A stretch of DNA of 64,000 nt from the human T2T-CHM13v2.0 reference genome, Homo sapiens. Position numbers and translations under genes: made by a program. The first letter of the stretch is position 1, and each line of letters begins with the position of its first letter. The stretch lies in NCBI RefSeq assembly GCF_009914755.1, contig NC_060936.1; one strand, written 5' to 3'. Below are positions 1-64,000 of the stretch, piece by piece. Below the pieces are notes generated by a model. The model was not told where the DNA came from, searched no databases, and saw only the letters and a program-made list of their open reading frames with translations.

Positions 1-184
1 GAGAGTAATTTTCCAGGTGTCAGGTTTTCTGTGGGATCCTGTGTGGGCTATGAACCAGCCAGCTTTGACTTGCCTGTCAATTTGCCTAATGAATTGGTGT
101 GTGAGCGAGCCGAGTTTGCACCTGCCATCCTCTTGGTCTAAACTACAGGCACTGCACGTTGCAAGATAAGGGACGTTGCACATC

Positions 185-240
185 CTTCACCTGGGAAACT
201 TCTGGACTCCTAACTTCACCTGGGAAACTTCTGGACTCCT
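185..240. repeat. 29-bp tandem duplication
   Basis: CTTCACCTGGGAAACTTCTGGACTCCT occurs twice. Confidence 0.85.
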
Positions 241-574
241 GTGAGTCTGGCTGGGGGTGGGGGGGGTCCCTGGCAAGCCACTCACTTTTGGGGCCTCACT
301 CACTGCCCGTGTTTTGCCTCCATGATCTTAGAATTTTGGCAAGATCTGGACTAGACAGAGGGCTGAGGCTTGGGCTGGGGTTGGGAGAATTCTCTGCTGA
401 GAACAGAGAAACTGGGACCCCTCAGGGCTTCTTACAGGAACAGGAAGCAACGACTGGGGAGTCCCAGAGGAAGGCGTTGAGCAGAGGGGCCGTGTGGTGG
501 GTGGGCACCCCAGCAGGCAGGGTGCTGGGGGAGGAACATGAGCCCCTGCGGGCTTTGGAAAGAGCAGTGAAGTA

Positions 575-712
575 CAGCCCCATTGCCTCTGCCCAGGGCT
601 AGCGGAAAGTGAAGTGTTCCCAGCCCCATTGCCTCTGCCCAGGGCTAGCGGAAAGTGAAGTGTTCCCAGCCCCATTGCCTCTGCCCAGGGCTAGCGGACA
701 GTGACGTGTCCC
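575..712. repeat. 46-bp minisatellite, ~3 copies
   Basis: CAGCCCCATTGCCTCTGCCCAGGGCTAGCGGAAAGTGAAGTGTTCC starts at 575, 621 and 667. Confidence 0.9.
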
Positions 713-804
713 CGCAGGCTGAACTCCGACTGGTGACAACGGGTCAGCGTCCTCACTCCCTGGAGACTCGGAGCCTGGACTTGCCAAATTTGGCACCTGC
801 CCAT

Positions 805-1100
805 TTTTTTTTTTTTTTCTTTGAGATGGAGTATCACTCTGTTGCCCAGGCTGGAGTGCTGTGGCTCGATCTCGGCTCACTGCAACCTCCACCTCCCAGG
901 TTCAAGCTATATTCTGCCTCAGCCTGCTGAGTAGCTGGGATTACAGGTGCCTGCCACCATGCCCAGCTAATTTTTGTATTTTTAGTAGAGATGGGATTTC
1001 ACCTTAGCCAGGATGGTCTCAATCTCCTGACCTCAGATGATCCACCCACCTCAGCCTCCCAAAGTGCTGGGATTATAGGCGTGAACCACCGTGCCTGGCC
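805..1100 (-). mobile_element. Alu (AluS-like)
   Basis: Poly-T followed by the full reverse Alu dimer. Confidence 0.95.
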
Positions 1101-1109
1101 TTTTAAAAA

Positions 1110-1530
1110 AAAAATTTTAGATTCATGGGTACATGTGTGGGTTTGTTATGTGGGTATATAGCTTGATGCTGAGGTTTTGGCTTCTAACGATCCCATCACC
1201 CAGGGAGTGAACGCAGCTCCCAACAGGTGGTTTTCCAGCCCTCGTCCTCGTCCTCCTCCCCCTCCCACCTGCCCCTCTGGAGTCCCTGGCGTCTGCTATT
1301 CCCTCTCTGCGTCATGTGCATGCAGCATTCAGCTCCCATGGATAAGTGAGAACACGTGGTTTTGGTTTTCTGTTCGGGTTGAGTTCTCAGGCTGACGGCC
1401 TCCAGCTGCATGTGTGGCTGCAGGGGACGTGCTCTCCTCCATTTTCCCGGCTGCATCGAGTTCATGGTCTGTCTGCACACGTGAGGCCACCTGCCAGGCC
1501 ACATCCCAGCACAGGCGTCATCCAGTGATT
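1110..1530 (-). mobile_element. Old L1 3' UTR fragment (L1PB-like), GC-shifted
   Basis: Resembles an L1 3' end: GGTACATGTG..GTTTGTTA..GATCCCATCACCCAGG..TAAGTGAGAAC..TTTGGTTTTCTGTT. Confidence 0.7.
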
Positions 1531-1534
1531 TCCT

Positions 1535-1705
1535 CATCGGCCAGAGTCTGCGTCTGCAGCTTTGTGAGCCACGCGGCCATGGCCTGACTCTGTGCCGAGA
1601 GCCCCGCAGCGGTGGCCACAGACAATAGTAAGCAACTGGGTGTGGCTGGGCGCCAATAAAACTGTATTTATTAAAACAGGCAAGGGGCTGGGCTGCGGCA
1701 GGGCC
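1535..1705 (+). mobile_element. MER58-like hAT-Charlie DNA transposon relic
   Basis: AGACAATAGTAAGCAACTGGGTGTGGCTG..CCAATAAAACTGTATTTATTAAAACAGGC resembles the MER58A core. Confidence 0.7.
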
Positions 1706-1759
1706 CAGGTGCCTGGGAAAGAGGTGGGACCGGGCCCCAACCCCCAGCTCGGCTCCCAG

Positions 1760-1799
1760 GAAGACACACACAGTGCTGCTGCCTAATCCTCTCTTTATT
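1760..1799 (-). terminator. Polyadenylation signal AATAAA with downstream GU-rich element
   Basis: TTTATT at 1794-1799 on +. Downstream on the minus strand lies CTGTGTGTGTCTT. Confidence 0.85.
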
Positions 1800-2375
1800 T
1801 GGTCTCTGCTGAAGCAGTCGTGCCAGCCTCCTAGACACGGCCTCAGGTTTGTCGCTGTCCATGTCCTCCAGCACCCCTCTTACCAGACCACAAGGAGCTG
1901 CATTATGATGTGTGACTTAGGTCTTGGTTGGAGGGCTGAGCGGCCGCAAGTGCTGGGGGAGGCTGCTTGGAGCATGGGAGGCCTGCGGGTGGAAGACACC
2001 AGGGTGCAGCCTGGTGCATGGTCCGGGGCTTGGCCTCCCTATGGGGCGTGGGGGGCTGTGGTACATGCAGAGGCGGCGGCTGTCCCAGCAGCCTGGCCAG
2101 GAGATACCGTGGAGAAGGCACGTGTTTGAGTTGGCATCACTGTCCCCAGACGCCCTCCCTCGGGTAGAGCCGCCTGTCCTAGGAGAAGCTGTACTCCAGA
2201 TGCAGTGGGTGACACCCTGGTCACTCAGCCACACCCCGGCCCCTCAGCCTCTGCTGTCCTGGCCGCACATAGAGCCCTGTCCTGCTGTGTCTGCCGGGCA
2301 CACCCCGGTCACTCAGCCACACTGGCTCGGCCCAGCGCCTTCCCGAGGTCTGTGGGGGTCCGGGCGGAGGTGGGG
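1775..2375 (-). other. GALNT9: GALNT9 3' UTR (3' end approximate)
   Basis: Lies between the TGA at 2376 and the AATAAA at 1794-1799. Confidence 0.8.
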
Positions 2376-2522
2376 TCAGTGCCGTGCGTGTTTGATCCAG
2401 TTTCTGATCATCCACTTCTGCCCCGAGCACCTCTGTACCACCAGCCGGAGCCCAAAGTTGGCATCTTTGGACATCTCCACCTCCAGGCAGCGGCCCGTGG
2501 CCCGGCTCACAATGGGGCCACT
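2376..2522 (-). CDS. GALNT9: GALNT9 last coding exon (ricin lectin gamma repeat, stop TGA)
   Basis: Hand translation SGPIVSRATGRCLEVEMSKDANFGLRLVVQRCSGQKWMIRNWIKHARH*. CAG acceptor at 2525-2523. Not in the ORF track. Confidence 0.96.
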   Translation of the reverse strand, partial: SGPIVSRATGRCLEVEMSKDANFGLRLVVQRCSGQKWMIRNWIKHARH

Positions 2523-3060
2523 CTGTGGGGACAGGCACATCAAGTCAGCCAGGTGCAGGCGTCCTTGTTCCCCCTCCCCCCACCTCAGGGAGGCTGCTTC
2601 GTGCTCTCAGCCCTCGTGCTCATTCTTGGGGCAGCTTGAATGGAAAGCCAGCATCACAGCAGCACCCAGGGGGGCCGGGAAGGGGCTGACTTCAGTGGAG
2701 CTTCGAGGATTTCCCATCTTTCCTGCAGGGCTAGCGGCCCAGGTTGGAATCATACCTCATCCCCTTCCTAAATCCTCCCTCTACCCTGGGCACCTGAGGC
2801 TGGAAGAGGCAGATGCAGGGCTATGATCAGACTGTCCAGCCCGACCCCTCTCTGGCTGTGTGACCCTGACCAGTCACCTGCCCTCTCTGTGAGCGTCGGG
2901 GCCCATAAGGGAGCAGCTGATCCAAGGCCCCGTCCCCTGACCACCCCCTGCCGCACTCCAGCTCCCACCCAATGGGCTGGCTCTAGTGGCAGAGGCACCC
3001 AGGGGTCCCAGCAGCCCTGCCCCGCCCCAACCCCACGGCCCCCCTTCCCCAGAGGCTGAC

Positions 3061-3228
3061 CTGGGTGAAGTCCCACAGCCGCTGTGTTGGCCGCGCCACA
3101 TCCTCACACTTCTTCAGGGTGGGCATGCGGCCCGTGCCGTCATCCACCAGACACTTGGAGTCAGGCAAGAAGGCTGTGGAGCCCAGAGGCCCCAGCTGCA
3201 GCAGGCCGTCAGCGCTGTACCGCACCAG
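3061..3228 (-). CDS. GALNT9: GALNT9 coding exon (ricin lectin beta repeat; probably exon 10)
   Basis: LVRYSADGLLQLGPLGSTAFLPDSKCLVDDGTGRMPTLKKCEDVARPTQRLWDFTQ. 168 nt, AG/GT ends. Confidence 0.96.
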
Positions 3229-3696
3229 CTGGGGACAGGACCACCGGGACTGTGTGTGAGCAGCGCCCAGGCTCTCCCCAGTGAGCACTGACAGGCCGTG
3301 CGAGCTGCCTTGAGCTGCAAACGGGGCCCTGCGCGGCTGCCTTGGAGCCTCCCACCCCGGGGACGCTGTTGCGGGCGGGAGAGGACCGCCGGGCAGGGCC
3401 CACGTGGGGATGCGGGCTGGACGGCACCCAAATGCTCCGCAGGGCCAGGCTCCCGGCTTGCACAGCTGGCTGGTCTTCCGCCTGGACAGACGTCATGAAT
3501 GTGGCTCAGACCCAGAGCGCGGCCCCACTCGTTTCGGGGAGGACAGGAGTTGGGTTTAATTTGGGCAACATGCAGTGCCGTGTGTGAGCGGAACACGCAT
3601 TCCCGTGGGGTTAGAAACGTCCAGCTCCTTATGGGGGTCATGGTCAGAATGGCCTGGACCTTCACTACGGCCAGCCCCTGACCACTGTGATTCTGC

Positions 3697-3750
3697 GGGG
3701 CTGGGGCTGGGGCTGGGGCTGGGGCTGGGGCTGGGCCTGGGCCTGGGCTG
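3697..3750 (+). repeat. (GGGGCT)n/(GGGCCT)n hexamer repeat, G-quadruplex-prone
   Basis: About 9 hexamer units visible. Confidence 0.9.
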
Positions 3751-3949
3751 CAGGTGAGTCCTGCCCAGGTGGGGAGTGCTCGGAGGTCAACAGCACTATT
3801 GCCGTGTTAATCCACCCCAGAGCCAATGCTTCCCACACTTCCGCTTCAATCACGCGACAGTCCTGAGCGGTAAGTGCTGTTGCCGTCTCTCTTGACTGAG
3901 GGGGGAGTGATGCACCCCCAGCCCATCTGACCCCAAAGGCCTGGTTCCT

Positions 3950-4240
3950 TTTTAATTTTTTGAGATACGGTCTCGCTCTGTTGCCCAGGATGGAGTGCAC
4001 TGGTGTGATCTCAGCTCAACCTCCGCATCCCAGGCTCAGGTGATCCTCCTGCCTCAGCCTCCCGAGCAGCTGGGAATACGGGCATGCCCCACCATGCCCG
4101 GCTAATTTTTGTATTTTTTGTAGCGACAGGGTTTCGCCACGCTGCCCAGACTGGTCTCAATTCCTGGGCTTAAGTGATCTGTCTGCCTTGGCCTCCCATC
4201 GTGCTGAGATGACAGGCGTGAGCCACTGCACCCGGCCCAG
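3950..4240 (-). mobile_element. Alu (AluJ-like)
   Basis: Reverse Alu with J-type features (GGGCTTAAGTGATC). Confidence 0.9.
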
Positions 4241-4460
4241 GCTGTTTTCAATTCCCCGTGTTCTGCTACCTTCCAGGTGGGGCGGGCTGGGAGGCCTCTT
4301 CTAGAGGGGCCCTCAGGCTGCTCCAAGCCCTGGAATGCAGCCCTGGTGGCCTCAGAACACCCCAGCAGGCTGGCCCCGTGCCTCTGCCCCAGGGTGTAGG
4401 GTCCGGGTGGCCTGGGGTCGTCCCCTTGGGAACTGCATGGGTGGCCGCTGCTACTCCTAC

Positions 4461-4556
4461 CTGGGAGGACATCCCGTGGCAGGGGTAGAGGATCGCCCGG
4501 TCGCCGTCCTCCGCTCCCTGGTCCAGACAGTAGGCACTGGCTTTGCTGTTTCTCAC
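4461..4556 (-). CDS. GALNT9: GALNT9 coding exon (ricin lectin alpha repeat; probably exon 9)
   Basis: VRNSKASAYCLDQGAEDGDRAILYPCHGMSSQ, CLD motif. 96 nt, CAG acceptor, GTAGGA donor. Confidence 0.96.
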
Positions 4557-5689
4557 CTGCAAGCAGAAGCCCCAGGAGAAAGTCCAGAGTCACCCGAGGG
4601 TGCAGCCCCAGGGAGCTTCACGCAGCCAGCTCTGCAGCCAGCACCTAAGGAGGTGCCCGCGGGAGGAGGAGGGGGCGTGTGGGATGCTCTGGCCGGGTGG
4701 GCCGCCTGGGAAGGGGTGGCTGACCGAGTTTGTCACTGATGGAGACATGGAAGTGTCCGCCATGCACAGATGGAGACTTGGCCATCACTCCATAGGGGAA
4801 CACTTGAGCAGCAGGGACGACAGCCCCAGGCTGTGGAGTGGCTTCCCTGCCTTGCCGCCTGCTCCCTGTGCCCTTGCGGCTCCCACTGAGTGGGTAGAGA
4901 CCGCTCGCCAGCCTTGCAGTCTAGGCTGGCCTTGGCTTGGACCCTTGGGAGACCTTCCAGCTTCCACTCTGTCTTGGAAGGAACCCTGACAGCCCTCTGA
5001 GAACAAGCCCGGGCCAGACTGCTGGGGGATGTGTTGTCATCGGGCAGCCAACCTCCAGCCTCCAGAACAGGCCCATCGGAGATCAGCACAGCCTGGATCA
5101 GGCCAGCAGCACTGCCTGGGTGGCCCCGGCTCGTGAGCAAGTGTAGATGCTTATTGCTTTTGTCCACCGCGTCTCCAGGCTGCTGGGTTTGCAGCAGCAG
5201 CTGACCCATCCACCACGGCCACCACGAGAGGTCACACAGGTTTGAATTGGGACCGTTGAGGAAGCCCAGCAGAGTCTGGATGTTACGGCTGCTCTGGGTT
5301 GGGGGTGCCTGCACTTGGCTAATTGAGGATGGAGTGGGCAGAGTAGAAGCACAGGGAGGCTGGGGGAGAGGGGCGGCGCCCCGATGCACACTCAGCACTG
5401 CCTGGGAAACCTCTGTGCCCAAGGGACTGGAGTCAGCGCAGGGTGGACCAGGAGCTGCAGGAGGGGAGGCTCAGCGAGGACCATCCACCCCAGGGACCCT
5501 TTTCCGTGCCCCATCCGAGTGCCAGCTCAGGGCTGGGACGCTCGAGTCTCATGGTGGGAGGCGCCCCATCCCCTGCACAGACTGGGGAGAGGGCAGAAGA
5601 GCAGCACCTTCTCGCTGGCTTTACGGAGTGCTGTGCATGTGGGGGCCAGTGGAGACGGGGGGTCTCTGTGTAGCTGATGGGCCTGTGTG

Positions 5690-6200
5690 AGTGTGCATAT
5701 CACCCATTGTGTGCATCTGTGGGGGCACCTTCATGCATGCACGCTGGTGTATGAACGTGGCTCCGCATATGTGGATGCACAGACGTGTACACACACACAT
5801 TATTTTGCTTGATAACAAGGGCCTGTGTGTTTATCTGTGCACAGGCAGGCCCCTTTGGGGTTCATGCACTTAGTGAAACATACATCTGTGTAGGAAGAGC
5901 TGTGTACATTAGCAAAACTGGGTGCAAATGTATACTCGTGTCCGCGTGCTCTTGTACATATGAGTGTTTGCATGGATTTACGCACCTGCCTGTGAATGTC
6001 TCTGTACACACATCTAGGTGAGTGCATGTATCCCTATGTACACATACGTGAGAGCGTAGGTACATTGAATCAGGCAATGTGAACACGCATGGATGTGACT
6101 ACACACCTGCCTGCCTCTAGGGAGGTCCATGTGAAGGAATGGGTGTGTATGGACATGTGGGTCTGCAGGTGCGTGTGTTTATGTGAACCTGCACCTTGTG
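5690..6200. repeat. TG/CA-rich low-complexity tract
   Basis: Degenerate GTGTGCAT/GTACAC alternating purine-pyrimidine sequence. Confidence 0.6.
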
Positions 6201-6418
6201 TGTGCACGTGGATGTGCCTGCATCACCGTGAATGCACACGTGTGTGCAGGAGTCAGGGCGGAAGGCCTGTCGGGCCGAGTGGGACCCTCTGGGGGAGGCG
6301 CTACCTCTCTGTGTGCATGTGGATGTGCCTGCATCACCCTGAATGCATACGTGTGCAGGAGTCAGGGCAGAAAGCCTGTCGGGCCGAACGGGGCCCTCGG
6401 GGGAGGTGCTACCTCTCC
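6198..6418. repeat. ~110-bp tandem duplication containing the exon 5' splice site
   Basis: Two copies of GTGTGCAYGTGGATGTGCCTGCATCACC...GGGGGAGGYGCTACCTCTC. Confidence 0.88.
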
Positions 6419-6550
6419 GTACGTGAGGGTGTTGTTGTAGACCCTCATCTCCGGGTACACGTTCTCCAGGTACCACTTGAAGCTGCGACACTTCAGCCTC
6501 TGACGCAGGGCCAGCCTCTCAGACACGTCCCCGAAGTCCACCCCTGGGTT
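6413..6550 (-). CDS. GALNT9: GALNT9 coding exon (catalytic C-terminus/linker; probably exon 8)
   Basis: [46 protein letters not shown], a typical GalNAc-T 'GDVSER..L.C.SF.WYL.NVYPE' motif. 138 nt, AG/GT ends. Confidence 0.97.
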
Positions 6551-7324
6551 CTGCAAGGCCAGAAGTAGGCGAGAGGGTACGTGGGTGTCACCATGACCTG
6601 GGTCTTCCCCATAATGAGGTTGGGGGTCTCCAGGGACCAAGTCCCCTCACAGGAGCAGCCTCCCCCCCAGTATTCAGATGCTGAGGCCCCATCCGGCCCC
6701 ATCCAGGTGGGACCCCCCCCAGCCTCCTAATATCCACAGAGGGTCTGAGGCAGCTGCTCCTGATGGGAAGGACCCTGCCAGAGGCCAGCCCCGGCCTGGA
6801 CAGACGGCCCCTGCTGCAGCCGGCTCGTCCACACCCACCCGGGCCCAGGAACCTCCTGCCTGAGAAGACGGCCCTGCTCACCTGGCCTTACTGCACGGCA
6901 TCAGCCTGACCTCTGGAGGGTGGAGACTGAGGTCAGCCATATCCACGAGACCAGCCTGGTGAGGACCCTGGATACTGAGGCTTGGGGGCTCCTGGCTGGC
7001 CCCGCCTGGCACGTGTTGTCACGCATGGGTGCCGGAGAATCAAGTCCTTGGGACCCCCCGCGGGGGGACACCTGAGAGCTTGTACCTGGCCTTTCCTGGT
7101 CCCTGCCCAGGCGTCTCTTCCCTCTGCTGACTTTGACCCGTGTCCTCTGCCGTGAGAACCCACAGCCGAGTGCGGTGTCTGTGTCTTCCTGGGACTGTGG
7201 GGCCTGAGAGGCTGTAGGGACCAGCACTCTGACGGACAGCCAGCCCTGAGGGAGCACCTGCACCCTGCCCAGGGACCCTCCAGGCTCAGGCCTTGTGGGG
7301 AGGGCAGACGACTTGGCCTTCACG

Positions 7325-7465
7325 GCCTGGGCTTGAATCCCGTCACCTTCTGGTATGTGGGCCTGGGACAGTCCCCTACCTTCTCTGTGCCTCAGTTACT
7401 CATTGGTAAAGTGGGGACGATCACGCCAGAAACTCATTGTTGCTCTGTTATGAGGTTTTAATCAG
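7325..7465 (-). mobile_element. MIR fragment
   Basis: TTGAATCCC...CTTCTCTGTGCCTCAGTT..CTCATTGGTAAAGTGGGGA is the MIR core. Confidence 0.6.
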
Positions 7466-8214
7466 CCAAGGGGCTCACACCAGGGCCCTTGGACACGGAG
7501 GTGACAGGCATTTGCCGGCCTCACTGCCCGGGGGCCTGGAGCCCCTCACTCAGTTGCCCACACACTTGGGGAGGTCATCACCCTGCACGTTTTCCTTATC
7601 ACTTCATGGAAAACAAGGCTGTAGGAGCACCGGGTACCCTCTTCTCGTCTCTCAGACACGAGTGCACGTGTCTACGGCTCCTGATCTGCCTGGCGGGAGC
7701 TGATATGGGGGCTGGATGCTGGATTTGCAGTGAATGGTCCAGCCCGGGGCCACTTCAGGCCGTGTCACCCACACGCTGGGGTGCACTCTAGCAGGGGGTG
7801 GTAAGCCAATTTAGGGGCTGTGGTGGGAATTTTTAAGAAGTAGTAATATTGTAAATGAGAAGGGTCACTTTGGTGCTACGTACACAAAGCGCTGTATGTG
7901 GACAGATGTAAATGTATGCGTGTGTGCGCTGGGTCATGCCTTAAGATCTGGCTCATTAGGGTTGATGCAGACAAGCCCGTTTCTAAGATGAGCCCTCCCA
8001 GAACTCAGGGACCCAGTGCCTGCAGTGGCCAGGGAAGGAAGGGGGTGGTTCCAGAGACGCTGGGGTGTGGCGGGATGGGTCGCGGCCACCCGTCTCAGTA
8101 CCTGCCTTTCTTAGGGTTGTGGGGGTGGGGCGCTTTGAGAAAAGCCAGAATTCAGGCTCTTTATGGGAAATTACAAATTAGAAAACAAACAGCAATCCTC
8201 AACTTGAAGCGGGT

Positions 8215-8560
8215 CAGCCACTCATAGGCCAAAGCCCAACAGGAAACAACCAAAAACGTCCATCCACGGACGAGTGGATCCACACGAGGGGCCCTTTCAC
8301 ACTGTGGACGTGACTCAGCCATGGTGGGGGTGACCTGGAAAAGGTGGCGCTGAGGACGGGAAGCCACACAGCGTATGAGCCGTTCATGAAACCGCCAGAC
8401 AGTTGAGGCTGCCCGGGGCTGGGGAGGGGTCCGCACTGGCTGACAGGTGCCGTGCAGGGCACTAAGTGGGGCCCTGGCTGAGGCGGCGGCACCAGGTTGG
8501 GGAGAGGCCGCCCCTCCCTGGCTTCTAACCACGGGGCAATTGCTCTAGGCTGAGAGGAAA
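8215..8560 (+). mobile_element. Ancient L1M 3' fragment
   Basis: CATAGGCCAAA..GGAAACAACCAAAAACGTCCATCCACGGACGAGTGGAT is the L1 ORF2-end signature. Confidence 0.55.
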
Positions 8561-8804
8561 AACGCCCACCACACCGGGGTGGGTGTGAGCTGGTCTCTTC
8601 CCAGTGTGAGGAAGGCTCCTTCCCAGGCAGACAGCTCACCCACTCACACCTGCACACACAACTGCTTGCACCTGTGCACACCTGTCAACACACCCACTCA
8701 CACCTGCAGGGGGCCCTAGGGGGCCTCCCTCCGGCCCAGCCCTGCCGTGGCATTGACCCCGACCCTGGGGCATGGCCCCGGCTCCCGGCCTGTGGGGGAC
8801 TCAC

Positions 8805-8990
8805 CGACATGGGGATGTTCCAGGCCATGTACACGTGGGACTTGAAGTCATCCATCCACACCTCGGCGGCGCGCAGGGCGTTGCGCTTGGCGTAGTAGTC
8901 AATGTCGTTGTTGTAGGGCTTCCTGGTGCGCTCGATGTGGGCCACGCGGGAGCAGGGCAGCACCTCCATGCTGCCGCCACACTGCCACAC
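8805..8990 (-). CDS. GALNT9: GALNT9 coding exon (end of catalytic domain; probably exon 7)
   Basis: [26 protein letters not shown]...[15 protein letters not shown]...NIPMS. CAG acceptor, GTGAGT donor, 186 nt, phase 0-0. Confidence 0.97.
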
Positions 8991-10599
8991 CTGCGGGGAG
9001 ACGGCGCTGGGTGCCGGCGTCCTTCCCAACGGAGGCGGGCAGCCCGGCCAGCTAGGGGCCCGTGAGAGGCCAAGGGGCCCGGCCCTCTGTTCCTGGGGCA
9101 CCCCCACCACCGACGGGCCTGGTGGGTCCCGGGGCTTTGCCTCTCGGGGGCTGTTTTCAGGGGACCCCGCCCACAGAGAAAGTTCAGGTCTGGGTTGCGT
9201 CCTCTCTGGGACTTCTTTCTCTTGTGCGTTACACGATGGCTGTGGGGAGGGGGGTTTATTCTACCGACCCCAACACTTAACAGGTTTTTCACCCTGTGGT
9301 TCCCACCCCCAGTGCTTGTTCTGTGCAGGGAACCCCCCGCCCCACTGCACCAGCCACCTCCCCCAGCACCCGAACACACCAACAATCTGTTTACAAACAG
9401 CTGCTTGCCATGCAGACACCGCTCCACGCATCCCCAGAACACACACAATCAAAAGCCCAACCAGCCTCCGCTAATAAAACCCCGCAGCCCCTGGCTTTCT
9501 GAACCCCCACGCGCAGCAGAAACGTGTTTGTCACTGCGTATCCTTTTATGCTTCCTTCCGTGTCGTTCCACTTAAGCAATACCAGCCTTCCTACACGTGC
9601 TCTTTCACTCCGGTTTGTCCCCCCGCGCTGTCCTGCCTGTGAGGGTTGGTTTTGTGTCAGCGTGGCAGGGAACAGGGTGCTGGGACGTTTGCTCTCCCGA
9701 TTCTGGGTGGTCTGTGCATGGCCTCTGGTGGGAGCCATGTTTAAATCTGTCCCCTACAGGCCTGAGTAGGACAGAAAGGCCGAGGCAGGGAGTGTTCACA
9801 CACTCTGCTCGATTCGGGCTGGGACGTGGGTCCTCCCCTGCCTTCAGGCTTGGAGCTCACGCCACCGGCTCTCCTGGGCGCCTGCCAGCCGACGGCCAAT
9901 CTCGGTACCCTCAGCCCCCGTAACCGGGTGAGTCAATTCCTTAGATGAACTTTCACAGCTAAGCCCACGTCCCCACCATCTGCTATTAATCTGTTTCCCT
10001 GGAGAGCCCTGAGCCAGCCCCGTCCCATCCTATCCTACCCTATCCTGTGCTGTCCCATCCCATCCACCCCATTAAAAAAAGGCCGATGCCACCCACGGGC
10101 TGACATCACTATGAACAAATGGGTCTGATCCACGTGGCCCAAGCTCCGCCGTGCTCAGGTCCTCAGCCCTGAGCCTGCCATGCTGGACGAGTGTGCCAGG
10201 CCCAGGGCGGGCACTGTGCTTGCCTCATCTCCTGAATCCCCCCACCACCCGAGAAAGGGTGGGCAGCCCTGGCATTGCCCCGTTCCCTCCGCGGTGCTGA
10301 GAAGGTGCCGAGGCCGAGGGTGGTGCCAACTGCAGGGGCGCACGGGGTGGAGCCTCTGCCCAGCTGAGCTCGGATCCCTCAGTCATCCCTGGACTCTGGT
10401 TCATCCTCGTCCAGGCTGCTCTCATCTCCAGGCCGTTATCTTAATCATGTCTGCAAAGATCCCTTTTCCCAAAGAGGGCCACACTCACACGTCCCCTAGC
10501 TGCATCCTCCGGGGGTCGCCTGTCAGCCCAGCCCACCCCAGAGGCCCAGTCCCTTGTGTGGGGGAGCAGGGGGCTCCTCCCTCCCCCGGACTCTCTGCC

Positions 10600-11500
10600 T
10601 TCAGGAAGCCGAGTCCCAGGGAGAGAGAGAACCGGGAGGCCGTATCGCCAATCACTTACGGCTGCTCCGACACCACCCACCGCAGGACAGATCCAGAGTC
10701 CGGGGCAGGAGGGAGCCGCTCCCTCCTCGCCGAGATGACCACACAGCACGCAGCTAACGCCAGGCTCCCTGACCCCGGTCCGGCAACCCAGAGCCTCCTC
10801 GCTGCTCAGCTCAGCCCAGCCGGGGACACCCCCGCCCCACAGTCCCACGTCACCCACAGGGGTCCGGCTCCTTCCCCGGGATGGTGGAGTCCGCGGCGCC
10901 GCCGTGCCAGGCTGAAGTTGGCCTTTGCATCCCGAGGGAGCGAACCGCGTTTCTGCATCAGGTTCACATCGTGGCAGGTGGTTTCTGGGTTTCTGTCTGT
11001 TGTCTCTGCTGTGGGACAACCTGCCTGAGAAAAGCCTGGGGTTTTCCAGCCCCCTGAGCCGGGGCTTCCTTTCTGCCTTCCAGACTAGGGTCGGGATTTC
11101 TGTTCGCAGCGGGAAGGGGCCCCGCTGGTGAATCCCGCCCACCGCCCTCCCACTCCGCGGATGTCTCCCACCCTCAACCTGAGACCACCCAGGTTTCGTG
11201 AGAAGGAGGGGGGAAGCACCTCGGAGCCCTGCCCTTCGCTGGAAGGGGCCGGAACGAAGGAAGCTCTGCAGGGGCGGGACAGAGCCTCGTCCTCCATCGT
11301 CTGCCCACCCGTCTTCAGAAGCGCCTGGCACACTGGCCTCTGGGACGACCTCCAGCAGTTTCAGCCTCCTTGTCTACCCCCAGTACAGAGGCCACGGTGA
11401 CTCGGTCCCCCCACCCACCACAGAATCCTGTCCTCGGGCCTCACGCTGGGGAACACGAAGCCCCCCAGGGCTCCTGACGCCTGCCTTGCCCACCCCCTGG
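10600..11500. promoter_or_regulatory. CpG-enriched segment, candidate internal promoter or alternative first exon
   Basis: Local CpG clusters (e.g. 10890-10950). Minus-strand donor GCC|GTAAGT at 10659. No transcript evidence is available here. Confidence 0.4.
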
Positions 11501-11662
11501 GTTCGAAGCACCTTGGCCTTCCCAGCACCCCCACGTGCACCCCTCAGGGCCTTGGCACAGGTGGTGCCCACGCCGGGCGCCCTTCCCAGGTCTCTGCATG
11601 CTCCACTGCCTCCAGCCTTCAAAGCTCTAGTGCCAGAGAGATTAGTTAAAGGCACAAAACCA

Positions 11663-12385
<723 letters not shown>

Positions 12386-13759
12386 CCCCAAATGTCACCA
12401 TCAAGTCTTCAGGGTGAGTCCTCTCCCTCCATCCTGTTTAGAGCCGCCGTCCTTGCCCCATAGCTGGGCGTTCGGACCAGAGGCTCACACCCCTCAGTAT
12501 GGCGCCGCCTGCTATCCGTCCCCGTCTCTGCCTGTCCCTCCCCATGGCTCAGCTCCGCAGGACAGGGTTTCTGTCGCTTCTGCTCACAGCTGCCTCCCAG
12601 TGCTCAGAGCGAGGCCGGGCACACAGTAGGTGCTTGATAAATAGCTGCGGAACGAATGTGTTCCCTTTAGGAACCCCACAGCCACTTACGGCCACTCTGT
12701 CCCCGGGGCCTTCTGTGGCGCTGGGGCGATTCCACATGGGAACCTGGTGGGACTGCTGGGCGGTCTGCGAGGCCTCCCCAAGCCAGCTCCACAGGTGCCA
12801 GCCCCGTCAGTGTGTGCTGAGCTTGCGGGTGGTGCCGAGGCCCCTTCTTGGGTGAATGCAGCCTCAGGTCTCTCGGCCCTCGGGTCCCCCACCGTGTCTC
12901 TAGAAGGACCGAAGCTACAGGAGAGGCGAGGCTCCCGGGCGGTGGGAGTCGGCCAACTTCCATCATTAGCTGAGGACCTGTCACAGCCGGGGACTGGGCT
13001 GCTTCAGTCTCCGGGCTTGGGCCGCAGACCCCTGAGCTTTCGGGGTGTGTGAGGTGCCCCCTAAGCACAAGGGCCCACGGCTTGCGTGACCTGGCTTTTC
13101 AGCAGGGCCATTAGCTCAGGAGTGATAAAGTCGGAGAGTGAACCCCCATGCCCTCAGCAACATCCCCTTTCCAATCCCTGCAAAACAGGGAAAGAACAAG
13201 ACAGCCCCCACCCCCCACCACGACTCCTCGCGCAAGCAGCACTGGTGTGTGGCGTCCCCACACCCGGGGCAGGTCTCTTTTCTGCGTCAGAGTTAATGAC
13301 CGTGTAGTTTTTCACATATTTTGAAGCCAGGGACCAGTATATCATCTGCCTTGTGCCGCGCTCCCCGGGAGATTGATGCTTATGCAGAGGGAGAATTTAA
13401 AGGCTCTCCCATCACAGCCTCAAGGGAAACAGTTTAACCCCTCTATAAATTTCAGATGAATATTGGCAATAACTTCTCCACTCTGTGGGCCAGAGGAGAC
13501 CAACACCTAAGGATCAGGCAAAATCCTCCCACAGGAGCCAGAGGCACTTGGCCCCCCTTCTCAGGGGCTCTCAAGAGGCAGGAGGCCCGGGCCCCTCCCC
13601 TTCCTGGCCACACTAGAGGAAGATCAGGTGAAGGAGGCCGGAGCCCGGCTGGCACTCTGCACTGAGAGCAACTGGGGATAAGCTGGACTCGCCTTCTGGC
13701 GTCTGTGTGTGCAGCTCTCCCCACTGAGAGGGGGACGCTATCACCCTAGGCCTTCGTCA

Positions 13760-14110
13760 CGTGATTTGCTTGGACCAACAGAAAGGGCCAGAACCCACCC
13801 AGTGCCAAGGCCAAGCTTGGGCCTCAGGAGACTGCACTCACACCGATCTCTGTCTTGTAACCTGGCCGCCAGCATGAGGATGAGAGACCATGTGGAGCAG
13901 AGAGAAGCCGCCCAGCTGAGCCCATTCCTCCCCACCCCAACCAGCCAACCCCGCTCACCTGGCTGCTGACTGCCGGCATCAGCAAGGCCAGCTGAGAGCA
14001 GAGCCGCTCTGCTCCACATAGACCATGTGCCAACCCAGAGTTGTGGGCCAAGGAAATGGTTGTCTTAGGCCGCAACATTTCAGAGTGGATTGTTACACAT
14101 CCAAGAGCTG
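13760..14110 (+). mobile_element. MLT1-like MaLR LTR fragment
   Basis: GAGACCATGTGGAGCAGAGA..CCAGCTGAGCCC..AAATGGTTGTCTTAGGCC..TTGTTACACA 3' end pattern. Confidence 0.55.
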
Positions 14111-14544
14111 ACCCATCCATGCTGCTTTGGCAGGTACAGCTGGCAAAGACCCTCACTCCTGTGGCTTCCTTGCATGCAGCACATAGTACCAGTTAATGCT
14201 AGTTACTAGCCATGCATCCCCACTGCCCAAGACAATCCGAGCTGATACCCCTGTCTTGGGGTAATTATTAATAGCACCTCTGGTAACTCTCAGGTGTCCT
14301 GGTTTGGGTGACGATGCCTGTGGTCACCCCCGTGCTACCTGACCATCTGGCCCCACAGCCAGGGCGGAAGTCCAAGCATTAGAGCCATTCAAACCACATC
14401 GTGAACAGGGGCTGGGTAAGATGAGGCTGAGACCCACTGGGCTGCATTCCCAGATGGTGAAGGCACTCTAAGTCACAGGATGAGATAGGAGGTCGGCACA
14501 AGACACAGGTCACAAAGACCTTGCTGATAAAATAGGTTGCAGTA

Positions 14545-14936
<392 letters not shown>

Positions 14937-15063
14937 TCATTTTATGCTCATTATAATGCATTAGCTGCTAAAAGACACTCCCCCCAGCACCAAGACAGTT
15001 CACAGATGCCATGGGAACGTCAGGAAGTTACCCTGCGTGGTCTAAAAAGGGTGGAGCCCTCAG

Positions 15064-15093
15064 TTCCGGGAAATCCTGCTGCCTTTCCCAGAA
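15064..15093. promoter_or_regulatory. Tandem GAS (STAT) motifs in MER41B
   Basis: TTCCGGGAA at 15064-15072 and TTCCCAGAA at 15085-15093, both TTCN3GAA. Confidence 0.75.
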
Positions 15094-16012
15094 AACTCAG
15101 GAATAATCCATCCCTTGTTTAGCAAATGATCAAAAAATAACCACAAAAGTTAATTAGTAAATAATCAACCAGCAGCCCTGGGGGCCACTCTGCCTGTGGA
15201 GCAGCCATTCTTCTCTTTACTTCATTTCTTTACTTCTCTAATAAACTTGCTTTCACTTTACTCTGTGGACTCGCCCCGAATTCTGCCTTGTACAAGATCC
15301 AAGAGGCCTCTCTTGGGGTCTGGATGGGGACCCCTTTCTGGTCACACGAGGAAGACACGGGTGGCGTGGGTGACACACCAAGGCTGAGGGGCCGTCACTA
15401 ACTGCAGAGGCCAGAGATGGGAAAACAGGAGACTCCTCCAGAGATGGGTGGGTCCCTGGGGCCCGTCGTCTGCAGGCCCCGGGCTGGCACATCACAGCGA
15501 GAGGAGAGACAGGAGAGGGGCCCTGCTGCGCGTGGGCGTTGGGTCAAAAACTCCCCCTGTACATTCAGGACTGACGTTGTCTTTGGCGGCGCTGTGGGCC
15601 TGGCAAAGGGCCTGCGGGCGAGGCCGTCCCGTGAAGTCGGACCTGTTCTTCTGGTCAAGGCAAGCAAAGCAACAGGGCTCGTAGGGTTCTCCTGGAAGCG
15701 CTGGGGACATGCGGCCTCCATCGTGAAACTGTCATCTAGAGGGGAGGCAGGCGAGGCTCAGACGTCACACTCATCACGTGTGGGTGCAGCTGGAGGACTG
15801 AGCGGGGCCATGAGGCTTGGGCAGGAGGTGCGCCCTGGCTGGGGACAGCTTCCTGAACCCCAGCTCTGAGCGGAGATGGGTGGCGAGTGGGGTTAACTGG
15901 CGGTGAGACACAGGCATGCTTGAGGCCCGAGCCCCGTCCTCCTGGGCTGTGGGGCTGTGCAGAGCTGGCATGGGCAGGCTGTGCTGCGGTCAGGGAAGCT
16001 GACCATCTTAAT

Positions 16013-16741
16013 GGTTGAATTGAGAAGAAGCTCCAACTTGCCAAAAGCCAAACTTGCACCAAAAAAGGGCTTGGTCGCCATCTGGAGGTCGCCGTCTGGC
16101 GGTTGCCATCTGGGTGGTCGCCGTCTGGAGGTCGCCGTCTGGAGGTCGCCGTCTGGCGGTTGCCATCTGGAGGTCGCCGTCTGGGTGGTCGCTGTCTGGA
16201 GGTCGCTGTCTGGTGGTCGGCTGCCGGCCTGACTCACAACAGCTTTCTGAATCCTGGCAAAACCATCACACTTGAGAGGTGCGCTCAGCAAATCCATGAG
16301 ATGCACCAAAAATCGCGGTGCCTGCCGCCGGCCTCAGTCCACAGAAAGGGCCCAGTTCTTCTCCACCACAACGCCTGGCTGCACGTCACACAACCAACGC
16401 TTCACAAGCTGAACGAATTGGGCTGCAAAGTTTTGCCTCATCCGCCACATTCACCTGACTTCTCACCAACCAACTACCGCTTCTGCAAGCCTCTCGACAA
16501 CTTTTTGCAGAGAAAACGCTTCCACAACCAGCAGGATGCAGAAAATGCTTTCCAAGAGTTTGTCAAATCCTGAAGCACAGATATATTTATGCTACAGGAA
16601 TAAACGAACTTATTTCTCATTGGCAAAAATGTGTTGATTGTAATGCTTCCTATTTTGACGAATAAAGGTGTGTTTGAGCCTAGTTATAATGATTTAAAGT
16701 TCATGATCCGAAACTGTAATTACTTTTGCACCGACCTAGTA
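16013..16741 (+). mobile_element. Hsmar1 mariner transposon relic (3' half, transposase pseudogene, 3' TIR)
   Basis: Translation SFLNPGKTIT..QQIHEMH..RKGPVLLHHNA..LHKLNELG..LPHPPHSPDFSPTNY..LDNFLQRKRFHNQQDAENAFQEFV matches the Hsmar1/SETMAR transposase. TIR AAACTGTAATTACTTTTGCACCGACCTA followed by TA. Confidence 0.92.
16073..16218. repeat. 14-bp minisatellite (GGTCGCCGTCTGGA) ~10 copies inside Hsmar1
   Basis: Tandem units directly visible. Confidence 0.88.
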
Positions 16742-17269
16742 CGAGAAAACACCTCAGACGCTGTCACCACAGCAGTGAGGAGGCAACCTCGTGTCTATTC
16801 GGTCAAACCACATGCAGCTGCCTTTCGCGCTGGCCAGAAACAGCCGTGTATCCGCAGTCTTACTGTGATCCGCTCACTCCGTCCACCCACTCTCGTCCAC
16901 CTGGCCATTCTGTGTCCCTCATCCTCTGTCTCCACCGTGGTTTTCCCGAATATTCTCTCTGTGAAAGGCAGCAGGCCCAGAGCTTCCCAGAGCATTTCCC
17001 CCTCTCCATCGAGGGGACCCTGGGGCAGGTCCTTCAAGAGCATTTGTGGGAATTAGGAGACGGGCACGGAAGGCTGAGGAGTATGTCCAAGTCACCCAGC
17101 CAGCACCTGAGGCAGCCAGACTCCAAACTTGGTCCCCAACAGCAGGCCACGTGCTCACACACTGCACCCCTGCCCTGCAATCCACGCCTGTGGGCTGTGG
17201 CCCATGTGACGGTTTTACATCTGCTCAGGAGGTGAAGGTCCCATTATTCAGTGGATGTGAGGTGCTGCT

Positions 17270-18270
17270 GGGACCATGTCTGCAGCTGTGAGTGATGCTT
17301 GCGTCAGTGGACACTCCGCATGGCAGCGGACGTGCACGCAGGCAGGCCCCACCCAGCCAGGCATTGAGAGAAAAGACGGGTGGGGAGTTCCCAGAGAAGG
17401 ATGCCAGCCTTCAGACCGTGACACGGAAACCCCACCCGGGTCTACAGCCTTCACACCACGACACGGAAACCCCACCCGGGTCTGCAGCCTTCAGACCTCG
17501 ACACGGAAACCCCACCCGGGTCTGCAGCCCTCAGACCTCGACACGGAAACCCCACCCGGGTCTGCAGCCCTCAGACCTCGACACGGAAACCCCACCCGGG
17601 TCTGCAGCCTTCAGACCTCGACACGGAAACCCCACCCGGGTCTGCAGCCCTCAGACCTCGACAGGGAAACCCCACCCGGGTCTGCAGCCCTCAGACCTCG
17701 ACACGGAAACCCCACCCGGGTCTGCAGCCCTCAGACCTCGACACGGAAACCCCACCCGGGTCTAGCAGCCCTCAGACCTCGACACGGAAACCCCACCCGG
17801 GTCTGCAGCCCTCAGACCTCGACACGGAAACCCCACCCGGGTCTGCAGCCCTCAGACCTCGACACGGAAACCCCACCCGGGTCTGCAGCCCTCAGACCGT
17901 GACACGGAAACCCCACCCGGGTCTGCAGCCCTCAGACCTCGACACGGAAACCCCACCCGGGTCTGCAGCTCTCAGACCGTGACATGGAAACCCCACCCGG
18001 GTCTGCAGCCCTCAGACCGTGACATGGAAACCCCACCCGGGTCTACAGCCTTGAGACCGTGACACGGAAACCCCACCCGAGTCTACAGCCTTGAGACCTC
18101 GACACGGAAACCCCACCCGGGTCTGCAGCCCTCAGACCTCGACACGGAAACCCCACCCGGGTCTGCAGCCTTCAGACCGTGACACAGAAAACCCACCCAC
18201 TGCCCACCTTAAGGATCTCAGACTTGGCAACCCCACAATTGTGTGAGCCAATTCTTAGAATCAATTTCTT
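17270..18270 (+). mobile_element. MLT2-like ERVL LTR relic hosting a VNTR
   Basis: 3' part AGACTTGGCAACCCCACAATTGTGTGAGCCAATTCTTAGAATCAATTTCT followed by a CA tract is typical of MLT2. Confidence 0.6.
17405..18186. repeat. 40-bp VNTR, ~19 copies
   Basis: GACACGGAAACCCCACCCGGGTCTGCAGCCCTCAGACCTC. Confidence 0.97.
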
Positions 18271-18525
18271 CACACACACACATGAAAATGCACCGCAGAT
18301 GCACACGTGTGCAACATAATCACTCAGTCAAGCATACACATGCACTGTTACCCCCACACACAGGCACACTCACACCCACACCCACAGTCACACACACGCA
18401 CTCCACTCACACACAGGCGCACTCACACACACGCACTCCCTCCCACATACAGGCGCACTCACACAGTCACACACAGGCACTCCCACCTACACACAGTCAC
18501 ACACACACACTCACACACATGTGCA
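18270..18525. repeat. (CA)-rich low-complexity tract
   Basis: Degenerate CACA repeats. Confidence 0.85.
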
Positions 18526-19231
18526 CTCAGCTGTCATTCCTGTCAGCCTCTGATGTACCTGCAGGGACAGCTCATTCTGTGAGCACCTAGGGGTTCTGGG
18601 GTCAGCCCTCATGTCCGAGGAGGGGTGTTCAGGGGACATGAGGCCCACTGTGGCCTCTGCATTCTCCAGGTGGCACCGGGGACCTGAGGAGGCCCCAGCT
18701 TGCTGCCAGCTCTCTCGAGCAGAATGCAGACACGTCCCAGAAGCTGAAAGAAAGAGCCTCGACTGCATCAGTTGGTGCGCGTGGGCACTGACAGTCCAGA
18801 ACAGCCCGGTCACGGAGCAGCCCTGGAGATGCAGGCCCAACCCCACCCCCTATGTCCGCACACCCTCCCTGCAGCATGAGTCCAGGGACACCCGCGACTC
18901 CGAGTCCTCAACCACCCCCGCTCCCTGCCAGGTCAGGCGTGGGGATGGGGGTCTGGGCCCCTCGGTCCTCCCAGGTGAAAGCCGGGACACCACCCTCACA
19001 AGGATTACCAGGAGGGGCACTGCCCCCAAGGGCACCTGGAGAAGAGAGAGCCGATTCCGGGGTGCCGTGTGTGAGGTCCCTGATGGTGGCTCCTTTGGAG
19101 ATGGCTGGAGAACCACGCCTGTGAGTCCACTGTCCCTAACCAGGCCAGCGACTCCGCCCTCCCTCACCACACCGGCGACTCCACCGTCAGCAGGAGCCCA
19201 GGGATGAAGGGGGCGAGCAGGAGCGGAGCCC

Positions 19232-19660
19232 GTGTATTAATCATGCTTTCATATTTTCTGTATCTGATGCTTTGACATCTGGAACCTCACTAGCCCGAGA
19301 GGCCTGCCCCTCCCGGGTGAGTGATTTCCTAGAGCTAGTGAGCACCCCCCCAGCGTCTTTCCAAATGCAAACCAGGCAACGAGAGTCCACGCCCCACCAG
19401 CCAACGCGAATCCACAGCCCACTGCCTCTGTCCTTCACTCTGGGCTACCATCCTCCCACCCAACCACTCAGGAGGATGGCCCATGCCCCAGAGCTGCTGA
19501 GACGATGGAAGCCAGGCCCCCCAGGCCTGCTCACCCGGCCTTGCCCATTCCTGGCCACATCCCCCTCATACCCTCTGCCTCCTGTCCAGCCTGGTGCCTC
19601 CTGGGTGGCCCTGCCTGGTGGTACCCCCTTCTCTGGGATCCGTGCGTAACAAACCATCTC
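19232..19660 (+). mobile_element. MER74-like ERVL LTR
   Basis: Begins TGTATTAATCATG..TTTTCTGTATCTGATGCTTTGACATCTGG..TTCCTAGAG..ATGCAAACC. Confidence 0.65.
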
Positions 19661-20959
19661 ACCAATGGCCATTGTCTCCTGGCCTGCTGGCTGCGCTGTC
19701 CTGAATAATGATAAAGCCACTTGGAGACCAGGGCAGGCGGTGGCACCCTGTTCCTGCTCAGTTCTGTGGCACGCCATTCCTGCTCAGCTCCTGATCTTGC
19801 AGAGCAGGGGATGCACACCCGTCACAGAGGCCCATCTCACTGTTCTACGCGGATCTGGAAGATTCTGGCTGACAGGCAAAGCCAGCGTGAGGCTGTGAGA
19901 GTGGAGAAACCTGCCGGCCTCTGCAGCACCCTCCGCTGGTGCTGACTGGCCTGTCAGCGTCCTCACCTGCCACGCTGTCCTGCCCGTTTAAGGGCGTTTG
20001 GGAGGAAACGCGACACAATCGCTGTTGGTTTCCAGACGCCGGGTCTCCGCAGCTCTGGGTGGCTTTGTGGCCGCTTCGGCAGAACAGACACAGGTTTCAT
20101 CGGGGCCCTGCCTGGAGCCCCAGCTCTTTCTCGTGGTTTGCAGGTGACACAGCCCAGGCTCTCAGGGACAAAAGTACTTCCTCGCACACCGAGCTGCAAT
20201 TTACCAGCCCTCCTGTCGGGCTGTAGGCCCCACACACGAGACACAGTCAGTTTCTAAACGGAGGCCAGGACGCGGCGCCCGGCACCGCCTGGATGCCAGT
20301 GCAGCCCGGGGAGGATTGCTGGGTGTGGCCCTGGCTCTTGGTGAGGCTGTTTATGTGCTGGCCTCGACGGAGAGCACAAGCAGCTCCTCCAGGGAGGGCG
20401 TGCTTCCTCCCTTTCCCAAGAGCGCTGCCATGCCGGGGCTTGGCGAGTGCGGGGACCACTCCGAGGGCCAGGCAAGGCTAGCGTGGCCCAGGGTCCACTT
20501 GATCCTGCTTGTTGGCTCCAAGACCGAGGTTCAAGAATGAAGCCAGCCCTCTTTGTATCATCAGGACACACATGCCAACCAGCACCTGGGTCCCACGAGG
20601 CCGGGCTGGCACCATCACAGCCACCACGTGGCTCACGTGGCAGCACAGAGCAGCCAGTGGGCATGGGCGGGGGGCAGCCTCGCATGGCCACATGGGACCC
20701 AGCACGGGACCCAGGTGCCCTCCATCACCTCCTGGGTGCTGGCCCTCCCGGACTCACAGCAGGGGATGGAGAGGGGGTGAGGGGGCGGAGAGTAGGGTTG
20801 GGGGGTGCTTCTGGGCCAGGCCTGAGGGGCTGCGTCCCCCTCCCCAATCCCCTGTCCAGGACTCAGCCAAAGGACTCCTAAGGGACAGTGGCTGGACGTG
20901 TGGAGGGAAGGGAGACGGTGGCGGGGCACACACAGGGGCTTGTCCATGCCCATCTAATG

Positions 20960-21216
20960 ATAGACAGAGACATAGAGAGACGTAGACAGAGACACAGAAA
21001 CAGAGACAGAAAGATACAGAGACACAGAAACAGAGACAGAAAGATACAGAGACACAGAGATGGAGAGACAGAGGCATGAGATAGAGACATAAGACAGAGA
21101 CATGAGAGACAGACACGGAGAGAGAGACAAAGGAACAGATTATAGAGAAGACAGAGATAGAGATGAAGACACAGAGAAAGACACACAAACAGAGGAAGAC
21201 AGAGAGACAGAGAGAG
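20960..21216. repeat. (GA/GACA)-rich low-complexity tract
   Basis: Purine-rich AGAGAC repeats. Confidence 0.9.
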
Positions 21217-22014
21217 GGGCACAGCCCCTTGCTTCTCTCCCCACAGGGTCCCTCACACAGGGAGAACAATGTGGAGGCTTTCCTGGAAGGGTCATTTGCT
21301 GACGACGTCCTGGAGACCAGCACCAAGCACTCTCATCTGCAGGAAGGACGGTGCGTGGCACAGCCGCAGGCCCAGCGAGGAGCCAGGACCTGGGTGCTGA
21401 GCGCAGTCTGCAGCCTTGGAGGACGGGGTGTTTTCTGTGGCAGGAATGGGACAGGGAGGGGGTCCACAGGCAGGCGGCACTGAGTGTCCCCCATGTCCAG
21501 CTCCTCCCTGGTCTCCGCTGGGTGTCTTCCTTCCTAAGATCTGCGTGCCCACGTGGCTACCTTGGGAGGTGTTCCAGCATCTGGGGGGATGAGCAGTTTT
21601 CTCTTTGGGCCGCTGACTGGGATGCCCACTCACAAGACTAGAGAGAAGCCGTGGCTGCTTCTGTGGCCAAAGTTCACCTCTTCACTTGGCACCGTTCTGA
21701 GCTCGAGGCTTTGGCTCCCAGGCAGCCTGTGAGGCGGCATTTCTGGGCTTTTCGCCCTTGTGGGCAGTCTGCCCTTGTAAGTGGGAAGAAGAATTTGGGG
21801 ATAACTTGGCTCTTTCTTGACTGATAGGTTTAGCTGTGTGACGAACTGTGTGTTTCCTTTTGGGTGTTGTGATCCACTAAACTGTTATAAAATCTGGTTT
21901 TCACTTTGAAAATAATGAGGATGAGACTTCACCTCTCAAGTTATGGCCACCATTTGCTCAAGCCCACCTCTCTTCCATTTTGCCAATATTCCTTGGATAC
22001 AGTAACTGATAGAA

Positions 22015-23066
22015 TGACCCACTCATCCACCCATTTACCCATCTACTCACTTATTCACGCACCTAGCCACTATCTATCCACCCATCCACGCGGACTCATC
22101 CATCCATCCATCCCTGCATCCAGCCAGCCATCCATTCATCCATCCATGCATCCCACCCCCCCATCCATCCACTCACTCATCCATCTATCTATCCATCCAG
22201 CCAGCCAGCCACCAATCCATCCATTCACCCATCCATCCACCCACTCATCCATCCATTCCTTTATCCATCCATCTACCTACTCATTCACCCACCTAGCCAC
22301 TATCTATCCATTCATCTACATGCACTCATCCATCCATCCACTCATTCATCTATCCATCCATCCCTGCATCCAGCCAGCCATCCATTCACCCACCCATGCA
22401 TCCCCACCCATCCATCCATCCATCCCTGCATCCAACCAGCCAACCATTCATCCATCCACTCACTCTATCCATCTATCCATCCAGCCATCCCCCACTCATC
22501 CATCCATCCATCCAGCCATCCATCCATCCATTCACCCATCCCATCCACCCACTCATCCATCCATTCCTTTATCCATCCATCTACCTACTCATTCACCCAC
22601 CTAGCCACTATCTATCCATTCATCCACACGCACTCATCCATCCATCCATCCACTCATCCATCTATCCACCCATCCATCCCTGCATCCACCCAGCCATCCA
22701 TCCATCCGTCCATTCACCCATCCATCCACCCACTCATCCATCCATTCCTTTATCCATTCATCTACCTACTCACTCACCCACCTAGCCACCATCTCTATCC
22801 ACCCATCCATTCATCCACCCACCCACCCATCCATTCATCCACCCACCCACTCACCACTCATCCATCTACCCACCCACTCACCACTCATCCATCTACCCAC
22901 TCATTTGCCCACCTAGACACCATCTATCCATCCATCCTCCCACCCACTCATCCAGCCACTCATCTACCCATCCATCCACCATTTATCCATCAATCTACCC
23001 ACTCATTTGCCCACCTAGCGACCATCTATCCCTTCCTTCTCTCACCCACTCATCCATCCACCCATC
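22015..23066. repeat. (CCAT)n degenerate microsatellite, ~1 kb, with internal duplicated blocks
   Basis: TCCA units. The block CCATTCCTTTATCCATYCATCTACCTACTCA..CACCCACCTAGCCAC recurs at ~22251, 22561 and 22742. Confidence 0.93.
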
Positions 23067-23806
23067 TGCATTAGTCCCTAGAACCAGCATGACTCTGTCT
23101 GGGCGCTGTGCAAAGCTGTGTCATCAAGATGAGGAAAACAACCTTAGAGGCCAAGCAAGCCCTGTGTTCCCAGCCCAGGCCTCCAGGAAAAGGGTTGGAT
23201 GCACCAGAGGTCCAGGCTGACGCGGACGGAAACCCAGGCATCCTGACCCCCAGGTTGTCTCACCTGGTACAAACCCAAGATGTACCTAGTCAGCACTTTC
23301 CCTTTGGCAGAACGGAATTTCCCCTTTAACAAAAGGCAGGGCTTCATATTCACTCTGGAGCAAATTGTGTGCATACCTTTGAGAGATTTCATTGAACCTG
23401 ATTTTTAAAAAAGATTTACAATCTGCTTAGCGTGTCCCTGCCCCTGGAGCCCAGGTCGGTTTCGGGAAATGATAATTCCTCTGGTACGGCTGTGGGTGAC
23501 GCCACCCTCTTGTCACACACATGCCTCGTTCTGCAGCAGCGATCCATCTTCCGGGCAGGATCTGCCTGTATTTATCTCTGGAAAGGCAAATCCCATCTCC
23601 CAGGGCGCAGTGGGCGCCATTCATCAATGTCCAACAGGAAACCATCTCTTCCTGGATGACAGAGGTTTCAGATACAATGGAGGCGAAGAAGGCAGTGGCC
23701 ACAGCGTTCCCACCCCAGGGCCAGCCGTTGTCCAGACCCTCCCACTCACCTCACCAAACACTGAGCATCTCAAACAAATGAGAGAAACAGCGTCTTCCTT
23801 CCAAAC

Positions 23807-23960
23807 AAGTGGTTCTCAAAGTGACCCAGTAGCACCAATCTCATCTGGAACCCCCAAGAACCGCAAATTCCCAGACCCCACCTGGGACCTGTGGAGTCAG
23901 AAGCTCCGGGGAGGGGCGCCCCGCATTTTGAGCTCTCGGGGTGCTGCCGATGGAGCCGTT
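23807..23960 (+). mobile_element. MER5A-like DNA transposon relic
   Basis: AGTGGTTCTCAAAGTG...GCAAATTCCCAGACCCCACC..GAGTCAGAAGCTC. Confidence 0.65.
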
Positions 23961-24549
23961 CGAGGAGAGCAGAGCCAAGTGCCTGAGGCTTCTCACCCGG
24001 TCCCACCCCCCTCCACACAATCATCTGTCCCTGAAGCCCTGTCCCTTGATCGGCAGAACGACACCTGGTGGCTTTTTCTGTGATTGCTTCTGTCCTCAAA
24101 CAGATGAGGATACAGTTTAGGTCATGATTTCTGCAGACCCAGGCCCGCTGCAGCTGTGATGGATGAAATGGTGGGGAAGACATTGGTCAGCACCACAGAC
24201 ATAGAACCCTCCCCTGCCGTTTCAGACACACAGAAACGATAGATCAGTTGTTTTAAAAGTTAAAAGTAACATTAGAAAACAAGGTGAAATTCTCCATAGC
24301 TCATGAGGAGCAGAAGCCGGCTGCAGTGAGTGGCATGGAAGCCATGAGGCTCTGGGGACCATCGGCGGGACAGGTGCCGGGCGTGTGGCTCTGATGTCCA
24401 TTGGCGGGGACAGGTGCTGGGCGTGCGGCCAGGATCCTGGCATGAACTCAGGGTGGGGACGAGCTCAATGAGCAGGAACAGACACTGAAACCAGCTCTGA
24501 TGGACCCCTGGGGCTGCCGCCAGAAGTGTCCCATGGCGAGAGGCAGCAG

Positions 24550-24885
24550 CACCCGCGCTTGGGTAAGGGGAAGGGGCACCTCCCCAGGGTGACACCCGCC
24601 CGGGTAAGGGGAAGGGACACCTCCCCAGGGTGACACCCGCCCGGGTAAGGGGAAGGGACACCTCCCCAGGGTGACACCCGCCCGGGTAAGGGGAAGGGGC
24701 ACCTCCCCAGGGTGACACCCGCCCGGGAAAGGGGAAGGGGTACCTCCCCAGGGTGACACCCGCCTGGGTAAGGGGAAGGGGCACCTCCCCAGGGCGGCAC
24801 CCGCCTGGGTAAGGGGAAGGGGCACCTCCCCAGGGTGACACTCGCCTGGGTAAGGGGAAGGGGCACCTCCCCAGGGCGGCACCCA
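24550..24885. repeat. 41-bp minisatellite, ~8 copies
   Basis: GGGTAAGGGGAAGGGGCACCTCCCCAGGGTGACACCCGCCC, period 41 (24561, 24602, 24643). Confidence 0.95.
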
Positions 24886-25015
24886 CCACTGACTTCCACG
24901 TCAGGAGTCAGAAGTGCCAGGAGGAGACGCTCTGAAACTTTCTTCCCAGAGTGGGTGCTCATGGAGTTAAGCCACAACTTCCATAAAAGATGAGCACTCA
25001 GCAAAATGACAAGGC

Positions 25016-25170
25016 AGCTGGACATGGTGGCTCATGCCTGTAGTCCCAGCTACTCAGGAGGCTGAGGTGGGAGGATCACCTGAGCCCAGGAGTTGGAGGC
25101 TGCAGTGAGTGATGACTGTACCACAATACTCCAGCCAGGATGACAGCAATACCCTGATAAATAAATAAAG
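25016..25170 (+). mobile_element. Alu monomer (FRAM/AluJ right arm)
   Basis: Single Alu arm with a TAAA tail. Confidence 0.8.
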
Positions 25171-25656
25171 ACAAAGCACCTGAGGAAATCCAATTCTAGG
25201 AGCGTCAGCCAAGAAATCCAACAAAATTGGTGAATTTAAACCCAAAGAGACAGAAAAAGAGAGTAATTAAAGAGGTCTTAGGACGACTGTTAGAATTTCC
25301 AAAGGCATGAAGGAATGAGAGAAAAGCATTAATCAAAAACATGAGTTTATGGATCAAAACAACTATAAAAAAAGAACCAGATATGAAAAATACCCGTGGA
25401 AGAAAGTCTCCTAAATGTAAGATGCAGTCAGTAACTTGAGAAACCAAGGCTAAGCAAGTGGCTCGAATTGCTGTCTGGATGTGGCTGAAGAGAGGACTTG
25501 TTCCTTGGAGTGCAGAACCAGGGGAATTTCCAGGGACACCCCACAGAATGGAAAGGAGATGAGAAACAGGAAGGAGACATCGGCAACCCTGAGGGTCAAA
25601 GTCCCACCCACCTCCAACAAGATTTCCACATGGGGAGGCCACGCACTGAGAAACTA

Positions 25657-26598
<942 letters not shown>

Positions 26599-27196
26599 TC
26601 AATGTATGCAACGCCCCATAATGGAAAAGAAAGGAATCCGCAAACGTCAGGGCTCTGTGATCAGAGGAATTCGGGGGCCCAGAAGCCCACCCCACAGCCG
26701 TTCCTGGTACTGCGCTGCTGGGTGACATCGGGTAAATGCAACCCGCACTTGCTGGAATCGAATTTCAGCAAAAGGTTTCTCAGGTTCACATGGGAGAGTA
26801 AAAGCAAGAGAATAATAGTCAAGAAAGTCCTAAAATAGTAATGGGGACAGGTTTAATCGCTAGACATGCAGCTATTTTATAAATAATTGTATAAATAATG
26901 GCTTAGAGTAGAAAGCTCAAGACAGACAGTGGATTGGGTAAGCCTGTGACGAGGGCTGCTCTTCCGTTCGCGGCTGAGGATGGAGATTTGATGAGTGACC
27001 TGAGAAGGCATCGTCCACCATCTTAAAACCTGATAAAGATCAGCAGCTTCCTCATGTGAAAACACACAACTCCAAACGGATGAAGGCTTTTAATTTGAAA
27101 AAAGAATTCTACGAGTATCAGAAAGATGTTCAGATGGTCAAACAGGCTTCCCTAAGAACGACAGCAAAGGCACACACCATTAAAACGCACATACCA

Positions 27197-27322
27197 GGCC
27201 AGGCGCAGTGGCTCAAGACTGTGGCCCCAGCACTTGGGGAGGCCGAGGCAGGAGGATTGCTTGAGGCCAGGAGTTCAAGGCCAGCCTGGGCAACATGGTG
27301 AAACCCCATCTCCTCACAAAAA
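27197..27322 (+). mobile_element. Alu left monomer (FLAM-like)
   Basis: GGCCAGGCGCAGTGGCTCA...GGAGGATTGCTTGAGGCCAGGAGTTC. Confidence 0.8.
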
Positions 27323-27697
27323 GTAGATACAGTTCACAGTTACTAATTCCTGTGTATCAAAAACTCAACACCATAAAATGAAGCCAGACCAACAGGGAAA
27401 GCGCTTGGTCACACACGCAGTTTCTGCCCCCAGGGCTAAGAGCTCCTCACATGAACAAGCACACAAGGGGCACCGCGAGCAGCAGCTGGCAAAGGAAGAA
27501 AGATGCAGCCGACGATGCGTGGAGCACTCAGGCTCGTTAGCCACGGAGGAAACACAGAGACGCCGCAGAGGCACTTCCTGCATGCCTGTCGTGATTGCAA
27601 AAGTGACAATTATCACATTCCATCGGCTCCTGAGTGCTGCAAGACCTGGGAGGCCGCTTTCTCATGAACGACTGAGGAGGAGATACGGACGCTATGG

Positions 27698-30600
27698 ACG
27701 CACCCCCCGCCACACACCACACAACCCACACCCTACACAACCCGCACACCACACACACAGACACGCCACACAACACACATACACCCCACACAACCCGCAC
27801 CCCACACAACCCACACCCCACATACATCCCACACAACCCACACCCCACACACACCACACAACTCACACCCCACACAACCCGCACCCCACACAACCCACAC
27901 CCCACATACACCCCACACAACCCACACCCTACACAACCCGTACCCCACACAGACACACCACACAACCCACACCCCACATACACCCCCCACACACACCCCA
28001 CACCCTACACAACTCGCACCCCAGACACCCCACACACACCCCACACACACACCACACAACCCACACCGCACACAACCCACACCCCACATACACCCTACAC
28101 AACCCGCACCCCAGACACCCCACACAACCCACACCCCACATACACCCCACACACCCATCCTACACAACCCACACCCCACACAGACACCCCACACAACCCA
28201 CACCCCACATACACCCCACACAGACACCCCACACAACCCACACCCCACATACACCCCACACACCCCACACCCCACACACACAAACCCACACCCCACACAA
28301 CCCGCACCCCACACAACCCGCACCCCACACAACCCACACCCCACACAACCCACACCCCTCATACAGACACCCCAAACACCCCACATACACCCCACACCCC
28401 CCCACACACACCACACAACCCACTCCCCACACAACCCGTACCCGACACCCCACACACCCCACATACACCCCACACAACCCACCCCACATACACCCCACAC
28501 AACCCACACCCCACACACACACACCACACAACCCACACCCCACACAACTCGCACCCCACACAACCTGCACCCCTCATACAGACACCCCACACACACCCCA
28601 CACAACCCACACCCCACACACACCCCACACAACCCACACCCCACACACACACCACACAACCCGCACCCCACACAACCCGCACCCCACACAACCCGCACCC
28701 CACACACACACAAAACCCACACCCCACACAACCCACACCCCCATACACAGACACCCCACACACCCCACATACACCCCACACAACCCACACCCCACACAAC
28801 CCACACCCCACACACACACACCACACAACCCACACCCCACAAACATACACCCCATACACCCCATATACACACCCCAGCGTACATACACACCCCACACTGT
28901 ACCTATACACCCCACACTACACACCCCACACTGTGCATACACACCAGACATACGCCCCATACACCATACACACCCCACACCCCTCCCACACCCCACACTG
29001 TACACACCCCACACACATACATCTCATACACACACCCCACACACATACACACCCTCCCACATACACACCACACAACCCACACTCCACACACTGTAATGTA
29101 CACACCCCACACATACCACACAATCCACACTGCACACACTGTATATACACGTGCCACATGCATAAACACAACCCACACCCCACACACTGTACATACACAC
29201 CCCACACACATACACCCCATATACACACCCTATACACTATACGTACACCCCCCCCACACACCACATAACCCACACCCCACACACTACATACACACCACCC
29301 CCCCACACACAACCCACATGCCACACACTGTACATACACACCCCCACATATACATACCACACAACTCACACCTCACACACTGTACACACCCTACACACAT
29401 ACCACACAACCCACACACTGTACATACACAACCCACACACATACACTGCATATACTCCATATACACATCCCATATACTATACTTATACACCCCCCACACA
29501 CCACACAACCCACCCCACACTACATACACACCACCCCCACACAACCCACATGCCACACACTGTACATAAACACCCCCACATATACATACCACACAACTCA
29601 CACCCCACACGCTGTACACACCCTACACACATACACACCACACAACCCACACACTATATACACCCCCCACACACACACCACACAACTGAAACTCCACTGT
29701 ACATACACATCCCACACACATACATACCACACAATCCACACTCCACACACTGTATATACACATGCCACACACAACACACACCCCACACTGTACATACACA
29801 CCCCACACAACCCACACACCACATTCTATATATACACACCCCACACATGCACATCACACAACCCACACCCCACACACTGTATATACACACCCCACACACA
29901 CACTCCACACACTGTACGTACACACCCCATACACACACTGTACGTACACACCCCATACACACAACACTGTACATACACACCCCCCACAACCCACACTACA
30001 CATGCTGTATACACCCCACACACGCCACACAACCCACACCCCACTGTACATGCATACCCTCACACACACCACACAACCCACACCCCACACTGTGTATACA
30101 CACCCCCCATACACACCACACACCCCACAACCCACACCCCACACACTGTACATATACAACCCACACACACACCCCATACACCCCATATGCACACCCCACA
30201 CACTGTACACACCCCACACACATACACCCCACACACCCCACATTGTACACACCCCACATACACCCCATACACACTATACACACACCCCACACTGTACATA
30301 CACATCCCACACGCATACACCCCAAATACACACCCTACACACATACATCCCACACACCCCACACTGTACATACACACCCCACACATACACCCCATACACA
30401 CCATATACACACCCCACACACATACACCCCACACTGTACATACACAACCCACACATACACCCCATACACAACATATACACACACCCCACACACGGTACAT
30501 ACACACCCCACACATACACCTCATACACACCATATACACGCTGCACATACTGTACATACACCTCACACATACATCCCTTATACCCCATATACACATCCCA

Positions 30601-31290
30601 CACACTGTACATACACATCCCACACACATACACCTCATATACCCCATGTACACACCCCACACTGTACAGACATATCCCACACACATACACCCACCCCACA
30701 CACTGTACACATGCACGCCACACATATGCCCCATACATACCATATACACACCCCACACACATACACAACACACAACCCACACCCCACTGTATATACACAC
30801 CCACATACACCCCACACACATACACACCACACACCCCACACCCCACTGTATATACACACCCCACATGCACCCCATGCACCCCCATATACACACCCCACAC
30901 ACACTGTACATACACACCAAACACCCACCCCACACACTGTACATACACACCAAATACACATCCCACACACATACACCCCATACACCCACCCCACACACTG
31001 TACATACACATCCCACACATACACCCCATATACACACCCACACACATCCCATAAACACACCCCACACACACCATATACACACCCCATACACTGTACATAC
31101 ACACCCCACACACATACACTCCATAAACACGCCCCACACACACCATATACATACCCCACACACTGTACACACCCCACATACACCCCATACACACTGTATA
31201 CACACCCCACACTGTACATACACACCCATCCCCCCCACACACATACATACACCCCATACACACACACACCCACACCCACACACAACCCAT
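27698..31290. repeat. 3.6-kb CA-rich degenerate simple repeat
   Basis: CCCCACACAACCCACA-type units grading into ACACTGTACATACAC-type units. Confidence 0.97.
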
Positions 31291-31899
31291 AGCTTTTTCT
31301 TTGGGAGGAGGGAGGTGAATTTGGCAAATTGTACATAAATCCATGAAAATATGCGTTTCCTGAGTCAGTAATTTCGCTTCTAGAAATTCAGCCTGAGGAA
31401 ATGGCTAGGGCATGAGGAGAGACTCAGATACAGGAAGAATCGTTTCTGTGCCAGATGGAACGGAGGCACCGAAATGGCTCCCCAGCTCGTCAGCAGAACC
31501 CCGGGGCACCAGCGTGCAGCTGTGCATGGTGCCGTCCCCGAACGCGTGTGGGGAAGTGCATTGCACGGACAAAGGCCTGCGACCCTCTCCCCGGCCCAGC
31601 TCCCCGACCCTGCTGGCCGCAGCTCCCTCCGAAGCGTGTGCCTGTGAAAGCAACACCTCAGGCCGCGTTACACCCAGGCACACGCACGCACCACAGACAG
31701 AGTCTGACAGACGCAGACGGGCTCCAGCGAGGTGCACGTCTCGGCCCAGACAGAGGCAGAATTGTGGGTGATTTTTATTTTGTTCTAGTTAACTTATATC
31801 CAGTGCTTTTACATCTAAAACAGCTTTTCTAAAGAAAAGAAAACTGGTGTTTAAGGAATGTCTGCACGTGATGAAAATTAGCATGCTTGCTGTATCCCA

Positions 31900-32030
31900 G
31901 GCACTGAGAGCCCCACTGCGTTTAATCCTGAAAGAGCCCCAGGGGTGTAGTCGTATTGTCATCCTTAGTGACAGATGGGGAAACGGAGGCTCAGGGTACG
32001 GAGGCAGCCCCGCTGGTTAATGGGCAGAGG
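31900..32030 (+). mobile_element. MIR fragment
   Basis: TTTAATCCT...ACAGATGGGGAAACGGAGGCTCAG. Confidence 0.6.
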
Positions 32031-32564
32031 CAGGGTCCAAAGGCAACGTGGAGGGGTCTTCTGAAGACCCCTCGTGCTCAGCGGGGCTTCCCCACAGGGA
32101 TGTGCAAATGGACAGAGACCTCCCCGTCCCCACACCTTCTTGCTCTGAGCCTCGGTTTCCCCATCTGTCTCCTCCCTGCAGCCTGGAGGCCTGGTTGACC
32201 TGCTGAGGTTGAGCAGGGGCTGTGGGCAGGTGAGTGGCCCGTCTTGTAGCTACAGCCTGCTCTGTGGTCTGCTGGGGAGTGGCGGTGCCAGACTTGGTGA
32301 GGACGCCATGTGCCGCCCCAGCAGGGGTGGCGGGGGGGCACCAACCACCTGTGGCTGGAACAAGCCCTTGGACAAAGCAGCTCTAGAGAACAAGAACAGG
32401 GCTTCAGTCTCTCTCCAGCCTCTCCCTCTGCCCTCCACTCATGCAGAAAGGAGACACCCCCGCGTCCCTCCCCGGCGTCCCTCTGACACCTGCATCCCTC
32501 CCCGGCGTCCCTCCCCAGCGTCCCTCTGACCCCGGCACTCCCTTTCCCTGAGTGTGGGTGGCGG

Positions 32565-32780
32565 GGCGGCCCGTCAGCACCTCCTCGCTCCCTCCCCAGA
32601 GGAAGGGTGATACCTCTTTGCCTCTGGCGAGGCAGGGCGGCCCGTCAGCACCTCCTCGCTCCCTCCCCAGAGGAAGGGTGATACCTCTTTGCCTCTGGCA
32701 AGACAGGGCGGCCAGTCAGCACCTCCTCGCTCCCTCCCCAGAGGAAGGGTGACACCTCTTTGCCTCTGGCGAGACAGGGC
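32565..32780. repeat. 71-bp tandem repeat x3
   Basis: TCAGCACCTCCTCGCTCCCTCCCCAGAGGAAGGGTGA.. at 32574, 32645 and 32716. Confidence 0.9.
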
Positions 32781-34034
32781 TTATTAACAGGATCTTGATG
32801 AACCCACCCCCTTGGAGAATTGCAAAAGCCACCCCCCCGGCCCCAGACGTTCTGATGCTCACACAGCCCCCCAGCGGAGTGGGGTCTCGAGGGTCCAGGA
32901 GGTGCCTTCCGTGTGCAAGAGGAGGTTTTCCTGTAACACCCGAGGAGCAGCATGTCCGAGCGTTTCAAGACAGAGAGCAAACGATTTCCAACTTCCGCTC
33001 TGCAGATGGCTTTCCTGGCCCGACTCTCACACTTGATTCCGTCCTGACCTTTATTAAGCCTAATAGACGCGATGGACTCATTTTCCTCTAACTGGCTCTA
33101 GGACTTTCCTCATTAGAAGATGAGCAGCTGGCATTTCTACCGTCGCAGAAATGTAAATTGGCCCCAAGACGGGAGAATTACTCCTCTAATTGGGCTGAAT
33201 TGATCAGAGAGGCCGCCGGTGTGGACGGGTTAGACACGGGTGCACAGGAGCCAGGGGCAGAACACATGGCCACGTGGTCCTGGGGCACACACCTGTGCCA
33301 GTGCATGGGGCAGGGGGCCGCCCTCCCCTGGACACGTACCAGTCTCAGGGCGGCAGAGCCTTTGCCCTTGCCAATCCCTCTGCTGGAACACTGTTCCCTG
33401 CAGCTGCCTCTGCTCCTCCATCCTGGCTCACAGGTGGCCGCTCCGTGCACCGTTCCCTGGTCTTCTCCCCACTTAGGCCTCTCCACCGCAGGTGGAGCCC
33501 ACGCCCCATCTCGCCCTGGGTCACCAGAGGCAAGCCCCACGAGGCGCACGCTTTGTCTGCTTTGCTCTCTGTGGAACCTGAACCCAGAGCAGCCTCCAGC
33601 ACCTGAGCTCACTCAGGAGTCTGTTCAGCCAATGAATAACTCGCTTCCCTTTGACGCCCCACCCGTCCTGCCCTGGCACGAGCACTTTATGGAGAGACTA
33701 TCCAGATGACTTATCTGTTCATTCACTAATGCCCCAGACACCGACCACACCCCGCGGCAGGCCCCAGGGCCACACTCGCAGGCACAGCCCCGCAGTAAGT
33801 CCTGCTCTCATGAGCACGCGTGACGGGGATGGGGCTGGGAGAGAGGCCGCCTGTGCCTCAGCGGGGCCGTCCCCACCCTTCTCGGGCCACACGGCCGGCA
33901 TGGTTGGCAAGCTTAGCTGGGAAGCCACCAGCCTCTCCCTGAGTCCCAGGCGAGAAAGAAATCATGGTCACCGGCATCTGTGAAGCACCAACTCAGTGCC
34001 AGTTACGGGGTTCAGGGCACCACAGGTGTTCACT

Positions 34035-34170
34035 GATTTAATCCTAATAAAGGAATCCTTTCTCCGATGAGGAAGCCGGGGCTGTGAGAAGCTAGGAGCT
34101 TGCCCAAGGTCACCGTCCGTCGGTGGTGGAGTCACAGGCTCTCAGCCCCAATCTCAGCCACCTCACTCTG
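34035..34170 (+). mobile_element. MIR fragment
   Basis: GATGAGGAAGCCGGGGCT..CTTGCCCAAGGTCAC. Confidence 0.55.
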
Positions 34171-34199
34171 CTGAACAAGCAAAGAACAGTGAAATACAC

Positions 34200-34625
34200 A
34201 AAGAATGCACATTCCCGGACCCTTCTGCCAGGCCGACCTGGGTCCCGGTGCCGCCCCCTTGAACCTGGGCAGGCGTGTGGCTGCATCCATCAACAGTCGC
34301 CACCGGGTCATCCAAGGTGGGGCACAGAGGGCATCGTAATTCCAGCCTGGGCCACCAAAATTCACATACCACCAGGAAGCCCAGCTGTGGAGAGGCCGCG
34401 CACAGCCACCTGCCCCAGCTGAACCCTCCGGAGTCCACGCACCCCCTGCCATGTGTGTGCGTGCCCCTTGCTGGACGTCCTGCCTGTGAGCCTTGTGATG
34501 GGGGCCGCCACACAGGACAGCATCCGCCTTCCCGAGTTCCTGACCCACAAGATTGTGAACAAAATGAAACAGTCACTTTAAGCCACTAAATTATGGGGTG
34601 ATCTGCTACAAGGCAAAAGGAGCTG
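34200..34625 (+). mobile_element. MLT1-like LTR fragment
   Basis: 3' end TTCCTGACCCACAAGATTGTGAACAAAATGAA..TTTAAGCCACTAAATTATGGGGTGATCTGCTAC. Confidence 0.55.
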
Positions 34626-34736
34626 GGGTACAAACCAACTGCAGGGGGGTTTGGTGGGTCTACGGGCACCTGGCGTTCGCTGCCAGATCGACGGGCATAG
34701 AAAAAGCCCCATAACCCACGCGGGCTGGGGAGCCCT

Positions 34737-34847
34737 TTAATCCGTCCACTGCCAAGGCCACGCTGCCTGGCCCTCGTGGCGGGGGAGTCCTGTTAATCTG
34801 TCCACTGCCAAGGCCGCGCCACCTGGCCCTCGTGGCGGGGAAGTCCT
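34737..34847. repeat. 56-bp tandem duplication
   Basis: TTAATCYGTCCACTGCCAAGGCC..CCTGGCCCTCGTGGCGGGG..AGTCCT occurs twice. Confidence 0.85.
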
Positions 34848-35195
34848 CACGGAGTGGATGAGAAGGCTGCCCGGGCAGGACCCCTTCCCCGCAGCCCTTA
34901 AATCAGAAGGGTGAGGCCCGGTCCTCCTGTAGCTGGGACACGGCATATTTTGGCAGGGAGGGGCTGGCTGACGTGTGATAGCCACACTGGAGGCTGAGGT
35001 ATGTGTTAACGGGGTAACAGTCCGGGTTAATGGATCGATTTATTTTGTTGGTGTTTCAGCCTCCCTTGAGCTCATTACAGGCAGACCACACCGCAGGCCA
35101 CTGCAGGGCTCCCAACCTCCATTCGGGACGTCTTGGTGAGACTCTGCTGAGCCTCACACTCTTCTGGGCACTGGAAAAGTAGTGACAGAGACTCA

Positions 35196-38100
35196 CCCTA
35201 GTGCCACACACTCGATGGAGTGACAGAGGAGACAGCGTGGAGTCCCTAGTGCCACACACTCGATGGGGCGACAGAGGAGACAGCGTGGAGTCCCTAGTGC
35301 CACACACTCGATGGGGCGACAGAGGAGACAGCGTGGAGCCCCTACTGCCACACACTCCATGGGGCGACAGAGGAGACAGCGTGGAGCCCCTAGTGCCACA
35401 CACTCGATGGGGCGACAGAGGAGACAGCGTGGAGTCCCCTACTGCCACACACTCGATGGGGCGACAGAGGAGACAGCGTGGAGTCCCTAGTGCCACACAC
35501 TCGATGGGGCGACAGAGGAGACAGCGTGGAGTCCCTAGTGCCACACACTCGATGGGGCGACAGAGGAGACAGCGTGGAGCCCCTAGTGCCACACACTCGA
35601 TGGGGCGACAGAGGAGACAGCGTGGAGTCCCTAGTGCCACACACTCGATGGGGCGACAGAGGAGACAGCGTGGAGTCCCTAGTGCCACACACTCGATGGG
35701 GCGACAGAGGAGACAGCGTGGAGCCCCTACTGCCACACACTCGATGGGGCGACAGAGGAGACAGCGTGGAGCCCCTAGTGCCACACACTCGATGGGGCGA
35801 CAGAGGAGACAGCGTGGAGCCCCTAGTGCCACACACTCGATGGGGCGACAGAGGAGACAGCGTGGAGCCCCTAGTGCCACACACTCGATGGGGCGACAGA
35901 GGAGACAGCGTGGAGTCCCTAGTGCCACACACTCGATGGGGCGACAGAGGAGACAGCGTGGAGTCCCTAGTGCCACACACTCGATGGGGTGACAGGGACA
36001 GCGTGGAGCCCCTAGTGCTACACACTCGATGGGGCGACAGAGGAGACAGCGTGGAGTCCCTAGTGCCACACACTCGATGGGGCGACAGAGGAGACAGCGT
36101 GGAGTCCCTAGTGCCACACACTCGATGGGGCGACAGAGGAGACAGCGTGGAGTCCCTAGTGCCACACACTCGATGGGGCGACAGAGGAGACAGCATGGAG
36201 TCCCTAGTGCCACACACTCGATGGGGCGACAGAGGAGACAGTGTGGAGTCCCTACTGCCACACACTCGATGGGGCGACAGAGGAGACAGCGTGGAGCCCC
36301 TAGTGCCACACACTCGATGGGGCGACAGAGGAGACAGCGTGGAGTCCCTAGTGCCACACACTCGATGGGGCGACAGAGGAGACAGCGTGGAGTCCCTAGT
36401 GCCACACACTCGATGGGGCGACAGAGGAGACAGCGTGGAGTCCCTAGTGCCACACACTCGATGGGGCGACAGAGGAGACAGCGTGGAGTCCCTAGTGCCA
36501 CACACTCGATGGGGTGACAGGGACAGCGTGGAGCCCCTAGTGCTACACACTCGATGGGGCGACAGAGGAGACAGCGTGGAGTCCCTAGTGCCACACACTC
36601 GATGGGGCGACAGAGGAGACAGTGTGGAGTCCCTAGTGCCACACACTCGATGGGGCGACAGAGGAGACAGTGTGGAGTCCCTAGTGCCACACACTCGATG
36701 GGGCGACAGAGGAGACAGCGTGGAGTCCCTAGTGCCACACACTCGATGGGGCGACAGAGGAGACAGCGTGGAGTCCCTAGTGCCACACACTCGATGGGGC
36801 GACAGAGGAGACAGCGTGGAGTCCCTAGTGCCACACACTCGATGGGGCGACAGAGGAGACAGCGTGGAGTCCCTAGTGCCACACACTCGATGGGGCGACA
36901 GAGGAGACAGCGTGGAGTCCCTACTGCCACACACTCGATGGGGCGACAGAGGAGACAGCGTGGAGTCCCTAGTGCCACACACTCGATGGGGCGACAGAGG
37001 AGACAGCGTGGAGTCCCTAGTGCCACACACTCGATGGGGCGACAGAGGAGACAGTGTGGAGTCCCTAGTGCCACACACTCGATGGGGCGACAGAGGAGAC
37101 AGCGTGGAGTCCCTAGTGCCACACACTCGATGGGGCGACAGAGGAGACAGCGTGGAGTCCCTAGTGCCACACACTCGATGGGGCGACAGAGGAGACAGCG
37201 TGGAGTCCCTAGTGCCACACACTCGATGGGGCGACAGAGGAGACAGCGTGGAGTCCCTAGTGCCACACACTCGATGGGGCGACAGAGGAGACAGCGTGGA
37301 GTCCCCTACTGCCACACACTCCATGGGGCGACAGGAGACAGCGTGGAGCCCCTAGTGCCACACACTCGATGGGGCGACAGAGGAGACAGCGTGGAGTCCC
37401 TAGTGCCACACACTCGATGGGGCGACAGAGGAGACAGCGTGGAGCCCCTAGTGCCACACACTCGATGGGGCGACAGAGGAGACAGCGTGGAGCCCCTAGT
37501 GCCACACACTCGATGGGGCGACAGAGGAGACAGCGTGGAGCCCCTAGTGCCACACACTCGATGGGGCGACAGAGGAGACAGCGTGGAGCCCCTAGTGCCA
37601 CACACTCGATGGGGCGACAGAGGAGACAGCGTGGAGTCCCTAGTGCCACACACTCGATGGCGTGAGAGAGGAGACAGCGTGGAGTCCCTAGTGCCACACA
37701 CTCGATGGGGTGACAGAGGAGACAGTGTGGAGCCCCTAGTGCCACACACTCGATGGGGCGACAGAGGAGACAGCGTGGAGTCCCTGGTGCCACACACTCG
37801 ATGGGGCGACAGAGGAGACAGCGTGGAGTCCCTAGTGCCACACACTCGATGGCGTGAGAGAGGAGACAGCGTGGAGTCCCTAGTGCCACACACTCGATGG
37901 GGCGACAGAGGAGACAGCGTGGAGCCCCTAGTGCCACACACTCGATGGGGCGACAGAGGAGACAGCGTGGAGTCCCTAGTGCCACACACTCGATGGGGCG
38001 ACAGAGGAGACAGCATGGAGTCCCTAGTGCCACACACTCGATGGGGCGACAGAGGAGACAGCGTGGAGTCCCTAGTGCCACACACTCGATGGGGCGACAG

Positions 38101-38786
38101 AGGAGACAGTGTGGAGCCCCTAGTGCCACACACTCGATGGGGCGACAGAGGAGACAGCGTGGAGTCCCTGGTGCCACACACTCGATGGGGCGACAGAGGA
38201 GACAGCGTGGAGTCCCTAGTGCCACACACTCGATGGCGTGAGAGAGGAGACAGCGTGGAGTCCCTAGTGCCACACACTCGATGGCGTGAGAGAGGAGACA
38301 GCGTGGAGTCCCTAGTGCCACACACTCGATGGGGCGACAGAGGAGACAGCGTGGAGCCCCTAGTGCCACACACTCGATGGGGCGACAGAGGAGACAGCGT
38401 GGAGTCCCTAGTGCCACACACTCGATGGGGCGACAGAGGAGACAGCATGGAGTCCCTAGTGCCACACACTCGATGGGGCGACAGAGGAGACAGCGTGGAG
38501 TCCCTAGTGCCACACACTCGATGGGGCGACAGAGGAGACAGTGTGGAGCCCCTAGTGCCACACACTCGATGGGGCGACAGAGGAGACAGCGTGGAGTCCC
38601 TGGTGCCACACACTCGATGGGGCGACAGAGGAGACAGCGTGGAGTCCCTAGTGCCACACACTCGATGGCGTGAGAGAGGAGACAGCGTGGAGTCCCTAGT
38701 GCCACACACTCGATGGGGTGACAGGGACAGCGTGGAGCCCCTAGTGCCACACACTCGATGGCGTGAGAGAGGAGACAGCGTGGAGC
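35196..38786. repeat. 48-bp VNTR, ~75 copies (3.6 kb)
   Basis: CCCTAGTGCCACACACTCGATGGGGCGACAGAGGAGACAGCGTGGAGT. Confidence 0.98.
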
Positions 38787-39219
38787 TGGCCCACAAGCTC
38801 AGAGTGTGTGGGGCAGAGGACAGTGCTGGAGGAGTGAGGAGCCGGGTGCGGTGGGCGCTGTGCACGGTGTGGTCATTGGAGCTGGGACCCGGAGACTGGG
38901 AATCAGGCAGCTTCCAAACAAACTGTGTGGGGTAGAGCCAAGATTTGAACCCAGGGTCCTAGAGGAGAGGTGGACAGGAGGAGAGAGCAGAGGGAGAGAG
39001 TGTTGGGGGGCACCGGCTGCGGGAACTGGAGCTCAGAAGAGAAGGAAGCTGGGGCACAGCTCGGAGGTGGGGAAAGGTACCCGACCTCTTTCCAAACCCC
39101 CTTGAAGTGCCCCTCCAGGGTGGTCAGCATGGAGTTGGGGAAGGGGGAGACCCTGCCCTTCCACCCACCCCACAGCAGCCAGAGCCAGTTGCTCAGCCCC
39201 CAGCGGCCCTGGCGGCCAG

Positions 39220-39726
39220 CCCCTCGGGACAGGGCAGGAGGGTCCCCCGGGCTGGAGTTCAACCCTCGGGACAGGGCAGGAGGGTCCCCCGGGCTGGAGT
39301 GAGTTCAACCCTCGGGACAGGGCAGGAGGGTCCCCCGGGCTGGAGTTCAACCCTCGGGACAGGGCAGGAGGGTCCCCCGGGCTGGAGTTCAACCCTCGGG
39401 ACAGGGCAGGAGGGTCCCCCGGGCTGGAGTTCAACCCTCGGGACAGGGCAGGAGGGTCCCCCGGGCTGGAGTTCAACCCTCGGGACAGGGCAGGAGGGTC
39501 CCCCGGGCTGGAGTTCAACCCTCGGGACAGGGCAGGAGGGTCCCCCGGGCTGGAGTTCAACCCTCGGGACAGGGCAGGAGGGTCCCCCGGGCTGGAGTTC
39601 AACCCTCGGGACAGGGCAGGAGGGTCCCCCGGGCTGGAGTTCAACCCTCGGGACAGGGCAGGAGGGTCCCCCGGGCTGGAGTTCAACCCTCGGGACAGGG
39701 CAGAAGATCCCCTGGGCTGGAGTTCA
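39220..39726. repeat. 42-bp VNTR, ~12 near-identical copies
   Basis: AACCCTCGGGACAGGGCAGGAGGGTCCCCCGGGCTGGAGTTC. Confidence 0.97.
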
Positions 39727-40799
39727 AGGTCAGACGGGCCTTTCAAATACAAGCAAATGCCAGCCTCCCTCCCCCAGGCATCGATCTCGTGAATAAATCA
39801 GCAATGACAGCCCCGACAGGCGGCTGGCGGGGAGCGGGTGGGGGCCATGGCCCTGGAGTGGGGGTCGCGGTGGGCCTGGGTCGGGGCCAAGGGAGCCACA
39901 TCCAGTGTGGGGGCTGCGGGCTCCAGGCCTGGTGTCTCTGGAGGGGGCCTCGGAACCGGAGGGGAAGACCCCACAGCGTCTGCGGAGCTCCCTGAGGCCC
40001 CATAGCACCTGTCATCACGGCTGCCAGGGAGTCAGCTCTGCAAAATCATCACAGACGTGGGGGGATGGCGTCTCTCCCTCCCCCAGCCCTTTCCCCTTCC
40101 TTCCTTCCCACCTTCTTTCCTTTCTTCTATCTTTCCTTTCAAGCTCCAAACTTGCACTTTGATTTCCTTCAAGAGTCCACCCTTATCTGTACCTGGTTAA
40201 AATAATCAGCGAAAACCAAAGCCATCCCGAAGATCGCCCAGCCTCGCAAGGTGTAAGGTTTCGGGGCATCAAGCCTGGCCTCGGCCAGCCACGCCTCCTG
40301 GGGGTCTCCCGTGTCTAAGTCTTGCTGTGCCCCCAATTTCAAGTCAGTGGTGATCCCTGTGGTCTATCCTGGGCATGGCGGCCCCTCATGCCCGTTTTCC
40401 CAGGGTTGGTTTGGCTGTGGTCTTTGTGGCATCGGGATGGGAAAGCCATGTGGGTGCTGGTCGTGTGGCCTCCCACAGCCTGGCTTCCTCCCGCAGGCCC
40501 CACAGCTGTTCTTATCCTCATCCAATCTGGTAACCCTCGTATCCTGGATCTCTCCGGGTGCTCCATGGCCCATGGGATTCCGCCCAGGTCCTCTTCTCCA
40601 CTGGACTTCTCCTCCATCTCTCAGGGAGCCCAGGGCTGCCCTGACCCCAGTGTGGAGCGGCCAGGTCTCTCGGGACTGTGGCTGCTGAGGCTGTGCAGGC
40701 AGTGTGGGACCCAGGGCTGGTTGGCTGTGTCCTGACCTGGAGTCTGGCTGCCTTCACGTGGAGCTCCTGTATCTGCCGTGTACCCTCAGCTGCCCCAGG

Positions 40800-41203
40800 C
40801 CACCTGATCACACCCGTCCACACCTGTTCATACCTGTCCACACCTGCTCACACCCATCCACACCAGTTCACAGCTGCTCACACCTGCCCAAACCTGCTCA
40901 CAGCTGCCTGCACCTGCCTACACCTTCTGACATCTGCTTATACCGTACACAGGTGCTCACACCTGCCCAAACACCTGCCTACACCTTCTGACACCTGCTT
41001 TTACCTGTTCACTGCTGCTCACACCTGCCCATACCTGTTTACACCTGCACACAGCTGCCCACACCTGCTGACACCTGCATACAGCTGCCTGTACCTACCT
41101 ACGCCTACTCACAACTGCATATACCTGCTCACACCTGCTAACACCTGCCAGTAACTGCTCACACCACACACCTGCTCACACCACACACCTGCCCACAGCT
41201 GCC
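40800..41203. repeat. Degenerate ~10-bp repeat (ACACCTGCTC)n
   Basis: About 40 diverged CACACCTGCT/CACAGCTGCC units. Confidence 0.85.
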
Positions 41204-42754
41204 TCTGCAGGAGATGCCCAGTGTGGTGGTTCGTGGGTGGGGGATGGGGTCCCCTCCCTTCTGCTCAGGCAAAGGAAATATGTGCTCAGTTCGGGGCCAC
41301 CTGTGCAGAATTGGTGGGGCCTGACGCAGCCTCACCACGTGGCATGGAAGCAAGCCCGGGACAGCGCTTGACCCGAGCGGACAGGCATCTGCCAGGCCTG
41401 CGGTGGAGGTTGGGGGGTGGAACCCTCCATCTGTGGCATGTGACCCAAAACCTCTGCATGAGGGACCCCCGTGCCAGGCCTGCCCCTGCTGCCCTCCAGC
41501 TTCAGGGCCTCTACCTCTCCCCAGCGTGCGGCCTAGACCCAGGCCCTCAGGAAACATCTGTGACCCCAGCAGACGGGGAGCCAGGCAAGGACTCTGCAGT
41601 GGGTGAGCCAAGGTCAGGTGGAGGTCACGTGTGTTTCCTGTGGCTGCCGTCCGCCACGAATTCCACAGCTCGGTGGCTTGAAGGACATAGTCATGACCTT
41701 ACAGCAACGAGCCTGGCTGATGCTTCCAAGGCTAAGGACGCGGGCAGGGGCTGCCCAGGACCCAGGAGAGAGGGGAGAGAGGGGGCGTCATCCCAGAGCC
41801 CATGAGGGACACGGCCGGCTGCTGGGTCCCTCACGGCGGAGACCGAGGACTCCCCTTTGCAGGTAGCTCTGGGGTCACTGGCGAGGGGGACAGAGCTGGA
41901 TGGGGGGCTTCAGGAGGGGCCGGGCAGGGGGACGTGGAGACGGCGCACTCATAACCCTACTACGGCTTCCTGTAAGGGGGAGTGGAGGCCAGGGCAGCAG
42001 CCGCAGGGGCGACATGGTGTCAAGGTCTCCTGGACATTGTGCCACTGCTGGTGCCAGAGAGACCACGGTTTTGCAGATGCCCAGGACAGGCCAGAGGGCG
42101 GGGCCGTGGCATGGGGAGGGGCTGCCCTAGGGATGGGGACTCCTGGCCTGGCTGACCTGCACCTGGGCCAGTGGAAGGCGAAGGTGGGCAGGCCTGAGTG
42201 TGAGTCTCACATCCATCTGCTGCGTGGCCCTGGGCAGGTCACTCAGCCTCTCTGGGCCTCAGCTCCTCCCCAGGGCTGTGGGAGGGGCCAGGAGAATGAC
42301 AGCCTGATTCCTCCGCCCCCTCATCTGCAGGCCACCCGCCCAGGGACGTGCTACCATTTACCTAACACACGTCTTTAAATCCACCCAAAGGATAACTGCA
42401 TGAATTTTAACAGGAAACTCTTTATCACTGCCTTAGGAGAGGACCATTATCTCTTGCCAAAAATGAGAGATAACTGTACAAATAAATACAATAAGATACA
42501 CACCGCAGTTAAAGTGGTTGGATACCACAGTCTGGAAGGCTTTGTCGTCTGATGGCCGCTCGAAAGGTGAGACTGTTCAGCATCAGAGGTGCTCTAGAAC
42601 CTGGCCTAGATTTTCCTCTTGAAATAATCAGAAAGCTTAGAAGAGAACGGGGGTACTTTTCAGGATGAGGGAGAATTTTTTATCTTCATGTGGGGGTGGG
42701 GGCCACACAGCATTGACATCTGTCAGAACCCAGGAGCTGTGTGGGGGTGGGGGA

Positions 42755-43468
42755 CAGGCAGAGAGAGAGACAGAGAGACACAGAGACAGAGAAAGAGACA
42801 CATACACTGAGAGACTGAGAGACAGAGAGACACAGAGACAGAGACACAGAGAGACAGAGAGAGACACACACTGAGAGACTGAGAGAGAGAGACAGAGTCA
42901 GAGACAGAGTCAGAGACAGAGAGAGAGACACACAGAGACAGAGACACAGAGACAGAAAGAGAGACACACACTGAGAGACTGAGAGACAGAGAGACAGAGT
43001 CAGAGACAGAGAGGCAGAGAGAGACAGAGAGACAAAGAGACAGAGATACAGAGAGACAGAGAGAGACACACACACTGAGAGACTGAGATACAGAGAGACA
43101 GAGTCAGAGACAGTCAGAGACAGAGAGACACAGAGACAGAGACACAGAGAGACAGAGAGAGACACACACACTGAGAGACTGAGAGACAGAGAGACAGAGT
43201 CAGAGACAGAGTCAGAGACAGAGAGAGACAGAGAGACAAAGAGACAGAGATACAGACAGACTGAGACAAAGAGACACAGAGAGACAAAAAGACTGGGAGA
43301 GACAGAGACAGAGACATGGAGAGAATGAGGCAGAGACTGGGAGGCAGAGACAGATGCAGAGACAGAGATAAAGAGACACAGAAAGACTGAGAGAGACAAA
43401 GAGAGACAGACACAAGGAGATAGAGTGACACAGAGAGACAGACCACAGAGAGAGATGCAGAGAGAGGG
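42755..43468. repeat. (GAGACA)-rich low-complexity tract
   Basis: Purine-rich simple repeat. Confidence 0.92.
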
Positions 43469-44354
43469 GAATCATTTCTTGTGAGGGGCCTGGCCTCAGG
43501 CAGCCGCCTGCCTGGGAGCTGCTAGGCTGTCTGGTGTCTGGGGAGAGGAGTGATCAGAGGTGAAGAGTGGCTCCCCAACCCAGGCCCGCCGCTCTAAACA
43601 CAGGAAGATCCACAGTCCTTGGGCAGTTTATAGAACTGCTCCCCTTGGGGCCTATCAGGATGTGTGGTCTTAAATCATTGCTGTTTAATATTCAACAGTT
43701 GCTCCACTGAGAACAAGCGTATTTAGGGGACGTTGCTTGAGAGGAATCTCCTCTCTAAATGGCGGGGTTGAGTGGGGTGGTCGCCCTACAGGTCAGGGAT
43801 CTGGAATATGACCAAGTCAGGCGCCGCCATCGGGCTGGGGGTCACCGTGCCCCTCCCTGTAGCCCCGGCCCGGCTCTGGCCTCTGGCCGGCAGACTCCAG
43901 GGCTGCAGGGAGACCCCACTGTACACCCCATGCTGGCCAGGTGGCTGGTGAAAGGGACCCTTTGGCTTCCAGCCTCCACTTGTTCAGCGCAGACATGGCC
44001 TCAGAACCAGCCCTCAGAACGGAGCAAGAATAGCCGTGCCCAGCTCGGACCCCGGGCGGCACTCACTCCAGTCGCTGGCAGTGCTGCTGTGGGCCTGGCG
44101 TGGCCCCAGGGCTCAGCTGTGGGCTCCGTGCGTGGCCCCGGGGCTCGGCTGTGGGCTCCGTGCGTGGCCCCGGGGCTCGGCTGTGCTCTATGGGCCTCGG
44201 ACCTGCTCCTCTTCACTCTCTGCCGTGTTTTTCTTCCTCTTTTATTCTGTTTATAATTTACCTTATCTTGCTGGAACCCTTCTGTTTCCTGGGAAGTTAC
44301 CAGAACCTGATCACCAGCAGAATTGGAATGTGCAGTATGATCTATACATGTTTA

Positions 44355-47300
44355 CACACATGCCACACACCCTTCCCAAGGCCGTCCCTATACCCATTAC
44401 ACACACACCACACCCCCTTCCCAGGGCCGTCCCTATACCCATTACACACACACCACACACCCTTCCCGGGGCCCTCCCTATCCCCATTACACACACGCCA
44501 CACCCCCTTCCCGGGGCCCTCCCTATACCCATTACACACACGCCACACCCCCTTCCCGGGGCCCTCCCTATACCCATTACACACACAACACACACCCTTC
44601 CAGGGGCCCTCCCTATACCCATTACACACACGCCACACACCCTTCCCGGGGCCCTCCCTATACCCATTACACACACAACACACACCCTTCCAGGGGCCCT
44701 CCCTATACCCATTACACACACGCCACACCCCCTTCCCAGGGCCCTCCCTATCCCCATTACACACACAACACACCCCCTTCCAGGGGCCCTCCCTATACCC
44801 ATTACACACACGCCACACCCCCTTCCCGGGGCCCTCCCTATACCCATTACACACACAACACACCCCCTTCCCGGGGCCCTCCCTATACCCATTACACACA
44901 CGCCACACCCCCTTCCCGGGGCCCTCCCTATACCCATTACACACACGCCACACACCCTTCCCGGGACCCTCCCTATACCAATTACACACACAACACACAC
45001 CCTTCCAGGGGCCCTCCCTATACCCATTACACACATGCCACACCCCCTTCCCAGGGCCCTCCCTATCCCCATTACACACACAACACACCCCCTTCCAGGG
45101 GCCCTCCCTATACCCATTACACACACGCCACACCCCCTTCCCGGGGCCCTCCCTATACCCATTACACACACACCACACACCCTTCCAGGGGCCCTCCCTA
45201 TACCCATTACACACACGCCACACACCCTTCCCTTGGCCGTCCCTATACCCATTACACACACGCCACACCACCTTCCCGGGGCCCTCCCTATACCCATTAC
45301 ACACACGCCACACACCCTTACAGGGGCCCTCCCTATACCCATTACACACACGCCACACCCCCTTCCTGGGGACCTCCCTATACCCATTACACACACGCCA
45401 CACACCCTTCCCGGGGCCCTCCCTATACCCATTACACACACGCCACACCCCCTTCCCAGGGACCTCCCTATCCCCATTACACACACGCCACACCCCCTTC
45501 CCGGGGCCCTCCCTATACCCATTACACACACGCCACACACCCTTCCCGGGGCCCTCCCTATCCCCATTAAACACACAACACACACCCTTCCCGGGGCCCT
45601 CCCTATACCCATTACACACACAACACACACTTCCCGGGGCCCTCCCTATCCCCATTAAACACACAACACACCCCCTTCCCGGGGCCCTCCCTATACCCAT
45701 TACACACACGCCACACACCCTTCCCGGGGCCGTCCCTATACCCATTACACACACACCACACCCCCTTCCCGGGGCCCTCCCTATACCCATTACACACACG
45801 CCACACCCCCTTCCCAGGGACCCTCCCTATACCCATTACACACACAACACACACTTCCCGGGGCCCTCCCTATACCCATTACACACACAACACACCCCCT
45901 TCCCGGGGCCCTCCCTATCCCCATTAAACACACAACACACCCCCTTCCCAGGGCCCTCCCTATACCCATTACACACACAACACACACTTCCCGGGGCCCT
46001 CCCTATACCCATTACACACACGCCACACACCCTTCCCGGGGCCCTCCCTATACCCATTACACACACGCCACACCCCCTTCCCGGGGCCCTCCCTATACCC
46101 ATTACACACACACCACACCCCCTTCCCGGGGCCCTCCCTATACCCATTACACACACAACACACACCCTTCCCGGGGCCCTCCCTATACCCATTACACACA
46201 CGCCACACCCCCTTCCCGGGGCCCTCCCTATACCAATTACACACACGCCACACACCCTTCCCGGGGCCCTCCCTATACCCATTACACACACAACACACAC
46301 CCTTCCCGGGGCCCTCCCTATACCCATTACACACACACCACACCCCCTTCCCGGGGCCCTCCCTATACCCATTACACACACAACACACCCCCTTCCCGGG
46401 GCCTTCCCTATACCCATTACACACACGCCACACCCCCTTCCAGGGGCCCTCCCTATACCCATTACACACACAACACACCCCCTTCCCGGGGCCCTCCCTA
46501 TACCCATTACACACACGCCACACCCCCTTCCCGGAGCCCTCCCTATACCCATTACACACACACCACACCCCCTTCCAGGGGCCCTCCCTATACCCATTAC
46601 ACACACAACACACACCCTTCCCGGGGCCCTCCCTATACCCATTACACACACACCACACACCCTTCCCGGGGCCCTCCCTATACCCATTACACACACGCCA
46701 CACCCCCTTCCCGGGGCCCTCCCTATACCCATTACACACACACCACACCCCCTTCCAGGGGCCCTCCCTATACCCATTACACACACAACACACACCCTTC
46801 CCGGGGCCCTCCCTATACCCATTACACACACGCCACACACCCTTCCCGGGGCCCTCCCTATACCCATTACACACACAACACACACCCTTCCCGGGGCCCT
46901 CCCTATACCCATTACACACACACCACACCCCCTTCCCGGGGCCCTCCCTATACCCATTACACACACGCCACACCCCCTTCCCGGAGCCCTCCCTATACCC
47001 ATTACACACACGCCACACCCCCTTCCAGGGGCCCTCCCTATACCCATTACACACACAACACACCCCCTTCCCGGGGCCTTCCCTATACCCATTACACACA
47101 CGCCACACCCCCTTCCAGGGGCCCTCCCTATACCCATTACACACACAACACACCCCCTTCCCGGGGCCTTCCCTATACCCATTACACACACGCCACACCC
47201 CCTTCCAGGGGCCCTCCCTATACCCATTACACACACGCCACACCCCCTTCCCGGGGCCCTCCCTATACCCATTACACACACAACACACACACTTCCCGGA

Positions 47301-49955
47301 GCCCTCCCTATACCCATTACACACACGCCACACACCCTTCCAGGGGCCCTCCCTATCCCCATTACACACACAACACACCCCCTTCCCGGGGCCTTCCCTA
47401 TACCCATTACACACACGCCACACCCCCTTCCAGGGGCCCTCCCTATACCCATTACACACACGCCACACCCCCTTCCCAGGGCCCTCCCTATACCCATTAC
47501 ACACACGCCACACCCCCTTCCAGGGGCCCTCCCTATACCCATTACACACACAACACACCCCCTTCCCGGGGCCCTCCCTATACCCATTACACACACGCCA
47601 CACCCCCTTCCCGGAGCCCTCCCTATACCCATTACACACACGCCACACCCCCTTCCCGGGGCCCTCCCTATACCCATTACACACACAACACACACACTTC
47701 CCGGAGCCCTCCCTATACCCATTACACACACGCCACACACCCTTCCAGGGGCCCTCCCTATACCCATTAGACACACAACACACCCCCTTCCCGGGGCCTT
47801 CCCTATACCCATTACACACACGCCACACCCCCTTCCAGGGGCCCTCCCTATACCCATTACACACACGCCACACCACCTTCCCGGGGCCCTCCCTATACCC
47901 ATTACACACACGCCACACCCCCTTCCCAGGGACCCTCCCTATACCCATTACACACACGCCACACCCCCTTCCAGGGGCCCTCCCTATACCCATTACACAC
48001 ACGCCACGCCCCCTTCCCGGGGCCCTCCCTATACCCATTACACACACGCCACGCCCCCTTCCCGGGGCCCTCCCTATACCCATTACACACACGCCACACA
48101 CCCTTCCCGGGGCCCTCCCTATACCCATTACACACACGCCACGCCCCCTTCCCGGGGCCCTCCCTATACCCATTACACACACGCCACGCCCCCTTCCCGG
48201 GGCCCTCCCTATACCCATTACACACACGCCACACCCCCTTCCCGGGGCCCTCCCTATACCCATTACACACACGCCACACCCCCTTCCCGGGGCCCTCCCT
48301 ATACCCATTACACACACGCCACACCCCCTTCCCGGGGCCTTCCCTATACCCATTACACACACGCCACACCCCCTTCCCGGGGCCCTCCCTATACCCATTA
48401 CACACACGCCACACCCCCTTCCCGGGGCCCTCCCTATACCCATTACACACACACCACACCCCCTTCCCGGGGCCCTCCCTATACCCATTACACACACGCC
48501 ACACCCCCTTCCCGGGGCCCTCCCTATACCCATTACACACACGCCACACCCCCTTCCCGGGGCCTTCCCTATACCCATTACACACACGCCACACCCCCTT
48601 CCCGGGGCCTTCCCTATACCCATTACACACACAACACACACCCTTCCCGGGGCCCTCCCTATACCCATTACACACACGCCACACCCCCTTCCCGGGGCCT
48701 TCCCTATACCCATTACACACACGCCACACCCCCTTCCCGGGGCCCTCCCTATACCCATTACACACACACCATACCCCCTTCCCGGGGCCCTCCCTATACC
48801 CATTACACACACGCCACACCCCCTTCCCGGGGCCTTCCCTATACCCATTACACACACGCCACACCCCCTTCCCGGGGCCCTCCCTATACCCATTACACAC
48901 ACAACACACACCCTTCCCGGGGCCCTCCCTATACCCATTACACACACGCCACACCCCCTTCCCGGGGCCTTCCCTATACCCATTACACACACGCCACACC
49001 CCCTTCCCGGGGCCCTCCCTATACCCATTACACACACGCCACACCCCCTTCCCGGGGCCCTCCCTATACCCATTACACACACGCCACACCCCCTTCCCGG
49101 GGCCCTCCCTATACCCATTACACACACGCCACACCCCCTTCCCGGGGCCCTCCCTATACCCATTACACACACGCCATACCCCCTTCCCGGGGCCCTCCCT
49201 ATACCCATTACACACACGCCACACCCCCTTCCCGGGGCCCTCCCTATACCCATTACACACACGCCGCACCCCCTTCCCGGGGCCTTCCCTATACCCATTA
49301 CACACACGCCACACCCCCTTCCCGGGGCCCTCCCTATACCCATTACACACACGCCACACCCCCTTCCCGGGGCCCTCCCTATACCCATTACACACACGCC
49401 ACACCCCCTTCCCGGGGCCCTCCCTATACCCATTACACACACGCCACACCCCCTTCCCGGGGCCCTCCCTATACCCATTACACACACGCCACACCCCCTT
49501 CCCGGGGCCCTCCCTATACCCATTACACACACGCCACACCCCCTTCCCGGGGCCCTCCCTATACCCATTACACACACGCCACACCCCCTTCCCGGGGCCC
49601 TCCCTATACCCATTACACACACGCCACACACCCTTCCCGGGGCCCTCCCTATACCCATTACACACACGCCACACCCCCTTCCCGGGGCCCTCCCTATACC
49701 CATTACACACACGCCACACCCCCTTCCCGGGGCCCTCCCTATACCCATTACACACACGCCACACCCCCTTCCCGGGGCCCTCCCTATACCCATTACACAC
49801 ACGCCACACACCCTTCCCGGGGCCCTCCCTATACCCATTACACACACGCCACACCCCCTTCCCGGGGCCCTCCCTATACCCATTACACACACAACACACA
49901 CTTCCCGGGGCCCTCCCTATACCCATTACACACACACCACACACCCTTCCCGGGG
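44355..49955. repeat. 45-bp VNTR, ~124 copies (5.6 kb)
   Basis: CCTTCCCGGGGCCCTCCCTATACCCATTACACACACGCCACACCC. Confidence 0.98.
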
Positions 49956-50863
49956 GGCCATCAGGGCCCCCAGTGGCCTCAGTGTCCAGTCCTCCCCGTC
50001 CTCCGGAGCTCTCTCTGGTGGGGGCCCCAGTCCTCCTCGTCTTCCGGAGCTCTCTCTCTCTGGTGGGGGCCCCACCTGGCCGACCTGAAGGTCAGGGCAT
50101 CCACTCTTTGGGGAAACGAAGTTGGGTTCGTAGGGGCAGCTCTGGTGTTGTTGGTCCTTCCCTCCAGACACCACGTCTCTTCGTCTGGCTCCCAGGAGAC
50201 CCCAGTTCTATTTCTATTTCTCCCGCCTCTGTCATCCCCTCAAACTGCTTCTGCATAGCCCCCACTCTGCCTCTCAGGCTTTAACCCCAACTGTGAGCCC
50301 CACCTGGCTGTCCTGGGGCCACTGAACTCCACGTGTCCATCGTGGCTCTCCCCAACATGCCACCACGCACCGGCTGGCATTCTGTCCCTATGAAGGCCCT
50401 GCCTGCCTGGGGACTGGGAATCAGCCGCTGTCCCAGCCCACCCGTCAATCACCCATCAATCACCGGCCAATCACCCGTCAATCACCGTCTCTTGCCAGCT
50501 TTGCATCCTAAATATTTTTTGGAAGAGTCCCGTGTCCGCCACACCCCACAAGAAAGAAAGTTCACCCTACTGGGCTCAACAGTAAAGATGTTAATGAAGG
50601 GAAGCTTTAGGGATGTGTGGTTAGGGGCATAGGGACAGACGGGGGCAGTGCAACCTCAGGGGCGGCAACGTGCAGTTCTCGACACCGGCAGAGTGAGGCC
50701 TCGGGCCGGCCACTCGGACCACGGTGCAGCTTCCAACAACCTGTGGTGCCTCCACGGGCCAAGACAGCCTGCGGTGCCTCCACGGGCCAAGAGCACAAGG
50801 TGGGAGGAGGGAAGGAGCTGGGGGACTGGAAAGCGGTGGTCAGCATCTGAGGGCCCGGCAGGG

Positions 50864-51955
50864 CTGGGGCTAGACGGGGGATGTGGTGATGGGGCTGGAC
50901 GGGGGGGCGTGGTGATGGGGCTGGACGGGGGCGTGGTGATGGGGCTGGACGGGGGATGTGGTGATGGGGCTGGACGGGGGGGCGTGGTGATGGGGCTGGA
51001 CGGGGGCGTGGTGATGGGGCTGGATGGGGGCGTGGTGATGGGGCTGGACGGGGGGGCGTGGTGATGGGGCTGGACGGGGGCGTGGTGATGGGGCTGGACG
51101 GGGGCGTGGTGATGGGGCTGGACGGGGGCGTGGTGATGGGGCTGGACGGGGGCGTGGTGATGGGGCTGGATGGGGGCGTGGTGATGGGGCTGGATGGGGG
51201 CGTGGTGATGGGGGCTGGACGGGGGGGCGTGGTGATGGGGCTGGACGGGGGCGTGGTGATGGGGCTGGACGGGGGCGTGGTGATGGGGCTGGATGGGGGC
51301 GTGGTGATGGGGCTGGACGGGGGGGCGTGGTGATGGGGCTGGATGGGGGGGCGTGGTGATGGGGCTGGACGGGGGCGTGGTGATGGGGCTGGACGGGTGC
51401 GTGGTGATGGGGGCTGGACGGGGGGGCGTGGTGATGGGGCTGGACGGGGGCGTGGTGATGGGGCTGGACGGGGGCGTGGTGATGGGGCTGGACGGGGGCG
51501 TGGTGATGGGGCTGGACGGGGGCGTGGTGATGGGGCTGGATGGGGGCGTGGTGATGGGGCTGGATGGGGGCGTGGTGATGGGGGCTGGACGGGGGGGCGT
51601 GGTGATGGGGCTGGACGGGGGCGTGGTGATGGGGCTGGACGGGGGCGTGGTGATGGGGCTGGATGGGGGCGTGGTGATGGGGCTGGATGGGGGCGTGGTG
51701 ATGGGGGCTGGACGGGGGGGCGTGGTGATGGGGCTGGACGGGGGCGTGGTGATGGGGCTGGACGGGGGCGTGGTGATGGGGCTGGATGGGGGCGTGGTGA
51801 TGGGGCTGGACGGGGGGGCGTGGTGATGGGGCTGGATGGGGGGGCGTGGTGATGGGGCTGGACGGGGGCGTGGTGATGGGGCTGGACGGGGGCGTGGTGA
51901 TGGGGCTGGACGGGCAGCATGGTGATGGAGTTGGACGGGGGCGTGGTGATGGGGA
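50864..51955. repeat. ~24-bp G-rich VNTR, ~45 copies
   Basis: GTGGTGATGGGGCTGGACGGGGGC with variable G-run lengths. Confidence 0.97.
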
Positions 51956-52264
51956 CAGGTGAGTCTCCTGTCCCTCACCAGGAGAACTGGGTTCTGGTTC
52001 TCAGCCTGTCTCCCACCGTAGAGCAACCTCTGACCGCCAGACAGGACACCAAGGTGAAAACTTTCAAGCCCCCAGGACGGGAGAGAGGTCAGGGGGAGAG
52101 GTCGGGGGAGAGGTGGCAGGGAGGGCAGGGAGGTCAGGGAGTGGAGTAAACGCTGGGCGCGGCCACAGCTGTGCCTTGTCAGGGGATGAAGGTGAAAGAC
52201 AGAACCCGCGGTGACACAGGCTCCCCTGCCCCGCGGAGGAGTCAGGCCATCAGAAAGGCCCCTA

Positions 52265-52969
<705 letters not shown>

Positions 52970-53627
52970 TCACTGACGGTGGCTCTGTCCCCAGGACCAC
53001 ATCTGCTGGGTGCCCTCCACCCCAGGGGTCCCGTCCTCCCTCGCTCTTCGGCCTCGGTGGTGGCTGCGCACTGCCGGTCCCCGGCACCCTCCCCAGGCTG
53101 TCCTCCTCGTCTCTGCGGTGCGTTCCATCCCTCTGAGGGCCTCGGCTTTCTTAGGCCCCTGACTGCTGGCCTGGTCTCCTGCCCCACAGGGTGAGCATCA
53201 GGGGAGACGGTGAGAGAAGCCGACACCCGCGTGGGTGCGTTCAATCCACGGCCGACCCGCCAAGGTCTGGTGTTTAACAATCACAGCAGTTAAGGGAAGT
53301 CAGAATATTAAAGAACCTGCCAGATTAACTTCCAGCTTCCATTTTAAAAATGTGTAATTGAGGATTGATTCTAGATGTGCAGTTTAAAATCGGACAGGAT
53401 GAGAGGATTAAAGGCACCTGCAAACAGTCCTGACATCCTTCACAGATCTGGTCTCAATTCAATTTATTAAACTAGATATTTTAAAGCACTTGGTCGGGGG
53501 GATTTCTGGTATGATATCAGGCATTCAAAGTGATTAAAAGAAAATAAAACACTATGTTTGTAAGTGCCATTTTTAAAAGGCTCAAGGGACTTTAAAGGCA
53601 CAAAAGCAGTGAATTCTGTTTCACGGT

Positions 53628-53938
<311 letters not shown>

Positions 53939-54224
53939 CTCACAGTATTATTTAATCTGCCCAACCTGAGTTAAACAATCGCGGCCACGGGGAAGGAGGC
54001 CGTTTTATTGATTGAATTTGTGTCCACGATAGTACGATCTTTAAAGTGAACCGCAAGCTTACAGCACAGGTTTTGAAAGGTGCAACTTAATAAACTACAT
54101 ATAAATTTTTAAAACTAGCCTTAACTCTTTTCTGTGAATAGAAGCCCCATGGGCAAAACACAAAGGAAACCAAACGAAACTCCAAAATAAAAAACCCGCA
54201 ACCTCCAAAATAAAAACCTAAGAA

Positions 54225-54355
54225 GCAGAAGCCCGGCCGAGCTCAGAGCCTCACACGGACACGGTCCCGGGAGGCAGAAGCCCGGCCCAGCTCAGAGCCT
54301 CACACAGACACAGTCCCGGGAGGCAGAAGCCCGGCCGAGCTCAGAGCCTCACACC
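54225..54355. repeat. 49-bp tandem repeat x~2.7
   Basis: GCAGAAGCCCGGCCGAGCTCAGAGCCTCACAC.. at 54225, 54274 and 54323. Confidence 0.88.
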
Positions 54356-54659
54356 CACCCTCTGTGCCGAAGGACCCACCTTTCCAAGGTCCCAATCCAT
54401 TGTCACCTGGGGGCAATTCATAAACAGCAAAACAAAGGGCATGAAAAATAAAGTAGACATGGGAAATGCCATCTTTTGTGATTCTACAAAATTTCTCAGT
54501 GATGTTGCCACTGAGCTTCTAGCAAGACTCAGGGTAGCCCCATCTCACTGTCCCCAACTCCAGCTCAGGGACCCTGGGAGCCTTGGCCGCCCAGCTTGGC
54601 TTCCAGCTGCCTCAGCCTAGGCTCTGGAGAGGGCTCAGTGCGCTGAGCAGGAGCCCTGG

Positions 54660-55024
54660 ACCTCACCCTGTCCCTAGACCATGGCTGCACTCGCCCTCAC
54701 CCTGTCCCCGGACACTGCAGCCACACTCGCCCTCACCCCATCCCCAGACGCCATGGCCGCACTCGCCCTCACCCCGTCCCCGGATGCCGTGGCCGCACTC
54801 GCCCTCACCCCGTCCCCAGACACCGCGGCCTCACTCGCCCTCACCCCGTCCCCAGATGCCGTGGCCGCACTCGCCCTCACCCCATCCCCGGACGCTGCAG
54901 CCACACTCGCCCTCACCCCGTCCCCGGACACCGCGGCCTCACTCGCCCTCATCCTGTTCCCAGACGCTGTGGCCTCACTCGCCCTCACCCTGTCCCTGGA
55001 CACCGGGGCCGCACTCACCCTCAT
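54660..55024. repeat. 36-bp VNTR (~10 units) starting at the exon donor site
   Basis: CACTCGCCCTCACCCCGTCCCCRGAYRCYGYGGCC, period 36 (54688, 54724...). The unit overlapping the exon end carries the true donor. Confidence 0.95.
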
Positions 55025-55136
55025 GCCCAGTTCTACGTTCTCGCCGCCATACACCTCCATGCCGGGGTCCAGCAGCCCAATGTCTCCGAAGTACTCGCGG
55101 TCCACTACGAAGGAGCAGCCGATCATGGCTGGGGTC
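55019..55136 (-). CDS. GALNT9: GALNT9 internal coding exon (catalytic domain, Gal/GalNAc-T motif; probably exon 6)
   Basis: Translates (R)TPAMIGCSFVVDREYFGDIGLLDPGMEVYGGENVELGMR. AG acceptor at 55138-55137, donor AGG|GTGAGT at 55018. 118 nt, joins in frame to the 8990 exon. Confidence 0.96.
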
Positions 55137-55436
55137 CTGGGAGGCAGAGACAGCGGCGTGAGGACCTCGCCATGCAGGCCTGAGCCCTGCCTGCTGGGCC
55201 ATGAGCCAGGAAAGCCTGGAAGACCCCACCACCCCTCCCTCCTGTGCCTCCTCCCTGTGCACTCAGGTCCCTGTGCTCAAGGTGAGGGGCCGCTGCTCCT
55301 CCAGCCACCAGGACTTGAGTCCCTTGGAGCCTGGTTAAGCCCTCAGCCCAGACAGCGTCCAAATGCTGAATGCCAACAGATGACAGAACCCGCATTCAAT
55401 TCAGCTTAGTGTAGGAGGTTTAAAAAAAGATCAATC

Positions 55437-55600
55437 GGCCGGCACAGTAGCTCACGCCTGTTATCCCAGCACTTAGGGAGGCTGAGGCAGGAGGATCACT
55501 GGAGCCTGGGAATTGAGGCTGCAGTGAGCTGGTATTGCACCACTACACTCCAGCCTGGGCAACAGAGTGAGATCCTGTCTCCCCTCTCCCCTGAAAAAAG
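55437..55600 (+). mobile_element. Alu monomer (FAM/FRAM-like)
   Basis: Single arm flanked by AAAAAAGATCA duplications. Confidence 0.75.
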
Positions 55601-55699
55601 ATCAGTTTACCTAAGGAGCTCTGTGGTTGCCTTGAACATCATTTCCCAAGTTCGAGTGAGTCACTTGCCCGCCTCCCCCATGCTTCATCCTAACTGTGT

Positions 55700-55830
55700 A
55701 TCAGGAGCCAGGACTGCAATGGGCAGTTGCGTAGGCTGTGCACTGCTCAACTCCACAGAACCTTGTTGATGACAGATTCTGAACGACGCAGCTTGGAGCT
55801 GAGTGCACAGCCTGTGCAGCTATGTGCCAC
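55700..55830. mobile_element. MER91-like palindromic MITE relic
   Basis: Inverted arms GCAGTTGCGTAGGCTGTGCACTGCTCAACTCCA and TGGAGCTGAGTGCACAGCCTGTGCAGCT. Confidence 0.5.
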
Positions 55831-55996
55831 AGACTGCCAGCTGTACTATACTTCCTGTAATAATTCTAAAACGTCAGCCGACTTAGCCTGGCCCCATCTC
55901 TGTGAAATCATGCATTGGTATGCTAGTTATATTTTTTCTAATATGTATTGAGAGTGCATCAGTGCTGCAAATCCCCTGGGAAGAGGCTGCATGGAC

Positions 55997-56070
55997 AGCA
56001 GTGGTGAAGGCAGGATCCGCGGAGCAGTGAAGGCAGGATCTGCGGAGCAGTGAAGGCAGGATCTGCAGAG
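55997..56070. repeat. 23-bp tandem repeat x3
   Basis: GAAGGCAGGATCYGCGGAGCAGT. Confidence 0.85.
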
Positions 56071-57149
56071 TGGAGCGGGAGGATAAGCTGGTGTGCCATT
56101 GTGGGCCACGCGACGTGCGAGCTCATTCACTCATCCCTCTCAGGTTTCTACTGGGTGTCTGGAAGGTGGCGGGGATTGAAAAAGAGGCAGGAAAATCACA
56201 TCTCCAGCAAGGAGCAGGCAGAGTCTGTGTGTTGTAAGGAAGGAGGAACTTCTCATCTTTGCTGAAAGATTTTGCCTCAAAACAATTTCCTTGTCCGTGG
56301 AGAGCTTCATTTCTTCTGAGGCCTCAGGAGCTGTCAGAGGAAGCAGCAAAGCCTCACGCTATCCCCAGATGCCACGGCAGGCCGCCCTGCAGGCCTTGAG
56401 CTTCCCTGATCCTCCTCTGCGTATCAACGCGTTCTTCCATAAAAACAACAGCAAAAGTTGGCCTCTGTCATAATTTAAAGGAAGCAATTCTGTCCCCAGA
56501 GACTCAGCAGTCAGAAATAAATGCCCATCGATTGTCCAAGAATAGCAGGAGCATTAAAAAGCAATTGTCCTTTTATTTGTGCAAAGATCCAATTTGTTCT
56601 GTCATTAGATTTCGGCCACAAACCTAACAGTGATGAAATTTTAATACCCCCCCTTGATTTTTAATAGCAACCTTTGATTGGGTAAGTTATAGTTTATCAT
56701 ATACAACAGGTATTTCTCCTGTTTTCTTAACAACAACCATCATTTCAGGGTGATCTCTGATGAAGTGAAGAGCCAGATTCTCTGCCACATCTATTGTAGC
56801 GGGTAGCGTCTTTTTTATTATTGCTCAGAGTTCTAAAATAAAGCCCATGAGGCAAGGGAGGCAGCACCAGCTGGAACTGGATTGACTTGCCGGAGAGATG
56901 CCTGCTGTGATTACAGAAAAAGGTGGGCTGAGGGTTCTCAGGCTCGCGTGGGGCTGCCTGTCACCGTGGTGACAGCCTCCCCTCGGGGCGGTTCCGCCAC
57001 ACGCGGGGCACAGGGGTGCAGGGTGGAGGCCCCAGGTCCTGCCTGCTGGAGCTGCTCTGCCCGATGCCCGCACCTGCCCTCCAGTTCTCAGCTTCCGGGG
57101 CCTTAGTCCAGCCGGACGCCTCTTGTTAGCATCAGAAGCGACTCAGCCC

Positions 57150-57560
57150 AGCAGCCACGGAGGGACAGGTGGATACATGGAGAGTGGCCCATCCAGGCTG
57201 TGGACCGCAATTCTGCAGTGGAAGGAGCGAGGCTGACACAGCCTGCGACGTGGAGGAACCCTGGAAACGTGGCACCGAGGGCAGGGAGCCAGGTGCAAGA
57301 GGTTGCCCCCCGTGTGACTCCGTCCGCATGCAAGGAACAGAAGAGGCAAGTCCACGGGGGCAGGAAGTGGATTCGTGGATGCAGGGGCTGGGGCGGGGGG
57401 AACGGGGAGTGGCGGCTCGTGGGTGTGGGGTCCCCACGGGGAGGGAGGACAATGCTTTGGAACGAGACGGAGGTGGCAGCTGCACGACACTGTGATGGTC
57501 GAAACACCGCAGAGGTGCCCACTTTAGTGTGGTTGATTTGTGTTATATGAGTTTCACCAA
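57150..57560 (+). mobile_element. Ancient L1M 3' UTR fragment, strongly GC-shifted
   Basis: GACGTGGAGGAACCCTGGAAAC..GAGCCAG..GTGTGACTCC..AGGCAAGTCCA..CACTTTA..TGTTATATGAGTTTCACC. Confidence 0.6.
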
Positions 57561-57617
57561 TGGCCCATTGAGTGCTTTGATCTTCCACAGACCCTGATAA
57601 CAAGAAAAGCCAACGTG

Positions 57618-57925
<308 letters not shown>

Positions 57926-59559
57926 TCATGCCGAGGTAAGACGGCGAGGAGGCGGTGGGCACCGCCCGTGTGGGTGGAGTCGGGACCCACATCCCCGGAG
58001 GCCTGCGGTGGACCTGTCGCCTGCACACGTGCACAGGGAGGCCTAGTGAGCCCGGTGCCCGTGAACCTGGGATAGGTACGTAAACAGCAGCGCGCGCGTA
58101 AGACACAATCCACGGAGAAGCTAAGACAAGGGCACCGGAGCCGCGTCCTTCCACACGGAGTTTGGAACACGTCGAGAATAACGCACACTGAAACCTCGCC
58201 GTGCAAGACCCAAGCGGTGACCGGCACACGGTACACGTACGTGCAGATGTGCGAGCCACAAACGCATGGAAACATCACCCGAGAGCTTGATTATTTACAT
58301 TTCTTTCACATTCATTTGATTTTATGAATTTCGATCGATACAATTTTAACTTTGGTTTCAGTCAACACTTGCCACCTTCAATCAGAGGCACTGAAACGAA
58401 AAGTTAAAATTAAAACTGGAGTACGTTAAGGATGAAAAGCACAGGAAGGCATGTCCAGTTCACGACGCCGGTTACGGGGCAGGAAGCTGTGAAACAGGCC
58501 GGTGCTCTGCGTCTTGGGGGGCTCCCGGCATCCGCTTTCCGGGGAGGGGAGCGGCTGCTCTCGTTTCTGTGTGGCTTGTCAATGGGGTTGGGGTCGCTGA
58601 CTCCTTAAATCCTTGGAGCTCAGGGCTCTGCAAGGCCAGCTCTCAGAGGGGACTCCTCCGGGCCCACACCGCCCTCCCAGGTCCTCTTCTGACCAGGAGA
58701 GGTCTCAGGGACAGCACCCTGTTCTTTGTTCCTCGGGTGAAGGAGAAAATCAGGGGTCTCCTCCCCGCAGGCCCAGCCCCCGGCAGACAGGGCTCTGCAA
58801 GCTGGAGGGCCCTGGGGAATGGAGGTAGTGCTTGGGGTTCCAGAGCTTTGGAGGGAATAATTTCCGAGTGGTTCTCAGGTGGGCAGGCCTGGTGTCAGCA
58901 CAGCCCTTGATCCTGGAGGGGCTGGTGGCACATCAGCAGCCTCTGGGCACCCACAGCCTGGGGGCCCCACCTCTTCCTGGAGGAACACATGTCCCCAGGT
59001 GTCCTCCGAAGTCACACTTGAACCAGCAGCCCCGATGAGAGCCAGCTCCCCCAGGCCTGCCCCCCGCCTGCCAGGCTGCCTGTCCTTCCTGCCGTTCTCC
59101 CACCTTGCTCACGTGATGGGGGTGCCGGATCTTAACTGGGATCCCAGGAATCCTCCGTGATGAGGATGGTCCCCAGCGTCTGTCTGGGAGAAAGGAGCAG
59201 GGGAGCAGGAAGAGGACTAGAACAGGGTGGAGGCCAACAGGGCAGCCACCTCCACAGGCCCAGGCAGTGAGGCCACACTCCTGCCTAGGACTGTCCCATT
59301 GAAGCTCAGGTGCTTCAACTCTGCAGGGAGCAAAGAGGCCTCCAAAGATGAGCCACAGGCGGCTGTGAACGCAGGAAGGGCAGAGAGTCCCAGGCACATG
59401 GGCACCTCCTGCAGCCGCATCCCCGCCACGACTGAAGCCTTCGTGTCTTGCGGACGCCGACACTGACATTTAATGTTATTTAAAAACTGTTTCTGAGAAG
59501 GCAGAGAAGCACGTGCCACGTTTTAGAAAGAGTTTGCATCCACAATGGAAAGAGTGAAA

Positions 59560-60831
<1,272 letters not shown>

Positions 60832-60919
60832 GTGAAAATTGTTAGGACTTAAAAAGTGAGGTGGTTATCCCTGCACCTAAAGTTCCATTCCCCAAAGAGA
60901 TCACGGAAATGCCGTCCTG

Positions 60920-61100
60920 GAGCAGGGCCCACACTTTCTCTGCCCGGGGCAAGTGTGTAAATGTCTTGGCTCTGTGCCAGAAGCCTGGGTGGCAGCTGCT
61001 CCCCTCTGCCCTGATATGCAAATGAGGAAACATGGCCGTGTGTCAATAAAGCTTTATTTACAAATACAGGACTGTGGGCCATGATTCCCTGACCCCTGCT
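60920..61100 (+). mobile_element. MER58-like relic
   Basis: CAATAAAGCTTTATTTACAAATACAGG...TGACCCCTG. Confidence 0.6.
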
Positions 61101-61127
61101 GTACATCCTTGAAAATGCCCTTCACTG

Positions 61128-61418
<291 letters not shown>

Positions 61419-62162
61419 CCTCCGCTGCTTTTAATATGCATATTTACTTTTATGGAAATTTTCAAGTGTATGCAAAAGGAGAAAGATGAGCAGAATGTGT
61501 TCTCAGTTTCAGCGATGATCAGCATCGTGTCCTTCTTATTTTTTTCTCTCGCCTATTACTCCTGATCCTCCAGCATGAGGGGAGTGATTCTGACAGGGCT
61601 CATGTCTCTGACTCTGATCCTCTATGCGAGAGGAGTGATTCTGACAGGGCTCCAGCACGTGACTCTGTGATCCTCCAGTGAGTGGGGAGCTGATTTCTGA
61701 TGGGGCTCTCGCCCAGACTTTGATCCTCCAGGGTGAGTTTTGACAGACAAACTTACACGAAGGTCAGGCAGGTAAAGTACAAGAGAGAAGAGGGCTAGTG
61801 TCACTTGTTGAACATGGTGAAATCAAAGCCTTCATCTTCTTTTTCTTGAAATAGTCAGTCCTCTTGGTCTGTCCCTATTCTCCCTCTCCCGTAAGGACCC
61901 AGCTCTAGAGAATTATTTCCCCAAGTGGAGCAGCAGCATCAGCAAATGATAAACAATACAGGACAGATGGGCTTGCCGGGAGCGGCTGTTGGGACAGGTG
62001 GTGACTGTGGCTCTGCTCTGTCCGAGGGAGCAGCCACAGCTCAGCTTCAGTTCATCATGACTGAGTAAGAATTGGGGCCTAGAATCTTCCAATTTTCAAA
62101 AAGAGTAGAAATCATTTTCACATAAAATAAGATTTCAAGTGAAAATGATTAAGTATTGGTTC

Positions 62163-62915
62163 TGTCAACCAAGAATAAAATTCTAAGACCCCCAACCAAT
62201 TGAATGGAGCCGCTTCTCAACCAAGGGCACCCCAAAGTAACCCAGGAAAACGAGCTCAGGTCCTGATGGGAAGAGGGTTTGGACAAGCCCCTTAGACTCT
62301 CCTCCCTTTGGAATTCTGGAACACTAAAACACAGATGTTAAGTCTGACCAAACAGACTCTTTTGTAGAGATAAAATGCATCCAAAATGACAGTTAGCAGG
62401 TCCCTAAAGAAGTTAAGTATTTTACCCCAAAATGTATTTCATTGATGTATTTTGAAATGGCTTGCAATGCTGTGTCTTGTGGGGGAACTCAACATTCTGT
62501 AGAGACTTCCCTTTCTTTTGGAGGTCTTTTCTGATCCAGACAAGATTAACCAGAAGTCTGGCCCCTTTTTAAGTCTGATAAGAAACATTTACAATCTCCT
62601 CCTTCTGAAGCTCCTTCTGAAGCCCGCTACCTGGAGGCTTCATCTGCATCATAAAACCTTGGTCTCCACAACCCTTTATCTTAACCAGATGCTCCTTTCT
62701 ATTCATACCAGGTCTTTAGATAATAACTTAACTCTTTCAACCAATTACCAATCAGAAAATCTTTGAATCCGCCCATGGCCTGGAAGTCCCCACTTCCGGT
62801 CCTCCCGCCTTTTGGACTGAACCAGTGCACACCTGACATGTGTGCATTGATTCCTTCTCCCTAAAACATACACATCCAGCAGGCTGCACGCCTGCACGCT
62901 AAGCATGGAACGCAG
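62163..62915 (+). mobile_element. MER4-family ERV1 LTR (MER4D/E-like), 3' truncated
   Basis: TGTCAACCAAGAATAAAATTCTAAGACCCCCAACC..TGAATGGA..; TACCTGGAGGCTTCATCTGCATCATAAAACCTTGGTCTCCACAACCC. Confidence 0.75.
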
Positions 62916-63159
62916 GGGCACTGGCCGCGATGACAACACCACGTGGACCCACATGCGCCTTTGCGATCGTCACGCTGGGTGTCCACCATGGAAGCCGTCC
63001 TGGAACTTCTAACATGGCCCCATCTCGTTGCGGCTGTCTGCTGTTTCTGTCCCCATGAGGGAGGGCGAACTCCTGAGTTTACGCAATCCACCCACCTGGG
63101 CCTCCCAAGTGTTGGGATTACAGGCATGAACCACCGCACCTGCCTTAATATTTCATTTA

Positions 63160-64000
63160 TTCTTTAAAATCAACTTTGAGGGGTGAAATTTATATAAAAT
63201 GAAATGCATCCATGTGATCTTTGCATTTTGGCCCATTTTGACTGATGGAGACCCCTGGGTGACCCCATCCTTTTCCAGCAGAGAACACTGCTGCCCTGGA
63301 ACTGTCCCAGGCAGGCCCCTTCCCTGTGAGCCCCGACCCTCAGCCTCCACCCAGGATGAATTTTGCCTTCCGTGGAATTCTGTGTGCAGGAATCACGCAG
63401 ACACTCTCTTCCATGTGTGGCTCCGAGGCTCAGCATGAGCCTCTACATCTCACCACGTTGTTAGGTGTGGAAGGGTCCACTCCTCCCTGTTTCTAAGTAT
63501 TCCGTGATGTGGGTGGAGTCTGCCCTGCTCATCCATTCACCTGCTGACGCATATGAGGCTACTGTGAGTAACGCCGCTGTGAACGTTTGTGTGGAAGCCT
63601 TTGCATGTACGCATGTCTCATTTATTTTGAGAAAAACACCTGGGAGTGGAATAGGGGGGACACTGGAGGGGGGACACGGGGGACACTGGAGGGGACAGTG
63701 GAGGGGGACAGTGGAGGGGGAACACTGGAGGGGGAACACTGGGGGGACGCTGGAGGGGGACACTGGAGGGGGGACGCTGGAGGGGGGACACTGGAAGGGG
63801 GGACACTGGAGTGGGTTTCGGGCCTTCAGAAGGAGCTGCGGGTTTTCCAAAGTGGCTGCACCGATTCACAGTCCTGCCAGCCATGTCCGAGAGTTGCATC
63901 TGTGCCATGTCCTTGTCAACATTTGGTATTGTCAGCCTGCACCTTTCAGCCACCCCAGTGGGCACAGAGCCCCATCTCACTGTGGGTTGAATTTGCATCT
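63160..64000 (-). mobile_element. Ancient L1M fragment(s), preceded by a short Alu piece (63070-63142)
   Basis: CCTGGGAGTGGAAT..TTTTCCAAAGTGGCTGCACC..GTCCTTGTCAACATTTGGTATTGTCAG..CATCTCACTGTGGGTTGAATTTGCAT. Confidence 0.7.
63654..63810. repeat. ~14-bp G-rich minisatellite (GGGGGACACTGGA)n inside L1
   Basis: About 11 units with variable G runs. Confidence 0.9.

What the first reader, a model, noticed from the sequence alone, without database searches (positions are those of the whole stretch)
54660..55030. Minisatellite built from a splice donor: a ladder of in-frame alternative 5' splice sites on a GALNT9 catalytic exon
Seen: the 36-bp unit copies the exon/intron junction. The true donor is ATGAGG|GTGAGT at 55018. 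Each downstream unit has TGAGG|GCGAGT, a GC-type copy (first at 54982), and most also have a GT site 6 nt earlier (e.g. GACAGG|GTGAGG at 54988). The unit is exactly 12 codons, all these sites are phase 0, and the frame stays open across the array (VSAAPVSRDRVR-ASEATASGNRMR-ASEAAVSGDGVR...) to TAG at 54676-54674. Inference: using any site inserts 12n or 12n-2 Ala/Ser-rich residues just after the YGGEN motif with no NMD. Copy number, or a single C>T at the CpG of GCGAGT (giving a perfect GTGAGT), could tune the ratio of normal to insertion-bearing enzyme.
Basis: partly seen in the sequence, partly recalled or inferred. Interest (0 to 1): 0.82.

Follow-up and report, generated by a model that had tools for sequence, protein, structure and literature searches.

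The report
Splice-donor minisatellite in GALNT9 intron
A 36-base repeat that begins at a GALNT9 exon/intron junction really does copy the splice-donor signal about nine times in frame, but this is a known kind of arrangement in which the extra copies usually stay silent.

Summary
On the minus strand the exon ends at 55019 and the donor is AGG|GTGAGT. A 36-bp x 9.5 tandem array (54661-55023) starts 5 nt inside the exon. It carries 9 GC-type copies of the donor (AGG|GCGAGT, every 36 nt from 54982) and 8 GT sites ((A/G)GG|GTGAGG, 6 nt upstream of 8 of the 9). All 17 are phase 0, and the frame stays open to TAG at 54676-54674.

The "tunable isoform ladder" reading is not supported by anything I could test.
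- Precedent: junction-spanning minisatellites with repeated donors are described for F7, IFI6, CBS, LMNB2 and PDGFA. In F7, identical pseudo-sites are functional but silent because the most upstream site wins.
- Site strength: the GALNT9 true donor is both the most upstream and the strongest site.
- Chance level: a 3n period and an open frame are ordinary in this minisatellite-rich window.
- No coding constraint: unit differences show no codon-position bias, and copy number and frame are not conserved in other primates.
- Insertion point: it lies inside the length-invariant WGGEN...R|VWQCGG catalytic core.

The array is most likely a neutral, catarrhine-restricted minisatellite of largely silent pseudo-donors. 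No RNA data could be examined. It is a new member of a known kind, of modest interest.

The parts
55019..55136 (-). GALNT9 coding exon (118 nt) ending in phase 0. It encodes ...MEVYGGENVELGMR.
   Evidence: Translated. It matches GalNAc-T2 residues 303-341 and 14 other solved GalNAc-T sequences. Exon limits come from the hub annotation.
55013..55021 (-). Authentic 5' splice site AGG|GTGAGT, with the cut between 55019 and 55018.
   Evidence: It matches 8 of 9 consensus positions. Its U1 duplex energy of -11.2 kcal/mol is the best of all listed sites.
54661..55023 (-). 36-bp minisatellite of about 9.5-10 units with a 108-bp higher order. Its first unit spans the exon/intron junction.
   Evidence: TRF, units in register, 14-nt core found 9 times.
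54983..54991 (-). First GT pseudo-donor AGG|GTGAGG (+30 nt, phase 0). Sister sites have their +1 base at 54916, 54880, 54844, 54808, 54772, 54736 (all GGG|GTGAGG) and 54700 (AGG|GTGAGG).
   Evidence: 7 of 9 or 6 of 9 consensus matches. U1 duplex -9.5 to -9.8 kcal/mol.
54977..54985 (-). First GC-type copy of the true donor, AGG|GCGAGT (+36 nt, phase 0). It repeats every 36 nt with the +1 base at 54946, 54910, 54874, 54838, 54802, 54766, 54730 and 54694.
   Evidence: 7 of 9 consensus matches. U1 duplex -6.5 to -7.6 kcal/mol. The CpG is kept in 8 of 8 full downstream units.
54674..54676 (-). TAG that closes the exon-phase frame in the last, partial unit.
8805..8990 (-). Next coding exon (186 nt, phase 0-0) starting [18 protein letters not shown]... 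Its acceptor is CCCCGCAG|G.
   Evidence: It matches GalNAc-T2 residues 342-399, directly contiguous with the upstream exon's match.

Best explanation
This is a neutral, primate (catarrhine) minisatellite. It arose by tandem duplication of the first ~31 intron bases plus the last ~5 exon bases of a GALNT9 catalytic-domain exon, so donor-like sequence is repeated through the first ~350 nt of a 46-kb intron.

The pseudo-donors are probably competent but essentially silent in normal splicing, for four reasons.
1. The authentic site is the most upstream.
2. The authentic site has the best match to U1.
3. Every true copy of the donor carries GC instead of GT.
4. If a downstream site were used, the G-run-rich repeat would become exon sequence.

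The expected consequences are at most trace in-frame +10 or +12 codon isoforms, which would very likely be inactive enzyme. The array would also act as a reserve of cryptic donors if the true donor were mutated, with a predicted shift to 54988 (+30 nt).

Shown: the anatomy, site ranking, chance-level framing, lack of coding constraint, primate lability and position in the catalytic core.
Inferred: silence of the sites, from the F7 precedent and site strength.
For: Anatomy and site ranking
- The anatomy is established.
- U1 duplex energy is -11.2 kcal/mol for the true donor, -9.5 to -9.8 for the GT pseudo-sites and -6.5 to -7.6 for the GC copies. Consensus matches are 8 of 9, 6-7 of 9 and 7 of 9.

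Precedent (PMC1557585; I read the introduction, discussion and results sections 6 and 9)
- F7 pseudo-sites identical to the true donor are functional but never used.
- Sites raised to a consensus value of 91 (TGG/gtgagt) still lose to the upstream site of value 74. Only perfect sites compete.
- The GALNT9 true donor differs from that value-91 site only at position -3.
- LMNB2 and PDGFA use only the authentic site. IFI6 and CBS use only the first two pseudo-sites.

No coding constraint
- 12 of 36 unit columns vary, spread 4:3:5 over codon positions. Nearly all are CpG-transition states.

Lability in primates
- One unnamed primate-like entry has 4 units.
- The baboon model has about 9 units with two indels.
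- A monkey-like entry shifts frame inside the array.

Chance level
- A period divisible by 3 occurs in 6 of 18 arrays in the window. A stop-free frame occurs in 14 of 18.

Position in the enzyme
- The junction lies in a core that is contiguous, with no gap, in all solved GalNAc-T paralogues matched.
- 89 of 120 database representatives have GMR|VWQCGG contiguous. 0 of 120 join an array site to VWQCGG.

RNA structure
- No special structure masks or exposes the sites: z = +0.58, and 71 of 100 shuffles fold at least as well.
Against: - No transcript data were available, so silence is inferred, not shown.
- IFI6 and CBS show that the first two pseudo-sites of such arrays can be used constitutively.
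- The first GT pseudo-site (54988) is a good donor by consensus and lies only 30 nt downstream.
- One automated gibbon model (P0004) leaves the array after 12-14 codons and continues in a sequence matching window 50095-50268. At least one gene-building pipeline therefore chose a pseudo-donor there.
- The protein database is clustered at 90% identity. A 10-12-residue insertion isoform would be hidden inside the canonical cluster, so the 0 of 120 is weak evidence.
- The donor-copy CpG is kept in 8 of 8 units, against 20 of 48 at the other six CpG sites. This could hint at selection against creating perfect pseudo-donors, which would imply they are not harmless.
- My site scores use a recalled frequency matrix and a recalled U1 5' end, not MaxEntScan or SpliceAI.
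Confidence: 0.6

Rival explanations
1. Low-level constitutive use of the first one or two pseudo-sites, as in IFI6 and CBS. A minor share of GALNT9 mRNA would use 54988 (+10 codons) and/or 54982 (+12 codons). This would yield NMD-immune transcripts for a probably inactive enzyme, with no use of deeper units and no dependence on copy number.
For: [quoted passage not shown]
- 54988 is AGG|GTGAGG, with 7 of 9 consensus matches and a U1 duplex of -9.5 kcal/mol. It lies 30 nt from the true site.
- The extension is in frame with no stop.
Against: - In F7, identical sites 37 nt apart gave no detectable use among 50 subclones per construct.
- The true GALNT9 donor is stronger than either pseudo-site.
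- The hub annotation lists no such RefSeq transcript.
- 0 of 120 database representatives show it, though this is weak evidence because of 90% clustering.
Confidence: 0.25
2. Many units are used as a ladder of in-frame donors. Unit number, or GC>GT changes, set the ratio of normal to insertion-bearing GalNAc-T9.
For: - All 17 sites are phase 0 and free of premature stops.
- Each GC copy is one CpG transition from the exact true donor.
- Copy number differs between primate entries, 4 versus about 9 units.
Against: - No known junction minisatellite uses more than the first two pseudo-sites.
- The F7 scanning rule holds against it.
- The in-frame period and open frame are at chance level.
- There is no codon-position bias among unit differences.
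- The frame is not kept in a monkey-like entry, P0003.
- Probable GTGAGT units exist in the baboon model without visible consequence for the gene model.
- The insertion falls in the invariant catalytic core.
Confidence: 0.05
3. The array acts as an intronic splicing aid. The repeated U1-binding sequences and the G-runs just downstream of the true donor would recruit U1 snRNP and hnRNP H/F-type factors. This would strengthen definition of the 118-nt exon ahead of a 46-kb intron. This reading is not exclusive of the best explanation.
For: - There are 28 G-runs of 3 or more on the sense strand against 1 C-run within 54659-55018, and 17 U1-complementary sites.
- From my own recall, not checked here: G triplets downstream of a 5' splice site act as intronic enhancers favouring the upstream site.
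Against: - In F7, the authors found no autonomous regulating element in the neighbouring intron. I saw only the section 10 heading and the discussion statement.
- Non-primate read-through entries lack the array, so the exon is spliced without it in other mammals.
- One primate-like entry has only 4 units.
Confidence: 0.1

Closest known systems
F7 intron 7 37-bp VNTR (Borensztajn et al. 2006, PMC1557585)
   Same: The first monomer consists of the last few exon bases plus the start of the intron (4 + 33 bp in F7, about 5 + 31 bp here). The donor is repeated 5-9 times at a fixed spacing in the proximal intron.
   Different: - F7 pseudo-sites are identical to the true donor. In GALNT9 the true copies are GC variants, and a second GT site sits 6 nt upstream.
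- The F7 period of 37 is not a multiple of 3. The GALNT9 period of 36 keeps the frame.
- F7 is a proven human VNTR with minigene data. Nothing of that kind exists for GALNT9 in the library I searched.
IFI6 (6-16) minisatellite providing multiple splice donor sites (Turri et al. 1995)
   Same: A junction-spanning minisatellite whose repeat units serve as alternative donors and give several mRNA species.
   Different: - In IFI6 the two proximal pseudo-sites are shown to be used. In GALNT9 use is untested.
- I did not see the paper itself, because PMC306954 is not held. I saw only its description in PMC1557585 and PMC4526556.
- That the IFI6 unit is 12 nt and in frame is my recollection, not checked.
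CBS exon 13/intron 13 31-bp VNTR (Yang et al. 2000; Lievers et al. 2001)
   Same: - The repeat spans the exon/intron border, c.1444_1467+7(16_21).
- Two pseudo-sites are used.
[quoted passage not shown] This parallels GT>GC in every downstream GALNT9 copy.
   Different: - The CBS unit is mostly exonic (24 + 7) and out of frame (31 bp), and it is polymorphic in humans at 16-21 copies.
- The GALNT9 unit is almost wholly intronic and in frame.
- I saw Yang 2000 and Lievers 2001 only as reference-list titles.
LMNB2 100-bp and PDGFA 81-bp junction minisatellites
   Same: The authentic donor is repeated in intronic monomers, and only the authentic site is used. This is the behaviour I predict for GALNT9.
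   Different: Their units are longer. I know them only from the PMC1557585 introduction.

Membership tests
Junction-spanning minisatellite with repeated 5' splice site (F7 / IFI6 / CBS type) | A tandem array whose first monomer spans the exon-intron boundary | tested here: met
   The TRF array 54661/54683-55023 ends 5 nt inside the exon, which ends at 55019. The TGAGG or ATGAGG bases are shared between the exon end and the unit ends.
Junction-spanning minisatellite with repeated 5' splice site (F7 / IFI6 / CBS type) | Donor consensus repeated in the following monomers | tested here: met
   There are 9 GC-type copies and 8 GT sites at fixed register. The copies of the true donor are GC, not GT, so the repetition is not exact.
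Junction-spanning minisatellite with repeated 5' splice site (F7 / IFI6 / CBS type) | Copy number variable in the human population (VNTR) | not testable with these tools
   Only one human haplotype is in hand. Between species, one unnamed primate-like entry has 4 units, the baboon model about 9 and human 9.5.
Junction-spanning minisatellite with repeated 5' splice site (F7 / IFI6 / CBS type) | Known splicing behaviour of the pseudo-sites (silent, or the first two used) | not testable with these tools
   No RNA-seq or cDNA data were available. Among 120 database representatives, 0 join an array site to VWQCGG, but 90% clustering would hide such isoforms.
GC-AG intron donor | GC at +1/+2 with an otherwise near-consensus 5' splice site, used with a normal AG acceptor | tested here: inconclusive
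   AGG|GCGAGT matches every other consensus position except -2. Use as a donor is untested. U1 duplex energy is only -6.5 to -7.6 kcal/mol.
GT27 polypeptide GalNAc-transferase catalytic domain (host exon) | WGGEN...R-VWxCGG (Gal/GalNAc-T motif) region contiguous and homologous to solved GalNAc-Ts | tested here: met
   The exon peptides hit 15 and 16 distinct PDB sequences. The GalNAc-T2 matches are 303-341 and 342-399, with no gap at the junction in any paralogue matched.

The most novel reading that the evidence does not exclude
The array is a primate-specific, NMD-immune splicing rheostat. In brain, a copy-number- or variant-dependent share of GALNT9 pre-mRNA would use the in-frame pseudo-donors. 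This would yield catalytically dead, possibly lectin-competent or dominant-negative, GalNAc-T9. Hominoids would have kept every true donor copy disarmed as GC (9 of 9) because perfect copies are harmful.
Probability: 0.05. Interest if true: 0.6.

Novelty: new member of a known kind. Interest (0 to 1): 0.3.

Why it matters
- It adds a clean natural test case for how the spliceosome chooses among closely spaced, repeated 5' splice sites. The case is unusual in being in frame, so usage would not be erased by NMD, and in pairing a GT site with a GC site in each unit.
- It predicts that a mutation of the GALNT9 donor at 55018 would shift splicing 30 nt downstream rather than skip the exon. That matters when interpreting splice variants.
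- It is an annotation trap. Baboon and gibbon automated models run into the array.
- If the sites are silent, as I expect, there is no consequence for GalNAc-T9 biology.

Tried and rejected
- Turri et al. 1995 (PMC306954): not held.
- Literature on a GALNT9 repeat or splicing effect:
  - 'GALNT9'+'VNTR' gave 2 papers.
  - 'GALNT9'+'tandem repeat' gave 26 papers, of which 15 were listed.
  - 'GALNT9'+'sQTL' gave 1 paper.
  - None concerns this array. The two I opened mention GALNT9 only for a reference gap and a 6.3-kb self-alignment.
- My recollection of a CUL4A splice-site VNTR: the search 'CUL4A'+'VNTR'+'splice' found nothing relevant, so I dropped it.
- Tandem-repeat splicing catalogue (PMC10078293): I searched 10 supplement files; file 1 could not be searched. 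The only GALNT9 row is a non-significant AGCCCC microsatellite. The 36-bp array was not among the rows I could see. A follow-up text search failed on term syntax and I did not repeat it.
- RNA structure masking the pseudo-sites: rejected, z = +0.58.
- Canonical G-quadruplex motifs with loops of 1-7: 0 found. Only long-loop variants occur, 15 of them.
- Coding constraint on the repeat: rejected, given the codon-position spread of 4:3:5 and a frame that is not conserved in P0003.
- Selection on the donor-copy CpG: 8 of 8 units keep it, against 20 of 48 at the other six sites. The units are related by duplication (108-bp higher order). With a minimum of about 11-13 mutation events over six sites, zero events at a seventh has a probability of roughly 0.1 (my arithmetic). 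I judged this not significant.
- Non-primate intron tails (P0005, P0007, P0015): no match in the window.
- MaxEntScan and SpliceAI: not available. I used a recalled frequency matrix and U1 duplex energies instead.

Full report
**1. What is there**

On the minus strand the GALNT9 exon 55136-55019 ends ...GTG TAT GGC GGC GAG AAC GTA GAA CTG GGC ATG AGG, which encodes ...VYGGENVELGMR in phase 0. The intron opens with GTGAGT at 55018.

Tandem Repeats Finder reports a 36-bp unit x 9.5 copies at 54683-55023 (82% matches, no indels, score 430). It also reports a 108-bp (3-unit) higher-order period x 3.4 at 54661-55023. The array therefore starts 5 nt inside the exon.

Laid out in register from 55018, unit 0 begins with the true donor GTGAGT. 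Units 1-9 all begin with GCGAGT. The 14-nt core GGTGAGGGCGAGTG occurs 9 times, 8 exact and 1 with one mismatch. All copies are in the array. 0.06 matches are expected by chance, and 0 of 100 shuffles reach 9.

**2. The sites**

I scanned 55140-54601 for GT and GC dinucleotides, keeping GT sites above 2 bits and GC sites above 6 bits on a crude matrix. The matrix was recalled from memory and is only a filter. The scan lists these sites:

| Site class | Sequence | +1 positions | Consensus matches | U1 duplex (kcal/mol) |
|---|---|---|---|---|
| True donor | AGG\|GTGAGT | 55018 | 8 of 9 | -11.2 |
| In-frame GT sites (8) | AGG\|GTGAGG | 54988, 54700 | 7 of 9 | -9.5 |
| | GGG\|GTGAGG | 54916, 54880, 54844, 54808, 54772, 54736 | 6 of 9 | -9.8 |
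| GC copies of the donor (9) | AGG\|GCGAGT | 54982, then every 36 nt to 54694 | 7 of 9 | -6.5 to -7.6 |
| Out-of-frame GT site | AGG\|GTGAGG | 54666 (past the stop) | 7 of 9 | -9.5 |

The U1 5' end used for the duplex energies was recalled from memory.

Distances from the true donor are 36n or 36n-6, all phase 0. The frame reads VSAAPVSRDRVR ASEATASGNRMR ASEAAVSGDGVR ... to TAG at 54676-54674. The downstream exon (8990-8805) starts VWQCGG... in phase 0 behind CCCCGCAG.

Two refinements apply:
- Only TGAGG or ATGAGG of the exon is shared with the unit. Over the last 36 exon bases, identity is 13-16 of 36.
- The GT sites are not copies of the true donor. They correspond to the exon's ATGAGG with A>G. 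Unit 1 still has ATGAGG.

**3. Is the framing more than chance?**

No. The window is extraordinarily rich in minisatellites. It holds 18 distinct arrays covering 13,808 of 64,000 bases.
- 6 of the 18 have a period divisible by 3, which is the chance expectation.
- 14 of the 18 have at least one stop-free frame on some strand. One of these is the 5.6-kb 45-bp array.
- The GALNT9 array is open in 1 of 3 sense frames, with stops per frame of 11, 3 and 0.
- A phase-0 GTGAGT donor is read GTG AGT, which avoids its own TGA. A unit built from it is therefore likely to be open in that frame.

**4. Is the repeat under coding or structural constraint?**

No sign of either.
- Among units 1-8, 12 of 36 columns vary, spread 4:3:5 over codon positions 1:2:3. 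Almost all alternatives are CG>TG or CG>CA states, the signature of neutral CpG decay.
- The RNA folds no better than shuffles. The MFE is -165.3 against a shuffle mean of -168.1 ± 4.8, giving z = +0.58. 71 of 100 shuffles fold at least as well.

One oddity remains. The CpG of GCGAGT is intact in 8 of 8 full downstream units, and also in the partial unit 9. The six other CpG sites keep CG in only 20 of 48 cells. The units are copies of each other (108-bp higher order), so the independent events are few. By my rough count a minimum of 11-13 events fall on the six sites. That gives about a 0.1 chance of none at a seventh, so I do not count this as evidence of selection.

**5. Other species**

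I searched a large protein database with the exon plus two units (63 aa, longer proteins). It gave 501 hits among 537 candidates, and the best 120 were listed.

Four primate entries run from the exon into the array:

| Entry | Source | What it shows |
|---|---|---|
| P0001 | Papio anubis UniRef model | A 106-residue tail of about 9 units. Several units start V-S (probably GTGAGT). Two units carry 1- and 3-residue insertions. |
| P0002 | Unnamed | 4 units, then the flank. The flank is 89% identical to 54568-54678. |
| P0003 | Unnamed, monkey-like | The frame shifts inside the array. |
| P0004 | Nomascus UniRef model | Leaves the array after 12-14 codons. It continues in sequence 86% identical to window 50095-50268 (minus) and ends in a stop. 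|

Non-primate read-through entries begin VS or VR but have no 12-residue periodicity. Three that I tested (P0005, P0007, P0015) do not match the human intron.

So the array is shared by Old World monkeys and apes, is absent from the other mammals seen, and varies in copy number and frame.

Of the 120 representatives, 89 have GMR|VWQCGG contiguous. None joins an array site to VWQCGG, 27 lack VWQCGG after the motif (fragments or read-through) and 2 lack the motif. The remaining 2 have unrelated inserts. The database is clustered at 90% identity. A 10-12-residue insertion isoform would therefore be hidden, and this negative is weak.

**6. Where an insertion would fall**

The two exon peptides match solved GalNAc-transferases back to back:
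- GalNAc-T2: 303-341 and 342-399.
- GalNAc-T1: 201-239 and 240-296 in 1xhb.
- The same contiguity holds for T4, T7, T10, T12 and the others matched. In all, 15 and 16 distinct PDB sequences were hit.

The site lies between WGGEN-x-E-x-x-x-R and VWQCGG. It sits inside the conserved Gal/GalNAc-T motif, some 20 residues before the His that I recall as a Mn ligand in T2 (not checked here). No solved paralogue has a length change there. An Ala/Ser/Gly-rich insert of 10 or more residues would very probably inactivate the enzyme. That is an inference.

**7. What is known**

This architecture is described in the literature. Borensztajn et al. 2006 (PMC1557585) is the main source. I read the abstract, introduction, discussion, results sections 6 and 9, and the consensus-value methods. 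The paper studies the F7 IVS7 37-bp minisatellite, whose first monomer is 4 exon bases plus 33 intron bases.
- The 5-9 identical pseudo-sites are functional when the upstream ones are destroyed.
- They are never used otherwise.
- Pseudo-sites improved to consensus values of 82-91 are still not used.
- Only perfect (value 100) sites compete.

The paper's introduction lists further cases:

| Gene | Behaviour |
|---|---|
| IFI6 (6-16) | 25 pseudo-sites, the two most proximal used |
| CBS IVS13 | Two pseudo-sites used |
| LMNB2 | Authentic site only |
| PDGFA | Authentic site only |

- PMC4526556 (introduction passage) confirms three IFI6 mRNAs from two downstream repeat units.
- The title of Yang et al. 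2000, seen only in a reference list, says a single substitution in the second CBS repeat prevents multiple alternate splicing. This closely parallels GT>GC in all GALNT9 copies.
- I found no paper on this GALNT9 array.
- The tandem-repeat splicing catalogue I could search lists only an unrelated, non-significant GALNT9 microsatellite (one supplement file could not be searched).

**8. Most likely mechanism**

The true donor is both the first and the best site. TGG/gtgagt scores 91 in the F7 paper, and the GALNT9 site differs from it only at -3. The exact copies are disarmed to GC. The GT sites are weaker at +6 and mostly at -3.

Use of a downstream site would also turn a G-run-dense segment into exon. 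There are 28 G-runs against 1 C-run. From recall, G-runs favour the upstream donor when intronic.

I therefore expect essentially exclusive use of 55018. At most there would be trace use of 54988 or 54982, with a shift to 54988 if the true donor is lost (confidence 0.6). The rivals are:
- IFI6/CBS-like minor use of the first two sites (0.25);
- an intronic enhancer role, not exclusive of the best explanation (0.1);

None of this could be tested against RNA data here.

**9. Verdict**

The array is a new member of a known kind. It is a neat in-frame example and a useful test case, but not a surprise to a splicing specialist.

Noticed in passing
window 1-64000 (e.g. 44352-49955, 35196-38785, 50865-51954, 17405-18198, 39221-39727): The intron is extraordinarily dense in minisatellites. 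It holds 18 distinct arrays covering 13,808 of 64,000 bases. They include a 45-bp x 125 array (the annotated minisatellite and instability region), 48-bp x 75, 24-bp x 44, 40-bp x 20 and 42-bp x 12. The 5.6-kb 45-bp array has a plus-strand frame with no stop at all.
   Followed up: partly
window 50095-50268 (-): The tail of a gibbon UniRef GALNT9 model (P0004) matches this stretch at 86% identity after leaving the junction array. It looks like a cryptic exon about 4.7 kb into the intron that ends in a stop. In human the stretch is preceded by ...GGCAG.
   Followed up: partly
window 44067-44288 (-): A chimpanzee 'LOW QUALITY PROTEIN: GALNT9 isoform 6' model (P0025) carries a 73-residue in-frame insert between GMR and VWQCGG. 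The insert maps here at 96% identity. It overlaps a 32-bp x 3.2 repeat and abuts the large 45-bp minisatellite.
   Followed up: partly
window 54659-55018: The array has CpG-island-like composition: GC 0.72 and CpG observed/expected 0.84, against 0.22 and 0.41 in the flanks. It also has strong G/C strand asymmetry, with 28 G-runs against 1 C-run on the transcribed sense strand. There are 15 overlapping long-loop G-quadruplex-type motifs but 0 canonical ones.
   Followed up: no
window 54695-54982, unit columns 2-3: The CpG inside every GCGAGT donor copy is intact in 8 of 8 full downstream units. The six other CpG sites of the unit keep CG in only 20 of 48 cells. This is suggestive of constraint or homogenisation, but not significant once the relatedness of the units is allowed for.
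   Followed up: partly
window 54225-54354 and 56004-56070: Two further small tandem repeats flank the exon. One is 49-bp x 2.7 (95% matches), about 300 nt beyond the array. The other is 23-bp x 2.9 in the upstream intron.
   Followed up: no
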